Shown here piece after piece: positions 1 through 64,000 of a DNA stretch of 64,000 nt. A program made the position numbers and the translations under genes. The stretch lies in the IMG/VR virus record IMGVR_UViG_3300032087_004567. One strand, given 5' to 3'. The stretch's first letter is position 1; each line of letters starts with the position of its first letter. The DNA is from a virus. The notes beneath the pieces are model-generated. The model was given only the letters and a program-made list of their open reading frames with translations, had not been told where the DNA came from and searched no databases.

Positions 1-67
1 ATCTCCAGAAGCACAAGCAAAGTGGTATTCTGCTAATTTTAATAATTGTAAGTTATAATGAAGAAAG

Positions 68-931
68 GTGACTATGAAAATAGAAATTAATATTAATGAG
101 CTGAGAAAGGCAAAGCTCTTTGTAGCTACTCCTATGTATGGTGGTCAATGTGCAGGGTTGTATACAAAGTCTATTGCCGATCTATCAGCATTATGTGCAA
201 AGTATGGCTTGCAATTGCAACTGTATTATTTGTTTAATGAGTCGTTGATTACTAGAGCTAGAAACTACTGCTGTGATGAGTTTCTAAGAAGTGGTGCAAC
301 ACATTTACTATTCTTAGATTCTGATATTGGTTTTAATCCGCATGATGTTATTGCTATGTTAACGTTAATGTTACAGAATCCTGGTAAGTTTGACATTATG
401 GGTGCGCCTTATCCTAAGAAATGTATCTCATGGGAGAAGATTTTACAGGCGGTTAATAAAGGTGTTGCTGATGAGAATCCTAACGAGTTAGATAACTTTG
501 TTGGTGATTTTGTATTTAATCCTAAAGGTGGTGCACAAACTATACCATTAGGTGAACCTGCCGAGGTAATGGAGCTAGGTACTGGCTTTATGATGATACA
601 GAGGGAAGTATTTAAGAAGTATGACGAGAAGTTTCCTGAGTTAAAATATAAACCTGATCATGTTCGTACTGAGCATTTTGATGGTACAAGAGAAATTATG
701 GCATACTTTGATTGTATTATCGATCCTAAGTCTAAGAGGTATCTATCTGAAGATTATATGTTCTGTTATAATGCTGAAAAGGCTGGTATTAGAACTTGGT
801 TATGTCCTTGGATGAAAACTACCCATGTTGGTTCTTATATGTTTGGTGGAAGCTTAAGCCATCTTGCAACTGTGGGGGCATCTGCTACTGCCGATCCTGG
901 TAAACTTAAAAAGAAAGGTGCCATAAAATGA
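68..931 (+). CDS. GT-A-fold glycosyltransferase-like protein conserved upstream of gp45 in marine T4-like phages
   Basis: ATPMYGG, NESLITRARN, FLDSDI (DxD), GTGFMMI, LSEDY motifs. Confidence 0.6.
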   Translation: MTMKIEININELRKAKLFVATPMYGGQCAGLYTKSIADLSALCAKYGLQLQLYYLFNESLITRARNYCCDEFLRSGATHLLFLDSDIGFNPHDVIAMLTLMLQNPGKFDIMGAPYPKKCISWEKILQAVNKGVADENPNELDNFVGDFVFNPKGGAQTIPLGEPAEVMELGTGFMMIQREVFKKYDEKFPELKYKPDHVRTEHFDGTREIMAYFDCIIDPKSKRYLSEDYMFCYNAEKAGIRTWLCPWMKTTHVGSYMFGGSLSHLATVGASATADPGKLKKKGAIK

Positions 932-1614
932 TGAAACTAGAAGGACGTACGCTTCAGATACTTAAAAATTATGCTACTATAAATCCTTCTTTGCAGTTTA
1001 AAGAAGGGGATAGTAATGGTAGTGTTTTAGTTACTGTATCTCCTAATAAGACTGTAATGGCTAAAGCTAAAGTTACAGAGTCTATTCCATCACCTTTTGC
1101 AATTTATGATCTATCTAGATTTTTAGGTGTATTATCTTTATTTGATAAACCTAATATAAAGTTAGAAGATAAGTTTTTGGTTGTTAACTCTGGTAATAAC
1201 TCAGGTAGAACAGTAAAGTATACTTATGCCGATCCTAAACTTATAGTTGCACCTGGTGATAAAGAAATTAAACTACCTGATCCAGAAATTAAATTTCAAC
1301 TTAGTAGTGATGTGTTACTAAGTGTATTAAGGGCTATGTCTGTTATGGGACTACCCGAACTATCTATTACTGGTGAAGATGGTAATATGTTTATTGAGGC
1401 GATAGATTCTAAGAATCCATCTTCTGATAATTATAGAGTACCTGTTGGTAGTACTAATGATGTATTTAAAATGATATTTTTAGCTGAGAATATAAAAATT
1501 CTTCCTGAAGATTATGATATAGAAATCTCTTCTAAAGGTATCGCTCACTTTAAAGGAAAGGATATTGAATATTGGATAGCTACTGAAAGTAGTTCAACTT
1601 ATACAAAAGGTTAA
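928..1614 (+). CDS. gp45: Sliding clamp (T4 gp45-like)
   Basis: LKNYATINPS N-terminus, FAIYDLSRFL, C-terminal YWIATE; precedes clamp loader. Confidence 0.92.
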   Translation: MMKLEGRTLQILKNYATINPSLQFKEGDSNGSVLVTVSPNKTVMAKAKVTESIPSPFAIYDLSRFLGVLSLFDKPNIKLEDKFLVVNSGNNSGRTVKYTYADPKLIVAPGDKEIKLPDPEIKFQLSSDVLLSVLRAMSVMGLPELSITGEDGNMFIEAIDSKNPSSDNYRVPVGSTNDVFKMIFLAENIKILPEDYDIEISSKGIAHFKGKDIEYWIATESSSTYTKG

Positions 1615-1620
1615 TATATT

Positions 1621-2562
1621 ATGCTAAATGATGAAATGCTCTGGGGGCAGAAATATCGCCCTAGAACAGTAAGTGATACGATTTTACCTAACGAATTGAA
1701 AGATACTTTTCAAGAGTTTGTAAATCAAAAGAATGTACCTAATTTACTTTTATCTGGTTCTCCAGGTACTGGTAAAACTACAGCTGCAAAAGCTATGTTA
1801 GAAGAAGTAGATTGTGATTATATTGTTATTAACGGTAGTTTAAATGGTAATATTGATACGTTAAGAAATGATATAAAGTCATTTGCATCTGCTGTATCTT
1901 TATCTGGTGGTAGAAAATATGTAATACTAGATGAAGCTGATTATCTAAATCCTAATTCAACTCAACCTGCTCTTCGTAACTTTATGGAAGAGTATTCTAA
2001 GAATTGTGGTTTTATTCTAACGTGTAACTTTAAGAATAGAATTATAGAACCTCTACATTCAAGATGTGGTGTTGTTGAATTTAAAATACCTAAACAAGAT
2101 AAACCTAAACTTGCTAAAAGTTTCTTTCAAAGAGTTAAAGAAATATTAGATCAAGAAAATATTGAGTATGATCAAAAGGTAGTTGCCTCTTTAGTACAGA
2201 AACATTTTCCAGACTTCAGAAGAACTATAAATGAACTGCAAAGATATTCTGCTACCGGTAAAATAGATTCAGGTATACTATCTAATCATAAAGAAGAATC
2301 GTTGAAGATGGTTATGGGTTTATTGAAAGAGAAAAACTTTACTGAGGTTAGAAAATGGGTAGGTGAAAATTCTGATGTTGATACTACTACATTTTTTAGA
2401 AGTTTATATGATACAGCATCTGAATTTTTAAAGCCTGCATCTATACCTCAGTTAGTTTTACTATTAGCTGATTATCAATATAAGGCTGCATTTGTAGCTG
2501 ATCCTGAAATTAATATTATGGCCTGCTTAACTGAAATAATGGTTGAAGCAGAATTTAAATAG
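1621..2562 (+). CDS. gp44: Clamp loader large subunit (T4 gp44-like)
   Basis: KYRP, Walker A GSPGTGKT, ILDEAD, SRC motif. Confidence 0.96.
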   Translation: MLNDEMLWGQKYRPRTVSDTILPNELKDTFQEFVNQKNVPNLLLSGSPGTGKTTAAKAMLEEVDCDYIVINGSLNGNIDTLRNDIKSFASAVSLSGGRKYVILDEADYLNPNSTQPALRNFMEEYSKNCGFILTCNFKNRIIEPLHSRCGVVEFKIPKQDKPKLAKSFFQRVKEILDQENIEYDQKVVASLVQKHFPDFRRTINELQRYSATGKIDSGILSNHKEESLKMVMGLLKEKNFTEVRKWVGENSDVDTTTFFRSLYDTASEFLKPASIPQLVLLLADYQYKAAFVADPEINIMACLTEIMVEAEFK

Positions 2563-3140
2563 TGGGTAAAGTAGGAGTATTAATTTCTGGTACTGGATCT
2601 AATCTTAAAGCTCTTGTGGATGCTTTAGTCCCAATAGCTTGGGTTGGATCCAACAATCCAGATGCAAAAGGTTTGGATTTTGCTCATAAGAAGAACATCC
2701 ATACCTTTGTGGAACCAAAGATTGCCGAACTTGAAAAGATCTTAGATCATTTTATGAAAGAGGTTGAGTTTTTGGTTCTTGCAGGTTTTATGAGAGTACT
2801 ATCTCCTGAATTTGTGAAGAAGTATCCCAAAAGGATTATAAATATTCATCCAAGTTTGTTACCTGCATTCAAAGGTAAGGATGCTATTCGTAGAGCATAT
2901 GATTATGGTTGTAAAGTTATGGGTGTTACTATCCATTATGTTAATGAGAAAGTAGATGAAGGTGAGATCATTGCACAAGAACCTCTTTGGATTGTGAATA
3001 CAATTTTAAATCATAATGCACAACATACTAATCAAGTACGATATACTTACAAAGAAGTCGAACAACAAGTTCATAAGCTAGAACATAGTATGTATCACAA
3101 AGTCGTTCGAGATATGTTAGGTATTGGTGGTTGGGGATAA
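2562..3140 (+). CDS. purN: Phosphoribosylglycinamide formyltransferase
   Basis: LISGTGSNL, LAGFMRVL, NIHPSLLP, G.TIHYV..VDEG.II motifs. Confidence 0.93.
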   Translation: MGKVGVLISGTGSNLKALVDALVPIAWVGSNNPDAKGLDFAHKKNIHTFVEPKIAELEKILDHFMKEVEFLVLAGFMRVLSPEFVKKYPKRIINIHPSLLPAFKGKDAIRRAYDYGCKVMGVTIHYVNEKVDEGEIIAQEPLWIVNTILNHNAQHTNQVRYTYKEVEQQVHKLEHSMYHKVVRDMLGIGGWG

Positions 3141-3143
3141 GAT

Positions 3144-3293
3144 ATGTTTAGAGTTTATTTTTTTGAAACGGATTGTTTTCATGATGTTACTTTTAAGACA
3201 CTAGAAGATGCAAGAGAGTGTGCAAAGAAAACAGGATATCATGCAAACATTTTTGAAGGTGATAATTATATTGAAACAATTAAGGGAAAATGA
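3144..3293 (+). CDS. Small hypothetical protein (49 aa, not in ORF track)
   Basis: ATG at 3144, open to TGA overlapping next start; fills gap in operon. Confidence 0.55.
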   Translation: MFRVYFFETDCFHDVTFKTLEDARECAKKTGYHANIFEGDNYIETIKGK

Positions 3294-3487
3294 TTATGAA
3301 AATTATAAGTGAATATTTTTTTGAAGATAATGAAAACAAACAAGCAGTAATAGTTGAAGAAGAAAAAGGATACTTCGTCCATATAAAAGAAAATACTAAG
3401 ACTATTAAAATTATAGATGTATCAGATCATTCATTACGATATGCTGAAGATACAGCTGAAAACTATTGCCTAGGTATTGCTAAATGA
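3290..3487 (+). CDS. Hypothetical protein
   Basis: Operon packing; HSLRYAEDTAENY motif typical of T4-like phage small proteins. Confidence 0.65.
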   Translation: MIMKIISEYFFEDNENKQAVIVEEEKGYFVHIKENTKTIKIIDVSDHSLRYAEDTAENYCLGIAK

Positions 3488-3867
3488 AACCTTTTGATTT
3501 TGTTAATAGTATCAATATCACAAAGAAAAACTTAATGAAAGGTAGTTACAATGATGAACTATCAGAGAAGGCGTATATACCCTTTTTAACTAATAGATCT
3601 CTATCATATTTCACAGATACTCTATTATATGCTAATGAAATGAATAGATATCCTACATTAGACAATAAGCTTCAATATGAGTATCTCCTAAATAGTATTA
3701 GAACTAAGAAAAGATTTAGTAAATGGTTTAAAAAAGGAGATGCTAAACAATTAGAATTAATTGCAAAGTATTTAAAAGTCAGTCTACGAGAAGCTAAAGA
3801 GTACCAGAAAGTACTTACCGATAATCAAAAAGAACAAATAGAAAAGCAATTCGAAGACTTAGAATAA
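3484..3867 (+). CDS. gp62: Clamp loader small subunit (T4 gp62-like)
   Basis: PFDFVNSIN, ANEMN, KRFSKW motifs; synteny before regA. Confidence 0.9.
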   Translation: MKPFDFVNSINITKKNLMKGSYNDELSEKAYIPFLTNRSLSYFTDTLLYANEMNRYPTLDNKLQYEYLLNSIRTKKRFSKWFKKGDAKQLELIAKYLKVSLREAKEYQKVLTDNQKEQIEKQFEDLE

Positions 3868-3885
3868 GAATAAGAGAAAGTAATT

Positions 3886-4284
3886 ATGGAACTGTTAGAT
3901 AGTTTAGTTGAAGTGAAGCTCGTTAAGGAAGACGATTTTCTCAAAGTTAGAGAAACCCTTACACGTATAGGCGTCGCTTCAAGAAAAGATAAAATTTTAT
4001 ATCAGTCCTGTCACATACTTCATAAACAGGGAAGATATTACATTGTACATTTTAAAGAATTATTTGCGCTAGATGGCAAGCCAACTAACTTTACCGATGA
4101 TGATAAAGGTAGAAGAAATGCTATTGCTAACTTAATAGCTGAATGGGGTCTAGTACAACTCATTAATCCATCAAAGTCAAAAGATCCAATTGCACCTTTA
4201 TCACAGATTAAAATTCTTCCGCATAAAGATAAAGATGGTTGGGAACTAGTTGCAAAGTATAATATAGGCAAAAAAAGTAGTTGA
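3886..4284 (+). CDS. regA: Translational repressor RegA
   Basis: DDFLKVRETLTRIGVAS, LYQSCHILHKQGRYYIVHFKELF. Confidence 0.97.
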   Translation: MELLDSLVEVKLVKEDDFLKVRETLTRIGVASRKDKILYQSCHILHKQGRYYIVHFKELFALDGKPTNFTDDDKGRRNAIANLIAEWGLVQLINPSKSKDPIAPLSQIKILPHKDKDGWELVAKYNIGKKSS

Positions 4285-4309
4285 TTTAATTTATTGTCTA
4301 TATTATAAT
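4281..4309 (+). promoter_or_regulatory. Sigma70-like early/middle phage promoter
   Basis: TTGATT-17 bp-TATAAT; one of 16 near-identical copies. Confidence 0.8.
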
Positions 4310-4324
4310 TATAGTATATAACTT

Positions 4325-4741
4325 GTGAGGTGTATTATGGCAATGATTTATACTAATACTAGTAGTAGACGTACTAGACGTAAACAACATTTGAAGAATA
4401 AAGCAGCTTATGAAGAGCAGCAAAGAAGCTATGGTAATGATCCTAGAAAAAAATATAAACCTAGTGAAAAAATATCTGGCTTTAGTGTTGTAGGCAATAT
4501 AAATAAGCGTGTAGGTTATGACGATCATGATAAGATTCCTTCTCTGAATCCTAAACAAGTGTCGAGCATGTATAAGACTAAAGTAAAATATACAGGTGAG
4601 ATGGCTGAAAGAGAGAAGAAAGCTCAGGAAGAAATAGCTTACAAAAAAACGTGCGTTGCTTCATTACATAAATCGAACTTTATTTATGTGACGCCAGGGA
4701 TTAATCCTTCCGGTCTCGGACGGAAGAATGAAACTCTTTAA
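4325..4741 (+). CDS. Basic hypothetical protein (likely start 4337)
   Basis: Downstream of promoter; SD gagg before 4337; YTG...IA.LHKSN motif common in T4-like phages. Confidence 0.65.
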   Translation: MRCIMAMIYTNTSSRRTRRKQHLKNKAAYEEQQRSYGNDPRKKYKPSEKISGFSVVGNINKRVGYDDHDKIPSLNPKQVSSMYKTKVKYTGEMAEREKKAQEEIAYKKTCVASLHKSNFIYVTPGINPSGLGRKNETL

Positions 4742-4759
4742 TGAAGAAATTGTAAAACT

Positions 4760-4814
4760 GTAAATGCCCATTTTGGGGTTTACTTATTTTAAACTTGCTT
4801 AAAAGGAGAAAACT
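4760..4814 (+). promoter_or_regulatory. Structured hsp20 5' leader, ROSE-like RNA thermometer candidate
   Basis: Hairpin GTAAATGCCC/GGGGTTTAC, then CTTGCTT directly before SD AAGGAG. Confidence 0.45.
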
Positions 4815-5324
4815 ATGACGTTCGACGACGTATTTCATTTTGGTTCTAAAGACTTAGATAAATTCTTTATAGGTTCTAATAACCCGTTTACAAGAGTAAA
4901 CAAAATATATGATGAGGTGCAAAGATCATCTTATCCTCCATATAATATTAAGAGACTTGGCGATGACAAGTTCTCAATTGAATTAGCTGTTGCAGGGTTT
5001 ACCCAATCAGATATTGATATTGAGGTAGTACCTGAAGAAAACAAATTAGTAGTAAGTGGTAAGAGCGATGATAACAGTTCTGATTACTTACATAGAGGTA
5101 TAGCTAATAGGGCGTTCACAAGATCATTTGCATTAGATGAACATGTTGAAGTAAGATCTGCAGATCTATCTAACGGTATGTTGATAATTAACTTAGAGAG
5201 AATAGTTCCAGAGCATAAAAAACCTAGAAAGATTAAGGTCAACGATGCCATAGAGCACTCCTCCAAGCAGCTACTTACGGAGGATAAAAATGCAGAAATC
5301 AAAACTAAAGAGAAGGTTGCGTAA
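4815..5324 (+). CDS. Small heat-shock protein (Hsp20/IbpA family)
   Basis: YPPYNI, IELAVAGF, YLHRGIA.R.F.R.F.L, A.L.NG.L.I.L. Confidence 0.95.
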   Translation: MTFDDVFHFGSKDLDKFFIGSNNPFTRVNKIYDEVQRSSYPPYNIKRLGDDKFSIELAVAGFTQSDIDIEVVPEENKLVVSGKSDDNSSDYLHRGIANRAFTRSFALDEHVEVRSADLSNGMLIINLERIVPEHKKPRKIKVNDAIEHSSKQLLTEDKNAEIKTKEKVA

Positions 5325-5514
5325 AGTAAACATCTTTCTAAGAAAGTTTATGAGAGCTTTATACAATTCAATTAAACACGCAAGACTTGCCCAGGCAAGA
5401 GTACATATGCATAGATTTGATCAAGACTATGCACAATGGTACTTAAGTCAATCAAAAGATAATTTTGATTTTGAAAAGCGTGAAAGAGAATTAATGTACA
5501 AACGCCTTTTATAA
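5290..5514 (+). CDS. Small hypothetical protein
   Basis: SD ggagg; YLSQSKD..DFEKREREL motif; followed by terminator. Confidence 0.65.
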   Translation: MQKSKLKRRLRKVNIFLRKFMRALYNSIKHARLAQARVHMHRFDQDYAQWYLSQSKDNFDFEKRERELMYKRLL

Positions 5515-5532
5515 CTTTCATATCACCTAAAT

Positions 5533-5566
5533 AAAAGAGAGGTCCCTAAAAAGACCTCTTTTTTTC
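5533..5566 (+). terminator. Intrinsic terminator
   Basis: AGAGGTC/GACCTCT hairpin followed by T tract. Confidence 0.75.
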
Positions 5567-5724
5567 AATTAACTCAGCATTAATGAAAACGTCTTAATTA
5601 TCCAAGACACTATATTATTGTAATGCTTTATAGCGCTATTTCGCTTAGTTATAAGAGGGGATAATAAAAACAATATAGTATACTAAAGTCTGATAAGATT
5701 AGCGCATAAGAAAGGAGAGTCCTT

Positions 5725-5898
5725 ATGAATACTCACGTTTATTCGCTAGATTATTATTTTACTAAGTTAAAGAAGTTAGAAAATATTGTACATGATTTAC
5801 AGACCGAGATAGAGGTGACGAGAAGCAAACTAAAATCTCAGACTGATAGTACAAAATTTGATAAACCGAGAGTACGAATAGGTCCAGATGATGTATAA
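5725..5898 (+). CDS. Small hypothetical protein (57 aa, not in ORF track)
   Basis: SD AAGGAG, ATG 5725 to TAA 5898. Confidence 0.55.
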   Translation: MNTHVYSLDYYFTKLKKLENIVHDLQTEIEVTRSKLKSQTDSTKFDKPRVRIGPDDV

Positions 5899-5914
5899 CT
5901 TAATGGAGATATAG

Positions 5915-6256
5915 ATGGTGCAAAAGAAGTTGCAAAAAGGTTCAGAGTATGCAAAGTATGATTTGGATGGAGATGGTATTGTGAGTGATGAGGAATTAGA
6001 TATGGATGAAAAGATGTTAAGACTTCAAGATTTAAAGTCTGATATCGAAAATGAAGATAAGAAACAAGATTCGCAGCGACAAATGGCATGGATGGCTTTA
6101 ATAGGAATGTTATTCTATCCTCTTGTCACTATTGCTGCTGATTATTTTGGTTTAAAAGCTGACATATTAGCTTCAATGGCTGATTTGTATTTTATTGCTA
6201 GTGCTGGTATTGTTGCAGCATTCTACGGAAAAGAAGCATATCTCGGTAGAAAATAA
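5915..6256 (+). CDS. EF-hand-containing two-TM membrane protein
   Basis: DLDGDGIVSDEE canonical EF-hand loop; two C-terminal hydrophobic segments. Confidence 0.65.
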   Translation: MVQKKLQKGSEYAKYDLDGDGIVSDEELDMDEKMLRLQDLKSDIENEDKKQDSQRQMAWMALIGMLFYPLVTIAADYFGLKADILASMADLYFIASAGIVAAFYGKEAYLGRK

Positions 6257-6262
6257 TACCTG

Positions 6263-6291
6263 TTGATTTTATTATGTTCGTATGATATAAT
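6263..6291 (+). promoter_or_regulatory. Phage promoter; predicted leaderless transcript for DNA polymerase
   Basis: TTGATT-17-TATAAT, ATG 6 nt after the -10 box, no SD. Confidence 0.75.
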
Positions 6292-6297
6292 TGTGAT

Positions 6298-8847
6298 ATG
6301 AGTAAATTTTATACAAGTGTCTTTATGAATCGCGGTGATGTATTGCTACGTGGTTATGAGAACGGTAAGCGAGTACAACATGCAATACATTACAAACCAT
6401 ATCTTTTTGTTGGTTCAAGGATAAAAGATACTGATTATCGAACTATCAAAGGTAAGCCTGTTGATAAAATAGAGTTTGGTAGTGTATATGAAGCACGCGA
6501 GTTTTTAAGAAAGTATAAAGGTGTAGATGGAATGGACATCTACGGTCTGACTAATTTTATCTACACCTTTATTCATGATCATTATCCGGGCACAATCGAC
6601 TACGACCCTAAACTAATCTCCGTTGTCTCGATCGATATTGAGACGTCCGCCGAAGGAGGTTTTCCAGATATTCAATCTGCTGATAAAGAAATAACTGCCA
6701 TTACTATTAGTAAAAAAGGCAAAATGGTTGTGCTTGGATATAATGATTTCGAAATACCCCAAGGTGAAGAAGATAACATTACCTATTTGAAATGTGAATC
6801 TGAATCAGATCTACTTAATAAGTTTATAAAGGTATGGAGATCCACACAATTTATTCCTGATGTTGTTACTGGTTGGAACTGTGAGTTCTTTGATATGCCC
6901 TACATTATAAATCGTATTAGTAGAATTATTGGACCTGAAAGTGCAAAAAGACTATCGCCTTGGGGTATAATATCGTATCGTGAAGTAGAGATAGCAGGTA
7001 GACAATATAGTATTCCTGAGATAGTAGGTATTACTATCTTAGATTATATGCAGTTGTATAAGAAGTTCTCTTTTACAATGCAAGAAAGTTACAAATTAGA
7101 TTACATTGCCCAGGTCGTCCTTGGTGAGCGTAAACTTGATTATGATGCTCTTGGTTATGCTAACTTAGATGAGTTCTATAAAGGAAATTATCAAAAGTAC
7201 ATTGAATATAATATTCAGGACGTGCGACTGGTAGATAGATTAGAAGATAAACTTAAATTCATAGAACAGGTGTTCGCCCTTGCCTATGATGGAAAGACTA
7301 ATTATCTAGATACGTTTACCTCAGTACGATCTTGGGACATGTATATCCATAATGAGTTACTATCTAAGAAGATAGTTATACCTCAGTTTGATCCATCAGA
7401 AAGAGCTAAAGATAATCCTATTGAAGGTGCCTATGTTAAAGAACCTAAAGTAGGTATGCATAAATGGGTTGTATCTTTTGACTTAAATAGTCTATACCCT
7501 CATTTGATCATGCAATATAATATCTCACCTGAAACCTTTGTAGATACTATATCTTCTCTGAGTGTGAAAGATGGAGTGGATAAGATACTTAATGGTGCAT
7601 TGAATGATCCTGCAATAAGAAATGAAATGGAATCACAAAATGTAACTGTTGCTGCAACCGGTTGTATGTTTGATAAAGACTATCAAGGCTTTTTACCTCA
7701 GATGATGCAACGACTATATGATGATAGGGTAAAGTTTAAGAATCAGATGATCGAGGCTAAGAAGAAGTATGAGAAAGAAAAAACATATGAACTAGAAAAG
7801 GAGATAGCACGTTGTCATAATATGCAGCTTGCTAAAAAGATTCAGCTTAACTCGGTTTATGGTGCATTAGGTAACAAGTACTTTAGATGGTATGATCCTA
7901 GATATGCTGAATCGATTACTAAGTCCGGTCAGTTATCTATTCGTTGGATGGAGAATAAAATAAATGGTTATCTGAATAAAGTACTTAAGACTGATAATGA
8001 AGATTATGTAATAGCTGTTGATACTGATTCGATGTATATAAACTTAGATGAGTTTGTACAAAAGACTTGTGAAGGTAAAACTACAGAGGATATAGTTAAG
8101 TACTTAGATAAAGTTTGTAATGATGTCTTTGAACCTTTCATTGATAGATGCTATGAAGAGTTAGGTAAGTATGTTAATGCCTATGATCAGAAGATGAAGA
8201 TGAAAAGAGAGGCAATAGCTGATAAAGGTATATGGACTGCTAAAAAGAGATATATTCTTAATGTAAGAAATAACGAGGGTGTTCAATATAAAGAACCTCA
8301 GTTAAAGATTATGGGTATTGAGGCAGTTAGATCTTCTACTCCTGCTATAATTAGACAAACGATTAAAGATGCATTGAAACTAATTATGACTAAGACTGAA
8401 GATGATGTAATTGATTTTATTGCACAGCAACGAGAAGACTTTCGTGGTAGACCTTTTGAAGATGTAGCCTTTCCAAGAGGTTGTAAAGAGATAGAAAAAT
8501 GGATGGATAATAGTACCAGTATAAAAGTATATAAGTCTGGTTGTCCTATTCATGTGAAAGGTGCTATACTATATAATCTTTTATTAGAACAAAAGAAGCT
8601 AACTAATAAATATGAGAAGATAAACAGGGGTGAGAAAATAAAGTTTAGTTATCTTAAGATGCCTAACTTTATTGGAGAACATGTAATTAGTTCACCTGAT
8701 AAATTACCTGAAGAGTTTGAATTGAATGAGTTTATAGATTATGATATGCAATTTCAAAAGTCCTTCCTTGACCCTTTAAAAACTATTCTTGATGTCATAG
8801 GTTGGGAAACAGAACGACGTAATACATTGGAGAATTTTTTCGCATGA
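6298..8847 (+). CDS. gp43: Family B DNA polymerase (T4 gp43-like)
   Basis: ExoI DIET, SFDLNSLYP, KIQLNSVYG, DTDS, KKRY motifs. Confidence 0.98.
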   Translation: MSKFYTSVFMNRGDVLLRGYENGKRVQHAIHYKPYLFVGSRIKDTDYRTIKGKPVDKIEFGSVYEAREFLRKYKGVDGMDIYGLTNFIYTFIHDHYPGTIDYDPKLISVVSIDIETSAEGGFPDIQSADKEITAITISKKGKMVVLGYNDFEIPQGEEDNITYLKCESESDLLNKFIKVWRSTQFIPDVVTGWNCEFFDMPYIINRISRIIGPESAKRLSPWGIISYREVEIAGRQYSIPEIVGITILDYMQLYKKFSFTMQESYKLDYIAQVVLGERKLDYDALGYANLDEFYKGNYQKYIEYNIQDVRLVDRLEDKLKFIEQVFALAYDGKTNYLDTFTSVRSWDMYIHNELLSKKIVIPQFDPSERAKDNPIEGAYVKEPKVGMHKWVVSFDLNSLYPHLIMQYNISPETFVDTISSLSVKDGVDKILNGALNDPAIRNEMESQNVTVAATGCMFDKDYQGFLPQMMQRLYDDRVKFKNQMIEAKKKYEKEKTYELEKEIARCHNMQLAKKIQLNSVYGALGNKYFRWYDPRYAESITKSGQLSIRWMENKINGYLNKVLKTDNEDYVIAVDTDSMYINLDEFVQKTCEGKTTEDIVKYLDKVCNDVFEPFIDRCYEELGKYVNAYDQKMKMKREAIADKGIWTAKKRYILNVRNNEGVQYKEPQLKIMGIEAVRSSTPAIIRQTIKDALKLIMTKTEDDVIDFIAQQREDFRGRPFEDVAFPRGCKEIEKWMDNSTSIKVYKSGCPIHVKGAILYNLLLEQKKLTNKYEKINRGEKIKFSYLKMPNFIGEHVISSPDKLPEEFELNEFIDYDMQFQKSFLDPLKTILDVIGWETERRNTLENFFA

Positions 8848-9137
8848 GTACAAAGTTTGAAGTAGACGATTTTGATAATGATTTTGGTTTTTCAGCTGTT
8901 AGTGAAGATGAGTTAAAGTCATTAGAAAGACAACAAGCAGATGAGTTGCAACAAAAGGATAAGAAGTTAGAAGAAATTGAAACTACTTATAAAGGTAAAT
9001 TAGAACAATTATATAAAACTATTATTCCTTTGTTAAAAAATCTTGCTAAAGATGACGATAAAGATTATATCTATTGGCCTAATAGAAAGGCTAGAATGGA
9101 AAAGTTTATTCATAAAATAGATAGAATAGTAGGTTAA
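8844..9137 (+). CDS. Conserved T4-like hypothetical protein
   Basis: DFGFSAV, PLLKNL, YIYWPNR motifs; overlaps gp43 stop. Confidence 0.7.
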   Translation: MSTKFEVDDFDNDFGFSAVSEDELKSLERQQADELQQKDKKLEEIETTYKGKLEQLYKTIIPLLKNLAKDDDKDYIYWPNRKARMEKFIHKIDRIVG

Positions 9138-10084
9138 TGTTAAATTACATTCTACTACTTACTGCATTGCTATTGTCTGGTGTTGCAGCTTATTATTCTA
9201 TAGTAGGATTAACTGCTATATTTGCTGCTGCCTTTTGGCCTATAGTCATTATGGGTAGTACGTTAGAGTTAGGTAAGGTTGTAGGTACTTCATGGGTGTA
9301 TAGAAACTGGCATGAGGCTCCTGCATTAATAAAATATTATCTTGCATCTGCAATTGTTATACTTTCAATAATTACATCACTTGGTATATTTGGATTTCTA
9401 TCTAAAGCACATTTAGATCAAGCATTACCTGTGGGTGATATAGATGATCAAGTACAGCTTTATGATCAACAAATACAAAATGAAAGAGATAATATAACAC
9501 AGTTAAAAACCTTATTACAACAGATGGATGATGTTGTAAAGAGTAAACTAAACCAAGAAGGTAGAACGTTAAAGAGAAAAGGTTTAGAAAATGAAGAGGG
9601 TGAAACTGAATACTATCTTGAGAAAGAAGATGTAACTGAACGTGCACTTAGAATTAGAAGAAGTCAGGCAAAAGATAGAGCTAAAATTATAGATGAGATA
9701 AAAGTAAGTCAAAATAAAATTATAGAATTAACAAAAGAGAAAGCACCTATTGAAAAAGAATATAGAAACTTAGAGGCAGAAGTAGGACCTATTAAGTATG
9801 TTGCTGAGTTAATCTATGGTGATTCTGATAGAGAATTATTAGAACAAGCAGTAAGAGCTGTTATTATTCTAATTGTATTTGTATTTGATCCTTTAGCGCT
9901 AATGCTTATTATAGCTGCTAACTTTGGTATAAAATATTCTAAACCTGTAGAGGAAAAAAGAGGTAGAGGTAGACCAAAAGGTTCTACTAATAAACCTAAA
10001 TGGGTTGAAAGAGTAGTAGTACACAAAGAAAAGAGAGATCCAAATAAAGTAGAGATAGATAAAGACTCAATTGTTAAAATGTAG
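9137..10084 (+). CDS. Multi-TM coiled-coil membrane protein with C-terminal AT-hook
   Basis: Three N-terminal TM segments, long coiled coil, VFDPLA TM, KRGRGRPKGS. Confidence 0.7.
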   Translation: MLNYILLLTALLLSGVAAYYSIVGLTAIFAAAFWPIVIMGSTLELGKVVGTSWVYRNWHEAPALIKYYLASAIVILSIITSLGIFGFLSKAHLDQALPVGDIDDQVQLYDQQIQNERDNITQLKTLLQQMDDVVKSKLNQEGRTLKRKGLENEEGETEYYLEKEDVTERALRIRRSQAKDRAKIIDEIKVSQNKIIELTKEKAPIEKEYRNLEAEVGPIKYVAELIYGDSDRELLEQAVRAVIILIVFVFDPLALMLIIAANFGIKYSKPVEEKRGRGRPKGSTNKPKWVERVVVHKEKRDPNKVEIDKDSIVKM

Positions 10085-10089
10085 TCAAG

Positions 10090-10118
10090 TTGAACTAATA
10101 ATGTTTATTGTATATAAT
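10090..10118 (+). promoter_or_regulatory. Phage promoter upstream of uvsX
   Basis: TTGAAC-17-TATAAT. Confidence 0.7.
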
Positions 10119-10138
10119 TAAATTTTTATAGGTGAATT

Positions 10139-11203
10139 ATGAATTTTTTTAGAGATTTAGTAAAAGAGATAAAAGATGAAGATACTTCTATTGCCGCTGA
10201 CGGTGCCGGTTCTGCTGAGTTTGGTAGTTTTATTGATACTGGTAGCTACATGCTCAATGCTGTGCTCTCGGGCAGCATATATGGTGGCGTTCCTGATAAC
10301 AAAGTTACTGCATTTGCAGGAGAGTCCGCTACTGGAAAAACTTATTTCGTATTGGGTGTCGTTAGATCCTTCCTCGAAAAAAACCCCGAAGGAGGAGTAG
10401 TTTATTACGATACTGAAGCTGCTGTAACTAAAGGTATGATGGAGGAGAGAGGGATTGATACTACCAGGGTAATACTCTCTGAACCTGATACGATTCAGAA
10501 ATTTAAAACTCATGCATTAAAGATGATTGATGCATATGATAAGCAACCAGAGGAGACTAGACCTCCAATGTTGTTTGTTCTAGATAGTTTAGGCCTTCTA
10601 TCTACCACGAAAGAAATGGAAGATAGTTTGGAAGGTAAGGATACGAGAGATATGACTAAGGCGCAAGTTATTAAAGCTGCCTTTCGCGTACTCACGTTAA
10701 AGTTGGCAAAGGTAAATGTACCTATGCTAGTTACTAACCATGTGTATGATCTTGTTGGATCATATGTACCAATGAAGGAGCTAGGTGGTGGATCAGGACT
10801 TAAATATGCTGCCAGTACTGTTGCGATGCTCACTAAGAAGAAAGAAAAAGACTCTTCAGGGGCAATCGTCGGTAATGTCATCAAAGTTAAGATGTATAAA
10901 TCCCGACTATCAAAAGAACATAAACAAGTCGAAGTGCTACTTACTTACGACAAAGGTCTAGATAGGTATTATGGTCTTTTAGATTTAGCCGAGAAGTATA
11001 GTATCTTTAAAAAAGTATCTACGCGATATGAATTGCCAGATGGTAGTAAGGCGTTTGGTAAACAAATTAATAATAATCCAGAAAAATATTATACTGAAGA
11101 TATTCTAAAGCAAATAGAAGAGGCTGCAGGTAAAGAATATAAGTATGGATCGGTTGAGGGAATAGATGATAGAGAAGACGATACTGAGCAGACTGCTGCA
11201 TGA
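10139..11203 (+). CDS. uvsX: RecA-like recombinase UvsX
   Basis: [23 protein letters not shown]. Confidence 0.95.
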
Positions 11204-12554
11204 TGATGATTTCTTAAGAAAAACAATACCATTTCTTAAAGCAGAGTATTTTACAGATAGACATTTTCAATCTTTATATAACGTAATAAATGACTATGTT
11301 GAGAAGTATAACAATAGTCCTACCATACCTGCGTTAAAGATAGAAGTAGAAAATCTAACTGGTGTTAGTGATGATGATATAAAAGAAATCTATAACACTA
11401 TAAATGAATTTAAAGAAGATGATAGTAACCAGCAATGGCTACTTGATGAGACTGAAAAGTTTTGTCAGAATAAGGCAATCTATAATGCTATAATGAAATC
11501 TATTTCTATCATGGATGGTAGAGATAAAGAGAATGCAAAAGGTAATATACCTGATATACTTTCAAAGGCTTTAGCGGTATCTTTTGATACCCATATTGGT
11601 CATGACTTCTTAGATGATTATAATGAAAGATATGATTTTTATCATAAAAAAGAAATACGTATACCTTTTGATTTAGATTACTTAAATAGAATAACTAAAG
11701 GTGGTCTACCTAAGAAGACTTTAAATATAGCCCTTGCCGGTACCGGTGTTGGTAAGTCGTTATTCATGTGTCACTGTGCTGCAGCTAATCTTACTGCAGG
11801 TCAAAATGTACTTTACATCTCCCTAGAGATGTCCGAGGAAAAGATAGCAGAACGTATAGATGCCAACTTACTGAATGTACAAGTAGATGAACTAACCGTA
11901 TTACCTAGAGATGCATATGAAAAGAAAGTAAATAGAGTACGAGAAAAGACAGCAGGTAAGTTAATTATAAAAGAGTATCCTACTGCTGCAGCTGGTGCAA
12001 ATCACTTTAGACATCTACTTAACGAACTAAAACTTAAAAAATCCTTTATCCCTGATATCATATATGTTGATTACCTAAATATTTGTATATCCTCACGGTT
12101 AAGGTATGGATCTAATATTAACACATATAGTTACATTAAGTCTATATCAGAAGAGTTGAGAGGATTAGCTGTAGAGTATGATTTACCAATTGTTAGTGCT
12201 ACCCAGACTACTCGTTCGGGTTACTCTAATACTGATTTAGGTTTAGAAGATACGTCTGAATCGTTTGGATTACCTGCTACTGCTGACTTAATGTTTGCTT
12301 TAATATCCTCTGAAGAATTGGAGAATTTAGGTCAAATGATGGTTAAGCAGTTGAAAAATAGATATAATGATCCAACGTTATATAAGAAGTTTGTTATTGG
12401 TGTCGATAGATCTAAAATGAAATTATATGATGTAGAACAAAGAGCTCAAGAAGATATAGTAGATGATAAGCCGTTATTTGATGACTCTAAAACAGGTAAG
12501 AGAGTTGGTTCTGAGCGTAAATCCAGACAGGATGTATTTAAGGAGTTAATATGA
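11166..12554 (+). CDS. gp41: Replicative DNA helicase (T4 gp41-like)
   Basis: [38 protein letters not shown]. Confidence 0.96.
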
Positions 12555-12712
12555 GAAAGCTTTTAATTTGGTCAATAATGTTTCCTATACAATGCTTTAC
12601 CATTATTGGTGTTTATGCGTTAAATATTACGAGAAGTCTACTACAGGCACCATCTGATGCATGGGTTCATGCTGAAATTTTAAATGATACAATAGAAGAT
12701 GAAGTGGAGTGA
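12551..12712 (+). CDS. Small membrane hypothetical protein (53 aa, not in ORF track)
   Basis: ATGA overlap with gp41 stop, SD aggag, hydrophobic N-half. Confidence 0.5.
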   Translation: MRKLLIWSIMFPIQCFTIIGVYALNITRSLLQAPSDAWVHAEILNDTIEDEVE

Positions 12713-13223
12713 ATACGATACATATAATTATTGGTACCCTAAAAATCATATTATGCAAATTGAAGTCACCGGACACAGGTCTAAAAAGATAAAAGAAATT
12801 GTTTATAGAGCTGTAGAATATTATTGTACATTATTATTAGATAAAAGACGTGCAAAGTCTTTATGGATTGAAGTTGAATTAAAAAATAGACTTGATAACG
12901 ATGCAGAAGGCTATTGCTTCTATGAAGGGTACGATAGAGGCAATAGAGACTTTACTATACAAATTGCCAAACATTTTAAACTAGAAAATATTCTTAAGAA
13001 CATAGCCCATGAATGTGTTCATCTTAAACAATTTGCAAAAGGTGAACTTAAGGATAACTTTAATCGATCAAGTTTTTGGATGGGTAAGAAGTTTGATGAT
13101 CAGGCACATGACTACTATGATCTACCATGGGAGATAGAGGCATTTGGTAGAGAACAAGGATTGTATTATAAATTTTTAAGAGATAATCCAATAGAAAAAA
13201 GTCTATTGAATAAGTTTATTTAA
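12699..13223 (+). CDS. Putative zinc metallopeptidase
   Basis: AHECVH (HExxH) plus downstream PWEIEA. Confidence 0.7.
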   Translation: MKWSEYDTYNYWYPKNHIMQIEVTGHRSKKIKEIVYRAVEYYCTLLLDKRRAKSLWIEVELKNRLDNDAEGYCFYEGYDRGNRDFTIQIAKHFKLENILKNIAHECVHLKQFAKGELKDNFNRSSFWMGKKFDDQAHDYYDLPWEIEAFGREQGLYYKFLRDNPIEKSLLNKFI

Positions 13224-13393
13224 TCAGCATCTGCTATTGTTAATATTCCTTCATTAACCTGACGCATGATTTCGGCATAATGAGTGTTATCCAAATCTAT
13301 TGGGACAGACCAAGTAACTCCGTCTATAGTACAACTTACTGATTGAAGTTCTCCATCAGTCCCTCTCGCATATTGTGCATTAGTAATTTCCAT
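13220..13393 (-). CDS. Small tail-fibre partner/chaperone-like protein (57 aa, not in ORF track)
   Basis: MEITNAQY...SVPIDLDNTHYAEI; directly follows fibre gene. Confidence 0.6.
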   Translation of the reverse strand: MEITNAQYARGTDGELQSVSCTIDGVTWSVPIDLDNTHYAEIMRQVNEGILTIADAD

Positions 13394-13401
13394 ATTAACT
13401 C

Positions 13402-14571
13402 CTATAGTTCTGCGTCTGCTTCATAATGAAATAAAAGTCCCCCTCCAGTATTACCACCAACGGTAACAGTAAAATAAGGGAATCCAGTTCTTCCTCTATC
13501 GATAACAGAAACTGTTCCTAAATCTGTATCTGCTGCAGTTGTAGTACCATCAACACCTAAATATTTATGGGCATCACCAGCCACATTATCACTTGGCCTT
13601 CTTATAGTAACTGATGGAAATGCTCTCATTGTAACAGGAAATGTAGTGCCTGATGCATAACGAGTGCCTGATATCCCATGAGCAAATGAAGCTCCAGGGT
13701 ATGTACTTCCACTTATTTGCCTTGTATTATAATAATACCTAAAACATTTTTGTTCTATTTTATCAACTGGCTCGAACTCAAATCCTGTAGCTTGATCTCC
13801 TACTTCTAGTTGCCAACCTGTGGTTAAAAATTCGTTACTTGTAGAATCTGCTAGATTGACTTGGTTAGGTGATACCCTATTTGCATTAGTAGCAGTCGCC
13901 CAAGCCGAATCGTTAAAAGTTCCTGATGTAAAAGTAGTACCAGCACCTAACCAAATTTGTGTTTCGAACGCAAGTCCATTATTATTATTAACTCCCTCTG
14001 TAGTATCACCTGGTATGGTAACTGTTTTTTTCTCCCAAGTATTTGCGTTGTTTATTGTTATTTCTTTAGCTATTTGTCTTTGTGTAGAAGTTCCATACTT
14101 ATAAAATTCTACAGTGTATACTCCAGTTTTATTTGATTTTACCCAGCAACTAAATGTTAATTGCTTAGCATTACTAGTTCCATGCGCAATATGTTGTATG
14201 TTTTGTCCTTCTATGTTTTGTAAGATCGAATTATAATCCCCAGCTGCTGGACTTGCATCGGCAGTCGTACAATCTATTTTTAAACTGTATCCAAAACCTT
14301 GTCCTGATGGAACATCAGTTGATTGTGCATGCGTCCAGGTTCCCATAGAATTTAATGAGTTACGTATTCTATCTACACTATGATAACCACCAGAAGTTTT
14401 ACCTGTTGCACTAGTACTTCTTTGCCAAACATTCATGCCGCCATTGATTAGTAGATTTTTACTTGTTGTTGGATATACTGCATTAACTGTATGCGTTCCA
14501 TCAGCATTAAATGTGATATTATTTGATGTTGCTGAAGGATGTTGAAATGCTTTTGCTTTTATTGTACTCAT
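13402..14571 (-). CDS. Tail fibre / receptor-binding protein with carbohydrate-binding-like domain
   Basis: KNLLINGGMNVWQR, WQLEVG..AT.FE, KCFRYY, MRA.P motifs typical of marine phage fibres. Confidence 0.75.
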   Translation of the reverse strand: MSTIKAKAFQHPSATSNNITFNADGTHTVNAVYPTTSKNLLINGGMNVWQRSTSATGKTSGGYHSVDRIRNSLNSMGTWTHAQSTDVPSGQGFGYSLKIDCTTADASPAAGDYNSILQNIEGQNIQHIAHGTSNAKQLTFSCWVKSNKTGVYTVEFYKYGTSTQRQIAKEITINNANTWEKKTVTIPGDTTEGVNNNNGLAFETQIWLGAGTTFTSGTFNDSAWATATNANRVSPNQVNLADSTSNEFLTTGWQLEVGDQATGFEFEPVDKIEQKCFRYYYNTRQISGSTYPGASFAHGISGTRYASGTTFPVTMRAFPSVTIRRPSDNVAGDAHKYLGVDGTTTAADTDLGTVSVIDRGRTGFPYFTVTVGGNTGGGLLFHYEADAEL

Positions 14572-14867
14572 GAATTATCCTTTGGATACTTATCTTTTAT
14601 TGCTTGAATTTTAGCGGCCATATCATCAGGAAATGCTCCTGCTTTAAATAATGCATCTAACTGATCACCAATAGATGGATACTCTGGTTGTCTTTTTCTT
14701 TGATATTCTTTTGCATCATATTCAGCTTGTAATCTAGTAATCTCTGCTTGAATCTCATCTTCAGTAGGCTGGGAGATTCCAGGCGATAACCACTCAATAA
14801 CTTCACCACGAATAATCCATTCTGCTGTTGGTAACAAAGACTTAAGTGCTGTTCCTTTATCTATCAT
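14568..14867 (-). CDS. Tail fibre assembly/partner protein (probable start 14867)
   Basis: QPTEDEIQAEI, RQPEYPSIGDQLD, IKDKYPK; ATGA overlap with upstream fibre. Confidence 0.65.
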   Translation of the reverse strand: MIDKGTALKSLLPTAEWIIRGEVIEWLSPGISQPTEDEIQAEITRLQAEYDAKEYQRKRQPEYPSIGDQLDALFKAGAFPDDMAAKIQAIKDKYPKDNS

Positions 14868-15397
14868 ACCACTATCTCCATCAAAGTTATAACACAATTA
14901 TACAAATAAAAATTATTTCCCCCACTAGGACTCATATCAGCACTAACTCTATATGTAACTTGACTTGTAGTTGCTGGAGAATCTAAATGTGTAAGAGCAG
15001 CGTGTGACCTAGAATTATTATTATGTTGATAATTCATAGCATTTCCCCAATTTTGAACAATTTCAGTAGAATCTCTAAAAAGACTAATCCAACAATAATT
15101 CGCACCAGAACCACCTCCTCTTTCAGTAAAACAAGTACTTGTTACTAAAATTTTATTTGAAGATGACGTTGGAGTTATAGTTTGCGAGTGAAAAGTAACA
15201 TCAGTACTTGTTGAAGTACCTGTTTGTATTGTAGATGGATTTTTAGAAGAAACAACCTGAATAATCGTTCCATTACCAGCAGCAATAACACCAGCTCTAT
15301 CAGGTAATGTTAGTGTTCTATCAGTAGAACTATTAGGTGGTTGTATAGTAAAATCACCTGTGTTTGCTGAACTTCCTTTTATTTTAATTACACTCAT
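14864..15397 (-). CDS. Short tail fibre/tip protein
   Basis: DRTLTLPD, IIQVV, ITPTSSSNKILV, DSPATTSQVTY, ITLMEI. Confidence 0.7.
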   Translation of the reverse strand: MSVIKIKGSSANTGDFTIQPPNSSTDRTLTLPDRAGVIAAGNGTIIQVVSSKNPSTIQTGTSTSTDVTFHSQTITPTSSSNKILVTSTCFTERGGGSGANYCWISLFRDSTEIVQNWGNAMNYQHNNNSRSHAALTHLDSPATTSQVTYRVSADMSPSGGNNFYLYNCVITLMEIVV

Positions 15398-15400
15398 ATT

Positions 15401-15577
15401 TTATTCCGTAATCGCATCTAATTGTGCTTGAGTTGGTTTTGCTAATGTTGGATGATTCCATACAGCAATGAAGTCACCATTACCATCACTATTATTTTGT
15501 AATGTAATAACTCCTGTTGAAAAATCAAAAGTTTCTAACTCTGGGTATATTGTTACTATTTTGTTATATAAACTCAT
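15401..15577 (-). CDS. XkdW-like tail fibre partner (58 aa, not in ORF track)
   Basis: IYPEL...LQNNSDGNGDFIAVWNHPTLAKPT; TAATG overlap. Confidence 0.65.
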   Translation of the reverse strand: MSLYNKIVTIYPELETFDFSTGVITLQNNSDGNGDFIAVWNHPTLAKPTQAQLDAITE

Positions 15578-16104
15578 TAATCTGTCCTCGATAACATTAT
15601 TTCAATATAAGTAAATGCTCTGCCACTATTTGAAATATTTACAGTACCACCATTTTGCCAAACATAAATTTCAAAATAATCTGTTGAACCATTACAATGA
15701 ACTAAACAATTTCCTGATAGTGCTAAATCAGTAACTGAGTTTTTAACACTTTCTGTTGACGTTCTTGCGTATTCAGCACCATTTCTCCAGACTGCTATGT
15801 AAGCAACTTGATTTTGGAGACCTAAAAAATATGCTTGGGCCCTCACATAATAATAACCAGCTTGTTGTGGTGTATACCTACTTGACGCAAACCAACCATC
15901 TGTGTCAATTTCTTCAGCATTAAAAGTTACTTTTGTCCAAGTGCTAGATGAAACTGATTGAGTAGCATCATCTTTATATGCAACAAGCAAAGGAACTTTA
16001 GGTGGGGTTGTTGATTCCGTAGATAGTATTGATCCATTTGTTGATCCTGGTACATCTAAATTGTTTAACTTTCCAGTGCTTGTCCCTGATACTGTTATAG
16101 TCAT
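15577..16104 (-). CDS. C1q/TNF-like tail tip protein
   Basis: WTKVTFNAEEIDTDG, RYTPQQAGYY, NGSTDYFEIYV. Confidence 0.7.
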   Translation of the reverse strand: MTITVSGTSTGKLNNLDVPGSTNGSILSTESTTPPKVPLLVAYKDDATQSVSSSTWTKVTFNAEEIDTDGWFASSRYTPQQAGYYYVRAQAYFLGLQNQVAYIAVWRNGAEYARTSTESVKNSVTDLALSGNCLVHCNGSTDYFEIYVWQNGGTVNISNSGRAFTYIEIMLSRTD

Positions 16105-16113
16105 TTATTTTCC

Positions 16114-16590
16114 TTATATAACTGTCCATACAGCATCATTAGATACTGTTACTGTAACATTATTTGATATCTCTATTGGACCTGCTGACATTGCATTCTT
16201 ATCATTTGGAATGGTGTAGTTTGTGGTTACAACTTGATCATTGAGATGGAAGACCTGATCTGATCCTCCTCCTGTTGCACCTCCACCTACAGAAGCCCAT
16301 GCAGATCCATTATAACCTTCAAAGCTACTATCTTCTGTATTAAATCTTAACTTACCTGTTACAGCTGATCCTCTTTGTCCAGTATTACCTGTGGGTACTG
16401 TAATAGAATCATTTCCAGGCAATACAATATTGTCTTCTAATTTACCAGATGTTATATTACTATCGGCTATTTTAACTGTAGTAATAGTACCATCGGCAAT
16501 ATCAGAAGCAACAACTGTATTACTTGCTATTTTGTCTGCATTGATTGCATCATCGGCAATCGCATCTGTTCCAATTTTTGATAAAGCCAT
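16114..16590 (-). CDS. Tail fibre-associated structural protein
   Basis: xIADx repeats, PTGNTGQR, LRFNT...FEGYNGSAW, NAMSAGPI. Confidence 0.7.
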   Translation of the reverse strand: MALSKIGTDAIADDAINADKIASNTVVASDIADGTITTVKIADSNITSGKLEDNIVLPGNDSITVPTGNTGQRGSAVTGKLRFNTEDSSFEGYNGSAWASVGGGATGGGSDQVFHLNDQVVTTNYTIPNDKNAMSAGPIEISNNVTVTVSNDAVWTVI

Positions 16591-16595
16591 ATTCT

Positions 16596-16617
16596 TATTT
16601 ATATGTCGTTATAAATA
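16596..16617. promoter_or_regulatory. Back-to-back divergent T4 late promoters
   Basis: TATAAATA on minus (16596-16603) and plus (16610-16617) strands. Confidence 0.7.
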
Positions 16618-16688
16618 ACGATGTAAATGTTGGAACTATATTACGTCTGACCCCACCAGATTGATTAAATTATCCTTATTAATTTTTT

Positions 16689-17228
16689 TTGGAGAACAAT
16701 TTGATCGATCCGATCACAGCCATTACTGCGGCTACAGCTGCATTTAATGGAGTCAAAAAATTAGTACAAGCAGGAAGAGAAATAGAGGATGTTACCGGGC
16801 AAATAGGTAAATGGTTCACTGCGGTTTCTGATTTTAATCATGCAAGGAGTGAGGCAGAGAATCCTTCTAGTATGAAAAAGTTTATGTCTCCTAAGTCAGT
16901 TGAACAAGAGGCATTAGATATTGTAATTCATAAGAAGAAAATCCAGGAGATGGAAGCAGAACTTGCAACCATGATTAAATGGAGATATGGCGGTACTGTT
17001 TATGAAGAAATGATTGCAATGAGAAGAAAGTTGAGAGCTCAAAGAGAGCAAGCCGTCTATGCAAAATTAAGAAGAAAAAAACAAATAAGAGATGCAATCA
17101 TAGCATTTGCTATTGCAGGAATTGGATTATATCTAACATGGTTAATTGCCGATACAGCACTTAAGATGCATGAGAAGAAAAATCCACCAGAGGAAAAATA
17201 TAAAGTAGAATTGCCCACATCACCATGA
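16689..17228 (+). CDS. Hypothetical membrane-anchored coiled-coil protein
   Basis: IDPITAI..A..AF..VK N-terminus; C-terminal TM. Confidence 0.65.
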   Translation: MENNLIDPITAITAATAAFNGVKKLVQAGREIEDVTGQIGKWFTAVSDFNHARSEAENPSSMKKFMSPKSVEQEALDIVIHKKKIQEMEAELATMIKWRYGGTVYEEMIAMRRKLRAQREQAVYAKLRRKKQIRDAIIAFAIAGIGLYLTWLIADTALKMHEKKNPPEEKYKVELPTSP

Positions 17229-17422
17229 TATTAGAGAATAGAGATAGCGGTAACAAACAGTTTATAGTTTATAATTCATGTAATGAAGTTATACTAATAA
17301 CGGCTAATTTAAAGATAGCACAATATTATGATAAGTTTTTAGATGGTAAATGTAATCCTATAAATGTCTATACTGTTAAAGATGGTAAGACTATTGCTGA
17401 TAATCAAGGACCTATCGTCTAA
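17225..17422 (+). CDS. Hypothetical protein
   Basis: ATGA overlap with upstream gene. Confidence 0.5.
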   Translation: MILENRDSGNKQFIVYNSCNEVILITANLKIAQYYDKFLDGKCNPINVYTVKDGKTIADNQGPIV

Positions 17423-17927
17423 AAAAGTTTACATTCTCAGGTGATCTACCCCATAGCATTTGAGGAAGTAAAACATAACCTCTTTTTTCCTCACCTGTAA
17501 TTGGATTGTGCATCCATCTTTTAGTTCCTATTGGATTACGACCCATACGTTTAAATGCTATTTTTGCCTTAGTTTCAGGTGTATGTCGTTTACCTGCAAA
17601 GTGTCTATACTTTCTTGCAGCAAGAGATAGTTTTCTTTTATGCTCATCAGTCTTTTTATACTTGCTTAGACTTTCAGATATTTTTACTCTAATCTTTTCT
17701 TGTATTTCAGGCGACCAATACTTCCAACCAAATTTCATCTTAACTGTATAATCTCTTATAACATCTTTTGGTTTGTATTGTTTTATAATTTTATCAAGAA
17801 TAATATCTACATTTTCGGCATCTTTAAGAATAGAAATCTGTTCATACATTTTATGATCAACTCTAAACTCTTTCTCAGTCTTATCTGTTATGTAAATTTT
17901 ATCTTGTACCAGGTATAGTCTTAACAT
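17412..17927 (-). CDS. NUMOD3-type DNA-binding protein (homing-endonuclease-derived)
   Basis: KTDEHKRKLS and FAGKRHTPETKAKI NUMOD3 repeats, RWMHN, WGR tail; no clear GIY-YIG/HNH. Confidence 0.65.
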   Translation of the reverse strand: MLRLYLVQDKIYITDKTEKEFRVDHKMYEQISILKDAENVDIILDKIIKQYKPKDVIRDYTVKMKFGWKYWSPEIQEKIRVKISESLSKYKKTDEHKRKLSLAARKYRHFAGKRHTPETKAKIAFKRMGRNPIGTKRWMHNPITGEEKRGYVLLPQMLWGRSPENVNFFRR

Positions 17928-17944
17928 AACTTTATATATACATG

Positions 17945-17973
17945 TTGATTAAATATTTAATTTCGTATATAAT
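17945..17973 (+). promoter_or_regulatory. Phage promoter, predicted leaderless transcript
   Basis: TTGATT-17-TATAAT, ATG at 17980 six nt downstream. Confidence 0.75.
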
Positions 17974-17979
17974 AAATTG

Positions 17980-18519
17980 ATGTTTACAGAAGACAAAATA
18001 TTAGTAATAGAAAACTTTTTTAATAATCCTTTATCTATTAGGGATAGTGCGTTAAAATGCGATTACTTTAAATGTAGTGAAGAATTACAAGAAAATAATA
18101 TATTTTTTACACAGCAAAGACATAACATTCTTGTTAGAAATAACTCTCTAGAAAAAAAGATTAAAGATTTATTTTTTGATCTTAATATACCAATTAAATC
18201 CTTTAATTGTAGTTTTAATTTAGTTTTAGATAGTAAGCCATTAAATGATTTTATACATAGAGATTCATGTCACTATGCAGGTTTGGTATATCTAACTCCT
18301 AATCCATATAAAAAAACAGGTACTAGTTTCTACAAGCTTATAGATGAAGACATAGAAAAAGATGGGAGATCTTTCAGAATGTACAATAGAGTAGATAATG
18401 TTTTTAATCGCGCAATTTTTTATCATGGATCAAATTGGCATAATGTTATGGGAGGTTTTGGAGAAACAAAACATGACGGAAGGTTAACTCTTAACTTCTT
18501 TATAACTACTTGTTTTTAA
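17980..18519 (+). CDS. 2OG-Fe(II) oxygenase-like protein
   Basis: IHRD (HxD), GLVYL, GTSF, WH, RLT..FF. Confidence 0.75.
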   Translation: MFTEDKILVIENFFNNPLSIRDSALKCDYFKCSEELQENNIFFTQQRHNILVRNNSLEKKIKDLFFDLNIPIKSFNCSFNLVLDSKPLNDFIHRDSCHYAGLVYLTPNPYKKTGTSFYKLIDEDIEKDGRSFRMYNRVDNVFNRAIFYHGSNWHNVMGGFGETKHDGRLTLNFFITTCF

Positions 18520-18543
18520 AGGGTTCTTTTTGTACCGAAATAG

Positions 18544-18572
18544 TTGATTTATTTTCGATAATTTCCTACAAT
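18544..18572 (+). promoter_or_regulatory. Phage promoter
   Basis: TTGATT-17-TACAAT. Confidence 0.75.
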
Positions 18573-18605
18573 AGTATTATGTTAATTAATTTATTGGAGA
18601 AAAAT

Positions 18606-18848
18606 ATGACTGAGATGACTATGAATCCTGAGACTACAACTGTTGATACTACACCTGTTGTTGTTAAGAAGAAAACTGCTAGACCTGGTAGCAACCTTGC
18701 AAAAGCTGTTGATATTGTATCACAGACTGGTAAGGATGATAGAGAGAGCTGCCTTAAGGCTATCGTCGAAGGTTTAGGTGTTAAGAGAGGTAATGCTACT
18801 ATTTACTACTCTAAGTCTTTAGCTTTACTTAACCAGGATGGTTGTTAG
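18606..18848 (+). CDS. Small putative HTH/DNA-binding protein (start 18606 with SD ggag)
   Basis: GS..A..I...R...I...LGV.R.NATIYY pattern shared with C-terminus of 61542 ORF. Confidence 0.55.
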   Translation: MTEMTMNPETTTVDTTPVVVKKKTARPGSNLAKAVDIVSQTGKDDRESCLKAIVEGLGVKRGNATIYYSKSLALLNQDGC

Positions 18849-18849
18849 A

Positions 18850-18970
18850 GGTAAAGCGCAACGGTGGGACTGGATCCCTGTAGAAGCGTAAAGTGCCGTT
18901 TAAAGAGTGTACAGCACCAAGATACTACAAAAATCTAGTCGTTGGCCAATTCGACTATAAAAAGGGCCGC
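18850..18970 (+). ncRNA. Candidate structured RNA ending in H-type pseudoknot
   Basis: GC-richer intergenic; AACGGT/GCCGTT, GGGA/TCCC, TAGTCG/CGACTA stems, loop GGCC pairs with 3' GGCC. Confidence 0.45.
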
Positions 18971-19019
18971 CTTATTATTGGAACATTATGAAAAATATTG
19001 ATTACTTTTTTACAGGATT

Positions 19020-19247
19020 GTGTGTAGGTTTGATACCAGTTCTCTGGTTTATTCTAACTTTTATGTAAACCTAAATACAGGTATGGAATATGATACCTGG
19101 TTAAAAGAAAAAGACATTGAAAGAATTTGGAAAATAGTAGATTTTAAACTTCCAGATTACTTTTGTTCTAAAGAAGAACTACAAGAATTCAACAGAATCC
19201 TTGCACATATCATTCCAGAAAGCAGATTAAAGAAATTCCTTCACTAA
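19020..19247 (+). CDS. Hypothetical protein (probable start 19083)
   Basis: ORF track; early region. Confidence 0.45.
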   Translation: MCRFDTSSLVYSNFYVNLNTGMEYDTWLKEKDIERIWKIVDFKLPDYFCSKEELQEFNRILAHIIPESRLKKFLH

Positions 19248-19284
19248 CCTCTTCATTTTAAACGACTTTATTTTCGGAAAATAG

Positions 19285-19313
19285 TTGATTTAATTTCCGA
19301 AAGTTCATACAAT
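19285..19313 (+). promoter_or_regulatory. Phage promoter
   Basis: TTGATT-17-TACAAT. Confidence 0.8.
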
Positions 19314-19346
19314 ATTAATATGAATAACGATAACAAAGGAGTTTAA

Positions 19347-19544
19347 ATGGGTGTATTTAGTGATTTAGATATTGAAATCAAACATGCTGAGTCTAAGGAA
19401 GACTTAGAGAATACTTTAATTCGTAACTATAACTTTACCCCTCATGATTGGGTTTTTAGACAGTGTATGTTAGAGTATGATATTGTCAATAACGACAAGT
19501 ATAGATTGCAAACCAAATTGAAGGAGTTAGAAAATGCGCAGTGA
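19347..19544 (+). CDS. Early hypothetical protein, paralog of 27314 ORF
   Basis: SD aaggag; MGVFSDLDIEIK vs MGFFSDMDIELK. Confidence 0.7.
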   Translation: MGVFSDLDIEIKHAESKEDLENTLIRNYNFTPHDWVFRQCMLEYDIVNNDKYRLQTKLKELENAQ

Positions 19545-19773
19545 GATTGTTAAAAAATTATTAGATGATCAGTTAGACATCTATACAATGACCTTTTATC
19601 CACATGAGTACTATGACCAGTTTGATAAAAGCTGGTTAGATGACTTTTCTACAAAGTTAAAAGATATTTACAACAACATGGTTATCGATAAAGGATTTCA
19701 TCCTGATGATGATTGTGAGATTGTAATGCAAGAGGTACTCAATGTTTTAGATAGAGATCACAATTGCATATAG
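19534..19773 (+). CDS. Early hypothetical protein
   Basis: SD aaggag; GFHPDDD.E motif. Confidence 0.65.
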   Translation: MRSEIVKKLLDDQLDIYTMTFYPHEYYDQFDKSWLDDFSTKLKDIYNNMVIDKGFHPDDDCEIVMQEVLNVLDRDHNCI

Positions 19774-19802
19774 TTGATTTAATTAAGGAGAGTGTATATA
19801 AT
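19774..19802 (+). promoter_or_regulatory. Phage promoter
   Basis: TTGATT-17-TATAAT. Confidence 0.8.
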
Positions 19803-19830
19803 TAATTATAAATTAGGAAAGTGAGAAAAT

Positions 19831-20142
19831 ATGAGTTTATTTGATAACATAGATGTAATAGTAGATAAGATGCATAAAGATCTTACAGTTACTAAAGATA
19901 GTAGAACTCCTGCCGAGAAGTTGTGGGATAAGATGGACAGAAGTGTTCTTAATGATAACTATAAGTCAGATGATCTTTCCGGACTTAATATTCCGATTGA
20001 TGCATGGTTGGTTTATAGAGACATGCCTGTTAGTAACTTAGATGTCTTTGGTACGTTGATTGGTAGAAATGCCCCGGCGGGCTACTTTGCAGTTTTTAAA
20101 ATTGTAAACGATAAATTAATTTGTTATTTGAGGAAGAAATAA
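19831..20142 (+). CDS. Early hypothetical protein
   Basis: Downstream of promoter. Confidence 0.6.
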   Translation: MSLFDNIDVIVDKMHKDLTVTKDSRTPAEKLWDKMDRSVLNDNYKSDDLSGLNIPIDAWLVYRDMPVSNLDVFGTLIGRNAPAGYFAVFKIVNDKLICYLRKK

Positions 20143-20393
20143 TGATTAGAATGATATGTGGTGGTGTTATTGGTTGTATGATTATGTTATATTTTCAAAC
20201 TACTAGTCCTTGGTTGCAAGCATTCACCGTTGGACTTATGGGTTATGATGAATGTACGATAGATAACTTACAGGAGTTAGATGTGAAACCTGCAGTAAAG
20301 GAAGATGGTTATGCATCTACTCTAAAGAAGAAGTTTGAGATTAAAATTCCTGGTCAGGAACCTATAGTATTTGAAATTACGGATAATAAATAG
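20121..20393 (+). CDS. Hypothetical membrane/exported protein
   Basis: Hydrophobic N-terminus; likely start 20142. Confidence 0.55.
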   Translation: MLFEEEIMIRMICGGVIGCMIMLYFQTTSPWLQAFTVGLMGYDECTIDNLQELDVKPAVKEDGYASTLKKKFEIKIPGQEPIVFEITDNK

Positions 20394-20619
20394 ATGTATG
20401 CCAGTAAAAAATCTACGATCACTCACATTAGAACAAAGTGCCCTTTCAAAGAAAGCCAATGAGTTTTCTAAAAAAGCGGCACGTTTAAGAAAAACACTTA
20501 TCTTTTTTGAAACACCCCATCGTGCACTAACCCCATACGATACATTAACTGAATTAAATACAAGAATTGATGAAATAAAAACACTTCTTGATCAAATAAA
20601 AAATGATTTAAATGATTAA
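20371..20619 (+). CDS. Hypothetical protein
   Basis: ORF track. Confidence 0.45.
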   Translation: MKLRIINRCMPVKNLRSLTLEQSALSKKANEFSKKAARLRKTLIFFETPHRALTPYDTLTELNTRIDEIKTLLDQIKNDLND

Positions 20620-20640
20620 ATAACTTTATTAAATTATATT

Positions 20641-20889
20641 ATGAAAAAATATGTTCACATTGATACCATTAAGATAAGATCCAACATAAAGAAGAAAAAG
20701 GCAGATCCAAAATTTGAGGTAGATCCGGTGGTTATTGTTCGAACCAAATCAAAAGTACTGGAAAAATGCCACGAGGTAGAAATTCAAGGACCTTGTAAGG
20801 TGGTATATGCCAAAGGTGGTGCAAAAATACTTAATTGCGGTGCCCGGGTTACCATTGAAACTGAATCACCCATTAGGGTTATACGATGA
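20641..20889 (+). CDS. Conserved phage hypothetical protein
   Basis: CHEVEIQGPCKVVY...LNCGARV.IET motif. Confidence 0.65.
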   Translation: MKKYVHIDTIKIRSNIKKKKADPKFEVDPVVIVRTKSKVLEKCHEVEIQGPCKVVYAKGGAKILNCGARVTIETESPIRVIR

Positions 20890-21116
20890 ACTTTATTGTA
20901 AGATATAAAAGAATTTATTTTAAGGACAACAGAGTAGAACATATCGAACAAACCCACTATGCCCACCATCCGGCCGATATATTCATGTCTATGGACACTG
21001 AATTTAGAAGAAAAGACTATGTGGTAGAAAAAGTAGAGGTCATCAATGTCGATAGAGAATCATTTGGTAACCTTGAGAAACTAAAACAAATTGATATACC
21101 CAGAAGAGGACACTAA
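20886..21116 (+). CDS. Hypothetical protein
   Basis: Overlapping start/stop with neighbours. Confidence 0.55.
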   Translation: MNFIVRYKRIYFKDNRVEHIEQTHYAHHPADIFMSMDTEFRRKDYVVEKVEVINVDRESFGNLEKLKQIDIPRRGH

Positions 21117-21877
21117 TGCATACCTATTATTATGAACCAATTTATAGGGGGAAGGTGCGTGATGTATATTCACTTACCAACAACTATCTTCTTATTGATA
21201 CTACCGATAGAATATCAGTCTTCGATAAAGTATTAGATCTACCTTGTAATGGAAGAGGTAAGGTGTTAAATGATATAACAGCCTTTTGGTCTAAATATCT
21301 TTATGACATTATTCCTAATCATTATGTGCGTCATACTGATAATCAAATGGTTGTTAGACGTACCACCCCCATAAAGATAGAATTTGTGGTACGTAAATGT
21401 ATCTTTGGTTCTTTTTATGAACAGCATAAGGATAAGTTCTTTGAAGGTGAAATGTTAAAAAATCCTATACTTACACCTACATCTAAATCAGACGTAAAAG
21501 ACGTTCCATTAACAGAAGAACAATGCCGTTCTATATCGCGGCATTATGATTATTGTAAAGATATATCCATTAAGTTATTCAATAAAGCCTATGATTATCT
21601 ATTTGATAGAGGCATGATATTATGTGATACCAAGTTTGAATTTGGATTACAACGCAATGAAGTCCTCCTAATTGATGAATATTTGACACCAGATAGTTCC
21701 AGGTTAATCAAAAAATCACAATATGAAAAAGGAAGATTTGTATTCAAGGATAAACAAATATTAAGAGATATAGTAAAGAATAAAGAACCATTAAATAAAG
21801 AAATAATGGATTATTTATTCTATATTTACGATAATACAAAGAATATTATTATTAATGGTAAAGTTAAAAAACTATGA
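21116..21877 (+). CDS. purC: SAICAR synthetase
   Basis: GKVRDVY, TDRISVFD, PILTPTSK, DTKFEFG, IDEYLTPDSSR, DKQ..R. Confidence 0.93.
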   Translation: MHTYYYEPIYRGKVRDVYSLTNNYLLIDTTDRISVFDKVLDLPCNGRGKVLNDITAFWSKYLYDIIPNHYVRHTDNQMVVRRTTPIKIEFVVRKCIFGSFYEQHKDKFFEGEMLKNPILTPTSKSDVKDVPLTEEQCRSISRHYDYCKDISIKLFNKAYDYLFDRGMILCDTKFEFGLQRNEVLLIDEYLTPDSSRLIKKSQYEKGRFVFKDKQILRDIVKNKEPLNKEIMDYLFYIYDNTKNIIINGKVKKL

Positions 21878-22488
21878 AACAAATAATCGATTGTTATTCA
21901 ATACCTATTCTAAAATTAACACTCCCGGAAGATCTATTTAAACAGACATTAGAACGTGCCGAAATTTACATACGACACAACGATTGGTTCACCAAAGAAC
22001 ATTATGGTTGTTCAATCAATTCATTCTATGATGATGGAAGACATTGTTATTGTGAGGAAAATGATAAGGAACTATTAGACTTTATTGATGAAAATATGTC
22101 CTCGTTTGTTGAAATAACCAATCATTCACTCAAAGGAACCAAACGAATATACAACAGTTGGTTAAATCTTAACATGCCAAACACCCAACACCCATTACAT
22201 CAACACTTTAATTCATTTGTTTCCGGGGTAATTTGGTTACGTACACCGCCTAATTCTGGTGACTTTTCATTTCAAGATCCCATACCCGAACGTAGAATGA
22301 ACCATGACAAGTATAGATGGGCCGTTAATGAACCCAATCATTATAATTCCGAAATGTATCGATGGAAGGTTAATGCCGGCAATATGATCTATTACCCCTC
22401 CTGGGTGCCCCATTGTGTGTATTCAAATGAAACTGAGGATGACTATAGACTATCCATTGCCTTTAATATGGAGATGGGAAAGGAATGA
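21874..22488 (+). CDS. 2OG-Fe(II) oxygenase (TIGR02466-like)
   Basis: SWLN, H.H, SGVIWL, FQDP, YPSWVPHCV, RLSIAFN. Confidence 0.85.
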   Translation: MKQIIDCYSIPILKLTLPEDLFKQTLERAEIYIRHNDWFTKEHYGCSINSFYDDGRHCYCEENDKELLDFIDENMSSFVEITNHSLKGTKRIYNSWLNLNMPNTQHPLHQHFNSFVSGVIWLRTPPNSGDFSFQDPIPERRMNHDKYRWAVNEPNHYNSEMYRWKVNAGNMIYYPSWVPHCVYSNETEDDYRLSIAFNMEMGKE

Positions 22489-22623
22489 AAAAGGAATCCT
22501 TTGTTTCATTTATGAAACGTCAAGGCCCGAATCCAAAAAAAGGCTTCTTTTCTAGATGGACATGGTATATAATAAAAAGAAACGAATATCTTAATCGATG
22601 GAAGAAGAAGGATTAGAATTAGG

Positions 22624-22887
22624 CTATTTCGAGTCTTTAGGACTCGAATAATCAAGAAAGGTTTCTCTAGTCATACATCCATAGGCGGCAATAGAAATAA
22701 AACGATCACATAGCCATTCATCTAACGAACGATTAATGTATTGTACCATTTCTTTGGTATTAAGATAATAGGCACATTCATTATAACTTTCATATGGCTC
22801 CTTATGCTGTACATAATAATAGTGTTTATTCAATCCATCATCATTGGAGAATAGAATAAGTACGGTGATGTAGAATGCCTTGCCCAT
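22624..22887 (-). CDS. Hypothetical exported protein
   Basis: Hydrophobic N-terminus, Cys pair. Confidence 0.45.
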   Translation of the reverse strand: MGKAFYITVLILFSNDDGLNKHYYYVQHKEPYESYNECAYYLNTKEMVQYINRSLDEWLCDRFISIAAYGCMTRETFLDYSSPKDSK

Positions 22888-22970
22888 AGTAACTACTTAG
22901 CTGTCTTTGTATATTTGCCGTGTTTTCCCCGTGCATATGCTTAGTCTCCTTAGTCTAATACATTTTTTTA

Positions 22971-23070
22971 TGTAGGGGAATGTGAGGGATTAAATGCACG
23001 TTACTAAACCCCCTTGTACCCTGCATATACCGTGGGTCCTAAACGGTTCATAGTAAAGGACTCTTTTTTT
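22971..23070 (+). ncRNA. Candidate structured RNA with strong H-type pseudoknot followed by U-tract
   Basis: ACCGT/ACGGT stem, loop GGGTCCT pairs with AGGACTC, then T7; upstream TGTAGGG/CCCTGCA stem. Confidence 0.45.
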
Positions 23071-23080
23071 GTAAGATATC

Positions 23081-23109
23081 TTGATTTAATTTCCGTAATT
23101 TCATATAAT
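23081..23109 (+). promoter_or_regulatory. Phage promoter
   Basis: TTGATT-17-TATAAT. Confidence 0.8.
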
Positions 23110-23334
23110 ATTCTAAATAATTAGGAGATAGTATGATTAGATTAATCAATGAGGTGGCAATAGCAGTAGTAGTATTTGTATTGTTGTACTTACATAGTAC
23201 TAAATCATTTAACGACTTATTAGGAGGTATACTATAATGGTAGAGTTTTTATTCCAAAGTTGGTTTTTTGTTATTGCACTAGTATTTGTAGTAGGGTTAT
23301 TTAAAAGTAATTAAACAGGAAATGGTGATTTTTT

Positions 23335-23523
23335 ATGTATAATATTGACGATGTATATCAGCAGGTAGAACGGCTCGAGGAACAGAATGATTCTCTGAAG
23401 AAGTCTCTCGACACTATACTATCTAAACTAAATGAAATGGAACAGCAATTGAATTGGTTACGTTCGGAGGAGGAAGTTAAGCGTCATTGGCAGCAGGGGC
23501 CTAACTCTATGATTCATAGGTAG
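23335..23523 (+). CDS. Small coiled-coil hypothetical protein
   Basis: Heptad pattern. Confidence 0.5.
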   Translation: MYNIDDVYQQVERLEEQNDSLKKSLDTILSKLNEMEQQLNWLRSEEEVKRHWQQGPNSMIHR

Positions 23524-23639
23524 TCTCTGGCCCTTTCTCTAGACCCCTCTCTGCCCCGCTCTTGACCGGTATGGAACTTTATGGGCGCGCGTCAGGGCTC
23601 ATTCTATCGGTGTGTTCACGGAATATTTGCAGAATTTTG

Positions 23640-23840
23640 TAACTACTTGATATCATTGGGTTTTTCCTAAATCCTTGATATCATTGGACTTTTTAATGCT
23701 ACCGGGTCCGGTTCGAAACCTCTGGGGTCCGGTTCCAATGGAGGCCATTGACCCCCTACCACGTCTACATTATATTCTACATTCAATAATTAAAGCCACT
23801 AAAGAACCGGACCCCACCGCTAACTACTTGATTTTAAAGG
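23640..23840. repeat. Cluster of direct and inverted repeats in GC-rich non-coding DNA
   Basis: CTTGATATCATTGG x2; GGGTCCGGTTC x2; GGGGTCCGGTTC inverted with GAACCGGACCCC. Confidence 0.75.
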
Positions 23841-23870
23841 AATGTTTATTGTAAATAATACAAAAAACAG

Positions 23871-23899
23871 TAGATTTAATTTCCGGAAGTTCCTATAAT
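23871..23899 (+). promoter_or_regulatory. Phage promoter
   Basis: TAGATT-17-TATAAT with conserved TAATTTCC extension. Confidence 0.75.
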
Positions 23900-23932
23900 T
23901 AATTATAAGTTAAAGAAATAAGGAGATTTAAA

Positions 23933-24208
23933 ATGACTAGAGAAGAATTTAAAAACTTAGATTACGTTAGTACTAACGAATTTGGTTATAATTTTTACTT
24001 AATTGAAGATTATGATGAAGATAGATTAGAATATTTCAAAGATAAGGTTTTATTTGCAAATATGAAAGGTGTAGAATTTCATTATGGAATGGGTGATGAT
24101 ATTTGTAATAGTGTTAGTGTTGAAAGATTAGAATTACTAGATGAGGTAGATGAGAATTTCGCCGATTGGTTAGTTAGTAATGGTGGTAAAAATGACTATG
24201 ATGAATAG
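23933..24208 (+). CDS. Acidic early hypothetical protein
   Basis: SD aaggag after promoter. Confidence 0.7.
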   Translation: MTREEFKNLDYVSTNEFGYNFYLIEDYDEDRLEYFKDKVLFANMKGVEFHYGMGDDICNSVSVERLELLDEVDENFADWLVSNGGKNDYDE

Positions 24209-24237
24209 TTGATTTAATTTCGGAATTTTCATATAAT
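24209..24237 (+). promoter_or_regulatory. Phage promoter
   Basis: TTGATT-17-TATAAT. Confidence 0.8.
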
Positions 24238-24269
24238 TAATTATAATTTAGAAATAAGGAGATAAACAA

Positions 24270-24611
24270 ATGTTAAAGACTTACCAATTATATCAGACAT
24301 TCGACGGATCTAAGATTAGAAGAGATGCAATGTTTTATGGAAAAGATTCTAAGTTCTACAACTTAAAGCAGGCTGAAGAAGCATTTGCTGGTAGATATAG
24401 AAAAGACAACTATGAGTACAAAGGTGAGATGTACTGTGAGAGCTTGGAAGAGGCTTTCGAGAAGTCAAACATGGGTGAAGGTCCTAAAGGTGCTTACTCA
24501 ATGTCAGTAGGTGATATCTTAGTAAATAAGAAGACTGGTAGAACATACATAGTTGCAAGAGTAGGATTTGACGAGTTATACAAATGGGCTTATGGAAAGG
24601 AGGCTGCTTAA
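24270..24611 (+). CDS. YodL-like hypothetical protein
   Basis: LEEAFEKSN...SMSVGDI.V...GF motif. Confidence 0.55.
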   Translation: MLKTYQLYQTFDGSKIRRDAMFYGKDSKFYNLKQAEEAFAGRYRKDNYEYKGEMYCESLEEAFEKSNMGEGPKGAYSMSVGDILVNKKTGRTYIVARVGFDELYKWAYGKEAA

Positions 24612-24862
24612 TGTTTAATATATGTTGTGAAGACCATAGAATAGAGGAGCTGTATAAAGCAGCTCGTGGGATTGATCCACTACCTGAGATGGTAGATGAT
24701 TGGAACTCCATGATAGACCCAGAGAAGCAGACTATCTGGGAGATGTTACTGGAGGAGCTAGCCCCAGAGGAGTATCGTAGGTGGAAGGACTCTGCAATAA
24801 CTACCCCCTGGTCGGAGAAGCTAGCTCCAGAAGATCTTCGAAGATGGTCTGCAATAACCTAG
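24611..24862 (+). CDS. Hypothetical protein with internal duplication (start likely 24611)
   Basis: EELAPEEYRRWKDSAIT / EKLAPEDLRRWSAIT. Confidence 0.55.
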   Translation: MFNICCEDHRIEELYKAARGIDPLPEMVDDWNSMIDPEKQTIWEMLLEELAPEEYRRWKDSAITTPWSEKLAPEDLRRWSAIT

Positions 24863-24886
24863 TTGTTTGTTAATCTCCCAACCTTG

Positions 24887-24909
24887 GCCGCCGTTAGGCG
24901 GCTTTTTTT
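24887..24909 (+). terminator. Intrinsic terminator
   Basis: GCCGCC-GTTA-GGCGGC then T7. Confidence 0.85.
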
Positions 24910-25079
24910 ATGGGCGGAATCCCGGTCGGTAATTTTTTTCGAGACGAGATCAGGTACCTGTATGATATAGCACGAGGTCTGGTTTACTATACTAAACGTT
25001 CCAAAACCCCGGTAGGAAATCCCCCTTACAATTCCTAACAAAGGGATTCTAAAAAAATTTCGCGCGTGAAAATTACAGT

Positions 25080-25235
25080 TTAAAGTTTTTTGGAAGATAG
25101 TTTATCCACTATGGCCTTTTGACTATCAATTAATAGCTTTTGATTGATTAGCCTTTCACCTTGTTCCTCTATGTCCTTTTGTTGTTTCTTTATTTCCTTT
25201 ATCTGTATACCGACAATGGTATTAGATGAATCCAT
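25080..25235 (-). CDS. Small coiled-coil protein (51 aa, not in ORF track)
   Basis: MDSSNTIVGIQIKEIKKQQ...; follows 25240 ORF. Confidence 0.4.
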   Translation of the reverse strand: MDSSNTIVGIQIKEIKKQQKDIEEQGERLINQKLLIDSQKAIVDKLSSKKL

Positions 25236-25239
25236 GGTA

Positions 25240-25416
25240 TTATTGTGGAAGTGGCGGTATCTTTGAACGTGTCTTATCTAAAGGATCTGATCTCAATTTC
25301 TTTCCACCATCACCATCGGCGTCTGCATCACCCTTGCGCAGCTTTCCACTACGTGTAAAATGATAACCCTTTGGTGCTGATTTAACTTCTTTGATAAACT
25401 CTTGAAATTTAAGCAT
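25240..25416 (-). CDS. Putative internal head protein with capsid-targeting leader (58 aa, not in ORF track)
   Basis: MLKFQEFIKE resembles T4 CTS MKTYQEFIAE; SD aagga; basic mature part. Confidence 0.65.
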   Translation of the reverse strand: MLKFQEFIKEVKSAPKGYHFTRSGKLRKGDADADGDGGKKLRSDPLDKTRSKIPPLPQ

Positions 25417-25434
25417 AATTTATTCCTTTTTTAG

Positions 25435-25463
25435 TGGATTTAATATTTAGGTTATTATATAAT
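25435..25463 (+). promoter_or_regulatory. Phage promoter variant
   Basis: TGGATT-17-TATAAT. Confidence 0.6.
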
Positions 25464-25485
25464 TGTATTATATTAGTTAATTAAG

Positions 25486-25800
25486 GTGAATATTATGCAA
25501 TTTATGGAAATGGAGAAATTTATAGACATCTACCTTGCCAAGTACGGTAAAGATGTCGTGGAAGATGTAGAACGTGATATCTTTCCTATTCGTAACTGTG
25601 ATCGTCAGGCCGTATATAAGGCAATTGATGAATTCAATAAACAATATCCTAATTATCGTATTGCACGTGAGGGTTTATTTGATATTGATTACGATTTGAA
25701 GTATATACGTGACATTATGGTTACCTTGGATAATGGTTATTATACCCACGAACCATTATCTGATGAAATGTTTGAAAAATTAGTGGGTTGGAAACGATAA
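25486..25800 (+). CDS. Hypothetical protein
   Basis: Downstream of promoter. Confidence 0.6.
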   Translation: MNIMQFMEMEKFIDIYLAKYGKDVVEDVERDIFPIRNCDRQAVYKAIDEFNKQYPNYRIAREGLFDIDYDLKYIRDIMVTLDNGYYTHEPLSDEMFEKLVGWKR

Positions 25801-26075
25801 AAAATTTTGGGGTACCAGTTCCTTTCAGGAAAAATAGTACCCCGCCTTTCTTTATAGGAGAATATATGAAAAATAGTTATGATAATATGAATGATAGTTT
25901 TAATAAGTTGATTGGTAAAATGGATGGTTTGATTGCCAAGTTGGAATTCTTTTCCTATGTGATCATTTTTTGCTGTATATTGTATTCGTTTTATTTGTTT
26001 AAAACCGGGTTGGTGTTGGAGGCCATGTACCACGTGTTGATATCTTTATTTTTATATAATGTGGCAAGAAAATAG
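25788..26075 (+). CDS. Hypothetical membrane protein (likely start 25866)
   Basis: SD aggag before 25866; two TM segments. Confidence 0.55.
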   Translation: METIKNFGVPVPFRKNSTPPFFIGEYMKNSYDNMNDSFNKLIGKMDGLIAKLEFFSYVIIFCCILYSFYLFKTGLVLEAMYHVLISLFLYNVARK

Positions 26076-26104
26076 TTGATTTAATTTATTGATGGGACTA
26101 TAAT
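26076..26104 (+). promoter_or_regulatory. Phage promoter
   Basis: TTGATT-17-TATAAT. Confidence 0.8.
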
Positions 26105-26110
26105 ATTATT

Positions 26111-26293
26111 ATGAATAAGGAGATAGTAATTATGAATATAGCAAGAATGATAGAAGATAGAATGGAAACTATCTATGGTGATTGTGATAATGTAGAAGAG
26201 TTTGTTGCAATGATGACCATCAAAGGTGTTGATATGGACTATGTTCGTAATTGGTATTATCAACGTAATAGTGAATTTAACGGAGGGTATTAA
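26111..26293 (+). CDS. Early hypothetical protein
   Basis: After promoter; alternative start 26132 with SD. Confidence 0.6.
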   Translation: MNKEIVIMNIARMIEDRMETIYGDCDNVEEFVAMMTIKGVDMDYVRNWYYQRNSEFNGGY

Positions 26294-26295
26294 TT

Positions 26296-27240
26296 ATGGC
26301 ACATTTGGTTGAATCAATGGCATATGCCGGTGAGGTTCCATGGCATGGTTTAGGAACAAAGGTCGATTCAAATATATCGGTTAATGGTATGTTGGAAAAG
26401 GCCGGATTGAATTGGAATGTTAAAAAGGTTCCATTGTTTATGGATTGTCCCGATGGAACAAGACGTATGCATTCGAAGATGGCACTTGTACGGGAGAAAG
26501 ATGGCTTCATGGATGAACTGTCTACGGTTTCACAAAATTGGAACCCGGTTCAAAACCAGGAGGCCTTTGAATTGTTTGAACCATTTGTTAGGGCCGGTTC
26601 TTTGGAAATGCATACGGCCGGATCCTTGAAAGGTGGAAGAATTGTCTGGGGCCTTGCAAAGATGAAAGATAGCTTTGTGTTACATGGTGATGATGTAACC
26701 GATAATTTTATTCTTTTGGTTAACCCGCACACCTTTGGTGCACGAGTGCACGCACGTTCAACACCAATACGGGTGGTATGTAATAATACATTATCGCTTT
26801 CTATCAACCAGGTTGCCAAGAATGAGGCCTACCAAACACATAAGAAACCATTTGACTTGGAGGAAATGGTTGAGGCAATGAATATGTGCACCGAGGAGTT
26901 TAAGTCCTATCGTGATGCGGCCAACTTTATTTCTAGTATTCAGTATACCGATAAAAAGGTTAAGGAATATTTTGATAAAGTGTTTCCAACCTTCTCTAAA
27001 ACAGAAACTAAATCTTCAAAGCTTGCACAAAAGTGTTTTGAGGTACTAGAGACCCAACCAGGATCTGAATATGGTAAAAATACTTGGTGGCAGGCCTTTA
27101 ATGCAGTTACCTTTATTTCCGATCATAAGGCCAATGTAGATGTTGATAGAAGAATTACCTCTACCTGGTTTGGTCAAAATAGTAAGCGTAAGCAAAAGGC
27201 ATTAGACCTTGCCGTTAAGTATGCAGAGGTGGCCTTATGA
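26296..27240 (+). CDS. DUF932 family phage/plasmid protein
   Basis: PWHGLG, PVQN.EAF, TAGSLKGG, TPIRVVCNNTL, WQAFNAVT. Confidence 0.9.
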   Translation: MAHLVESMAYAGEVPWHGLGTKVDSNISVNGMLEKAGLNWNVKKVPLFMDCPDGTRRMHSKMALVREKDGFMDELSTVSQNWNPVQNQEAFELFEPFVRAGSLEMHTAGSLKGGRIVWGLAKMKDSFVLHGDDVTDNFILLVNPHTFGARVHARSTPIRVVCNNTLSLSINQVAKNEAYQTHKKPFDLEEMVEAMNMCTEEFKSYRDAANFISSIQYTDKKVKEYFDKVFPTFSKTETKSSKLAQKCFEVLETQPGSEYGKNTWWQAFNAVTFISDHKANVDVDRRITSTWFGQNSKRKQKALDLAVKYAEVAL

Positions 27241-27313
27241 TTATTCTTGATGCCATATATACTACGTTATTGATTTTTATTATGGGTTATTTTATAATTG
27301 AATTAGTACGGAG

Positions 27314-27532
27314 GTGATAATGGGATTTTTTTCTGATATGGATATAGAGTTAAAGAAATGCGATGTGTCGGATAAGGCACATCGTGTTCTAGAGGAAAAT
27401 GGTTTTAAACGTGGTAGTGAAGAATATTCTAAAGCGTTTAAACATTGGTTCGATTCAAAGTATCAATTTGAAGAGGCCGATTATTTTAAACATAGATTAG
27501 AAGATAGATTGAATAGAGGTGATAATGGGTAA
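27314..27532 (+). CDS. Early hypothetical protein, paralog of 19347 ORF
   Basis: MGFFSDMDIELK. Confidence 0.65.
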   Translation: MIMGFFSDMDIELKKCDVSDKAHRVLEENGFKRGSEEYSKAFKHWFDSKYQFEEADYFKHRLEDRLNRGDNG

Positions 27533-27612
27533 ATTTAATTTTTATAAGGCGGTTAATGTATATTGTTTTATTATGATATGGTCTGCAGCATTTTATTTAA
27601 TAGGTAAGTACT

Positions 27613-28347
27613 TTGGATAATTACGGTTATATTGATAATGTATTTAATGATAAGGATTATTCTAATTTTAAATTTTTAACTAATCTTCATCCTTACGAAA
27701 CCGGATATCATAAAGATTATCAAAAACGAATAAATGGTATACATCCTATCGGATGGGAATATTCAATGGATATTAACCAACCTGGAATTCCAGGTACATA
27801 TTATGATAGTAAATGTACACCACAGGTTGATATGAGACATACTATATCTAGTTTCTTCAGCCCTAAATCAGATATGTTTCCTATCCATAATTTTTTCTTA
27901 CAGAAAATACTAAACGAACATTTTCCACAATTTAAAGATTGGATTGTTGGTAGAATAAAGCTTAACCTTCAACTAAAAGATACTACATTTCCAGATGACT
28001 CGTATGGTGTACCCCATATCGATCACCATTTTGTTGCACCTGATGGTAGTTTAAGTAATGAAACACATTTATCAATAACATATTTCTTAAGTGATTCAGA
28101 TGGTGACCATTGTGTGTTTGATGCATCTGATCTATTCTATGAGGATCAAACTAAGCCATTAGATATGTTGGAAAGAATAAAATATAAAAAGAATAGACTT
28201 GTTTGGAATACCGGTCTCTATCATTCTAATGTGCACGTCAAGGAGCATGATTTTAGATGTGTAGTTAACTATGTTTTATTTCCAGGTGATAGATGGTTTA
28301 ATAATCAAGAGAAAACTATTATAGAAGGTAATAATCTTAAAAAATGA
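27613..28347 (+). CDS. 2OG-Fe(II) oxygenase-like protein
   Basis: RIKLNL, PHID, YFLSDSDGD, YHS, RCVVNY. Confidence 0.75.
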   Translation: MDNYGYIDNVFNDKDYSNFKFLTNLHPYETGYHKDYQKRINGIHPIGWEYSMDINQPGIPGTYYDSKCTPQVDMRHTISSFFSPKSDMFPIHNFFLQKILNEHFPQFKDWIVGRIKLNLQLKDTTFPDDSYGVPHIDHHFVAPDGSLSNETHLSITYFLSDSDGDHCVFDASDLFYEDQTKPLDMLERIKYKKNRLVWNTGLYHSNVHVKEHDFRCVVNYVLFPGDRWFNNQEKTIIEGNNLKK

Positions 28348-28482
28348 AACAATATAGATTAAATTTAGATGTTGATTATATTGGTATAATACTTTATAGT
28401 ATTAAAACTAATCCAATAAAATATTTGTTATTATTAAATTTTACTTTATTATTATCTTTATTTTTATTATTAAGGAATTATT

Positions 28483-29070
28483 TTGAATAATGTATATCTA
28501 TTAGGTCCACATTTTGAGTTCGATCTTAATTTAGACTTACAACAAATTTTAGCAGTAGTTGTAAAATGGGAACGTTTGTTATTACAATCTGGTATTAATT
28601 ATGATGAAGGTAATAAACGTTTTGATAACGGTTCATTAACTACTGCCTATCATAATCACTTTAATCTTCTAACGTACACTGATCCTATTATTATAAAGTT
28701 ATACAATAGATTAAGGGAAGAATCATTTAAAATATTATCTCATTCTGAATGTTATATGATTAAAAGCTGGATTAATATATATAAGCCAGGTGATTATATA
28801 TCCTATCATGGTCATATGACTCCAGACTATGATGCAATATACGGACATATAGGTATTAAGAATACTAATAATACATTCACAACATATAAAAATATGGAAA
28901 CCAATGAAACTGCCGATTGGGTAAATATGGATGGTAAAGGTCAATTAAGTAGACCTAATCTTACTAGACATAGATCTTGGCCTCAAGATTCAGAAAGAGT
29001 TACTATCGGCTTTGATGTTATTAACGTTAAACATATTAAGGAAAGAACAAACTATTGGGTGCCATTATGA
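28483..29070 (+). CDS. 2OG-Fe(II) oxygenase-like protein
   Basis: SWIN, YHGH, HRS, RVTIGFD. Confidence 0.7.
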   Translation: MNNVYLLGPHFEFDLNLDLQQILAVVVKWERLLLQSGINYDEGNKRFDNGSLTTAYHNHFNLLTYTDPIIIKLYNRLREESFKILSHSECYMIKSWINIYKPGDYISYHGHMTPDYDAIYGHIGIKNTNNTFTTYKNMETNETADWVNMDGKGQLSRPNLTRHRSWPQDSERVTIGFDVINVKHIKERTNYWVPL

Positions 29071-29100
29071 CATATTTTTTTAAAATAGAGGAACACAATT

Positions 29101-29340
29101 ATGAGATTAGTAAAATTATTATTAATTGTACTATGTTTTTCAGTTTTAGCGAAGGAGATCGATTGGAAAGAGATCGATTTACCACCTTTACCTTCTGATA
29201 GAATGTGGTGTTTGTGGACAAGTTATGAAAACATAACTGATTATGTTTACATGTGCACATACACTTGTGAGAACGGAATGTTGTTAAACATTCCTGGGGA
29301 TGGAAACTGTGCTAGAGCTGTTAAAGAGGATAGATGGTAA
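29101..29340 (+). CDS. Small exported Cys-rich protein
   Basis: Signal peptide, four Cys. Confidence 0.6.
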   Translation: MRLVKLLLIVLCFSVLAKEIDWKEIDLPPLPSDRMWCLWTSYENITDYVYMCTYTCENGMLLNIPGDGNCARAVKEDRW

Positions 29341-29564
29341 TGAGAGATAAATTTAGAATTATTGTAGATAAACTTGAAAAGTGGCTAACACCTCTTACTA
29401 AAGATGGACAAGTTGATAATCATTTTTTGATTTCTTTTTGTAAATCAGCAGTAAGAATAATTGCAGGGTTTTTACTTATGTGTGCTGGTAATGTATGGTT
29501 AGTATTCGCCGGCTTTTTATTCATATTTGCTGAACTTTTAGGAATTGCCGAAGAGATAGCTTAA
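29334..29564 (+). CDS. Small membrane protein
   Basis: HFLISFCKSAVRI...AELLGIAEE motif. Confidence 0.65.
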   Translation: MVMRDKFRIIVDKLEKWLTPLTKDGQVDNHFLISFCKSAVRIIAGFLLMCAGNVWLVFAGFLFIFAELLGIAEEIA

Positions 29565-29566
29565 CG

Positions 29567-29574
29567 TATAAATA
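29567..29574 (+). promoter_or_regulatory. T4 late promoter
   Basis: TATAAATA upstream of internal-protein cluster. Confidence 0.75.
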
Positions 29575-29601
29575 ATTATACTTTATAAAGGGTATAATAA
29601 A

Positions 29602-29856
29602 ATGAAAAAATTTAATCAATACGTAAAAGAAGATTTAGATTTAATCTTAGAGTTTAATAAGGTTGCAATGAGTGCAGCTAAAGATGCAATTGCAAAGAAG
29701 ATGAGCCATAAACAAGCACAAGACCATGTTCATAATACAGTAATGAAGCATAGTAAGTCTAAGTCACCACAAGGTGCAGGTGGTGCTGTTTCAAGGATAA
29801 GAATCAATCAAGCATTAGATAAGGCTGACGATCATTTAGCTAAGCATTATGGCTGA
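29602..29856 (+). CDS. Putative internal head protein
   Basis: CTS-like MKKFNQYVKE, second ILE site, Glu-free basic mature part. Confidence 0.65.
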   Translation: MKKFNQYVKEDLDLILEFNKVAMSAAKDAIAKKMSHKQAQDHVHNTVMKHSKSKSPQGAGGAVSRIRINQALDKADDHLAKHYG

Positions 29857-30637
29857 TTTTGATCTTGCTTATATTAATAAGATAACCAAGACAGTAGCCA
29901 ATTTATTTCTTAAACAATCTGACGTTGGTAATAATTTAAGTGCAAAACATAAGCATAGTATTCAACATGCAGTCAATGATAGATTTTTTGGTGTAGATGA
30001 CCATACACATATTGGTAAAAATAGTTCATCTAATATTACAAGTCAGGAAATTAATGCTGCTATAGATTTTTATAAGAAAGCAAATTCTGAATCATTTAAA
30101 TACATTTATGATTATAGATTTAATGTTCAAGGTATTGGAAGAGGTGAGTTTTTTATTTTTCTTTTATATGATAAAGCAAGACTAGGGGGATCAGGTGCCG
30201 CAGCTGCTGATATAAGTGTTGGTAGTAAGACATATGAAGTAAAAGAAGTACCAATTAATAGTAGAAAGCTAATTTCTAATCTAAAGACTGGTGGCGGTGG
30301 TGATAATTTTGAATACTCAAAATATATAAAGAGATTTTATGATATAGGTAAATCATTAGGTTTTGATAAAAGAGCACCTGGTGGTACAGAATTTACTTTA
30401 AGAGCAATATCTAGAAAATCATTAGAGGAAATGAGAAAAGATAGTAACGTTGCATATATGAGAGCACTCAACGATTTTAAAAAAGATATTGTTAATAGTT
30501 ATTTTAAAGGTCATCCTATTATTTGGATGGATAAAAATAAAGAACGTTGTATTGATGTAGTTGAAATAACTGAGAAGCATATCCCAGATATTCAAGTAAT
30601 TACACAAAGTATAATAAAACCATTTATTCAGTTATAA
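29849..30637 (+). CDS. Putative PD-(D/E)xK restriction-like nuclease
   Basis: GIGRGE...ADISVGSKTYEVK. Confidence 0.5.
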   Translation: MADFDLAYINKITKTVANLFLKQSDVGNNLSAKHKHSIQHAVNDRFFGVDDHTHIGKNSSSNITSQEINAAIDFYKKANSESFKYIYDYRFNVQGIGRGEFFIFLLYDKARLGGSGAAAADISVGSKTYEVKEVPINSRKLISNLKTGGGGDNFEYSKYIKRFYDIGKSLGFDKRAPGGTEFTLRAISRKSLEEMRKDSNVAYMRALNDFKKDIVNSYFKGHPIIWMDKNKERCIDVVEITEKHIPDIQVITQSIIKPFIQL

Positions 30638-30639
30638 GT

Positions 30640-31833
30640 ATGTTAAATTTTAAATTTTTTCTTACAGAGGCAGTATCAAATGAATCTAAATTAACACATT
30701 TAGAGCATGCTGAAGATCATGTAATTAATTCTGGTGAGAAAGGATTCTCTCATGCATTTCATAATTTAAAAGATGTGCATGATAAGCTATCTGGTAAACA
30801 TAACAATACAACTATTACATCAAAATACGATGGTAGTCCTTCTATTGTATTTGGACATCATCCTAAAACAAAAAAGTTCTTTGTAGGAACTAAATCAGTA
30901 TTTAATAAAGATCCAAAAATTAATCATACAAATGATGACGTAGATAAAAATCATGGACATGCACCTGCACTTGCACATAAATTAAAACATGCATTAAAAC
31001 ATCTACCAAAAGTTACCCCTAAAGGTAAAATATATCAAGCTGATCTAATGCATCATGGTGTTAAATCAGATACTAACAAACATGGAGATGTGGAGCATAG
31101 ACATGGTAAACTTCATTTTAAGCCTAATACCATTAGTTATAGTACTCATAGTCATAGTGATGAAGGAAAGAAAATAAGTAAGTCAAAGATTGGAATAGTA
31201 CCTCATACAGAATATAAAGGTCATGATTTAACTTCGATGAAAGCACATTATAATGCTGATGTATCTAAGATGCATAGTCATGAACATGTTCATGTAATAT
31301 CACCACACTTTGATCATAAGAAGGTAAAGTATACAGAAGAACATAAAAAAGCATTTCATAAACATTTGAATGCTGCAACAAAGAGTTTTAATAATGCACA
31401 TAGAGATTTTCATAAGCATGTTGAACCACATACAACACATTTAAAGACATATATTAATCATACTATACGTCATGATACTAAACCAAATATTAACGGATAT
31501 AAGAATCATTTAAGTAGACATTATAATAAAAAAGCAGATGCTGTAAAAACAGATGCTGCAAAACAACGACATCTTAACGTATTAGGCCAACATCATGCAC
31601 ATGTAGATAAACATGTTAATCATTTCAAATCTACATTAAGTATGCATCATCATTTACAACATGCAAAGAATACATTAGTAAACGCACTTAACTCTCATAC
31701 TAAATACCATCATCATATTGCTGGTATTAAGACTAAACCAGAAGGATATGTTGTTTCTCGAAATAATAGACCTACTAAATTAGTACATAGACATGAGTTT
31801 TCTAGGGCAAATTTTTTAAGACAAAGTAGTTGA
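30640..31833 (+). CDS. His-rich RNA/DNA ligase-like nucleotidyltransferase with capsid-targeting leader (DUF6267-like)
   Basis: MLNFKFFLTE leader; motif I SKYDG, motif IV PEGYVV, motif V TKLV; about 60 His in 397 aa. Confidence 0.6.
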   Translation: MLNFKFFLTEAVSNESKLTHLEHAEDHVINSGEKGFSHAFHNLKDVHDKLSGKHNNTTITSKYDGSPSIVFGHHPKTKKFFVGTKSVFNKDPKINHTNDDVDKNHGHAPALAHKLKHALKHLPKVTPKGKIYQADLMHHGVKSDTNKHGDVEHRHGKLHFKPNTISYSTHSHSDEGKKISKSKIGIVPHTEYKGHDLTSMKAHYNADVSKMHSHEHVHVISPHFDHKKVKYTEEHKKAFHKHLNAATKSFNNAHRDFHKHVEPHTTHLKTYINHTIRHDTKPNINGYKNHLSRHYNKKADAVKTDAAKQRHLNVLGQHHAHVDKHVNHFKSTLSMHHHLQHAKNTLVNALNSHTKYHHHIAGIKTKPEGYVVSRNNRPTKLVHRHEFSRANFLRQSS

Positions 31834-31858
31834 TTTAATTTAGGAATTATCATATAAT
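31830..31858 (+). promoter_or_regulatory. Phage promoter, predicted leaderless transcript
   Basis: TTGATT-17-TATAAT, ATG at 31865 six nt downstream. Confidence 0.75.
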
Positions 31859-31864
31859 AATAAT

Positions 31865-32488
31865 ATGAAGACTTTAAAAGAATTTAGACAACAATTACAA
31901 GAAAAGGTAAAGTCACTTCATGCATTTGACTTAGATGATACTGTATTTAAAAGTCCTCATCTTAAAGTACATGTTAAAAACGAACATGGTAAAAGAGTTA
32001 AATCATTAGATACACATCAATTTAGTCATCATAGTCAAAAGCCTTTACCTAAAGGTCATAAGTATGACTTTAGTGATTTTGCATCATCAAAGAAATTTCA
32101 TCAGCATGCAAAACCTATTCATAAAATGATTAGTAGAATGAGATTGCATACTGCAAATAAAAATAGTAAAGTTATTATTAGTACTGCAAGAGCTAATATG
32201 GATGATAAGCATAAGTTTTTACACACTCTTAAAAAACATGGTATTAATACTAAAAAAGTTCATGTAGTTAGACATGGAGATATGAAAGGTGGTTCTACTG
32301 GTGAAAAGAAAAGACTTACCTTTAGTGGATATATTAAAAAGCATAAAGTAAAGGATGCACATTTTTACGATGATGATAAGAATAATTTAAAGCATGTTTT
32401 ATCATTAAAGAAAAAACATCCCAATACTAGAATTTATGGCCATCATGCACAATCAGATGGCTCAACAAAACCTTATAGTGGAGATTAG
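31865..32488 (+). CDS. His-rich HAD-superfamily phosphatase with capsid-targeting leader
   Basis: MKTLKEFRQQLQE leader; FDLDDT, STAR, K, FYDD HAD motifs. Confidence 0.75.
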   Translation: MKTLKEFRQQLQEKVKSLHAFDLDDTVFKSPHLKVHVKNEHGKRVKSLDTHQFSHHSQKPLPKGHKYDFSDFASSKKFHQHAKPIHKMISRMRLHTANKNSKVIISTARANMDDKHKFLHTLKKHGINTKKVHVVRHGDMKGGSTGEKKRLTFSGYIKKHKVKDAHFYDDDKNNLKHVLSLKKKHPNTRIYGHHAQSDGSTKPYSGD

Positions 32489-32491
32489 ATT

Positions 32492-32638
32492 ATGGCAAAA
32501 AAATTTGGTGTTACAGTAGTAATTGATCACGTAAAAAAGAAAACAAGTATTAGTGGTAATCATAGTATGTGTAAAACAGCTACTATGAATAAAAGTAAAA
32601 AACGTAGTTATAAAAGATATAGAGGACAAGGTAGATAA
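32492..32638 (+). CDS. Small basic conserved T4-like protein (48 aa, not in ORF track)
   Basis: Ends MNKSKKRSYKRYRGQGR; precedes PAAR gene. Confidence 0.7.
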   Translation: MAKKFGVTVVIDHVKKKTSISGNHSMCKTATMNKSKKRSYKRYRGQGR

Positions 32639-32955
32639 TGCCAGCAGCAGCAAGAGCAGATGGAGTTGATTCAGTAGATAGCCCAGATGGAACTGGTGAT
32701 AAATGTTTATCACCTACAACCCAGGCAACCGATACAGGATCAGGAGATGTGTTTATAAACGGACATGGTGCAATACGATTATTAACAGATAGTTGTACAC
32801 CTCATTCAGGTCCAGGTTGTGTAACGCATGCACCAGTACTTACTTCAGCTAGTCCAAACGTTTATGTTAATGGTAAAGGTGCTGGTAGAAAAGATGATCA
32901 ATATGCAGCACATGTTATTACAACTGGATCAGGAGATGTGTTTATAAATGGCTAG
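32638..32955 (+). CDS. PAAR-motif baseplate spike tip (gp5.4-like)
   Basis: MPAAAR, GSGDVFING repeats, His/Cys metal ligands. Confidence 0.85.
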   Translation: MPAAARADGVDSVDSPDGTGDKCLSPTTQATDTGSGDVFINGHGAIRLLTDSCTPHSGPGCVTHAPVLTSASPNVYVNGKGAGRKDDQYAAHVITTGSGDVFING

Positions 32956-33673
32956 AAATTATCTTAATAATGAATTTATAAAGGTTGTAAGAGGATTTGT
33001 ACAAGGTGCATATTCTGTAAATAAGTTTGGTTATAATCCTGCAATTCCAACTAATGCATTTGAAACAGTTTGGGATGGATCAAATTTATACACTTACATT
33101 TCAACAGCTAGTACAGCAACTGTTACTTCGTCTAATACAGCTGCCGATAATGGTGGTACAGTTAAAGTTTCTGGTTTAGATGCTAACTATAATTTAGTAG
33201 ATGAAGTATTAACTATTGGTGGTGCTGCTGGATCAATTAATTTTTATAGAGTTTTCAGAGTAGAACTGTTATCATCTACTACGGCTGATACAAATGTTGG
33301 TACACTTACTGTTACTGTTGATAGTATAGCGGCTGCTATTGTGAGTCCTGAAAGAGGCCAAACATTAATGGCATTATATACAATTCCTGCTGGTAAAAAA
33401 GGTTACATTGTACAATTAGATATAGCTAGTAGTGCAAGTGGTGAAATTGATGTGACCTTACTTACGAGAAATGGTTCCAGTAATGTATGGGCAACAAAAG
33501 AATTTTTAACCATTAGAGGTGGTTTTAATGAAAAGAATTTTATATTACCCCTAGAAGTAAATGAAAAGACTGATATAGAAGTAAGAGCTAAATCAAGTGC
33601 AACTGCTGCTATAAGTTCAGGATTTGAAATGATAGTTATAGACGTTCCAGTTGTAGCGCCGAGTATATACTAA
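32948..33673 (+). CDS. Virion structural protein (putative)
   Basis: VNKFGYN, ETVWDG, GLDANY, QTLMALYTIPAGK. Confidence 0.55.
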   Translation: MARNYLNNEFIKVVRGFVQGAYSVNKFGYNPAIPTNAFETVWDGSNLYTYISTASTATVTSSNTAADNGGTVKVSGLDANYNLVDEVLTIGGAAGSINFYRVFRVELLSSTTADTNVGTLTVTVDSIAAAIVSPERGQTLMALYTIPAGKKGYIVQLDIASSASGEIDVTLLTRNGSSNVWATKEFLTIRGGFNEKNFILPLEVNEKTDIEVRAKSSATAAISSGFEMIVIDVPVVAPSIY

Positions 33674-33975
33674 TGAAACCAGGAACAGATTTTTTAAGAA
33701 ATTTAGCAGTAGCATGTGTACCTTTACTTCTTGCTGCACTAGGCTATCTTTTTACTAATGCATTAACATTACATGATAAAGTAAGAGTATTAGAACAAAA
33801 GATGTCAATACTAATTGATATGGATAATAAGATTATTCCATCACCTGGTAATGCTATTGCAAGATTAGAATTAAAAGAACAATTATTGATAGAAAAAAAT
33901 GAGATTGATAAGAGAATTCATATCTTAGAATATCATATCGATAAATTGTTAAAGGAGAAAGACTCTAAAGAGTAG
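33673..33975 (+). CDS. Membrane-anchored coiled-coil protein
   Basis: N-terminal TM. Confidence 0.55.
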   Translation: MKPGTDFLRNLAVACVPLLLAALGYLFTNALTLHDKVRVLEQKMSILIDMDNKIIPSPGNAIARLELKEQLLIEKNEIDKRIHILEYHIDKLLKEKDSKE

Positions 33976-33978
33976 AAT

Positions 33979-33986
33979 TATAAATA
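33979..33986 (+). promoter_or_regulatory. T4 late promoter
   Basis: TATAAATA. Confidence 0.75.
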
Positions 33987-33998
33987 TAACATACCTAG

Positions 33999-36662
33999 AT
34001 GTTAGGCCAAGGCAAACCCCTAGAGGAAAATATGGATAAAGAAGAAAAGAAAGTAGTCGATAAAAAGACTACTAAAAATAATAAAAAGAGCGAAATAGTG
34101 GTCGCACCAGAACTCAATAAAGTTGAGGAAGCAAAAGGAAAAGAATCTACAGGTGTTCTTTCATTTGGTAGATTTAACCCACCAACAACCGGTCACGAAA
34201 AACTATTAGACAAAGTACATAGTGTTGCAAAAGAACATAATGCAATGGCACATGTCTATGCATCACACACAGAAGGAAACGCAAAGAATCCTTTACCACA
34301 AGAAAAGAAGATTGGTTATCTTAAAAAGGTAGCACATAAAGATGTTAATGTGTATGGCTCATCAAAAGAAAAACCAACTATACTACATGCTGCAAAAGAT
34401 TTACATGATCATGGTCACAAGCATTTAGTTGTTGTTGCCGGTCAGGATAGAGTAGATCATTTTCATTCCTTATTAAACAAATATAACGGCCATAAAGATC
34501 ATTATAATTTTAGTTCTATTAAAGTTGTATCATCAGGTGATAGAGATCCAGATACAGAAGGAACAAAAGGTATATCAGGAACTAAAATGAGAGCACATGC
34601 AAGAGCTGGCAATCATAACGAATTTAAAAAAGGTTTACCTAAAGCATTACACCCACATGCAAAAGAAATAGCAAATCATATCAAGTCAATAAAAGAAGGA
34701 TTGCATGAGGAGTTAATTGAGGCTGCATTAGATATTGTTCAAAGAAGAAAAAGAGCAATGGCATTAAGAAGACGTATGCCTAGAATGCAAAGAAGAAGAA
34801 TGCTATTAGTTAAACGTTTTGCCGATCAAAAGAAACTACAAACTAGGGCGCGTAAAGTTGCAAGACAATTAGTTAGATCAAGAGTTGCAGGTAAAAGAGG
34901 TGCTGAGTATCATAAATTAACTCCTGCTGCAAAACAAGAAGTAGATAAGAAACTAGAGAGTAAAAAGAAACTAATTAACCTAGTAGCTAAAAGAATATTT
35001 GCTAAAGTAAGAAGAAGAGAGGCTGAAAGAGTACAAAGAGCAAGAGGTGCAAAACCAGCACAAAAAACTAAACTTACTTTAAGTCAAGAGTATGATAATT
35101 TAAATAGCTTGTTTGAGAAAGTATCTACAAAAGTAAGACAAGACAAAGATATAGCAGATAGAAAAGGTACACAACCGGCAAAGTATCATAAAGGTTTAGC
35201 ACCATCAACTAAAGCTGCTAGAGATGCCCAGTTTAAAAAACAAGCTAAAATGGATGACAAGAATCCAGCAGCATACAAACCAGCACCAGGTGATGCAACT
35301 GCAAAAACTAAACCATCAGTGTATACAAAAATGTATAAAGATATGTTTGGTGAAGTTTTAAACTATGATACGTTTAATTCTTTATTTGAAAAAGTTGCTG
35401 ACGAAACATTAAAAGAATTAGGTCCAAGAAGAAGAGCTAGGAGAGTTGGTTATTATCCTAAACCTAAAAAACCTTTACCTAAAGTATCACAAGTTAAAAA
35501 TATAAATCCAGAAGAAGAAATAACTGAAAAGTCTATGGAAGCTTTAAAATCAAAAGCATCTAAATCAGGTTATTCTTATAAGACACTTAAGAAGGTTTAT
35601 GATAGAGGTGTTGCTGCATGGAAGACAGGTCATAGACCAGGTACTACACCACAGCAATGGGGTTATGGTAGAGTAAATGCATTTATTGCAAAACAAAAAT
35701 CAGGTAAGAAGTTAGATCATGATACTGATTTAGCTAATGAGTATATACCTGAACAAGCTCAACAAAATTATAATACACCAGCTGCAGATCATAAAGCTGA
35801 TAAGATATATCCATATCAAGCTGCAATAAAAGATTTAGATTTAAATACTAAGAATAGAAATAAGACTATTAAAGAATATGATTATGGTCCAGCTAATCCA
35901 GAATCAGAAGAGCATACTAAAATGTATTGGGAAAAGAAAGCTGACTTATGGGGCTGTTCTATTGAGATGGTTAAGACAATGAGATGTATGAATTGTGCTG
36001 CTTTCGATCAGAAACCTCAAACATTAAGGTTAATGGCAGATGGTATTGGACCAGATGGAATGAAAATAGTTAAGAATGCCAATTTAGGCTTTTGTGAATT
36101 ATTCGAATTTAAATGTGCAGGGAATAGAACTTGTGATGCATGGGTAGGAGGAGGACCTCTTAAAGAGTCTGAGTATATACCAGAAAGAGGAAGTGACTAT
36201 TTACGATTAGCAAATGTCTCTATGAAAAAAGGAGATATGAAAAAAGCTATTATGTATAGAAGAGCTGCTGCAGCTGCTGAAAGAGGGGATCAAACAACTC
36301 TTCAAGCAGTACTACAACAGATTAGAAATCTAGCAGGTAGTGGTACGATACATCATGAAAGTAAACAATTAGAAGAATCATTTATTGTCGACCGTTCAAG
36401 TGGTTATAGTGTAACCTATACAGCAAAGGATTTAGGTATACAAACACAAGGTGGTTTTGCTTTACATCCATCAGTTATAGATGAAATGGAAGAAAATTTT
36501 ATGGATGGTAAGAACCCACAAGATAAAGGTGATATGGCAAGACACGGACTTAAAGGTAAATCTATAAGTCAGTTAAAGAAGATAAGATCATCTGATTCAG
36601 CATCACCAAGAAAGAAACAATTAGCACATTGGTATATTAATATGCATAAGGGTAAGAAGTAA
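33999..36662 (+). CDS. Multidomain polyprotein-like head protein with N-terminal NadM/cytidylyltransferase-like domain
   Basis: FGRFNPPTTGH and ISGTKMR motifs; domains separated by xxE linkers; likely start 34032. Confidence 0.75.
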   Translation: MLGQGKPLEENMDKEEKKVVDKKTTKNNKKSEIVVAPELNKVEEAKGKESTGVLSFGRFNPPTTGHEKLLDKVHSVAKEHNAMAHVYASHTEGNAKNPLPQEKKIGYLKKVAHKDVNVYGSSKEKPTILHAAKDLHDHGHKHLVVVAGQDRVDHFHSLLNKYNGHKDHYNFSSIKVVSSGDRDPDTEGTKGISGTKMRAHARAGNHNEFKKGLPKALHPHAKEIANHIKSIKEGLHEELIEAALDIVQRRKRAMALRRRMPRMQRRRMLLVKRFADQKKLQTRARKVARQLVRSRVAGKRGAEYHKLTPAAKQEVDKKLESKKKLINLVAKRIFAKVRRREAERVQRARGAKPAQKTKLTLSQEYDNLNSLFEKVSTKVRQDKDIADRKGTQPAKYHKGLAPSTKAARDAQFKKQAKMDDKNPAAYKPAPGDATAKTKPSVYTKMYKDMFGEVLNYDTFNSLFEKVADETLKELGPRRRARRVGYYPKPKKPLPKVSQVKNINPEEEITEKSMEALKSKASKSGYSYKTLKKVYDRGVAAWKTGHRPGTTPQQWGYGRVNAFIAKQKSGKKLDHDTDLANEYIPEQAQQNYNTPAADHKADKIYPYQAAIKDLDLNTKNRNKTIKEYDYGPANPESEEHTKMYWEKKADLWGCSIEMVKTMRCMNCAAFDQKPQTLRLMADGIGPDGMKIVKNANLGFCELFEFKCAGNRTCDAWVGGGPLKESEYIPERGSDYLRLANVSMKKGDMKKAIMYRRAAAAAERGDQTTLQAVLQQIRNLAGSGTIHHESKQLEESFIVDRSSGYSVTYTAKDLGIQTQGGFALHPSVIDEMEENFMDGKNPQDKGDMARHGLKGKSISQLKKIRSSDSASPRKKQLAHWYINMHKGKK

Positions 36663-36940
36663 TGTTATCATTTAAAGAATTTAGAAATATAGAAGAGGCA
36701 GAATATCAAGGTAGAAAAGTATCTTTAGGTAAGCCATTTAGAACACCAGGTGGTCCTAAAAAGTCTGCTGTATATGTTAGAAATGAAAAAGGTAATGTAG
36801 TAAAAGTTACTTTTGGAGATCCTAATATGAAGATTAAGAAAAATATTCCTGCTAGAAGAAAATCATTCAGGGCAAGACATAATTGTGATAACCCTGGACC
36901 TAAAACAAAAGCAAGATATTGGAGTTGCAAGGCATGGTAA
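36662..36940 (+). CDS. Putative internal head protein (conserved KSFRARHNC...YWSC family)
   Basis: CTS-like MLSFKEFRNIEE; basic domain. Confidence 0.7.
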   Translation: MLSFKEFRNIEEAEYQGRKVSLGKPFRTPGGPKKSAVYVRNEKGNVVKVTFGDPNMKIKKNIPARRKSFRARHNCDNPGPKTKARYWSCKAW

Positions 36941-38394
36941 ATTTAAAAAAATTAAAAGAAGTATTAAACATTAAAGAAATTAGTAAAGCTACTAAAGCAT
37001 CATATGTACAAAAAGCTACATCAGATCTTTTTAAACAAGGTTCTGCCATGTCTACAGCTGTTAGTAAAGGTGATTCAGCTGCTGCAGATAAAGCAACAAA
37101 GAAAGCAACTAAAAGAGCAATTAATATTCAAAATCTTGTTCATAAAGGATTGTACAATAATAAAGAAGGGAAACTTGATGAGTTATCTCCAGAAACTTTA
37201 AAAAAGTATAAAACAGCAGTAGATAAGAAACATACTGTTAAAGATTATGATCCAAGTAAAGGTGTAAACAGATATACATCGAAAGGCATACAAAGATTTA
37301 AAAGCCATGATCAAGAGCGTAAACGTGATACTGGTGTTGCTCGTGCGAACGATAGACTTAAAAAAGTAGAAGAAAATTTGATGCTTAAAAATCCTTACAA
37401 AGGTATGGATAAAGATAAGTTACAAGCTAAACATAAATCATTTAATAGACAAATTGCCGATCTAGAAAATAAAAAAATGAGAAGCAATATGGGTGCCGCC
37501 AAAGGACCTGGTGGTTATGATAGAGAAATATCAAGATATAAAACTAAACTACAACATGTTAAAAATGCTATGAAAGAGGCTCATGAAATGTGTCCAGATG
37601 AGTGTTGTGGTAAGCCAGTATCTGAATGCGATTGCGGACCTGAATGTAAACACTGTGATTGCTATTTTAAAAATATGCCTGAGGAAAAGCAAAACACTAA
37701 AGAAGAAAAACCTTGTTGGGATGGTTATAAACAAGTTGGTACTAAAATGAAAAATGGTAGAGAAGTACCTAACTGTGTTCCCGAAGAAACAGAAATACAA
37801 GAAGCAGGACATGCTGATGTTAAGTCAGCAAAGAATCAAGTTAAGATAGCAATGAGTGCGTTAGAGAAAATGAACACTGAATTATCTAAACTTAGTGATG
37901 AAGATTCTTTACCTACATGGTGGACTAATAAAGTAGCTATAGCTGTCGATAAGTTAGATGGAATGGCCGACTACTTAGATACACAGGTTGAAGGTAAAGT
38001 AAATGAAATTAGTACTGATACTAAAAAAATGTATATACAAAAAGCAACAAAAGACATAGCTAATAGAGGAATGGATAGAGGTATGGCTATGTCTAGAGAT
38101 GGCGATCAAGCTGATCAGTTAGCTAAAGCTGCAGATAAAGTAATAAAGAAAAGACAAAAAGGTATTACTAAAGCAGTTAAGAGTATGACTAAAAATGAAG
38201 CATTAGAAATTGGTACTGATAAAATAGTAGATGTTTATAAAAATATGACACCAGGTCAAACTGGTAATCAATATAGATCAGTTGCATCTGTTTATAGAGA
38301 TATGACTAAGAAAAGAACAGAGATAGAAAGAGTTGCAAGATCAAAGAAAACAGATGTCGCAAGTTCAAGAGGCGATCAACAACAGAATTCATAA
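36919..38394 (+). CDS. Multidomain putative internal head polyprotein
   Basis: Repeated IKEIS, LDELS, VEEN, IQEA, VNEIS, KNEAL junctions; Cys-rich and PCWDGY...VPNCVPE modules. Confidence 0.7.
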   Translation: MELQGMVNLKKLKEVLNIKEISKATKASYVQKATSDLFKQGSAMSTAVSKGDSAAADKATKKATKRAINIQNLVHKGLYNNKEGKLDELSPETLKKYKTAVDKKHTVKDYDPSKGVNRYTSKGIQRFKSHDQERKRDTGVARANDRLKKVEENLMLKNPYKGMDKDKLQAKHKSFNRQIADLENKKMRSNMGAAKGPGGYDREISRYKTKLQHVKNAMKEAHEMCPDECCGKPVSECDCGPECKHCDCYFKNMPEEKQNTKEEKPCWDGYKQVGTKMKNGREVPNCVPEETEIQEAGHADVKSAKNQVKIAMSALEKMNTELSKLSDEDSLPTWWTNKVAIAVDKLDGMADYLDTQVEGKVNEISTDTKKMYIQKATKDIANRGMDRGMAMSRDGDQADQLAKAADKVIKKRQKGITKAVKSMTKNEALEIGTDKIVDVYKNMTPGQTGNQYRSVASVYRDMTKKRTEIERVARSKKTDVASSRGDQQQNS

Positions 38395-39469
38395 AATAGG
38401 AGATAATATGTTAAGAAACACACCAAAGACCGTCATTGATGCAGTCAGCGGCATAATGAAAGATACAAGGACTAAAGCTGATAAGGAGCATTTTCAAGTT
38501 GAAGGAAGATTTAGATTAAATATGATGGAAAAAATGCAAATGGAATATGTTGTACCAGAAGGTATTGAGAAAGAGGCAAGAGCACATTTTATGGGTGCTG
38601 CAGCTGCGGCTCATAAATCTGGTAAGAAAAAATTTAACTTCCAAGGTAAATCATATCCAGTACAAATTAAAAAGCACGTAGCTAAAAAAGTAAATGAAGA
38701 TGATATGAAAATATCTGATAAAGACATTACTAAAGCTGCAAAGAAAGTTGAGAAAACTGAAAATAAAGATACACCAGGTAATAGTTATTCTCATCAATGT
38801 GCAAATCATGTTAAGCATGAGAAGTTTGGTGAAGGTAAAACTTTATTCAGTCAGCATGCAGAACCTGATGCATTTGGAAACATAATGTGGTATGATGTTA
38901 TGTTTGAGCACGGTATTGAAAAGAAAGTATCTATTGAAGAGCTTAAAGTTCTAACTTCTAGCAATCATGGTAATCATAAAAAGAAAACTAATGAAGAAGT
39001 AGAACAAATCGATGAAGCTACACCAACTAGAAAGCAAGTTAAAATGGCAATAGGTATTGCACGTGATAAAAGATATGCTGGTGGTAATATGACTGGTGCA
39101 GTTAAAGCTATGGATAAGATTAATAAAGGTCTTGCACAACATCCAAAAGTTGCTGATGAGTTAAGAAAGCAAAACGAAGATGTAGAAGAAGTTGATGAGG
39201 CAAGAGGTCGTCCTAAAAAAGGAGGCGGTAGTTCAGAAGATGAGCCTGATCAGAACATTGTTGTACATTTAAAAAAATCTATTGATACAAATGGTGCACA
39301 TCATGTTAAATTTGGTGATGGTTCTAAAAAGCAAGTTCCACATAAAGTAGCAAGTAAAGTTTTAGCTGGAATGAGTAAACTAAAGCCAGATCAAAGATTA
39401 GAGATTCAAAACCATATTGGTAAGAATCATAAGAATTTAATGCAAGTTCATGGAATGTTAGGAAAATAA
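38333..39469 (+). CDS. Multidomain putative internal head polyprotein (likely start 38408)
   Basis: VNED, EQIDEA, EEVDEARGRP junctions; SD aggag before 38408. Confidence 0.7.
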   Translation: MQDQRKQMSQVQEAINNRIHKIGDNMLRNTPKTVIDAVSGIMKDTRTKADKEHFQVEGRFRLNMMEKMQMEYVVPEGIEKEARAHFMGAAAAAHKSGKKKFNFQGKSYPVQIKKHVAKKVNEDDMKISDKDITKAAKKVEKTENKDTPGNSYSHQCANHVKHEKFGEGKTLFSQHAEPDAFGNIMWYDVMFEHGIEKKVSIEELKVLTSSNHGNHKKKTNEEVEQIDEATPTRKQVKMAIGIARDKRYAGGNMTGAVKAMDKINKGLAQHPKVADELRKQNEDVEEVDEARGRPKKGGGSSEDEPDQNIVVHLKKSIDTNGAHHVKFGDGSKKQVPHKVASKVLAGMSKLKPDQRLEIQNHIGKNHKNLMQVHGMLGK

Positions 39470-39736
39470 ATGGCTCTTAGGATTAAACCTGGTAAGTTAA
39501 AAATAGGTAAAGATCTTGTTAAAGAGTTAGATGAGTTGAGAGCTGAAGTTAACGAACTTAAAGAGAAGATTGAAAGTGGTACTGTAGTTAAACAACAAGT
39601 AGTTCAACAAGTTGTACAACAGCAAGTACCTCAATCTACTTCTAGAAGAGTAGTTAATACTAATTTAGAAAGAACTAAAACATTAATAAAAAAAGAGGGT
39701 AAGCGGTCTTCGTATTTACAAGACATGCTTAAATAA
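39470..39736 (+). CDS. Hypothetical protein
   Basis: Operon packing; coiled coil, QQVV repeats. Confidence 0.6.
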   Translation: MALRIKPGKLKIGKDLVKELDELRAEVNELKEKIESGTVVKQQVVQQVVQQQVPQSTSRRVVNTNLERTKTLIKKEGKRSSYLQDMLK

Positions 39737-39782
39737 GAGAACATAAATATTATAGTAACAATTAATAAAGGGAGAAGTAAAA

Positions 39783-40781
39783 ATGTCACTTTGGGGCAAA
39801 TTTGATGCTAAGTCATCTAATACTGGTACTATTCAAGTATTCGCGAATGGTCTAGTAACTGGTACCTCAACAATCTTCGATGACGAAGCTGCAGTTGGGG
39901 ATTTCATTGTAACAAGTAATGATGCAGACGGACAAACAAAATATTTAATTACATCAATTGAATCAAATACTGAATGTCATGTTGCATCTCAAGAATTAGG
40001 ATTATCTGTTGCCGCAGTTGCTGCTGGTAATACATACACCTTTCAAGAAGCACCTAAGTACGTTGCTGTATCACACGCAGGTGGTGCTGGTGATGGTGCT
40101 AATGATGTATTCGGTCTAGCAAATGGTGAGGTTGGTGCACAAGATGGTCCAGTCTTATCAGCAGAAGTAACTTTTGCAGGATCAGCCTATGGTGCTAATG
40201 CAACTGTAGCTATTGATGGAACTGGTTCTTCAGCTACTGCTAATTCAGTTGCTAACACAACAGGTAAAATTTCAACAGTAAATATTACAGCTGGTGGTAC
40301 TGATTATACAACAGGTTCTACAACAGTAACAATTGATCCACCTGCCGCAATTTCTTTTAATGCATTAACTGCTGTATCAAATACAGATGAGACTATTACA
40401 TTATCAGATGCATCATTTATTGAAGTTGGAGATAAATTAACCTATGCTGTTGCATCAGGTAATACTGCAGTTGGTGGTTTAGATGATGGTACACAATACT
40501 TTGTATCTTTTGCTAACGATACAGTAGTTGCATTATCTACAACAAACGGTGGTGCTAATATCGATTTAACAGCTGGTGTTACTGAAACAGGTCATACGTT
40601 AACTGGTGAAACTGCAACAGCTGCCGCTACAGTTGGTGGTGCAGGTATTGGTACTCATGCAGGTTGGGTTAAAAGAACAGTAGGTACTGGTGGAAGAGCT
40701 GGAAGAGTTCAATACGAAACACTAGTTGCTGGTAGCTCAATTGTAGGCGACCAAGAGGATGATATTACACCAGATAGCTAA
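39783..40781 (+). CDS. Virion structural protein
   Basis: MSLWG start, HAGWV...GRV..ETLVA C-terminal motif; Thr/Ala/Gly-rich. Confidence 0.7.
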   Translation: MSLWGKFDAKSSNTGTIQVFANGLVTGTSTIFDDEAAVGDFIVTSNDADGQTKYLITSIESNTECHVASQELGLSVAAVAAGNTYTFQEAPKYVAVSHAGGAGDGANDVFGLANGEVGAQDGPVLSAEVTFAGSAYGANATVAIDGTGSSATANSVANTTGKISTVNITAGGTDYTTGSTTVTIDPPAAISFNALTAVSNTDETITLSDASFIEVGDKLTYAVASGNTAVGGLDDGTQYFVSFANDTVVALSTTNGGANIDLTAGVTETGHTLTGETATAAATVGGAGIGTHAGWVKRTVGTGGRAGRVQYETLVAGSSIVGDQEDDITPDS

Positions 40782-40796
40782 TAGTTAAGGAAACAA

Positions 40797-41816
40797 ATGG
40801 CTGAACGATCTAAAAAAATAACTGAGTTAAATGCGTTAACAAATATGCCAGGAACTGATTTACTACTTACAGTAAATCAGCCTGGTACCTCTAACGTAGA
40901 AACTAAAAAAATAACATTAAGTAATTTATGTGCAAACATAAATCCAACAACAACCTTTACTGGTTCTGTTTCTACAAGAGGTGCATTGACAGTTAACAAT
41001 AGTACTTCAACAGGTAATATAGTTATAAGCTCTACTGCAAACCTTATTGTTAATGCAACAGCGACATTTACTAACACAGTTACTTTTTCTAATACTGTTA
41101 CGTATAATCAGATTGAGGCCAATACTTTAACATTAACTGGTAACACACAAATAGTTGCCAATGGTGCTTTAATTACAAGTGTTGATGCAATTACAGTAGG
41201 AGGTAACACTCCTGCAACATTACTTGCTGCATCAGATACTGCATATACAAACGCTGTAGCCAATGCAGTTAGTTTAGCTAATGACGCATATACTAATGCA
41301 GTAGCAAATGCAGTATACCTATCAGACACGGCCTATTCAAATGCGGTAACTGTATCAGGAACAAATTCAGATACAGCTTATACAAATGCCGTAGCTAATG
41401 CAGTCTATCTTTCAGATACAGCATATTCAAATGCAGTTACTGTTTCAGGTACTAATTCAGATACAGCATATACAAATGCAATTGCTATAGCTGCAAATGC
41501 CGATAACATAACAAGCGGTACTTTAACTACTTCTCTCTTGCCCGCAACCGCAAATGTTTCGACAGCAGTTAATGTAGGTGCTAATGTAAACCTAACAGTA
41601 AGTTCTATCAATGTAGGTAATTCAACAGTTAACACTGTAGCAAATAGTACATCATTAAATACAACAAAAATATTTTTATCTACATCTGATGCACCAAGTT
41701 CAAATACAGATACTGGTACATTAGGTGAGATAAGAATTGATACTAATTACATTTATGTTTGTGTGGCGACAGATACATGGAAAAGAGTCGAACTAAGTAA
41801 TTGGGGAGGGGTATAA
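40797..41816 (+). CDS. Fibre-like structural protein with tandem repeats
   Basis: KKITELN N-terminus, DTAYTNAV repeats, GEIRIDTNYIYVCVATDTWKR C-terminus. Confidence 0.75.
   Translation: MAERSKKITELNALTNMPGTDLLLTVNQPGTSNVETKKITLSNLCANINPTTTFTGSVSTRGALTVNNSTSTGNIVISSTANLIVNATATFTNTVTFSNTVTYNQIEANTLTLTGNTQIVANGALITSVDAITVGGNTPATLLAASDTAYTNAVANAVSLANDAYTNAVANAVYLSDTAYSNAVTVSGTNSDTAYTNAVANAVYLSDTAYSNAVTVSGTNSDTAYTNAIAIAANADNITSGTLTTSLLPATANVSTAVNVGANVNLTVSSINVGNSTVNTVANSTSLNTTKIFLSTSDAPSSNTDTGTLGEIRIDTNYIYVCVATDTWKRVELSNWGGV
41287..41466 (+). repeat. Two 90-bp tandem units encoding identical 30-aa repeats
   Basis: AYTNAVANAVYLSDTAYSNAVTVSGTNSDT twice, differing at synonymous sites. Confidence 0.8.
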
Positions 41817-41833
41817 TTACTTGGTAATACTTT

Positions 41834-42226
41834 ATGGAAATATTGAATGATTCAAATTTTTTATTATATGCAGCAAAACATTATGATAATCCCTCTTGTT
41901 ATGATACAACTGAATTTTATGAAGATTTAAATAAGTTTAAGTATTTAAAAAGATTATTCAGTCGTTATGATGAAACAAATGAGTTAAGAGAAAGATTGAT
42001 TCTTAATCATATTATTGTAATATATAATTTGTTTGGAGTTGAGGCATCTACTAAGATGCTATTTTTTAAGTTAAAAGGTTATCATCATTATTTAAAACCT
42101 TTTTTAGTATTCTTAAATTACTGCCCAGAAATATTATATGGTGTAGAAGAAAATGTTTTACATGTAAATGATATATTAATGGATCCAGAAATTATAAAAG
42201 CTTTAAGGAAGATATGGCCAAGTTAA
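41834..42226 (+). CDS. Conserved T4-like hypothetical protein
   Basis: YAAKHYDNP, EFYEDL, RLILNHII. Confidence 0.8.
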   Translation: MEILNDSNFLLYAAKHYDNPSCYDTTEFYEDLNKFKYLKRLFSRYDETNELRERLILNHIIVIYNLFGVEASTKMLFFKLKGYHHYLKPFLVFLNYCPEILYGVEENVLHVNDILMDPEIIKALRKIWPS

Positions 42227-42690
42227 ACGAAAGTGTAGTAGATTTATTTCTAGTATATCAGTTTATAAAAAGACTAGTACTACCATTTAAAGAATGGCAA
42301 GCATATAAACTTGGTATCATAGATGATAAAGGTAAAGTACTTAAAAAAAGAAGTACTCTTAAAACCTCACAAGAAAAAAATGCATGGGGTTATTTTGATA
42401 TCCTTGCAACTAATCTAAAAAAATTATTAGCTAAAATTCCAGGTGGTGATACAAGACTGGCCTCTTATGCAGCCGCTGGTTTATTACTTCGTGAGGCTAA
42501 AGAACTTAGCGAAATGTCTGAAGAAGAAATAGAAGAAAAGGTAAAAGAATTACTTAAAGATTTAATTAAGGAAGATCCTGCAAATGTAGCAGGTGGTGGT
42601 CATGTTGCTGGTTTAGGAGTTGGACCTCAAGGTGAACCAGGTATTAAAAAATCATTATTATTGAGAAGAAAAAAACCAAAATATGTTTAG
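42214..42690 (+). CDS. Conserved T4-like hypothetical (head-associated) protein
   Basis: PFKEWQAYKLGIIDDKG; C-terminal IKEDPAN...GEPG. Confidence 0.75.
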   Translation: MAKLNESVVDLFLVYQFIKRLVLPFKEWQAYKLGIIDDKGKVLKKRSTLKTSQEKNAWGYFDILATNLKKLLAKIPGGDTRLASYAAAGLLLREAKELSEMSEEEIEEKVKELLKDLIKEDPANVAGGGHVAGLGVGPQGEPGIKKSLLLRRKKPKYV

Positions 42691-43174
42691 TGGATTATAT
42701 TTGAAATTAGCACTTGCAGGTGTTCTAGCTGCTAGTGTGCTAGGAGTTTATGCATATGTAAATGGACTAAAAGCTGATCTAGCAACTAGTGAAGCTAATA
42801 ATGTTAAACTAGAACAATCAATAGAACAACAACAGGAAGTAATTAAACAATTTCAAGCTGATATGAAGGCAAAAGAAATTGTTAATTCACAATTACGTAA
42901 TAAAATTAAACAACAAGAGAAACAAAAAGATAACTTAGTTAAAAAGTTTGAAAAGACTAAGAAAGATGGCACTAAGAGAGATATAGGTAAGTCTAGTGTA
43001 AAGAAACCTGAAAGAGTTAAAAAGATAATAAATAAAGGTACACGAGATGCCTATCGTTGTATTGCTATTGCATCTGGTGCACCATTAACTGAAAGTGAGA
43101 TAAATGCTACTAAGAAATCTGAAACAAACTCGCAATGTTCTGATATTGCTAATCCTAACTACGTTCCTAAGTAG
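42683..43174 (+). CDS. Inner-membrane spanin (Rz-like)
   Basis: N-terminal TM plus periplasmic coiled coil; overlaps a lipoprotein gene. Confidence 0.65.
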   Translation: MFSGLYLKLALAGVLAASVLGVYAYVNGLKADLATSEANNVKLEQSIEQQQEVIKQFQADMKAKEIVNSQLRNKIKQQEKQKDNLVKKFEKTKKDGTKRDIGKSSVKKPERVKKIINKGTRDAYRCIAIASGAPLTESEINATKKSETNSQCSDIANPNYVPK

Positions 43175-43508
43175 TTGCGCTTTATTTAGAGATCCTGTAA
43201 AAGAAATAGAAGTCGTAACTAAAACAATAGAACGTGTTCCGCTAAATATTCCAGATCAAGATCCTCTTTATCTTGTACCACCTGAGTGGTTTGTTGTAAC
43301 TCCTAATAACATCGATGAAGTATGGAGACAATTAGAGGAAGATGGTTTTGATGTAGTATTATTTGCTGTTACTGATGAAGGCTATAAACAAATATCTTAT
43401 GACTTTCTAAAGATAAGACAGCATATAAATTATAATAAATTTATTATTAGAAAATATAAAGAATATTACGAACCTAAGAAAGATAAAGATGATAATGGAA
43501 AAGACTGA
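43104..43508 (+). CDS. Outer-membrane lipoprotein spanin (Rz1-like)
   Basis: Lipobox FLSSC after hydrophobic stretch; Pro-rich; overlaps i-spanin. Confidence 0.65.
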   Translation: MLLRNLKQTRNVLILLILTTFLSSCALFRDPVKEIEVVTKTIERVPLNIPDQDPLYLVPPEWFVVTPNNIDEVWRQLEEDGFDVVLFAVTDEGYKQISYDFLKIRQHINYNKFIIRKYKEYYEPKKDKDDNGKD

Positions 43509-44241
43509 AGTACAAAATCTAGTTAGAATGTCAATGGTTGCATCAATAACATATCTTGATGGTAAACCAGCTAAACCTAAGTTTAAAGAACTAGGGTATA
43601 AGGTTGTTAACTTTTATGATATAGATGGTGCGCAAGGCTACCTCTTAAAGAATGATAATCATGTTTGTTTTTCATTTAGAGGAACAGAACCAAGAGAGTT
43701 AAGTGATATTAAAGCAGACATATATGCAGCTAGAGATGAAAATTTACCATATACACCTGGTAAAGTACATAGAGGATTTAAACAAGAGTTAGATAAACTA
43801 TGGCCTTTTTTAGTAAAGTATTTAAAAGAAGAAAATCCGCAAAATGTAATTGTAACTGGTCATTCACTTGGTGCAGCAATAGCAACTTTATTTTGTTCTA
43901 GAATCTTAGAGTTTAATCCTGTACTATACACTTTTGGATCACCGAGAGTTGGTAATATGGTATTTACTAATTTTCTATTTAATAATAATTTAACACATTA
44001 TAGAGTACAAAATAATAATGATTTAGTTTGTACAGTACCACCAAAGTGGTTGCTATATAAACATCATGGTCAGAATGTTTATATGAACACCTGGGGTCAT
44101 ATTAGAAATCTTAACCCATGGCAAAAATTTAAAGATAAGATAAGAGGTAGAATAGCTGCTTTAAAGAAAGGTCAGATATTTGATGGTTTAAGAGATCATA
44201 GTATGGTTAAATATGTTAAATATCTTACACAGAATAGCTAA
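43489..44241 (+). CDS. Class 3 lipase
   Basis: FRGT, VHRGF, TGHSLGAA, TFGSPRVG, ND.V..VP, DHS. Confidence 0.92.
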   Translation: MIMEKTEVQNLVRMSMVASITYLDGKPAKPKFKELGYKVVNFYDIDGAQGYLLKNDNHVCFSFRGTEPRELSDIKADIYAARDENLPYTPGKVHRGFKQELDKLWPFLVKYLKEENPQNVIVTGHSLGAAIATLFCSRILEFNPVLYTFGSPRVGNMVFTNFLFNNNLTHYRVQNNNDLVCTVPPKWLLYKHHGQNVYMNTWGHIRNLNPWQKFKDKIRGRIAALKKGQIFDGLRDHSMVKYVKYLTQNS

Positions 44242-44570
44242 TGTACTTTTGGATACTTAAATCTATTGCGGGAGGACTTTTAGGTTCTGCATCATCTAAA
44301 TGGTTTGGTAAAACTAGATTAGGACAATGGTGCTTTTTAAAATTTGAAGCATTAATGGATTGGGCAAAAGATAGATATGGTATTAATCTTCTTGATAAAG
44401 AAGATATTGAATGGAAAACTAAATTTCCTAGCGTAGCTGCATCATTCGATAAGCTACAAAAAAGAGTAAGAAGATTAGAAAAAAATAGTCACCCGGCTAG
44501 AGAGATAACAGAGTTTGATAGCTGGAAAGAAATAGACGAAAGAATAAAAAAACTGGAGAATAGAAAATGA
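44241..44570 (+). CDS. Hypothetical membrane-associated protein
   Basis: Overlapping start/stop; amphipathic N-terminus. Confidence 0.6.
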   Translation: MYFWILKSIAGGLLGSASSKWFGKTRLGQWCFLKFEALMDWAKDRYGINLLDKEDIEWKTKFPSVAASFDKLQKRVRRLEKNSHPAREITEFDSWKEIDERIKKLENRK

Positions 44571-45763
44571 AAATATTATGTATATTATACGACGACCCTA
44601 AAAATGGAATGCCTAAAAGTTATCCGCTTTCAGATATTCCAAAGTTAGAAAAATATCCTGATGGCATGGATCTTCCAACACCTAAAGGTAGAGATTTTAA
44701 GCCAGGTGAATTGTTAGGTTGTGTATCAGGTGAACTAGGATTAAGAAAGTTTTTAGAATCAGAAGGCCATGAACTTGTAGTAACTTCAAGTAAAGATGGT
44801 GAAGGATGTGAAGCAGATAAACATATCGTTGATGCTGATGTAGTAATTTCACAACCTTTCTTTCCTTATTATCTTACAAGACAAAAAATTGAAAAAGCAA
44901 AAAATCTTAAAATGGCTATAACAGCAGGTATAGGTTCAGACCATGTAGACTTACAAGCTGCTTTAGACCATAAGATAGATGTTGTAGAAGTAACTTATTG
45001 TAATTCGAGATCAGTTGCAGAACATATTGTTATGATGATTATTTCTATGGTTAGAGATTATCATAACCAACATAAAATTGTTAATGAAGGTGGTTGGAAT
45101 ATTGCTGATGCAGTACAAAGAAGTTATGATGTAGAAGGTATGCATATTGGTACAGTAGCAGCAGGTAGAATTGGACTTGATGCTTTAAGAAAAATGAAAC
45201 CATTTGATGTACATCTACACTATTTTGATAGACATAGATTACCTGAATCTGTTGAGAAGGAATTAAATCTTACTTTCCATGAGTCAGTTGAATCAATGGT
45301 TAAAGTATGTGATGTTGTAACAATCAATTGTCCATTACATCCAGAGACAGAAAATTTATTTGATGCAGAGATGGTAAGTAAAATGAAAAAAGGTGCTTAC
45401 ATTGTTAACACTGCAAGAGGTAAAATTTGTGATAAACAAGCCATAGCTGATGCATTAGAAAGTGGACAGTTATCTGGTTATGCAGGAGATGTTTGGTTTC
45501 CACAACCGGCACCAAATGATCATGTATGGAGATCTATGCCAAATCATGGTATGACACCGCACACTTCAGGAACATCTTTATCAGCACAAACAAGATATGC
45601 TGATGGTGTAAGAGAAATACTAGAATGTTTCTTTGATGGAAGACCAATTAGAGATCAGTACTTAATTGTTAAAAATGGTGAACTTGCAGGTATGGGTGCT
45701 CATAGTTATAGTAAAGGTACTGCAACAGGTGGATCAGAAGAAGCAGAAAAATATAAAAAATAA
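44567..45763 (+). CDS. fdh: NAD-dependent formate dehydrogenase
   Basis: PGELLGCVSGELGLR, ISQPFFP, TAGIGSDHVDL, NSRSVAEH, AAGRIG, NTARG, GDVWFPQPAP, TPHTSGTSLSAQ.RY. Confidence 0.95.
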   Translation: MKILCILYDDPKNGMPKSYPLSDIPKLEKYPDGMDLPTPKGRDFKPGELLGCVSGELGLRKFLESEGHELVVTSSKDGEGCEADKHIVDADVVISQPFFPYYLTRQKIEKAKNLKMAITAGIGSDHVDLQAALDHKIDVVEVTYCNSRSVAEHIVMMIISMVRDYHNQHKIVNEGGWNIADAVQRSYDVEGMHIGTVAAGRIGLDALRKMKPFDVHLHYFDRHRLPESVEKELNLTFHESVESMVKVCDVVTINCPLHPETENLFDAEMVSKMKKGAYIVNTARGKICDKQAIADALESGQLSGYAGDVWFPQPAPNDHVWRSMPNHGMTPHTSGTSLSAQTRYADGVREILECFFDGRPIRDQYLIVKNGELAGMGAHSYSKGTATGGSEEAEKYKK

Positions 45764-45780
45764 TGAAGGAAAAATAGAAA

Positions 45781-46242
45781 ATGAATTTATCAAAAAATTT
45801 TACATTGCATGAGATGATTAAATCTGATACTGCATTAAGAAGAGGGTTAGACAATGACCCTGATGAACAACAAATTTCTAACCTTACTAGACTGTGCGAA
45901 GAAATTTTACAACCAGTCAGAGAAAAGTTTGGGCCTACTAAAATTAATTCAGGATTTAGACACCCTGACGTTAACTCAGCTGTTGGAGGATCCAAAACAT
46001 CTGATCATTGTAAAGGAATGGCAGCTGATATTGAGGTGCCAGGAGTTGCTAATGCTGATCTTGCCCAATGGATTGTAGATAATTGTGAGTTTCGTCAAGT
46101 TATATTAGAATTTTATACACCAGGTATTCCTGATAGTGGTTGGGTGCATGTGTCATTTAATCCAGACGATAATAAGAAGCAAGTTTTAACTGCTATGAAA
46201 GAAAATGGTAGAACAGTGTATAAGGTTGGACTTATAGCTTAG
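45781..46242 (+). CDS. Peptidase M15A endolysin
   Basis: LSKNFTL.E, NSGFR, SDH..GMAAD, WVHVS. Confidence 0.88.
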   Translation: MNLSKNFTLHEMIKSDTALRRGLDNDPDEQQISNLTRLCEEILQPVREKFGPTKINSGFRHPDVNSAVGGSKTSDHCKGMAADIEVPGVANADLAQWIVDNCEFRQVILEFYTPGIPDSGWVHVSFNPDDNKKQVLTAMKENGRTVYKVGLIA

Positions 46243-46250
46243 TATAAATA
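46243..46250 (+). promoter_or_regulatory. T4 late promoter
   Basis: TATAAATA. Confidence 0.7.
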
Positions 46251-46284
46251 ATAATACGATAACAATAATAACAAAGGTTAAAAG

Positions 46285-46554
46285 ATGGTTGGTCATTCAT
46301 ATAAGATGGAGCTTGAGCAGTCACTTGATGTTAAGATAGCAGTAATGGAAAGCAAGTTAGAAGAAATCACCAAAGATATTAAAGAAATGCGTGACGAAAG
46401 CAAAGAACAGCATGAAGCTTTATTTGCACGTATCGATAGACTCGATAAAAGAATTAATTTAATAGAAAGATGGAGATGGATGCTTATTGGTGCTGCTGTG
46501 GTTATTGGTTATTTCTTAGCTGACTCGACTCTATTAAAATTATTCACAGGTTGA
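46285..46554 (+). CDS. Holin-like coiled-coil protein with C-terminal TM
   Basis: IERWRWMLIGAAVV; next to endolysin. Confidence 0.5.
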   Translation: MVGHSYKMELEQSLDVKIAVMESKLEEITKDIKEMRDESKEQHEALFARIDRLDKRINLIERWRWMLIGAAVVIGYFLADSTLLKLFTG

Positions 46555-46579
46555 TTATAAACTAATTTTGGTATATAAT
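46551..46579 (+). promoter_or_regulatory. Phage promoter upstream of primase
   Basis: TTGATT-17-TATAAT. Confidence 0.8.
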
Positions 46580-46607
46580 TGTATTGTTATGCAATTGAAA
46601 CCATATT

Positions 46608-47612
46608 ATGTTATACATTGACCATAAGTACGTAAATTTATTATCTAATAGATTACCTAGATTTAAAAAACTAAACGATAAAACTTATACGTTTAGATGT
46701 CCTATCTGTGGTGATTCAAAAAGAAATACCTATAAGACAAGAGGATATATCTTTAGTAAGAAAGATACTATGTTATACTTTTGTCATAACTGTGGTGCTT
46801 CTATGCAGTTTCGTACATTTCTTAAACAACAAGACGTTCAACTATATGATGAATATGTTAGAGAGAAATATACCGAGAGCAACAACTCTCACCAGGCTAA
46901 CACAGTAGATATAACCAAGGTGGTGTGGCCTAAGTATCGCATTGATTCTCCATTAAAAACACTTAAAAAAATAAGCCAACTCAGTCATGAGCATCCGGCT
47001 AAAAACTATGTCATTAATAGAAAAATTCCTAATAATTATCATCATAAACTATTCTATGCTCCTAAATTTAAAAAATGGATAAATTCATATATACCCGGCA
47101 AGCTGAATATTGAAACCGGTGATGAACCAAGACTTATAATTCCTTTTATCGATAAGAAAGGTCAATGCTTTGGTGTTCAGGGTAGATCTTTTTTTAAGAA
47201 AGGAATACGATATGTTACTATCATGTTTGAAGAAGATTATCCAAAAATCTTTGGATTGGATGAAGTTATATGTGATGAGACCTGCTATATTACTGAGGGA
47301 CCTATTGACAGCATGTTTATTGATAACAGCATTGCTATGGCTGGATCTGATCTAACGTTAAGTAAGTTAGATATAGAGTTAAAAGATGTATGTTATATTT
47401 TTGACAACGAACCACGTAATAGTCAAATAATAAAACGTATGGATAAAGTTATTAAAAGAGATTATAATATTGTTATATGGCCAGAATCATTAAAATTTAA
47501 AGATATAAATGATATGATACTGGGTGGTATTGATCCTATGAAGATTATCAAGGACAATACCTTTAAAGGATTAGAGGCATCGATGAAATTAGTACAATGG
47601 AGTAAAGCATGA
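46608..47612 (+). CDS. gp61: DNA primase (T4 gp61-like)
   Basis: RCPICGDS...CHNC zinc finger, EGPIDS, DNEPRN, KDINDM. Confidence 0.96.
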   Translation: MLYIDHKYVNLLSNRLPRFKKLNDKTYTFRCPICGDSKRNTYKTRGYIFSKKDTMLYFCHNCGASMQFRTFLKQQDVQLYDEYVREKYTESNNSHQANTVDITKVVWPKYRIDSPLKTLKKISQLSHEHPAKNYVINRKIPNNYHHKLFYAPKFKKWINSYIPGKLNIETGDEPRLIIPFIDKKGQCFGVQGRSFFKKGIRYVTIMFEEDYPKIFGLDEVICDETCYITEGPIDSMFIDNSIAMAGSDLTLSKLDIELKDVCYIFDNEPRNSQIIKRMDKVIKRDYNIVIWPESLKFKDINDMILGGIDPMKIIKDNTFKGLEASMKLVQWSKA

Positions 47613-48274
47613 AAGTTAGAATGATTAGTTATTCTAAACCTTCTGATGATCTGTATGACGAAGGATTGCAATCTGAATCTGATTTGATTGCCTTTTGTGC
47701 AAGAGTATCTAATCCATCTAATCAAATGAATACTGAAACATCTGATAAATTGTTAAAGTATCTTGTAAAGAATAATCATTGGAGTCCATTTGAAATGGTA
47801 AGTGTATGTTTAGAAATAGAAACTACACGTGATATTGCAAGACAAATACTTAGACATAGATCGTTTTCATTTCAAGAGTTTTCACAGCGTTATGCTAACC
47901 CAGTTGAAGATCTACAATTTGAATCTAGAGAGGCAAGAATTCAAGATCCAAAGAATAGACAAAATTCACATAAAACAGAGAATTTTGCAACTAAACAACT
48001 ATGGGATTTTGCAGTAGATAAATTAACTAAACATGCAAAAGAACAGTATAATAAAGCAATAAAAGCAGGAATTGCTAAAGAACAGGCACGTGCATTATTA
48101 CCAGAAGGATTGATTCAATCGCGATTATATATGAATGGGACCTTGCGGTCTTGGATTCACTATATAAATCTACGATCAGCTAATGGTACGCAGTTGGAGC
48201 ACATGGAAATAGCGCAGGAATGTGGTCGTATCATTGCCAAAGTCTTTCCTTTCATTAGTAATCTTCTAGAATAA
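47609..48274 (+). CDS. thyX: Flavin-dependent thymidylate synthase
   Basis: HWSPFE, RHRSFSFQEFSQRY, EQAR..LP. Confidence 0.96.
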   Translation: MKVRMISYSKPSDDLYDEGLQSESDLIAFCARVSNPSNQMNTETSDKLLKYLVKNNHWSPFEMVSVCLEIETTRDIARQILRHRSFSFQEFSQRYANPVEDLQFESREARIQDPKNRQNSHKTENFATKQLWDFAVDKLTKHAKEQYNKAIKAGIAKEQARALLPEGLIQSRLYMNGTLRSWIHYINLRSANGTQLEHMEIAQECGRIIAKVFPFISNLLE

Positions 48275-48287
48275 AAATTATAATAGG

Positions 48288-50081
48288 ATGTATATGTCTA
48301 ATATTAATATTGATTTAACAAGGGATTCGTTATTTGACGAATTAGGTAAGAAACGTTTAAAAGAAAGTTACATGAGAGATGATGAAGAATCACCACAAGA
48401 ACGACTTGCATTTGTATCTGAAGCATTTGGAACCAATCCAGCGCATGCACAGAGACTTTATGATTATTCTTCAAAGCATTGGCTTAGTTATAGTACTCCA
48501 ATCCTGTCTTATGGGAGAAGTAGTAGAGGCTTGCCTATCAGTTGTTTTCTTCCTTACTTGGATGATTCGGCTGAAGGATTGGTGGATACCTTAAGTGAGG
48601 TAAACTGGCTATCAATGCTAGGTGGAGGAGTAGGTATTGGTGTTGGTATAAGATCGGCAGACGAAAAGTCTGTTGGTGTTATGCCGCATTTAAGAATATA
48701 TGATGCAAGTTCACTTGCCTATAGACAAGGTAAGACTAGAAGAGGTAGTTATGCTGCATACTTAGATATATCACATCCAGATATTATTCAATTTTTAGAG
48801 TTAAGAAAACCAACCGGTGATCAGAATATGAGATGTTTAAATTTACATCATGGTATTAATGTCACCGATGACTTTATGAAGATTATAGAAGAGTGTATGG
48901 TCAATCCTAAGTTTGATGATTCCTGGCATTTACGTGATCCACATAATCCAGAGATAATTAAAGATACTATATCTGCAAGAGAGTTGTGGCAAAGAATATT
49001 AGAAATGAGAATGCATACAGGTGAACCTTATATACATTTTATTGATACAAGTAATAAGAAAATGCCTCAATGGCAAAAAGATAAACACCTTAAAATAAGA
49101 CAATCGAATTTATGTTCTGAAATTATTCTACCAACTGATAAAGAGAGAACAGCAGTATGTTGTTTATCATCAGTTAATTTAGAATATTTTGATGAATGGA
49201 AAAATGATGAAATGTTCTTGAAAGATGTAGCAGAAATGTTAGATAACGTCTTACAACATTTTATTGATAATGCACCATCAGAGGTAAGTAGAGCAGTTTA
49301 TTCTGCAAAGAACGAAAGGTCTATTGGAATAGGTGCATTAGGCTTTCATGCATATTTACAGAACAAACATCTGCCATGGGATTCAGCTATGGCAAAAGCT
49401 TTCAATAATAGTATGTTTAAACATATTAGAGAAAAGCTTAATACAGCAAATAGAGAACTTGGTAAAGAAAGAGGTGAGGCTCCAGATGCAAAAGGGACAG
49501 GTTTACGTTTCTCACATTTAATGGCTGTTGCACCTAATGCTAGTTCTTCTATTATAATGGGCAATACATCACCGTCAGTAGAACCATATAGAGCTAATGC
49601 CTATAGACAAGATACCTTAAGTGGTGCATTTTTAAATAAAAATAAATTTTTAGATAAGCTAATAAAGGAAAAATGTAATGAGGATAAATCGATTGACTAC
49701 GACGAGGTGTGGTCAAGTATTATTGCTAACGACGGAAGCGCCCAACACCTGGAGTGCCTCTCAAGCGGGGATAAAGATGTCTTTAAAACTGCAATGGAGA
49801 TTGACCAGCGATGGGTGGTGGCGCACGCAGCTGACAGACAAAATTTCATTGACCAGGCGCAGTCCATCAATCTCTTCTTTAGGCCCGATTGTGACGTAAA
49901 GTATTTACATGCAGTACATTTTCAGGCATGGAAGCAAGGATTAAAAACTCTATACTATTGTAGATCTGAAAAGATTGGAAAAGCAGATAGAGTTGCAAAG
50001 AAAATAGAAAGAAAAGTTATTGAGGAGATTGATCTTCAACAGCTTGCAACTGAGGATGTATGTTTAGCCTGTGAGGGATAG
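48288..50081 (+). CDS. nrdA: Class I ribonucleotide reductase alpha subunit (short, no ATP cone)
   Basis: ISCF, SNLCSEI, VCCLSS, APNASSS, KTLYY, C-terminal CLACEG. Confidence 0.96.
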   Translation: MYMSNINIDLTRDSLFDELGKKRLKESYMRDDEESPQERLAFVSEAFGTNPAHAQRLYDYSSKHWLSYSTPILSYGRSSRGLPISCFLPYLDDSAEGLVDTLSEVNWLSMLGGGVGIGVGIRSADEKSVGVMPHLRIYDASSLAYRQGKTRRGSYAAYLDISHPDIIQFLELRKPTGDQNMRCLNLHHGINVTDDFMKIIEECMVNPKFDDSWHLRDPHNPEIIKDTISARELWQRILEMRMHTGEPYIHFIDTSNKKMPQWQKDKHLKIRQSNLCSEIILPTDKERTAVCCLSSVNLEYFDEWKNDEMFLKDVAEMLDNVLQHFIDNAPSEVSRAVYSAKNERSIGIGALGFHAYLQNKHLPWDSAMAKAFNNSMFKHIREKLNTANRELGKERGEAPDAKGTGLRFSHLMAVAPNASSSIIMGNTSPSVEPYRANAYRQDTLSGAFLNKNKFLDKLIKEKCNEDKSIDYDEVWSSIIANDGSAQHLECLSSGDKDVFKTAMEIDQRWVVAHAADRQNFIDQAQSINLFFRPDCDVKYLHAVHFQAWKQGLKTLYYCRSEKIGKADRVAKKIERKVIEEIDLQQLATEDVCLACEG

Positions 50082-50123
50082 AGAAACAGCAAGAATTATT
50101 ATTCGTGTGATGAGGGTTTTATT

Positions 50124-50324
50124 TTGGTGTGCAGTTTGGTTTATTGTTTTAACACTATTAGCAAAGGTATTTTTGTGGGTCGCATGGGTAAGGATGACGA
50201 TACTATAACTTCAGTTTTAAAAGTATTAAGAAAAATGTTTGGTAACATAGGTAGCTATTTAATGGTAACCTATCTTATAATATTATTCTGCGCCGTACTT
50301 GCTGCTATAGTTTTAAGTATTTAA
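50124..50324 (+). CDS. Small membrane hypothetical protein
   Basis: C-terminal TM; start uncertain. Confidence 0.4.
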   Translation: MVCSLVYCFNTISKGIFVGRMGKDDDTITSVLKVLRKMFGNIGSYLMVTYLIILFCAVLAAIVLSI

Positions 50325-50333
50325 GGAGAATAA

Positions 50334-50558
50334 ATGAAAGTAGAAATTATTACAGGAGAAGGATGTGGCTATTGTGATATGGCAAAAGAGCTTCTTCAAG
50401 AAAACAAAATTATATATACTGAGCTGGCGGTAATAGATAGCTACGATACAATGAGTAAGTATAATCTAAAAACCGTACCACAAATATTTGTTGATGGTAA
50501 TTTAATTGGAGGATATACAGACTTAAAAGAAAAGATAGGAGATTTAGTTGAAAACTAG
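50334..50558 (+). CDS. nrdC: Glutaredoxin
   Basis: CGYC, TVPQIF, IGGY. Confidence 0.9.
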   Translation: MKVEIITGEGCGYCDMAKELLQENKIIYTELAVIDSYDTMSKYNLKTVPQIFVDGNLIGGYTDLKEKIGDLVEN

Positions 50559-51525
50559 TTTAACAGAAGAAAGAGAAAGTTTCAAACCATTTTATTATCC
50601 ATGGGCATACGATGCATGGTTAAAGAGCGAGCAGTCACATTGGTTACATACAGAAGTACCAATGTTAGAAGATGTTAAAGATTGGAAAAATAAATTAACA
50701 AATGAGCAAAAGTATTTTCTTACAAATATTTTTAGATTCTTTACCCAAGGTGATGTAGATGTTGCCGGTGGTTATGTTAAGAATTATTTACCTCACTTTC
50801 CACAACCTGAAGTAAGAATGATGTTGTCAAGTTTCGCTGCAAGAGAGGCATTACATGTTGCAGCATATAGTCATTTAATTGAAACGTTAGGTATGCCAGA
50901 GTCTACTTATTCTGACTTTTTAGAATACGAACAAATGAAAGATAAACATGAATATTTTCTAGACTTATCTAAGAAGAACGGAACAAAAGAATCTGTTGCA
51001 GTTAACATTGCAGCATTTTCTGCATTCACAGAAGGTATGCAATTGTTTAGTTCATTTATTATGTTATTAAACTTTCCACGCCATGGCTTAATGAAAGGTA
51101 TGGGTCAAATAGTAACATGGTCTATTGTAGATGAAACACAACATGCAGAATCTATGATAAAGTTATTTAGAACATATATAGAAGAAAACAGGGAGCTATG
51201 GAAAGATGACCTTAAGTCAAAAATATACACCATTGCGGAAAAGATGGTTGAGCTTGAAGACAAGTTCATTGATCTTGCGTTTAATATGGGGGATATGCCT
51301 GCTCTTACCGCTGATGATGTTAAGCATTATATTAGGTATATTGCTGACAGGCGTCTTATTTCTCTTGGACTTCGTGGGATCTTTAAAGTTAAAAAGAATC
51401 CGCTACCTTGGGTCGAGGAAATAATAAATGCTCCAACACATACTAACTTTTTTGAAAACCGAGCAACCGATTATGCAAAAGGTGCGCTTAAAGGAACATG
51501 GGAGGAGGTCTGGGCAACGTCATGA
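50548..51525 (+). CDS. nrdB: Class Ia ribonucleotide reductase beta subunit
   Basis: FFTQGD, EALH..AY (radical Tyr), EGMQLF, DETQH, NFFE. Confidence 0.96.
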   Translation: MKTSLTEERESFKPFYYPWAYDAWLKSEQSHWLHTEVPMLEDVKDWKNKLTNEQKYFLTNIFRFFTQGDVDVAGGYVKNYLPHFPQPEVRMMLSSFAAREALHVAAYSHLIETLGMPESTYSDFLEYEQMKDKHEYFLDLSKKNGTKESVAVNIAAFSAFTEGMQLFSSFIMLLNFPRHGLMKGMGQIVTWSIVDETQHAESMIKLFRTYIEENRELWKDDLKSKIYTIAEKMVELEDKFIDLAFNMGDMPALTADDVKHYIRYIADRRLISLGLRGIFKVKKNPLPWVEEIINAPTHTNFFENRATDYAKGALKGTWEEVWATS

Positions 51526-51845
51526 TTACAGTAACAGATGCAGCAAAAAATCAAATTATTAAAGTACTCAGTGAAGAGGCGCAATCTACTCTAAGAATAT
51601 TTGTACAAGGTGGTGGATGTGCAGGATTGAATTATGGATTTACCTATTGTGATGATTTTGAAGAAGGTGAAGACTTTCTAGTTGATATAAATGATGATTA
51701 TAAAATGGCAATAGATGGAGCATCATATCAATATGTAGATGGTGCAACAATAGATTATGAGACCACTATGATGGGCTCTAATTTTACTTTTAAAAACCCG
51801 AACGCAACTGCTACATGTGGTTGTGGTTCATCATTCGCAATATAA
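51498..51845 (+). CDS. erpA: A-type Fe-S cluster carrier (ErpA/IscA/HesB); likely start 51522
   Basis: GGGCAG, IDY, NPNA..TCGCGSSF. Confidence 0.9.
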   Translation: MGGGLGNVMITVTDAAKNQIIKVLSEEAQSTLRIFVQGGGCAGLNYGFTYCDDFEEGEDFLVDINDDYKMAIDGASYQYVDGATIDYETTMMGSNFTFKNPNATATCGCGSSFAI

Positions 51846-52041
51846 GGAGAAAAAATATATGTCTAAAATGGCCGATAAGATCGCTAAAATGAAAATTAAA
51901 ACACAACAAGATGCTGAACAAGTAAGAGAGGCCTTAAGACATAGTCATAAAAAATTAATGGGTACTTATATTGAGGAAAAAGATGATACACAATGGAATT
52001 TAGAATGGAAACTAGCGAGAGAGAAAGGTATGGTTAGATGA
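51817..52041 (+). CDS. Hypothetical protein (likely start 51859)
   Basis: SD aaggag before 51859. Confidence 0.55.
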   Translation: MVVVHHSQYKEKKYMSKMADKIAKMKIKTQQDAEQVREALRHSHKKLMGTYIEEKDDTQWNLEWKLAREKGMVR

Positions 52042-52469
52042 ACTTAAAATATTTTTTATGTGGATTTTTATTAGCTATAACATTATTGGCAAATGCAGAA
52101 CCTAGACCAGTATATGATTGGAAAATAATAAAAGTTATTGACGGTGATACAGTTAAATTTGAAGCTAATTTTTTACCTGATCCATTACGTAAACAACTCA
52201 ATTTAAGAGTGCTTGGAATAGATACACCAGAAAAAGGTAAAAGAGCCGAATGTGATAGTGAAAGAGAGCTAAGTAAAAAAGCATCTCAATTTACTAAAGA
52301 TTTTATTGCAAGTGGTAAACCATATATTCTATTAGAAAATTGGGGTAAGTTTGGTGGTAGAGTTTTAGGCGATGTAATAGTAGATGAGAAAAGATTATCT
52401 TCTGCTTTAATTGAAGCCGGGCTTGCAAGACCATATGATGGCGGTAAGAAAGAATCATGGTGTGAATAA
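52038..52469 (+). CDS. Staphylococcal nuclease-like (thermonuclease) exported protein
   Basis: Signal peptide, VIDGDT, RVLGIDTPE, GRVLG, GLA..Y. Confidence 0.9.
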   Translation: MNLKYFLCGFLLAITLLANAEPRPVYDWKIIKVIDGDTVKFEANFLPDPLRKQLNLRVLGIDTPEKGKRAECDSERELSKKASQFTKDFIASGKPYILLENWGKFGGRVLGDVIVDEKRLSSALIEAGLARPYDGGKKESWCE

Positions 52470-52939
52470 TGCAGTGGAAAACTATACTTCCATTAAAGCA
52501 TAAATTTTTAACAGCTTACTTTAGAACTGCAGATGTATTTGCAAAATTATCTTCTGCCAAAAAACTACAGGTAGGGTGTATAATAGTAAAAGATGATCGT
52601 ATAATTTCTATAGGATATAATGGCACACCTTCTGGTGCAAATAATGTTTGTGAAACTATAACAAGCGTTGAATTAGATGGTGCACCAGTTTATAAAACTA
52701 AACCAGAAGTATTACATGCTGAAACTAATGCGATATCTAAATTAGCTAGATCAAGTGAGAGTGGTTTAGATGCCTATATGATATGTACACATGCACCTTG
52801 TTTAGAATGTGCAAAATTAATTTATCAAACAGGTATTGCATATGTATACTATAGGGAAGAATATAGAAATAAAGACGGAGTTAAGTTATTAGAACAACTC
52901 GGAGTAAAGGTAATAAAATATAATAACAGCTATGGATGA
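52469..52939 (+). CDS. dCMP deaminase
   Basis: GYNGTP, HAE.NA, PCLEC. Confidence 0.92.
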   Translation: MQWKTILPLKHKFLTAYFRTADVFAKLSSAKKLQVGCIIVKDDRIISIGYNGTPSGANNVCETITSVELDGAPVYKTKPEVLHAETNAISKLARSSESGLDAYMICTHAPCLECAKLIYQTGIAYVYYREEYRNKDGVKLLEQLGVKVIKYNNSYG

Positions 52940-53123
52940 ACCAGAAATAACAAATATAAAATGTGACGAGTGTGATGAAGAATTAGAGGTAGTAAGAAAA
53001 TACCCATCTACTGAAGATGTATCTTTCTGTCCATTATGTGGATGTGAGATAGAACATGAAGAGGATAGTTTAGATCCTGAAGATGAAATTTATGATGATG
53101 TAGATGAACATTCTAGGGATTGA
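52932..53123 (+). CDS. Small acidic zinc-ribbon protein
   Basis: CDEC...CPLCG, acidic tail. Confidence 0.65.
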   Translation: MDEPEITNIKCDECDEELEVVRKYPSTEDVSFCPLCGCEIEHEEDSLDPEDEIYDDVDEHSRD

Positions 53124-53655
53124 TCTATCACTAACTTGTCCTTGTGTGTGCTCCTTTAGTGGAGATGAATTTAATCTCTCACAATGTTCGTTCTTTTATC
53201 TAACAGAAAAGAATAAATTAGATATTCGCAGACATCCAATCTACGCAAGGATGGCACCACACTATGAAACTGATATGCAACGATATCATAATATTGCATA
53301 CTGGATAATTAATATTGTAAATCAACATAGTCCCGATCATATTTTTATAGAGGATTATTCTTTTGCATCTACCGGTAGAGTATTTAATATAGCAGAAAAC
53401 TGTGGTATATTAAAATACAATTTATGGCTCAAAAGAATAACTTACACTACAATTCCACCTACTGTTGTAAAAAAAGAGGCAACAGGAAAAGGCAATTCAA
53501 ATAAAGTAGCAATGGAAATTGCATTTAAAGAACAAACTGGATTTGATATAAGAAAGCATTTAGATTTACCAGCATCAGCAACTAATCCAGTATCAGATAT
53601 AGTTGATAGTTATTATATAATCAAAGCAGGTCTAAACTATCGTCTCACAAGTTGA
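53104..53655 (+). CDS. RuvC-like Holliday junction resolvase/nuclease
   Basis: LGIDLS, IEDY, P..VKK.ATGKGN..K, DIVDS. Confidence 0.8.
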   Translation: MNILGIDLSLTCPCVCSFSGDEFNLSQCSFFYLTEKNKLDIRRHPIYARMAPHYETDMQRYHNIAYWIINIVNQHSPDHIFIEDYSFASTGRVFNIAENCGILKYNLWLKRITYTTIPPTVVKKEATGKGNSNKVAMEIAFKEQTGFDIRKHLDLPASATNPVSDIVDSYYIIKAGLNYRLTS

Positions 53656-53680
53656 TTTTATAAACTCAGTATACTATAAT
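53652..53680 (+). promoter_or_regulatory. Phage promoter
   Basis: TTGATT-17-TATAAT. Confidence 0.8.
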
Positions 53681-53726
53681 ATGTTTTGCCTAATGGCATT
53701 TTAATTAATTAATATGAGGATATATT

Positions 53727-53984
53727 ATGTTAAATCAAAAAACTAAACTACGTAGGGCTTTTGAAGCTGGTAAGAAACTATCTGCTAAGCAGATTTCTAA
53801 TTACTTTAATATTGCTTCACCTAGTAAGATTGTTTCAATGCTTAGAATGGAAGATGGTCTTCCTATCTACAGAAACAAACATGTTGATACAAAAGGTAGA
53901 GTTGTATATAAGTATACAATGGGAACTTTTTCTAAGAGAGTTCTTGCAGCCGGTTATCAAGCTCTAGCAAGAGGTTTGGTATAA
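53727..53984 (+). CDS. Winged-helix-like DNA-binding protein
   Basis: LSAKQIS..F.I.SP...VS.LR. Confidence 0.55.
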   Translation: MLNQKTKLRRAFEAGKKLSAKQISNYFNIASPSKIVSMLRMEDGLPIYRNKHVDTKGRVVYKYTMGTFSKRVLAAGYQALARGLV

Positions 53985-53994
53985 GTAGTTCGCT

Positions 53995-54017
53995 AGGGGG
54001 CGCAATGCCCCCTTTTT
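53995..54017 (+). terminator. Intrinsic terminator
   Basis: AGGGGGC/GCCCCCT hairpin plus T tract. Confidence 0.8.
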
Positions 54018-54036
54018 CTTTATTAATGAGGGTATT

Positions 54037-54279
54037 ATGAATAGAACAGAAATAATTGAGCAATTAAAAAACGGACCAATGATAGTAACATTTGAGAAAA
54101 AAGATGGTACTATTAGAAAAATGAAGTGTACTCTAAAGTCTGATTTACTTACTGAATATGAAAAGAAGACTGATAGAGAATCAAAACCTAATTTAGATAT
54201 AGTTCCAGTATATGACTTAGAGAAAGAGTCCTGGAGATCATTTAGAGTAGACAGTGTACAAACAATTACCTCTGTATAA
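54037..54279 (+). CDS. SH3/WYL-like small protein
   Basis: VTFEKKDGTIRKMKCT...WRSFR. Confidence 0.75.
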   Translation: MNRTEIIEQLKNGPMIVTFEKKDGTIRKMKCTLKSDLLTEYEKKTDRESKPNLDIVPVYDLEKESWRSFRVDSVQTITSV

Positions 54280-54679
54280 TAGAGGATTCACAGCAAGCAG
54301 TTTTGATCTCTTACATGCAGGTCATGTAAGAATGTTACAAGAGTGTAAAGAGAACTGTAAGGAATTATATGTTGGATTTAATTGCAACCCTAAGGGCAAA
54401 AATCTCATACAAACCACTACTGAAAGATACATCCAACTATCCGCAGTAAAGTATGTAGACCATATAATTCCTTATTCTATTGAAGAAGATATAATAAAAA
54501 TTTTATCAATATGTGATATAGATGCTAGGTTTGTTGGAAGTGATTATAGAGAGAAAGAATTTACAGGTTTACAATACTGCCTTGATAATAATATCGATAT
54601 ACTGTATAATGATAGAAGTCATGGGTATAGTTCTACAGAATTAAAACAGAGGGTTTATGAGAGCTTTAATAACGGGTAG
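54254..54679 (+). CDS. Cytidylyltransferase-like nucleotidyltransferase (TagD/RfaE domain II family)
   Basis: FDLLHAGH, ER, GSDY, YSSTELK. Confidence 0.85.
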   Translation: MYKQLPLYNRGFTASSFDLLHAGHVRMLQECKENCKELYVGFNCNPKGKNLIQTTTERYIQLSAVKYVDHIIPYSIEEDIIKILSICDIDARFVGSDYREKEFTGLQYCLDNNIDILYNDRSHGYSSTELKQRVYESFNNG

Positions 54680-55622
54680 TGCAGGTTATATTGGATCTGC
54701 TCTTTGTAAGATGCTTTACAAAGATAATAATTTTATTTTAAGTTGTGATATTAGAGACCCTAATCATAACTATTATACATTTCATGATAATAATGCAACA
54801 AATAATATTTTTTATTTTAACGCATTAGCAGAAAAGGTAATTGAATATAACATAGACACAATTTTTCATTTAGGTGCGAGTGCCGATGTTACGGATAGTA
54901 TGACCCGACCCTCAATATACTATTATAATAACATCGGCACCACTTCTATGCTTTTAGATTGTTTAACAGGTAGAGATTGGAAAGGTAGATTTATATTTGC
55001 ATCTACTGCAGCTGTCTATAAAGAATCTGACACACCAGTAAAAGAACACTGGGCAAAGATACCACCTAATCCATATGGTCATAGTAAACTAGTATGTGAA
55101 GATTATTTAAGAAGAGTAAGCTTAGTTCATGATATACCAGTTGCAATGTTTAGATTTTTTAACGTTGCAGGTGCATATGAAGAAATAGGCGATCATCATG
55201 ACTCACCTCATGTACTACAAAAGCTTTGTTATAGTGCAGCTGAAACACAGCCATTTTTTATATTTGGTAATAATCTAAAAACAAAAGATGGTACATGTGT
55301 AAGAGATTATGTTCATGTATTAGATGTATGTAGAGCTTTAGAACATGCTGATAAGTTCTTACAATTTAATAAAGAATGTTACGTATACAATCTAGGTACA
55401 AAAGAAGGTGTTACAGTTAAGGAGTTAGTTGATACTTTTTCAGAAGTAACTAATGTTGATATAAAAACAAAAGATGCAAAAGGTAGACCAGGCGACCCAC
55501 CTTACCTAGTTGCTGATCCAACGTTATATCAAGAACAAACTAAATTTGTGTACCTATATAGTGATATAAAAAATATTGTGACTACAGCATGGAATTATTA
55601 TAGGAGAGATTATGGCATTTGA
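54657..55622 (+). CDS. galE: UDP-glucose 4-epimerase-like SDR
   Basis: TGSAGYIG, YGHSK, RFFNVAG, DGTCVRDYVHV, RPGDP. Confidence 0.85.
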   Translation: MRALITGSAGYIGSALCKMLYKDNNFILSCDIRDPNHNYYTFHDNNATNNIFYFNALAEKVIEYNIDTIFHLGASADVTDSMTRPSIYYYNNIGTTSMLLDCLTGRDWKGRFIFASTAAVYKESDTPVKEHWAKIPPNPYGHSKLVCEDYLRRVSLVHDIPVAMFRFFNVAGAYEEIGDHHDSPHVLQKLCYSAAETQPFFIFGNNLKTKDGTCVRDYVHVLDVCRALEHADKFLQFNKECYVYNLGTKEGVTVKELVDTFSEVTNVDIKTKDAKGRPGDPPYLVADPTLYQEQTKFVYLYSDIKNIVTTAWNYYRRDYGI

Positions 55623-56625
55623 AGAGAATGAGATTAGTAAGAATAGTCAAGGTGGTACTGAATCTGTAAAGAGAGGATTAGCAGAAAGGTTACCAGAAGG
55701 TCTTGCAGATGATTTTCAGATTATATGTTCACGTGTAAGAAAGATAGAAGAAGATAAAATTAGAATTTACTGGTTACATGACCTACCAGAAGATCCAGAA
55801 ACAAATCATTTAAAAGATCAAAATAGTAGAGATAGATTTCATAAGCGAGTTTATTGTAGTAATTGGCAATATCAAAGATATCAATTAGTATGCGGTTTTC
55901 CTTATGATAAAAATGATATAGTAATTGAAACTCCTATCGATCCTATTCCTGAAGAAGAAATAGAAAAAGATAAAGATCAAATAAGATTAATTTATACTTC
56001 AACACCACAACGTGGTTTAAATATCTTAGTACCAGTTGTTGAAGAGTTAGCAAAAGAACATAAAGATATTCATTTAGATGTTTTTTCTAGTTATAAAATT
56101 TATGGTTGGGAAGATAGTGATAAACAATTTGAACCATTATATGATAGAATAAGAAAACATCCTAATATGACATATCATGGTTTTCAACCTAATGACAAAG
56201 TAAAAGATGCATTAAAAAGATCACATATATTTGCCTATCCTAATATATGGTTAGAATGTAATAGTAGAAGTTTAATTGAGGCTATGTCTGCTAAAAATAT
56301 GTGTGTACATCCTAACTTAGGAGGACTAGCAGATACTTCAGGTAGCTTAACTTTTCAGTATCAAGGTGATCATAATAATAATGAACATGCAAGTATATTC
56401 TTTCATGCATTAAAGCAAGCAGTAAATGGTATTAAGAATGAACCAGAAAATACTAATGGTTATCTTTCATTTATTAAAGCTTATGCTGATACAAGATTTA
56501 ATTGGAATAAAATAGTTACACAATGGACTGATCTTTTAGTAGGATTAAAAGCACAATACCCAGATGTTAATTCTAGAAAATTACCTAATGCTAAGGTAGA
56601 AAAATTTACTTATGATACTAACTAA
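55612..56625 (+). CDS. GT-B glycosyltransferase
   Basis: GGTE, WLHD, YTSTPQRGL, E...SLIEAM. Confidence 0.85.
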   Translation: MAFEENEISKNSQGGTESVKRGLAERLPEGLADDFQIICSRVRKIEEDKIRIYWLHDLPEDPETNHLKDQNSRDRFHKRVYCSNWQYQRYQLVCGFPYDKNDIVIETPIDPIPEEEIEKDKDQIRLIYTSTPQRGLNILVPVVEELAKEHKDIHLDVFSSYKIYGWEDSDKQFEPLYDRIRKHPNMTYHGFQPNDKVKDALKRSHIFAYPNIWLECNSRSLIEAMSAKNMCVHPNLGGLADTSGSLTFQYQGDHNNNEHASIFFHALKQAVNGIKNEPENTNGYLSFIKAYADTRFNWNKIVTQWTDLLVGLKAQYPDVNSRKLPNAKVEKFTYDTN

Positions 56626-57589
56626 GACTCCATTAAGGGTTAGTTTATTTGGCGGGGGTACTGATTTACCTGAATTCTATAATTATGAAGAAGGTGCAGT
56701 ACTCTCTACCGCTATTAATAAATTTATGTTTATTGCAATCAATAAGTCTGCACATAAGCGAATTAAAGCGTGTTATGATAAAATTGAATTGGTTAGTAAT
56801 GCAAATGATCTTGAACATGATCGTATAAGAGAAGCATTTAAGTATTTTGATTATGAAGATGGATTAGAACTTTCATCTTTTTGTGAGATACCTACTAAAG
56901 GAACAGGGTTAGGTTCCTCATCAACCTATACTGTTGGTATAGTACATGCATTAAGTAGGTTAAGAGATAAAAAATATAACAAGTATGAGATAGCAGAAAT
57001 TGCATATGATATAGAAAGAAATAAATGCAAAGAAAGCTTAGGTAAGCAAGATCAATATGCTGCATCTTTTGGTGGTTTAAATTTAATTAAGTTTAGTGGT
57101 GATAATGTAGAAGTAACACCTGTGAATATTACATCTCAAAAAATATCACAGCTTGAAAAAAATCTACTATTCTTTTATACTAATAAGACTAGAAAGGCAA
57201 ATGATATTTTATCTAAACAAGCTAAAAAATCAGTTGATAATATTAAGCTTCTTAAACAGCTTTCATCATATGCTATAATGGGTTATAACTGTCTCTTAAA
57301 AGGTGACCTATCAGATTTTGGTTCTTTATTACATGAATCATGGGAGATAAAAAAAGAACTAACAGAAGGTATATCTAATTCTGTTATAGATGAATATTAT
57401 GATATAGGAAGAAACATGGGCGCTGAAGGTGGTAAACTACTAGGTGCAGGCGGGGGAGGTTTCTTAATGTTTTATGCATCAGATAAAAATAGTAGAACAT
57501 ATATTAGAAGTGCAATGGAAAGACATGGACTTAAAGAATATAATTTTAAATTAACTAAATGTGGGTCGAGCGTGGTATATGAAAATTAA
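56612..57589 (+). CDS. hddA: D-glycero-D-manno-heptose 7-phosphate kinase (GHMP family)
   Basis: PLRVSLFGGGTD, GTGLGSSS, GKQDQY, GKLLGAGGGGF. Confidence 0.88.
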   Translation: MILTKTPLRVSLFGGGTDLPEFYNYEEGAVLSTAINKFMFIAINKSAHKRIKACYDKIELVSNANDLEHDRIREAFKYFDYEDGLELSSFCEIPTKGTGLGSSSTYTVGIVHALSRLRDKKYNKYEIAEIAYDIERNKCKESLGKQDQYAASFGGLNLIKFSGDNVEVTPVNITSQKISQLEKNLLFFYTNKTRKANDILSKQAKKSVDNIKLLKQLSSYAIMGYNCLLKGDLSDFGSLLHESWEIKKELTEGISNSVIDEYYDIGRNMGAEGGKLLGAGGGGFLMFYASDKNSRTYIRSAMERHGLKEYNFKLTKCGSSVVYEN

Positions 57590-58163
57590 CAAATTTTTTA
57601 ACGATTATAGAAAAAGATTAGATAATGCATTAAAAGATCTTTCTTTAGATACTGCATGTCAAGCAATAGAGAAAGCAATACAAGATAAAAAAAATATATT
57701 TGTATGTGGTAATGGTGGCTCTGCTGCAATAGCGGAACATTTTACTTGTGATCATTCAAAAGGTGTTAGTACAAATACAAAATTTAAACCAAAGTATATG
57801 TGTTTAAATAGTAATGTTTCTTTACTTACTGCATATGCTAATGACTATGGATATCAATATTGTTTTTCAAAACAATTAGAATTATTTGGAAGAGAAGATG
57901 ACTTATTAATTACTATCTCTTCTAGTGGTAAATCGGCAAATATTTTTCTTGCATTAAGTACGGCAAGAGATATGAAAATGAAAACTATATCCTTAACTGG
58001 ATTTGACGGTGGACCATCGAAAGTATTATCAGATATTAATATACATGTAAAGGAGAATAATTATGGAATTGTCGAAGATGGACATCAAATCATAATGCAT
58101 AATATAGCTCAATTTATAAGAACTAAGCATACAACAGTTGATATAAATTCAGTAAAGCTATAA
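57561..58163 (+). CDS. gmhA: Phosphoheptose (sedoheptulose-7-P) isomerase; likely start 57579
   Basis: CGNGGSAA.A.H, ANDYG, ISSSGKS.N, TGFDGG, ED.H. Confidence 0.9.
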   Translation: MGRAWYMKINKFFNDYRKRLDNALKDLSLDTACQAIEKAIQDKKNIFVCGNGGSAAIAEHFTCDHSKGVSTNTKFKPKYMCLNSNVSLLTAYANDYGYQYCFSKQLELFGREDDLLITISSSGKSANIFLALSTARDMKMKTISLTGFDGGPSKVLSDINIHVKENNYGIVEDGHQIIMHNIAQFIRTKHTTVDINSVKL

Positions 58164-58172
58164 AATAAAATA

Positions 58173-59039
58173 ATGATTATATTAGACCTAAGTCAGGTCA
58201 TGATTGCTAATCTTATGGCACAGATTGGTAATCATGCTAGTGATGTGGATGAAGGACTATTCCGACATATGGTTCTTAATTCTATTCGTTCGTACCGCAA
58301 AAAGTTTTTTAACTATGGTGAGTTAGTAATAGCTTGTGATGATAAAAACTTTTGGCGTAAAGATATGTTTTGTAACTATAAGGCTAATAGGAAAAAAGAT
58401 AGAAAAAAATCTAATATAGATTGGAGTAGGATATTCATTATACTTAATAAAGTTCGAGATGAATTAAAGCTATATTTTCCTTACAGAGTTTTACAAGTAT
58501 ATAAAGCTGAAGCTGATGATATAATTGCAAGTCTAGTTATGGGGCCTCATATGAATCCTCATACTGGAGAACAACTTCCTAAAATTGATAAATTTCTCAT
58601 ATTATCAGGTGATAAAGACTTTAAACAATTACAGAGATTTTCTAATGTAGAACAGTTTGATCCAGTTAGAAAAGAATTTATAGTTGAAGAAAATCCAGAC
58701 AAATACCTTATAGAACATATTATTAGAGGTGATAGAGGTGATGGTATTCCTAATGCATTTTCTGATGATAATTGTATTGTTGATAATATAAGGCAGAAAC
58801 CTATAAGCAAAAAGAAGTTAGCTGATTGGTTAAGTAAGGATATTAAAGAATTAGAAAAAATTATACCTTATTGGGAAAGAAACAGAAATCTAATAGATCT
58901 TAATTATATACCAGGTTCACTAGGTGCTGAAATATGGAGTGATTATGTTTTACAAAAAGGTAAATCTAGAGAAAGAATATATAATTATATGATAAATAAT
59001 AGAATGACAACATTGATTAAACATATAGGTGAATTTTAA
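58173..59039 (+). CDS. rnh: T4 RNase H-like 5'-3' exonuclease
   Basis: YKANR, EADD, SGDKDFKQL, GDRGDGIPN. Confidence 0.92.
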   Translation: MIILDLSQVMIANLMAQIGNHASDVDEGLFRHMVLNSIRSYRKKFFNYGELVIACDDKNFWRKDMFCNYKANRKKDRKKSNIDWSRIFIILNKVRDELKLYFPYRVLQVYKAEADDIIASLVMGPHMNPHTGEQLPKIDKFLILSGDKDFKQLQRFSNVEQFDPVRKEFIVEENPDKYLIEHIIRGDRGDGIPNAFSDDNCIVDNIRQKPISKKKLADWLSKDIKELEKIIPYWERNRNLIDLNYIPGSLGAEIWSDYVLQKGKSRERIYNYMINNRMTTLIKHIGEF

Positions 59040-59454
59040 TATGATACGAGATTCGATTTATAATCTACTAAAAAAAGTCTCTGAAGAGAGCACTCCTACC
59101 AAAAGAATTGAAAAGCTTAAAGAGGTTGATACCCCTGTACTTCGAGGTGTATTAAAGCATGCTTTTGACCCAGGTATAAAATTTTTATTACCTGAAGGTG
59201 CCCCACCATTTAAAGAAAATGATTTTCCAAGTCAGGAACATTTACTCTATAATAATTATAGAAGAATGTACTTGTTTGTGGAAGGGGGTAGAGATGATTT
59301 AAAGCCAATGAAACGTGAAATGTTATTCATTCAATTTTTAGAAACAATTGATAAAGATGATGCTAAACTTATGATTGCAGTTAAAGATAAGAAGATACCT
59401 TTTAAAGGTATTACATCTAACATGGTTAAAAAAGCATTTCCAGATTTATATTAA
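59029..59454 (+). CDS. Conserved T4-like hypothetical protein
   Basis: LPEGAPPF, KRE.LFIQ.LE, VKKAFP. Confidence 0.75.
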   Translation: MNFNMIRDSIYNLLKKVSEESTPTKRIEKLKEVDTPVLRGVLKHAFDPGIKFLLPEGAPPFKENDFPSQEHLLYNNYRRMYLFVEGGRDDLKPMKREMLFIQFLETIDKDDAKLMIAVKDKKIPFKGITSNMVKKAFPDLY

Positions 59455-59464
59455 GGAGGATAAA

Positions 59465-59707
59465 ATGAACTGGTTTTGGGGAAGTAAATTTATAGGATGG
59501 GTAGAGAGTAATTTAGTATGCCTTACAAACTATATTTGGAAAAAAAGAAGAGAGCAGGAAAAGAAGGTAATTAATAAGATCAAAGAAGATCAAAAGAAAA
59601 CAGTTGCCGCTAATACTGCTACAAAAACTACAAGAAGGAAAACGACAAGAAAAAAACCTGCTATAAAAAAGATCACAACAAGGAAAAAATCTACAAAACA
59701 AGCATAG
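59465..59707 (+). CDS. Small protein with histone-like Lys/Thr-rich tail (start after SD aggagg)
   Basis: TTRRKTTRKKPAIKKITTRKK. Confidence 0.55.
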   Translation: MNWFWGSKFIGWVESNLVCLTNYIWKKRREQEKKVINKIKEDQKKTVAANTATKTTRRKTTRKKPAIKKITTRKKSTKQA

Positions 59708-59867
59708 GAGGTAACTATGAAAGTAGTAACTAAAGATGAGCTTTATAGAAAAGAAATATCAACCTTGAATAAGCAGTATTATGATGCTCTTAAGAGAATA
59801 AAATTATTACAAAAAGAGAATCATGATTTAAAGCATAATATTATACGAACGAGAAAGAAAGCAAGTT

Positions 59868-60107
59868 ATGCCGACATATAAATTTCGAAACAAGAATTCT
59901 AACGAAGAACATGAAGTTGTTCTTAGAATAAGTGAATTAGATGATTATAAAGAGAAGCATCCTGAATTAGAGCAAATGGTAAACGGGTTTCCTGGTTTAA
60001 GTGATCCTGTTCGACTAGGGGTGAGAAAACCTGCAGCAGGTTTTCAAGATTTGTTAAAGAACATGAAGCAGAAAAATCCAGGGAGTAAAATTAAATTATT
60101 TAATTGA
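59868..60107 (+). CDS. FmdB-like small protein
   Basis: MPTYKF, precedes phoH as in other T4-like phages. Confidence 0.65.
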   Translation: MPTYKFRNKNSNEEHEVVLRISELDDYKEKHPELEQMVNGFPGLSDPVRLGVRKPAAGFQDLLKNMKQKNPGSKIKLFN

Positions 60108-60862
60108 CTTTTAGGAGAGCTAATTTGTCCAGAAAAGTAACTACTGTAACAAAACCAAAACAACGACTAACAATAAAACTTGATCATTTAAATACATTTG
60201 AACCATTAACAGACAATCAAAATAAATTTTTTCAATCATATAAAACGGGAAGCTATTTTATAGCATTGCATGGAATAGCTGGAACGGGTAAAACATTCAT
60301 AGCTTTATACAAAGCATTAGAGGAGGTCTTAGATAAATCCAATCCATTTAAAAAAGTAATAATAGTAAGATCAGCAGTACAATCAAGAGATATGGGTCAC
60401 CTACCAGGTGATGCAGATGAAAAGATGAAAATATTTAGACAACCATACGTTCAAATTTGTCATACATTATTTTCACGAGCAGATGCATATCAAAGATTAG
60501 AAGAACAAGGACATATTGAATTTATTTCTACATCGTTTATTAGAGGTATGTCTTTTGATGATGCAATTATTATTGTAGATGAAATGCAAAACATGAATTA
60601 TGAAGAGATAGATACTGTTATGACTCGAGTTGGTTATAGGTCTAAAATAATATGGTGTGGTGATTATAGACAAACTGACTTAAGAAAAGGTAATGATAAA
60701 AGTGGTATATTGAAATTTTTTGATATTGCCATGCATATGAAACAATTTGAAAGAATAGAATTTACTGTATCAGATATTGTTAGATCCAGTATAGTAAGAG
60801 ATTATATATTAGCGAAATTAAAATATGAAGACGTTCACTCACAACTTGTTGCGGCAGCATGA
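60104..60862 (+). CDS. phoH: PhoH-like ATPase (likely TTG start near 60125)
   Basis: GIAGTGKT, MGHLPG, FIRGMSF, DEMQN, GDYRQTD, DIVRS. Confidence 0.94.
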   Translation: MTFRRANLSRKVTTVTKPKQRLTIKLDHLNTFEPLTDNQNKFFQSYKTGSYFIALHGIAGTGKTFIALYKALEEVLDKSNPFKKVIIVRSAVQSRDMGHLPGDADEKMKIFRQPYVQICHTLFSRADAYQRLEEQGHIEFISTSFIRGMSFDDAIIIVDEMQNMNYEEIDTVMTRVGYRSKIIWCGDYRQTDLRKGNDKSGILKFFDIAMHMKQFERIEFTVSDIVRSSIVRDYILAKLKYEDVHSQLVAAA

Positions 60863-61496
60863 TAAGTTAGCACAAGTTATAATAAATGAAAAAAGGCACT
60901 ACTGGTCCCCAGATGGTAGTGCCTATCCTTCCGTTACAACTGTATTATCTTCTCTTAATAAAGAGGGTATAATGAAATGGCGTAAGAGAGTTGGAGAAAA
61001 AGAAGCAAATAAAATTACAACACGAGCTGCCAATAGAGGTACAAAAGTACATAATTTATGTGAAAAACTTTTACGTAATGAAAAAATAGATTTAAGTAAA
61101 GAAATGCCAATTAGTACTTTATTATTTGGCCAGCTAAAACCATTCCTAGAACAAAATATAGACGAAGTACTTGGTATCGAAATACCGTTATACAGTTATA
61201 AACTAAAATCAGCAGGTACTTGTGATCTAATATGTAAGCTTAATAATGTAAATACTATTCTAGATTTTAAAACATCTTTAAGACCCAAAAAAGAAGAATG
61301 GATTACAACTTATTTTTATCAGACAACAGCATATGCTATAATGGCTGAAGAACTTTATGATATAAAGATTCCTAATATTTGTATTGCAATTGCAGTAGAA
61401 GATGATCATCTTCAAATATTTACAAAGGATTCAAACATCTATAGAAGTGAAGTAACAGAAATATTCCGTAATTATTTTTTAGAAAATTATAGTTGA
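60825..61496 (+). CDS. PD-(D/E)xK exonuclease
   Basis: YPSVTTVL, RGT.VH, AGTCD, DFKTS, Q..AYA. Confidence 0.88.
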   Translation: MKTFTHNLLRQHDKLAQVIINEKRHYWSPDGSAYPSVTTVLSSLNKEGIMKWRKRVGEKEANKITTRAANRGTKVHNLCEKLLRNEKIDLSKEMPISTLLFGQLKPFLEQNIDEVLGIEIPLYSYKLKSAGTCDLICKLNNVNTILDFKTSLRPKKEEWITTYFYQTTAYAIMAEELYDIKIPNICIAIAVEDDHLQIFTKDSNIYRSEVTEIFRNYFLENYS

Positions 61497-61521
61497 TTTA
61501 ATTAACACATTATACTATAAT
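61493..61521 (+). promoter_or_regulatory. Phage promoter
   Basis: TTGATT-17-TATAAT. Confidence 0.8.
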
Positions 61522-61541
61522 ATAACTTTTATGGATATAAT

Positions 61542-62174
61542 ATGAGAGTAATGAGACGATCTAGTAAACCTATAGAGCAACGAGTATTTTTAACTGATGA
61601 TAAAATACCTGATTATTGTAAACAGATTTGTGATAAGATAAAATTTGATTACAATAAATCTCAGAGTTTAATGCTATTAAGTAATAGTTTAGAGAAGTGG
61701 TTAGATGAGCAAAGAGATCCTCTATTGATTACTAATTCGATGAATAAAAACTTTGGTGTTGATTTGCATAAAAAATTTAGTGGTTATACAGGCGAGTATA
61801 ATAAAGATTATATTGAAGTTGAAATACAAGAGAGCGAAAGAATATCTAATATCTTCGCTCATAAAGCATTGAGGGAATATATGACTATAGAAAACGCAAG
61901 CATTGAAGCTATTATGAAAAAAGCAACTGGTACTACTGAGAGTCTAATTAAAACTTTTAGTATTGGTAGATATGTTGTTACACAAGAGGTAAATACCGAT
62001 AAGAAAAAAGCCGATGGCTCTAAGTCTAAAATGGCTAGTGAAATTTATCTCGAGTATAGAGATAAAAAGACTGATAAAGAAATAGTTACTTTGTTAGAAA
62101 AGCAACTTGAGGTAACAAGACAGAATGCTTATACTTATCTGTATAACATTAAACGTAAACTATCTAAACTATAG
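61542..62174 (+). CDS. Hypothetical protein with C-terminal putative HTH
   Basis: GSKSKMASEIY...LEVTRQNAYTYLYN similar to 18606 ORF. Confidence 0.6.
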   Translation: MRVMRRSSKPIEQRVFLTDDKIPDYCKQICDKIKFDYNKSQSLMLLSNSLEKWLDEQRDPLLITNSMNKNFGVDLHKKFSGYTGEYNKDYIEVEIQESERISNIFAHKALREYMTIENASIEAIMKKATGTTESLIKTFSIGRYVVTQEVNTDKKKADGSKSKMASEIYLEYRDKKTDKEIVTLLEKQLEVTRQNAYTYLYNIKRKLSKL

Positions 62175-62182
62175 AGGAAAAT

Positions 62183-62386
62183 ATGATTAGAATGAATGAA
62201 AAGCATAGACAAATTTTAATTAATCTTGCAAAAAGCAAAATAGAGTCTGCAAAAGCTAATATTGAAATATTAAGTTTAAATCCCGTGGGAGTTGCTGAAC
62301 ATCCAGATTCTATGGAAACTATTTTAGCTCAAGTTAAAATTATTGCAGAGCAGCAAGACGTTATTGATGTCTTAGAAAGCGAATAA
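62183..62386 (+). CDS. Conserved small phage protein
   Basis: ANIE..NPVGVAEHPD. Confidence 0.7.
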   Translation: MIRMNEKHRQILINLAKSKIESAKANIEILSLNPVGVAEHPDSMETILAQVKIIAEQQDVIDVLESE

Positions 62387-62421
62387 TTTTAGAGAAAGAC
62401 TCTCGGTATCTTTCTCTAAAA
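62387..62421. terminator. Long hairpin, possible bidirectional terminator
   Basis: TTTTAGAGAAAGA / TCTTTCTCTAAAA. Confidence 0.65.
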
Positions 62422-62607
62422 CTAAATGTATAATAAGGTGTTAAAAATTTGAAATACTATTATTAAACTATAGACTGTTAATCCAACAAATACTTTTCTT
62501 ATCAATTTTTTCTCCCTTCAATAATATTTAGAGAAAAGATTATTATAGCAAACATAATAACTGTTATTATAGTAGGGATTATATTTAGCTTAAAAATTCC
62601 TGTCGTG

Positions 62608-62651
62608 GATTAAAGGACGATTAAGGGACGATTAAAGGAGGATTAACATAT
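62608..62651. repeat. Four 11-bp-period direct repeats (GATTAA core) upstream of porin-pstS; candidate Pho box
   Basis: GATTAAAGGAC GATTAAGGGAC GATTAAAGGAG GATTAACATAT. Confidence 0.6.
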
Positions 62652-62736
62652 TCAAAGAATTACTAAAAAATTAAATTTGTAATAATATATAAAGTCGATA
62701 GCGCTCGCTATCATTATTAACTTTAAAGGAAAATAA

Positions 62737-63309
62737 ATGAAACAATTATTATTAATATTTTTTCTTATGTTTAGTCTACCTACTTTTGCTGATGAAAGAA
62801 ATTGGCAAAAATCCGAACATAATGTAAACATTAAACATAACAAATTTGGTTTAAACATTCGTCAGTACGCACAAGACGATTACGACCATATTCAATTTCA
62901 ATACAAACTAATGAAAAATGTTAATGTAGCATTACGATTAGCAGAAGAAGGTGAGATAAAAGAAAAAAGACCAATCATTACTCATAAAATTAATGATTAC
63001 ATATCTCATAGATTAGAATATAGAACATATGAGAGTGATCTAAAATCAGACTATATGAGATACAGAATTATTCTTGGTGCAAAATATAAGATGTTATGGG
63101 CTAAAGTACAACCAAGATGGAAAGTAGGTGGTGAAGGTATTCATGTAGATGGTAAGATTGATGACATCAAAACTGCTGTAGGTCTATCATTTAAACTTAA
63201 CAAAAATACTACATTCAAACCTTATGTTGAATATCTTGCAGACAGTGAGATAAACAACTATAAGAAAAAGTATATGATGTTAGGTACAGCTTTAACATTT
63301 AAATTTTAA
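62737..63309 (+). CDS. Outer-membrane beta-barrel protein (putative porin)
   Basis: Signal peptide, amphipathic beta strands, C-terminal Phe (ALTFKF). Confidence 0.75.
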   Translation: MKQLLLIFFLMFSLPTFADERNWQKSEHNVNIKHNKFGLNIRQYAQDDYDHIQFQYKLMKNVNVALRLAEEGEIKEKRPIITHKINDYISHRLEYRTYESDLKSDYMRYRIILGAKYKMLWAKVQPRWKVGGEGIHVDGKIDDIKTAVGLSFKLNKNTTFKPYVEYLADSEINNYKKKYMMLGTALTFKF

Positions 63310-63318
63310 GGATAAAAA

Positions 63319-64000
63319 ATGAAAATTATTACAGGTTTATTTTTAGCTTTATTTTCAACAGTAGTCTTTTCTAATAATATTATTAATGGTGCTGGTGCAT
63401 CATTTCCATATCCACTTTATGCAAAGTGGGCTACAATGTATGAAAGAAATACTGGCATCAAATTAAATTATCAATCAATTGGTTCAGGTGGTGGTATTAA
63501 ACAAATTAAAGCAGGAACAGTTGATTTTGGTGCTTCTGATGCTCCAATGAAACAAGAAGAATTAAATGAGTATGGTTTAGTACAATTTCCTGTAATCATT
63601 GGAACAGTTGTTACACCAATTAACTTACCAGGTGTTGATGTATCTAAAATGTACTTGGATATAGAAACTATATCAGACATTTATCTTGGTAAGATTAAAA
63701 AATGGAATGATGAAAGAATACAGAAACTCAATCCTGATTTAAAATTACCAAAAACTAACATTGCTGTAATTCATAGAAGTGATGGTTCTGGAACAACATT
63801 TCTATTTGCATCTAACTTAAGTCAATCTTGGAAAGATGAAGTTGGTGTTGGTAAAGCATTGAAGTGGCCTGTTGGTGTAGGTGGTAAAGGTAACGAAGGT
63901 GTTGCACAATACGTTAGTAAAATTAAAGGTGCAATTGGATATGTAGAAAATGCATATGCAATGAAAAATGATTTACCTGTACCAAAGACTGATAAAATCA
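63319..64000 (+). CDS. pstS: Phosphate ABC transporter substrate-binding protein (truncated by window end; not in ORF track)
   Basis: Signal peptide, GAGASFPYPLYAKW, YQSIGSGGGI, DFGASD, HRSDGSGTT, GKGNEGV. Confidence 0.95.
   Translation, partial: MKIITGLFLALFSTVVFSNNIINGAGASFPYPLYAKWATMYERNTGIKLNYQSIGSGGGIKQIKAGTVDFGASDAPMKQEELNEYGLVQFPVIIGTVVTPINLPGVDVSKMYLDIETISDIYLGKIKKWNDERIQKLNPDLKLPKTNIAVIHRSDGSGTTFLFASNLSQSWKDEVGVGKALKWPVGVGGKGNEGVAQYVSKIKGAIGYVENAYAMKNDLPVPKTDKI

Follow-up and report, generated by a model that had tools for sequence, protein, structure and literature searches.

The analysed window is the whole stretch of 64,000 nucleotides of viral DNA, which derives from an uncultured marine T4-like myovirus; its positions 30,640 to 36,662 belong to a block of putative head-cargo genes and encode three enzymes on the forward strand. 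The first (30640..31833, 397 aa) is a DUF6267 protein with the covalent nucleotidyltransferase (RNA/DNA ligase) fold, in which K62-x-D-G, E368-G, K380 and R384 occupy conserved columns and a helical bundle is inserted at residues 233-350. Its AlphaFold2 model has a pLDDT of 94.7 and the top structural matches are exclusively RNA/DNA ligases (Z 8.8-5.5). The second enzyme (31865..32488, 207 aa; phrog_415) is a HAD phosphatase of the DDDD/class B acid-phosphatase type, with the motifs D22xD24, T107, K149 and D169-D170 intact in the alignment of homologues; its model (pLDDT 88.8) matches AphA and 5'-nucleotidases in Foldseek (E = 3e-4). The third is an NMNAT/cytidylyltransferase-like (HxGH) domain, here called the NTase domain (34155..34706), which matches PF01467 with 28.3 bits (cut-off 21), phrog_3041 and phrog_395. 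It comprises residues 53-236 of a basic, polyprotein-like ORF of 887 aa (33999..36662) that furthermore contains Arg/Lys-rich linkers, DUF5824 and a Cys-rich module. Judged by the conserved motifs, all three enzymes are catalytically intact. The Pfam DUF6267 match (E = 3e-99) and thousands of homologues show that the frames are real genes, and an assembly artefact is excluded as at least nine studies have marine metagenome runs that contain the same DNA (91-97% of sampled 31-mers).

The ligase-fold protein starts with the leader MLNFKFFLTE (30640..30669, forward strand), which follows the pattern of the T4 capsid-targeting sequence (CTS): positions 4 and 7 are aromatic, position 8 is Leu and position 10 is Glu. 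It agrees with T4 MKTYQEFIAE (PMC9026906) at these four positions, is conserved across the family and is disordered in the model (pLDDT <50, residues 1-13). The HAD phosphatase leader, MKTLKEFRQQLQE, resembles MKTFKEF of T4 IPI, and both leaders match the T4 CTS in outline. ORF 33999 has no such short leader, and its sequence suggests a longer propeptide ending in V-E-E. Leaders of this kind are also found on an 84-aa protein (29602..29856, forward strand; CTS-like MKKFNQYVKE; 7.1% His, 2.4% Glu), on a Lys/Arg-rich (25%) protein of 92 aa (36662..36940, forward strand; MLSFKEFRNIEE; 1.1% His) and on a basic ORF of 58 aa on the reverse strand (25240..25416; MLKFQEFIKE, a near-exact T4 CTS; 1.7% His). 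The small Lys/Arg-rich leader-bearing proteins have 1-2% His, and the 1.1% of the 36662 protein shows that the leader alone brings no histidine enrichment. The T4-type late-promoter-like site TATAAATA is present on the forward strand at 29567..29574, where it heads the first cargo block with a distance of 28 nt to the downstream ORF 29602, and at 33979..33986, 13 nt upstream of ORF 33999. Copies directly precede both cargo blocks, with seven in the window compared to 17.4 expected. A gp21-type protease (PF03420, E = 1e-36) is encoded in two relatives whose DUF6267 proteins are 53-65% identical. The original prediction that the enzymes are packaged is thereby supported as probable: the T4-type leaders, the gp21-type protease of the relatives and a cyanophage homologue detected in virions (that of S-SCSM1, see below) make packaging plausible, and the ligase-fold and HAD proteins are plausible capsid cargo.

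Recounted from the translation, the ligase-fold protein has 60 His (15.1%) and 14 Glu (3.5%) in 397 residues, the HAD phosphatase 23 His (11.1%) and four Glu, two of which follow the leader of 13 residues, and the NTase domain 21 His in 184 residues (11.4%). Thus, every His and Glu count of the original prediction was reproduced. Binomial tails against a background of 2.2% are 2e-31, 3e-10 and 1e-9, respectively. The enrichment is confined to these three enzyme domains: the remaining approximately 700 residues of ORF 33999 contain just 12 His (approximately 1.7%), the median of the other window ORFs is approximately 2%, and every other real gene among the 86 window ORFs of at least 80 aa has 7.1% or less. 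The replication enzymes show 0.8-3.4% His (gp43 1.2, UvsX 0.8, gp41 1.7, primase 2.1 and NrdA 3.4), in line with the original claim that neighboring enzymes lack the bias. It had also been stated that the histidines are spread over the fold instead of forming a tag, and this is borne out. Per 20-residue bin, the variance/mean ratio of the His counts is 0.74 for ORF 30640, 0.35 for ORF 31865 and 1.08 for the NTase domain, the longest run across the three enzymes is HHH, no tags are present, and His pairs at i+1 to i+4 are not in significant excess, with a slight, non-significant surplus at i+2 and i+4. In the ligase-fold protein, CAT accounts for 59 of the 60 His codons, in line with the genomic G+C content of 30%. 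The ligase-fold and HAD proteins lack Cys and lie at the low end of their families in Glu, while the NTase domain is normal (4.9%). No published description of such His-rich, leader-bearing cargo enzymes was found in the literature.

The motif scan found no [LIV]xE in the mature ligase-fold and HAD domains and none between residues 45 and 230 of ORF 33999, where the NTase domain is flanked by V-E-E (42-44) and by I-K-E, L-H-E and L-I-E (231-241). In both families, [LI]xE is 4-5 fold under-represented in mid- and high-His members and the reversed motif is not depleted: the observed/expected ratio falls from 0.86 in low-His members to 0.23 and 0.20 in those with high His, while the controls give 1.3-1.7 for Ex[LI] and a rise to 1.9-2.7 for [LI]xQ. 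In T4, an Asp at the cut position was reported to block processing (PMC9026906). After phylogenetic correction the link between His content and [LI]xE avoidance vanishes (r = -0.05; paired test not significant).

Across homologues, with or without a leader, the His content forms a continuum from approximately 1 to 16% in each of the three families, at the extreme of which the three domains are located. This partly refutes the tie between leader and enrichment: some homologues that seem to lack a leader have 8-11% His, and many of those that carry one have 1-3%. Across phages, the His contents of the DUF6267 protein and the NTase domain covary (Spearman 0.87, n = 42; independent contrasts r = 0.71, p = 1e-5, n = 29), against a flat background of 1.5-2.2% in the other proteins of all loci. 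Stenotrophomonas phage DLP_6 breaks the covariation with 12.1% in the NTase domain and 3.4% in DUF6267. Histidine was gained mainly at the expense of Leu, Ile and Phe and not of Glu: the contrasts of His with Leu/Ile/Phe give r = -0.65 and the slopes for the hydrophobic residues sum to approximately -0.84 per 1% His, while His and Glu are essentially unrelated among 123 family representatives (Spearman -0.13; contrasts r = -0.02) and high-His homologues retain 5.5% Glu. Net positive charge rises weakly with His (contrasts r = 0.23, p = 0.01). In low-His homologues, the columns that hold His in the window are hydrophobic or Tyr (approximately 18), small polar (11) or acidic (10). With surface and core approximated from alignment columns, approximately 13 of 53 non-ancestral His fall where low-His homologues have a hydrophobic or aromatic residue, which indicates that not all of them are on the surface. 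In a set of 40 close homologues, Glu is lowest in this phage; where it has lost Glu, the residue is now Asp (four columns), Lys (two), His (two), Thr, Val or Asn (one each). Only five of 21 phage-specific His replace acidic residues (two Glu, three Asp). The proposed replacement of surface acidic residues by His thus fails, and with it most of the original explanation of the His excess. As for the proposed escape from a Glu-specific prohead protease, the mature ligase-fold and HAD domains are indeed free of [LIV]xE.

Our best guess, held tentatively, is that these enzymes are capsid cargo and that histidine is a selected trait which tunes their charge and stability. It is fairly likely that the enzymes would be loaded into the prohead through the T4-type capsid-targeting leader, that a gp21-type protease would trim them after [LI]-x-Glu, that the trimmed enzymes would be injected along with the DNA, and that their mature domains were purged of the [LI]-x-Glu motif. 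More tentatively, selection would have favored histidine in large cargo enzymes, in contrast to the small Lys/Arg-rich internal proteins. The histidine side chain is titratable: at about pH 7.5-8 it would carry no charge when free in solution but would take up a proton inside a polyanion, e.g., packed DNA or the acidic scaffold core. Combined with a reduced hydrophobic core, this might allow the enzyme to bind, to stay in the head in a loosely folded state, to pass the tail and, once in the host, to let go of the DNA and fold again; the level of enrichment may be set for each phage lineage by something common to the co-packaged enzymes. The replacement of hydrophobic residues by His leans toward a role in stability or pH response. 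However, the high-confidence model argues for a normal fold, and packaging clearly does not need histidine, as T4 IPI-III, Alt and the S-SCSM1 homologue have 0.7-2.1%.

Among the alternatives, the most probable one, although unlikely, is that histidine serves a job shared by the enzymes in the host cytoplasm and not packaging, such as general acid/base or regulatory chemistry in a pathway common to them (RNA/DNA end-healing and sealing, NAD+ salvage) or adaptation to the internal pH of the host. This would agree with the restriction of the enrichment to enzyme domains among the leader-bearing proteins, with the frequent fusion of the covarying ligase-fold and NTase domains in one protein and with the His-rich homologues that apparently lack a leader. 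However, the active sites of the three folds are unrelated, the catalytic residues are conserved whatever the His level, the same motifs being kept in low-His homologues, and the extra His extend over the whole folds including the inserted helical bundle; replication and nucleotide-metabolism enzymes of this phage acting in the same cytoplasm have 1-3% His.

Next in rank, and doubtful, is a role in metal binding, in which the dispersed His would bind Zn, Ni, Co, Cu or Fe, resulting in cross-linking of the cargo into a condensate inside the head, inactivation until release or delivery of scarce metal to the host. With 11-15% His the potential capacity is very high, the trait is common to three co-located enzymes and co-evolves, and the marine habitat is metal-poor; in addition, about a dozen His columns conserved in the His-rich clade could form sites, and the small surplus of pairs at i+2 and i+4 points in the same direction. 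No pair spacing is significant, however, and the absence of tracts or clusters known from metal-storage proteins, with under-dispersed counts, leans against classical metal storage, as does the lack of Cys in the ligase-fold and HAD proteins. DLP_6 is a soil phage with an equally His-rich NTase domain, so that the trait does not depend on a marine habitat, and metal binding leaves the loss of hydrophobic residues unexplained.

A non-adaptive origin by relaxed constraint on dispensable accessory genes together with a local bias toward CAT codons is improbable. Close relatives at 60-70% identity vary continuously from 7.8 to 12.8% His, many window-specific His occupy variable columns and CAT predominates, all of which would fit such drift. 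But the bias is limited to a few domains next to normal genes and within an otherwise normal ORF, unrelated domains remain correlated after phylogenetic correction, and each of about a dozen His columns is retained by 60-96% of the His-rich members, which share <50% identity. Moreover, the catalytic motifs are intact in this large family, on which purifying selection is clear, and many of the substitutions to His (from Lys, Ser, Ala, Gly or Glu) require two nucleotide changes. Least probable is the exchange of surface Glu/Asp for His to evade the Glu-specific prohead protease and to lower the negative charge in dense DNA: motif purging, low Glu in this phage and the Asp block in T4 would suit it, but as a cause of the His excess it is largely refuted by the absent His/Glu trade, by T4 cargo and the S-SCSM1 homologue with normal Glu and 1-2% His, and by the fact that avoiding the motif takes few substitutions and not 50 His.

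Among His-rich metal-binding proteins, Hpn and the His-rich regions of HypB, UreE and SlyD share the very high His content. Their His occur in tracts or clusters within short or disordered regions, whereas here they are evenly scattered over well-predicted enzyme folds without significant clustering. Compared with ATP-dependent RNA ligases, the DUF6267 model aligns best with 5cot (Naegleria NgrRnl/Rnl5; Z 8.8 over 185 residues), followed by the ligase domain of fungal Trl1 (7.9 and 7.8), T4 Rnl1 (7.4) and Rnl2 (7.2), and keeps K-x-D-G, E-G and the late Lys/Arg pair. These Z scores are middling, however, the solved ligases show no match to DUF6267 at the sequence level, and the bundle of approximately 120 residues separates the core from motifs IV/V. 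The HAD superfamily also includes the phosphatase domain of T4 Pnkp, the end-healing partner of these ligases, and a HAD (DDDD) phosphatase gene lies here 3' of the ligase-fold gene; in difference to Pnkp, no kinase domain is seen here and the HAD model matches AphA and 5'-nucleotidase III instead.

NMNAT-like/cytidylyltransferase proteins were detected by mass spectrometry in purified cyanomyovirus virions (S-SCSM1 ORF91, S-CREM2 ORF154, S-CBWM1 and S-SZBM1), for which the authors considered carry-over of abundant proteins a possibility; neither a leader nor a compositional bias is described there (PMC9602691, PMC10665884). The S-SCSM1 protein (PMC9602691) is 37.6% identical to the window NTase domain over 88% of the domain (profile E = 3.5e-62), has the same type of leader (MKSFLQFLKE) and is encoded among other virion-protein genes, but it contains 0.7% His and 7.8% Glu. 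In T4, the CTS leaders of IPI, IPII, IPIII and the packaged enzyme Alt are removed by the gp21 prohead protease. The window shares with T4 the genes for gp43, UvsX, gp41, gp61 and NrdA, the N-terminal leader of approximately ten residues with an aliphatic residue at position 8, the late-promoter-like sites, the gp21-type protease (in relatives) and small Lys/Arg-rich leader proteins beside the enzymes, as the IPs beside Alt. As in each IP, the single [LI]xE of the ligase-fold protein is located at the leader. Packaging and cleavage are predicted from the genes here, and IPI-III and Alt have 1.0-2.1% His and 5.7-8.4% Glu compared to 11-15% His in the enzymes of the window; where the T4 cargo enzyme is an ADP-ribosyltransferase, the putative cargo here comprises a ligase fold, a HAD phosphatase and an NMNAT-like enzyme.

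Composition counts over the 86 ORFs of the window single out three proteins. The ligase-fold DUF6267 protein of ORF 30640-31833 (397 aa) contains 60 His (15.1%) and 14 Glu, the HAD phosphatase of ORF 31865-32488 (207 aa) contains 23 His (11.1%) and 4 Glu, two of which lie after the leader, and the NMNAT-like nucleotidyltransferase (NTase) domain at residues 53-236 of the polyprotein-like ORF 33999-36662 contains 21 His in 184 residues (11.4%), with 12 His in the ~700 residues outside this domain. None of the other credible genes exceeds 7.1% His, and the T4-like replication enzymes of the window reach 0.8-3.4%. Against a background of 2.2% His, the binomial tails of the three proteins are 2e-31, 3e-10 and 1e-9. 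The His and Glu counts of the original prediction were thereby reproduced exactly, and its statement that neighbouring enzymes show no such bias agrees with the values for the replication enzymes. CAT accounts for 59 of the 60 His codons of the ORF 30640 gene, the usual choice at 30% G+C. The window DNA was found in marine metagenome runs of at least nine independent studies with 91-97% k-mer share, which argues for a real and widespread phage sequence and rules out an assembly artefact.

The His residues are evenly distributed (variance/mean 0.35-1.08 in 20-residue bins) with a maximal run of HHH, in agreement with the earlier description of dispersed residues that do not form a tag, and the pair-spacing test revealed no significant His-pair spacing in the His-rich proteins. 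Metal binding by dispersed His is a less likely explanation of the enrichment. The metal-storage or chaperone type of His-rich protein is disfavoured, as its tracts or clusters are absent and the residues are under-dispersed.

The window encodes gp43, UvsX, gp41, primase and NrdA and is therefore assigned to a T4-like myovirus. The best gp43 matches are cyanomyoviruses with ~52% identity, and a megablast search with 12 kb in 50,697 phage records gave no match, so that the phage is without close cultured relative. P-HM2 has the DUF6267 and cytidylyltransferase genes as a syntenic pair. The stretch that separates the HAD from the NTase gene (32638-33975) holds an insert of a PAAR-motif gene, a phrog_8198 gene and a small membrane-like ORF; three related contigs (L003, L005, L008) have neither this insert nor a HAD gene at that position. 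Two other related contigs encode further His-rich proteins just upstream of DUF6267 (L007 8465-10001, L009 8910-10004), one of 137 aa with 13.9% His and others of 336/364 aa with 8.6-9.9% His that start with MKQFKELRE. None of these matches Pfam. In a Pfam search of related loci, four additional proteins that are His-rich or carry a leader were without a match.

ORF 30640 belongs to Pfam DUF6267 (E = 3e-99), a family with more than 5,000 metagenomic members. Among 77 diverse homologues, K62, D64 and G65 of motif I and E368 and G369 of motif IV are kept in at least 90%, while K380, the motif V Lys, and R384 are invariant; ORF 30640 carries every one of these conserved residues (K62-x-D64-G65, E368-G369, K380, R384). 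In its AlphaFold2 model (pLDDT 94.7, leader disordered) a helical bundle of ~120 residues is predicted to be inserted in the ligase fold. A wide structural search with VIA-align returned RNA/DNA ligases as 10 of the 15 top matches (Z 8.8-6.1, 168-204 aligned residues), led by NgrRnl (Z 8.8), Trl1 (7.9 and 7.8), T4 Rnl1 (7.4) and Rnl2 (7.2), followed by DNA ligases. Foldseek against the PDB gave no match at E <= 0.001 for this model, its top rows being DNA ligases at E = 0.08 or worse, and a PDB sequence search with DUF6267 and HAD profiles gave chance-level matches only. Since the Z-scores are middling, the case rests on fold and motifs jointly; motif conservation and the best structural matches together identify ORF 30640 as a predicted covalent nucleotidyltransferase of the ligase fold.

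For ORF 31865, the HAD motifs I-IV (D22xD24, T107, K149, D169-D170) are invariant in 10 homologues. Its model (pLDDT 88.8) matches the class B acid phosphatase AphA (E = 3e-4, probability 1.0) and also resembles 5'-nucleotidase III and MDP-1; no Pfam or NCBIfam model scored above threshold. Motifs and modelled fold thus predict a HAD phosphatase of the DDDD or class B acid-phosphatase type. The NTase domain of ORF 33999 is matched by PF01467 at residues 56-199 (28.3 bits, cut-off 21) and by phrog_3041 and phrog_395 'cytidyltransferase', and it contains G-R-F-N-P-P-T-T-G-H and thus the (H/T)xGH motif. It scores far below the NMNAT equivalog cut-offs (TIGR01526 20.5 bits vs 341, TIGR00482 18.7 vs 112), so that 'NMNAT-like' denotes resemblance only, and it is a predicted HIGH-motif nucleotidyltransferase that weakly resembles NMN adenylyltransferases. 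A Cys-rich module with several C-x-x-C-like spacings is found at 35940-36150 (residues ~650-715) of the otherwise Cys-poor polyprotein.

The His content varies widely within each of these families. In DUF6267, sampled by 123 representatives (one per 50%-identity cluster), the domain covers a continuous range of 1.3-15.8% with the protein of the window as maximum, while NTase domains have 0.6-14.1% and HAD homologues 1.5-12.4%. In 42 phages or fusion proteins with both domains, the His contents of the ligase-fold and NTase domains vary together (Spearman 0.87), also by independent contrasts on the DUF6267 tree (r = 0.71, p = 1e-5, n = 29). Irrespective of the His level of the enzymes, the remaining ORFs of these loci have a median of 1.5-2.2% His. 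The small leader-bearing, Lys/Arg-rich proteins of these phages have 1-2%, a range that also applies to the basic part of ORF 33999 outside its NTase domain. At least five switches between high (>9%) and low (<4%) His were found on the tree, and about a dozen His columns are occupied in 60-96% of the other His-rich members (at least 8% His) and in less than 20% of low-His members. From this co-variation, the flat background, the kept His columns and the low-His small proteins it follows that the His trait is a property of the enzymatic cargo, with a level set by each lineage, and bears signs of selection. A function that the enzymes share in the cytoplasm and drift are less likely explanations. 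An exception to the co-variation is the cultured soil T4-like Stenotrophomonas phage DLP_6 (L014, KU682439), which has the same gene pair at 3083-6974: its DUF6267 protein, with the leader MMKFTQFLAE, has 3.4% His and its 722-aa 'cytitidyltransferase' carries an NTase domain with 12.1%. DLP_6 shows that the trait also occurs outside the marine habitat, and this soil phage offers a tractable model.

As for what His has replaced, the original prediction held that surface acidic residues were replaced; as a replacement of Glu by His, this reading is largely refuted. Across DUF6267, His and Glu are not significantly related (rho = -0.13), independent contrasts gave r = -0.02, and just two of the 21 His that are unique to this phage relative to 39 homologues at 60-70% identity replace Glu, the others replacing Lys (4), Ser (3), Asp (3), Ala (3), Gly (2) and further residues (4). 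The depletion of Glu itself was borne out in that this phage has the lowest Glu among its close relatives, but the lost Glu mostly became Asp. His instead increases at the expense of Leu, Ile and Phe and, to a lesser degree, of Asp, Tyr, Trp, Arg and Asn; independent contrasts gave r = -0.65 (p = 5e-16) with hydrophobic content and r = +0.23 with net charge. In low-His homologues the 60 His columns of ORF 30640 hold on average ~14 hydrophobic residues, 4 Tyr, 11 small polar, 10 acidic, 7 basic and 6 amide residues and 7 His, and in 13 of the 60 columns hydrophobic or aromatic residues make up at least 56%. The comparisons thus show a lineage-tuned and selected exchange of largely hydrophobic, aromatic and mixed polar positions for a titratable residue.

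A link between His and the leader was rejected. Leader-bearing and apparently leaderless DUF6267 members both cover the full His range, and the NTase family means are nearly equal (6.2% with leader vs 5.4% without). Apparently leaderless DUF6267 members with 8-11% His exist, with gene starts taken as predicted, which loosens the originally supposed tie of enrichment to the leader to the extent that these starts hold. It is likewise no general rule that leader-bearing proteins are His-rich, given the small Lys/Arg-rich leader proteins. Nor is His content tied to packaging: the virion-detected S-SCSM1 homologue of the NTase domain has 0.7% His and 7.8% Glu, the P-HM2 gene pair 1.0% and 1.6% His, and T4 IPI-III and Alt 1.0-2.1% His and 5.7-8.4% Glu. 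The leader pattern is loose, a match to UvsX being an obvious false positive.

Escape from a Glu-specific prohead protease, the second part of the original reading, fared differently. The [LIV]xE motif is entirely absent from the mature ligase-fold and HAD domains; the NTase region lacks it at residues 45-230, with V-E-E on one side (42-44) and three sites on the other (231-241). Relative to shuffled sequences, the observed/expected ratio of [LI]xE falls from 0.86 (DUF6267) and 0.85 (NTase) in low-His members to 0.46 and 0.23 at mid and 0.23 and 0.20 at high His, whereas no such fall is seen for the reversed motif (1.3-1.7), and [LI]xQ increases to 1.9-2.7. The depletion fits exposure to the Glu-specific prohead protease. 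Despite the strong class trend, His as its cause was rejected, since the link vanishes under independent contrasts (r = -0.05) and is absent in a paired test; His and [LI]xE avoidance therefore share clades, not cause.

In T4, head targeting depends on positions 4 and 7 of the capsid-targeting sequence (CTS), whose positions 8 and 10 (Glu) direct the cleavage (PMC9026906). In NC_000866, IPII and IPIII start with MKTYQEFIAE and IPI with MKTFKEF. The start of ORF 30640, MLNFKFFLTE, matches the CTS at all four positions (F4, F7, L8, E10). ORF 29602 has the leader MKKFNQYVKE, and the leaders of ORFs 31865 and 36662 are variants of slightly greater length that end in L-Q-E and I-E-E; ORF 33999 is without the short-form leader. 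An isolated basic ORF of 58 aa on the minus strand (25240-25416) starts with MLKFQEFIKE, a near-exact T4 CTS, and its sole [LI]xE is located at the leader. Similar leaders are found on most DUF6267, HAD and NTase homologues and on several other genes in related contigs. The head genes lie outside the 64-kb window; a gp21-type protease (PF03420, Peptidase_S77, E = 1e-36) is encoded in two related contigs with DUF6267 proteins 53-65% identical, and PF03420 was not found in a third that is 85% complete. The T4 late promoter TATAAATA is under-represented, with 7 copies in 64 kb vs 17.4 expected, and putative late promoters stand directly upstream of the cargo blocks of ORF 29602 (29567-29574) and ORF 33999 (33979-33986). 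The remaining copies are located at 16596/16610, around divergent tail-fibre genes, and at 2837, 4498 and 46243.

The 'NMNAT' protein of S-SCSM1, detected in virions by mass spectrometry (PMC9602691), is a homologue of the NTase domain of the window with the same type of leader (MKSFLQFLKE); it is annotated as a virion protein and surrounded by other virion proteins. NMNAT-like proteins recur in cyanophage virion proteomes (PMC10665884). Leaders, the protease of relatives, the placement of TATAAATA and this virion homologue give good grounds to infer, as originally proposed, that the enzymes of the window are packaged in the head. The last ~55 residues of the 887-aa ORF (36480-36659; D-G-K-N-P-Q-D-K-G-D ... 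R-H-G ... Q-L-A-H-W) also end P0279, an unrelated, apparently leaderless HAD homologue, and this shared C-terminus may be a second, C-terminal module for cargo targeting or anchoring. Another HAD homologue (P0275, 323 aa, 12.4% His) has a leader, then an extra N-terminal domain with H-E-x-x-H and then the HAD domain, an order that suggests modular cargo fusions.

The His-rich enzymes thus very probably ride in the head. In the proposed mechanism, His would reduce the core hydrophobicity of the cargo enzymes and its charge would be switched on only within a polyanion, i.e., the acidic scaffold or packed DNA. Charge and thinner core could then aid loading, loose storage and tail passage, followed by release and refolding in the host, while small internal proteins would simply rely on Lys and Arg. 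Packaging combined with a tuning of charge and stability by His is a tentative reading that falls slightly short of an even chance, and the switch itself is less probable. It is rather unlikely that dispersed His and loss of hydrophobic core constitute a general, tunable design rule for large T4-like head-borne enzymes, protonated, loosely folded and DNA-bound in the head, deprotonated, released and refolded in the host cytoplasm, with a per-lineage 'dial' for all enzymatic cargo. Such a dial would explain why His content co-evolves in unrelated folds.

Phage-injected proteins act ahead of any phage gene expression and are therefore prime candidates for counter-defence. To our knowledge, few are known outside T4, N4, P1 and giant phages. 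Together with its relatives in metagenomes, which number in the thousands, the locus suggests that it is routine for T4-like phages of marine and fresh waters to carry nucleic-acid or nucleotide enzymes in ready-made form, and that in some lineages a striking, sequence-readable His signature marks enzymatic cargo. If His reflects the physical chemistry of storage and ejection, it would provide a design rule for protein payloads of T4-based delivery vehicles and make injected effectors recognisable from sequence alone. It is also unusual in evolution for unrelated domains of a single virus to change their composition in concert. A literature search found no relevant paper on DUF6267, 'cytitidyltransferase' or His-rich packaged phage proteins. 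Capsid targeting by the CTS and the packaging of enzymes such as Alt are classical, and NMNAT-like proteins of cyanophage virions have likewise already been reported.
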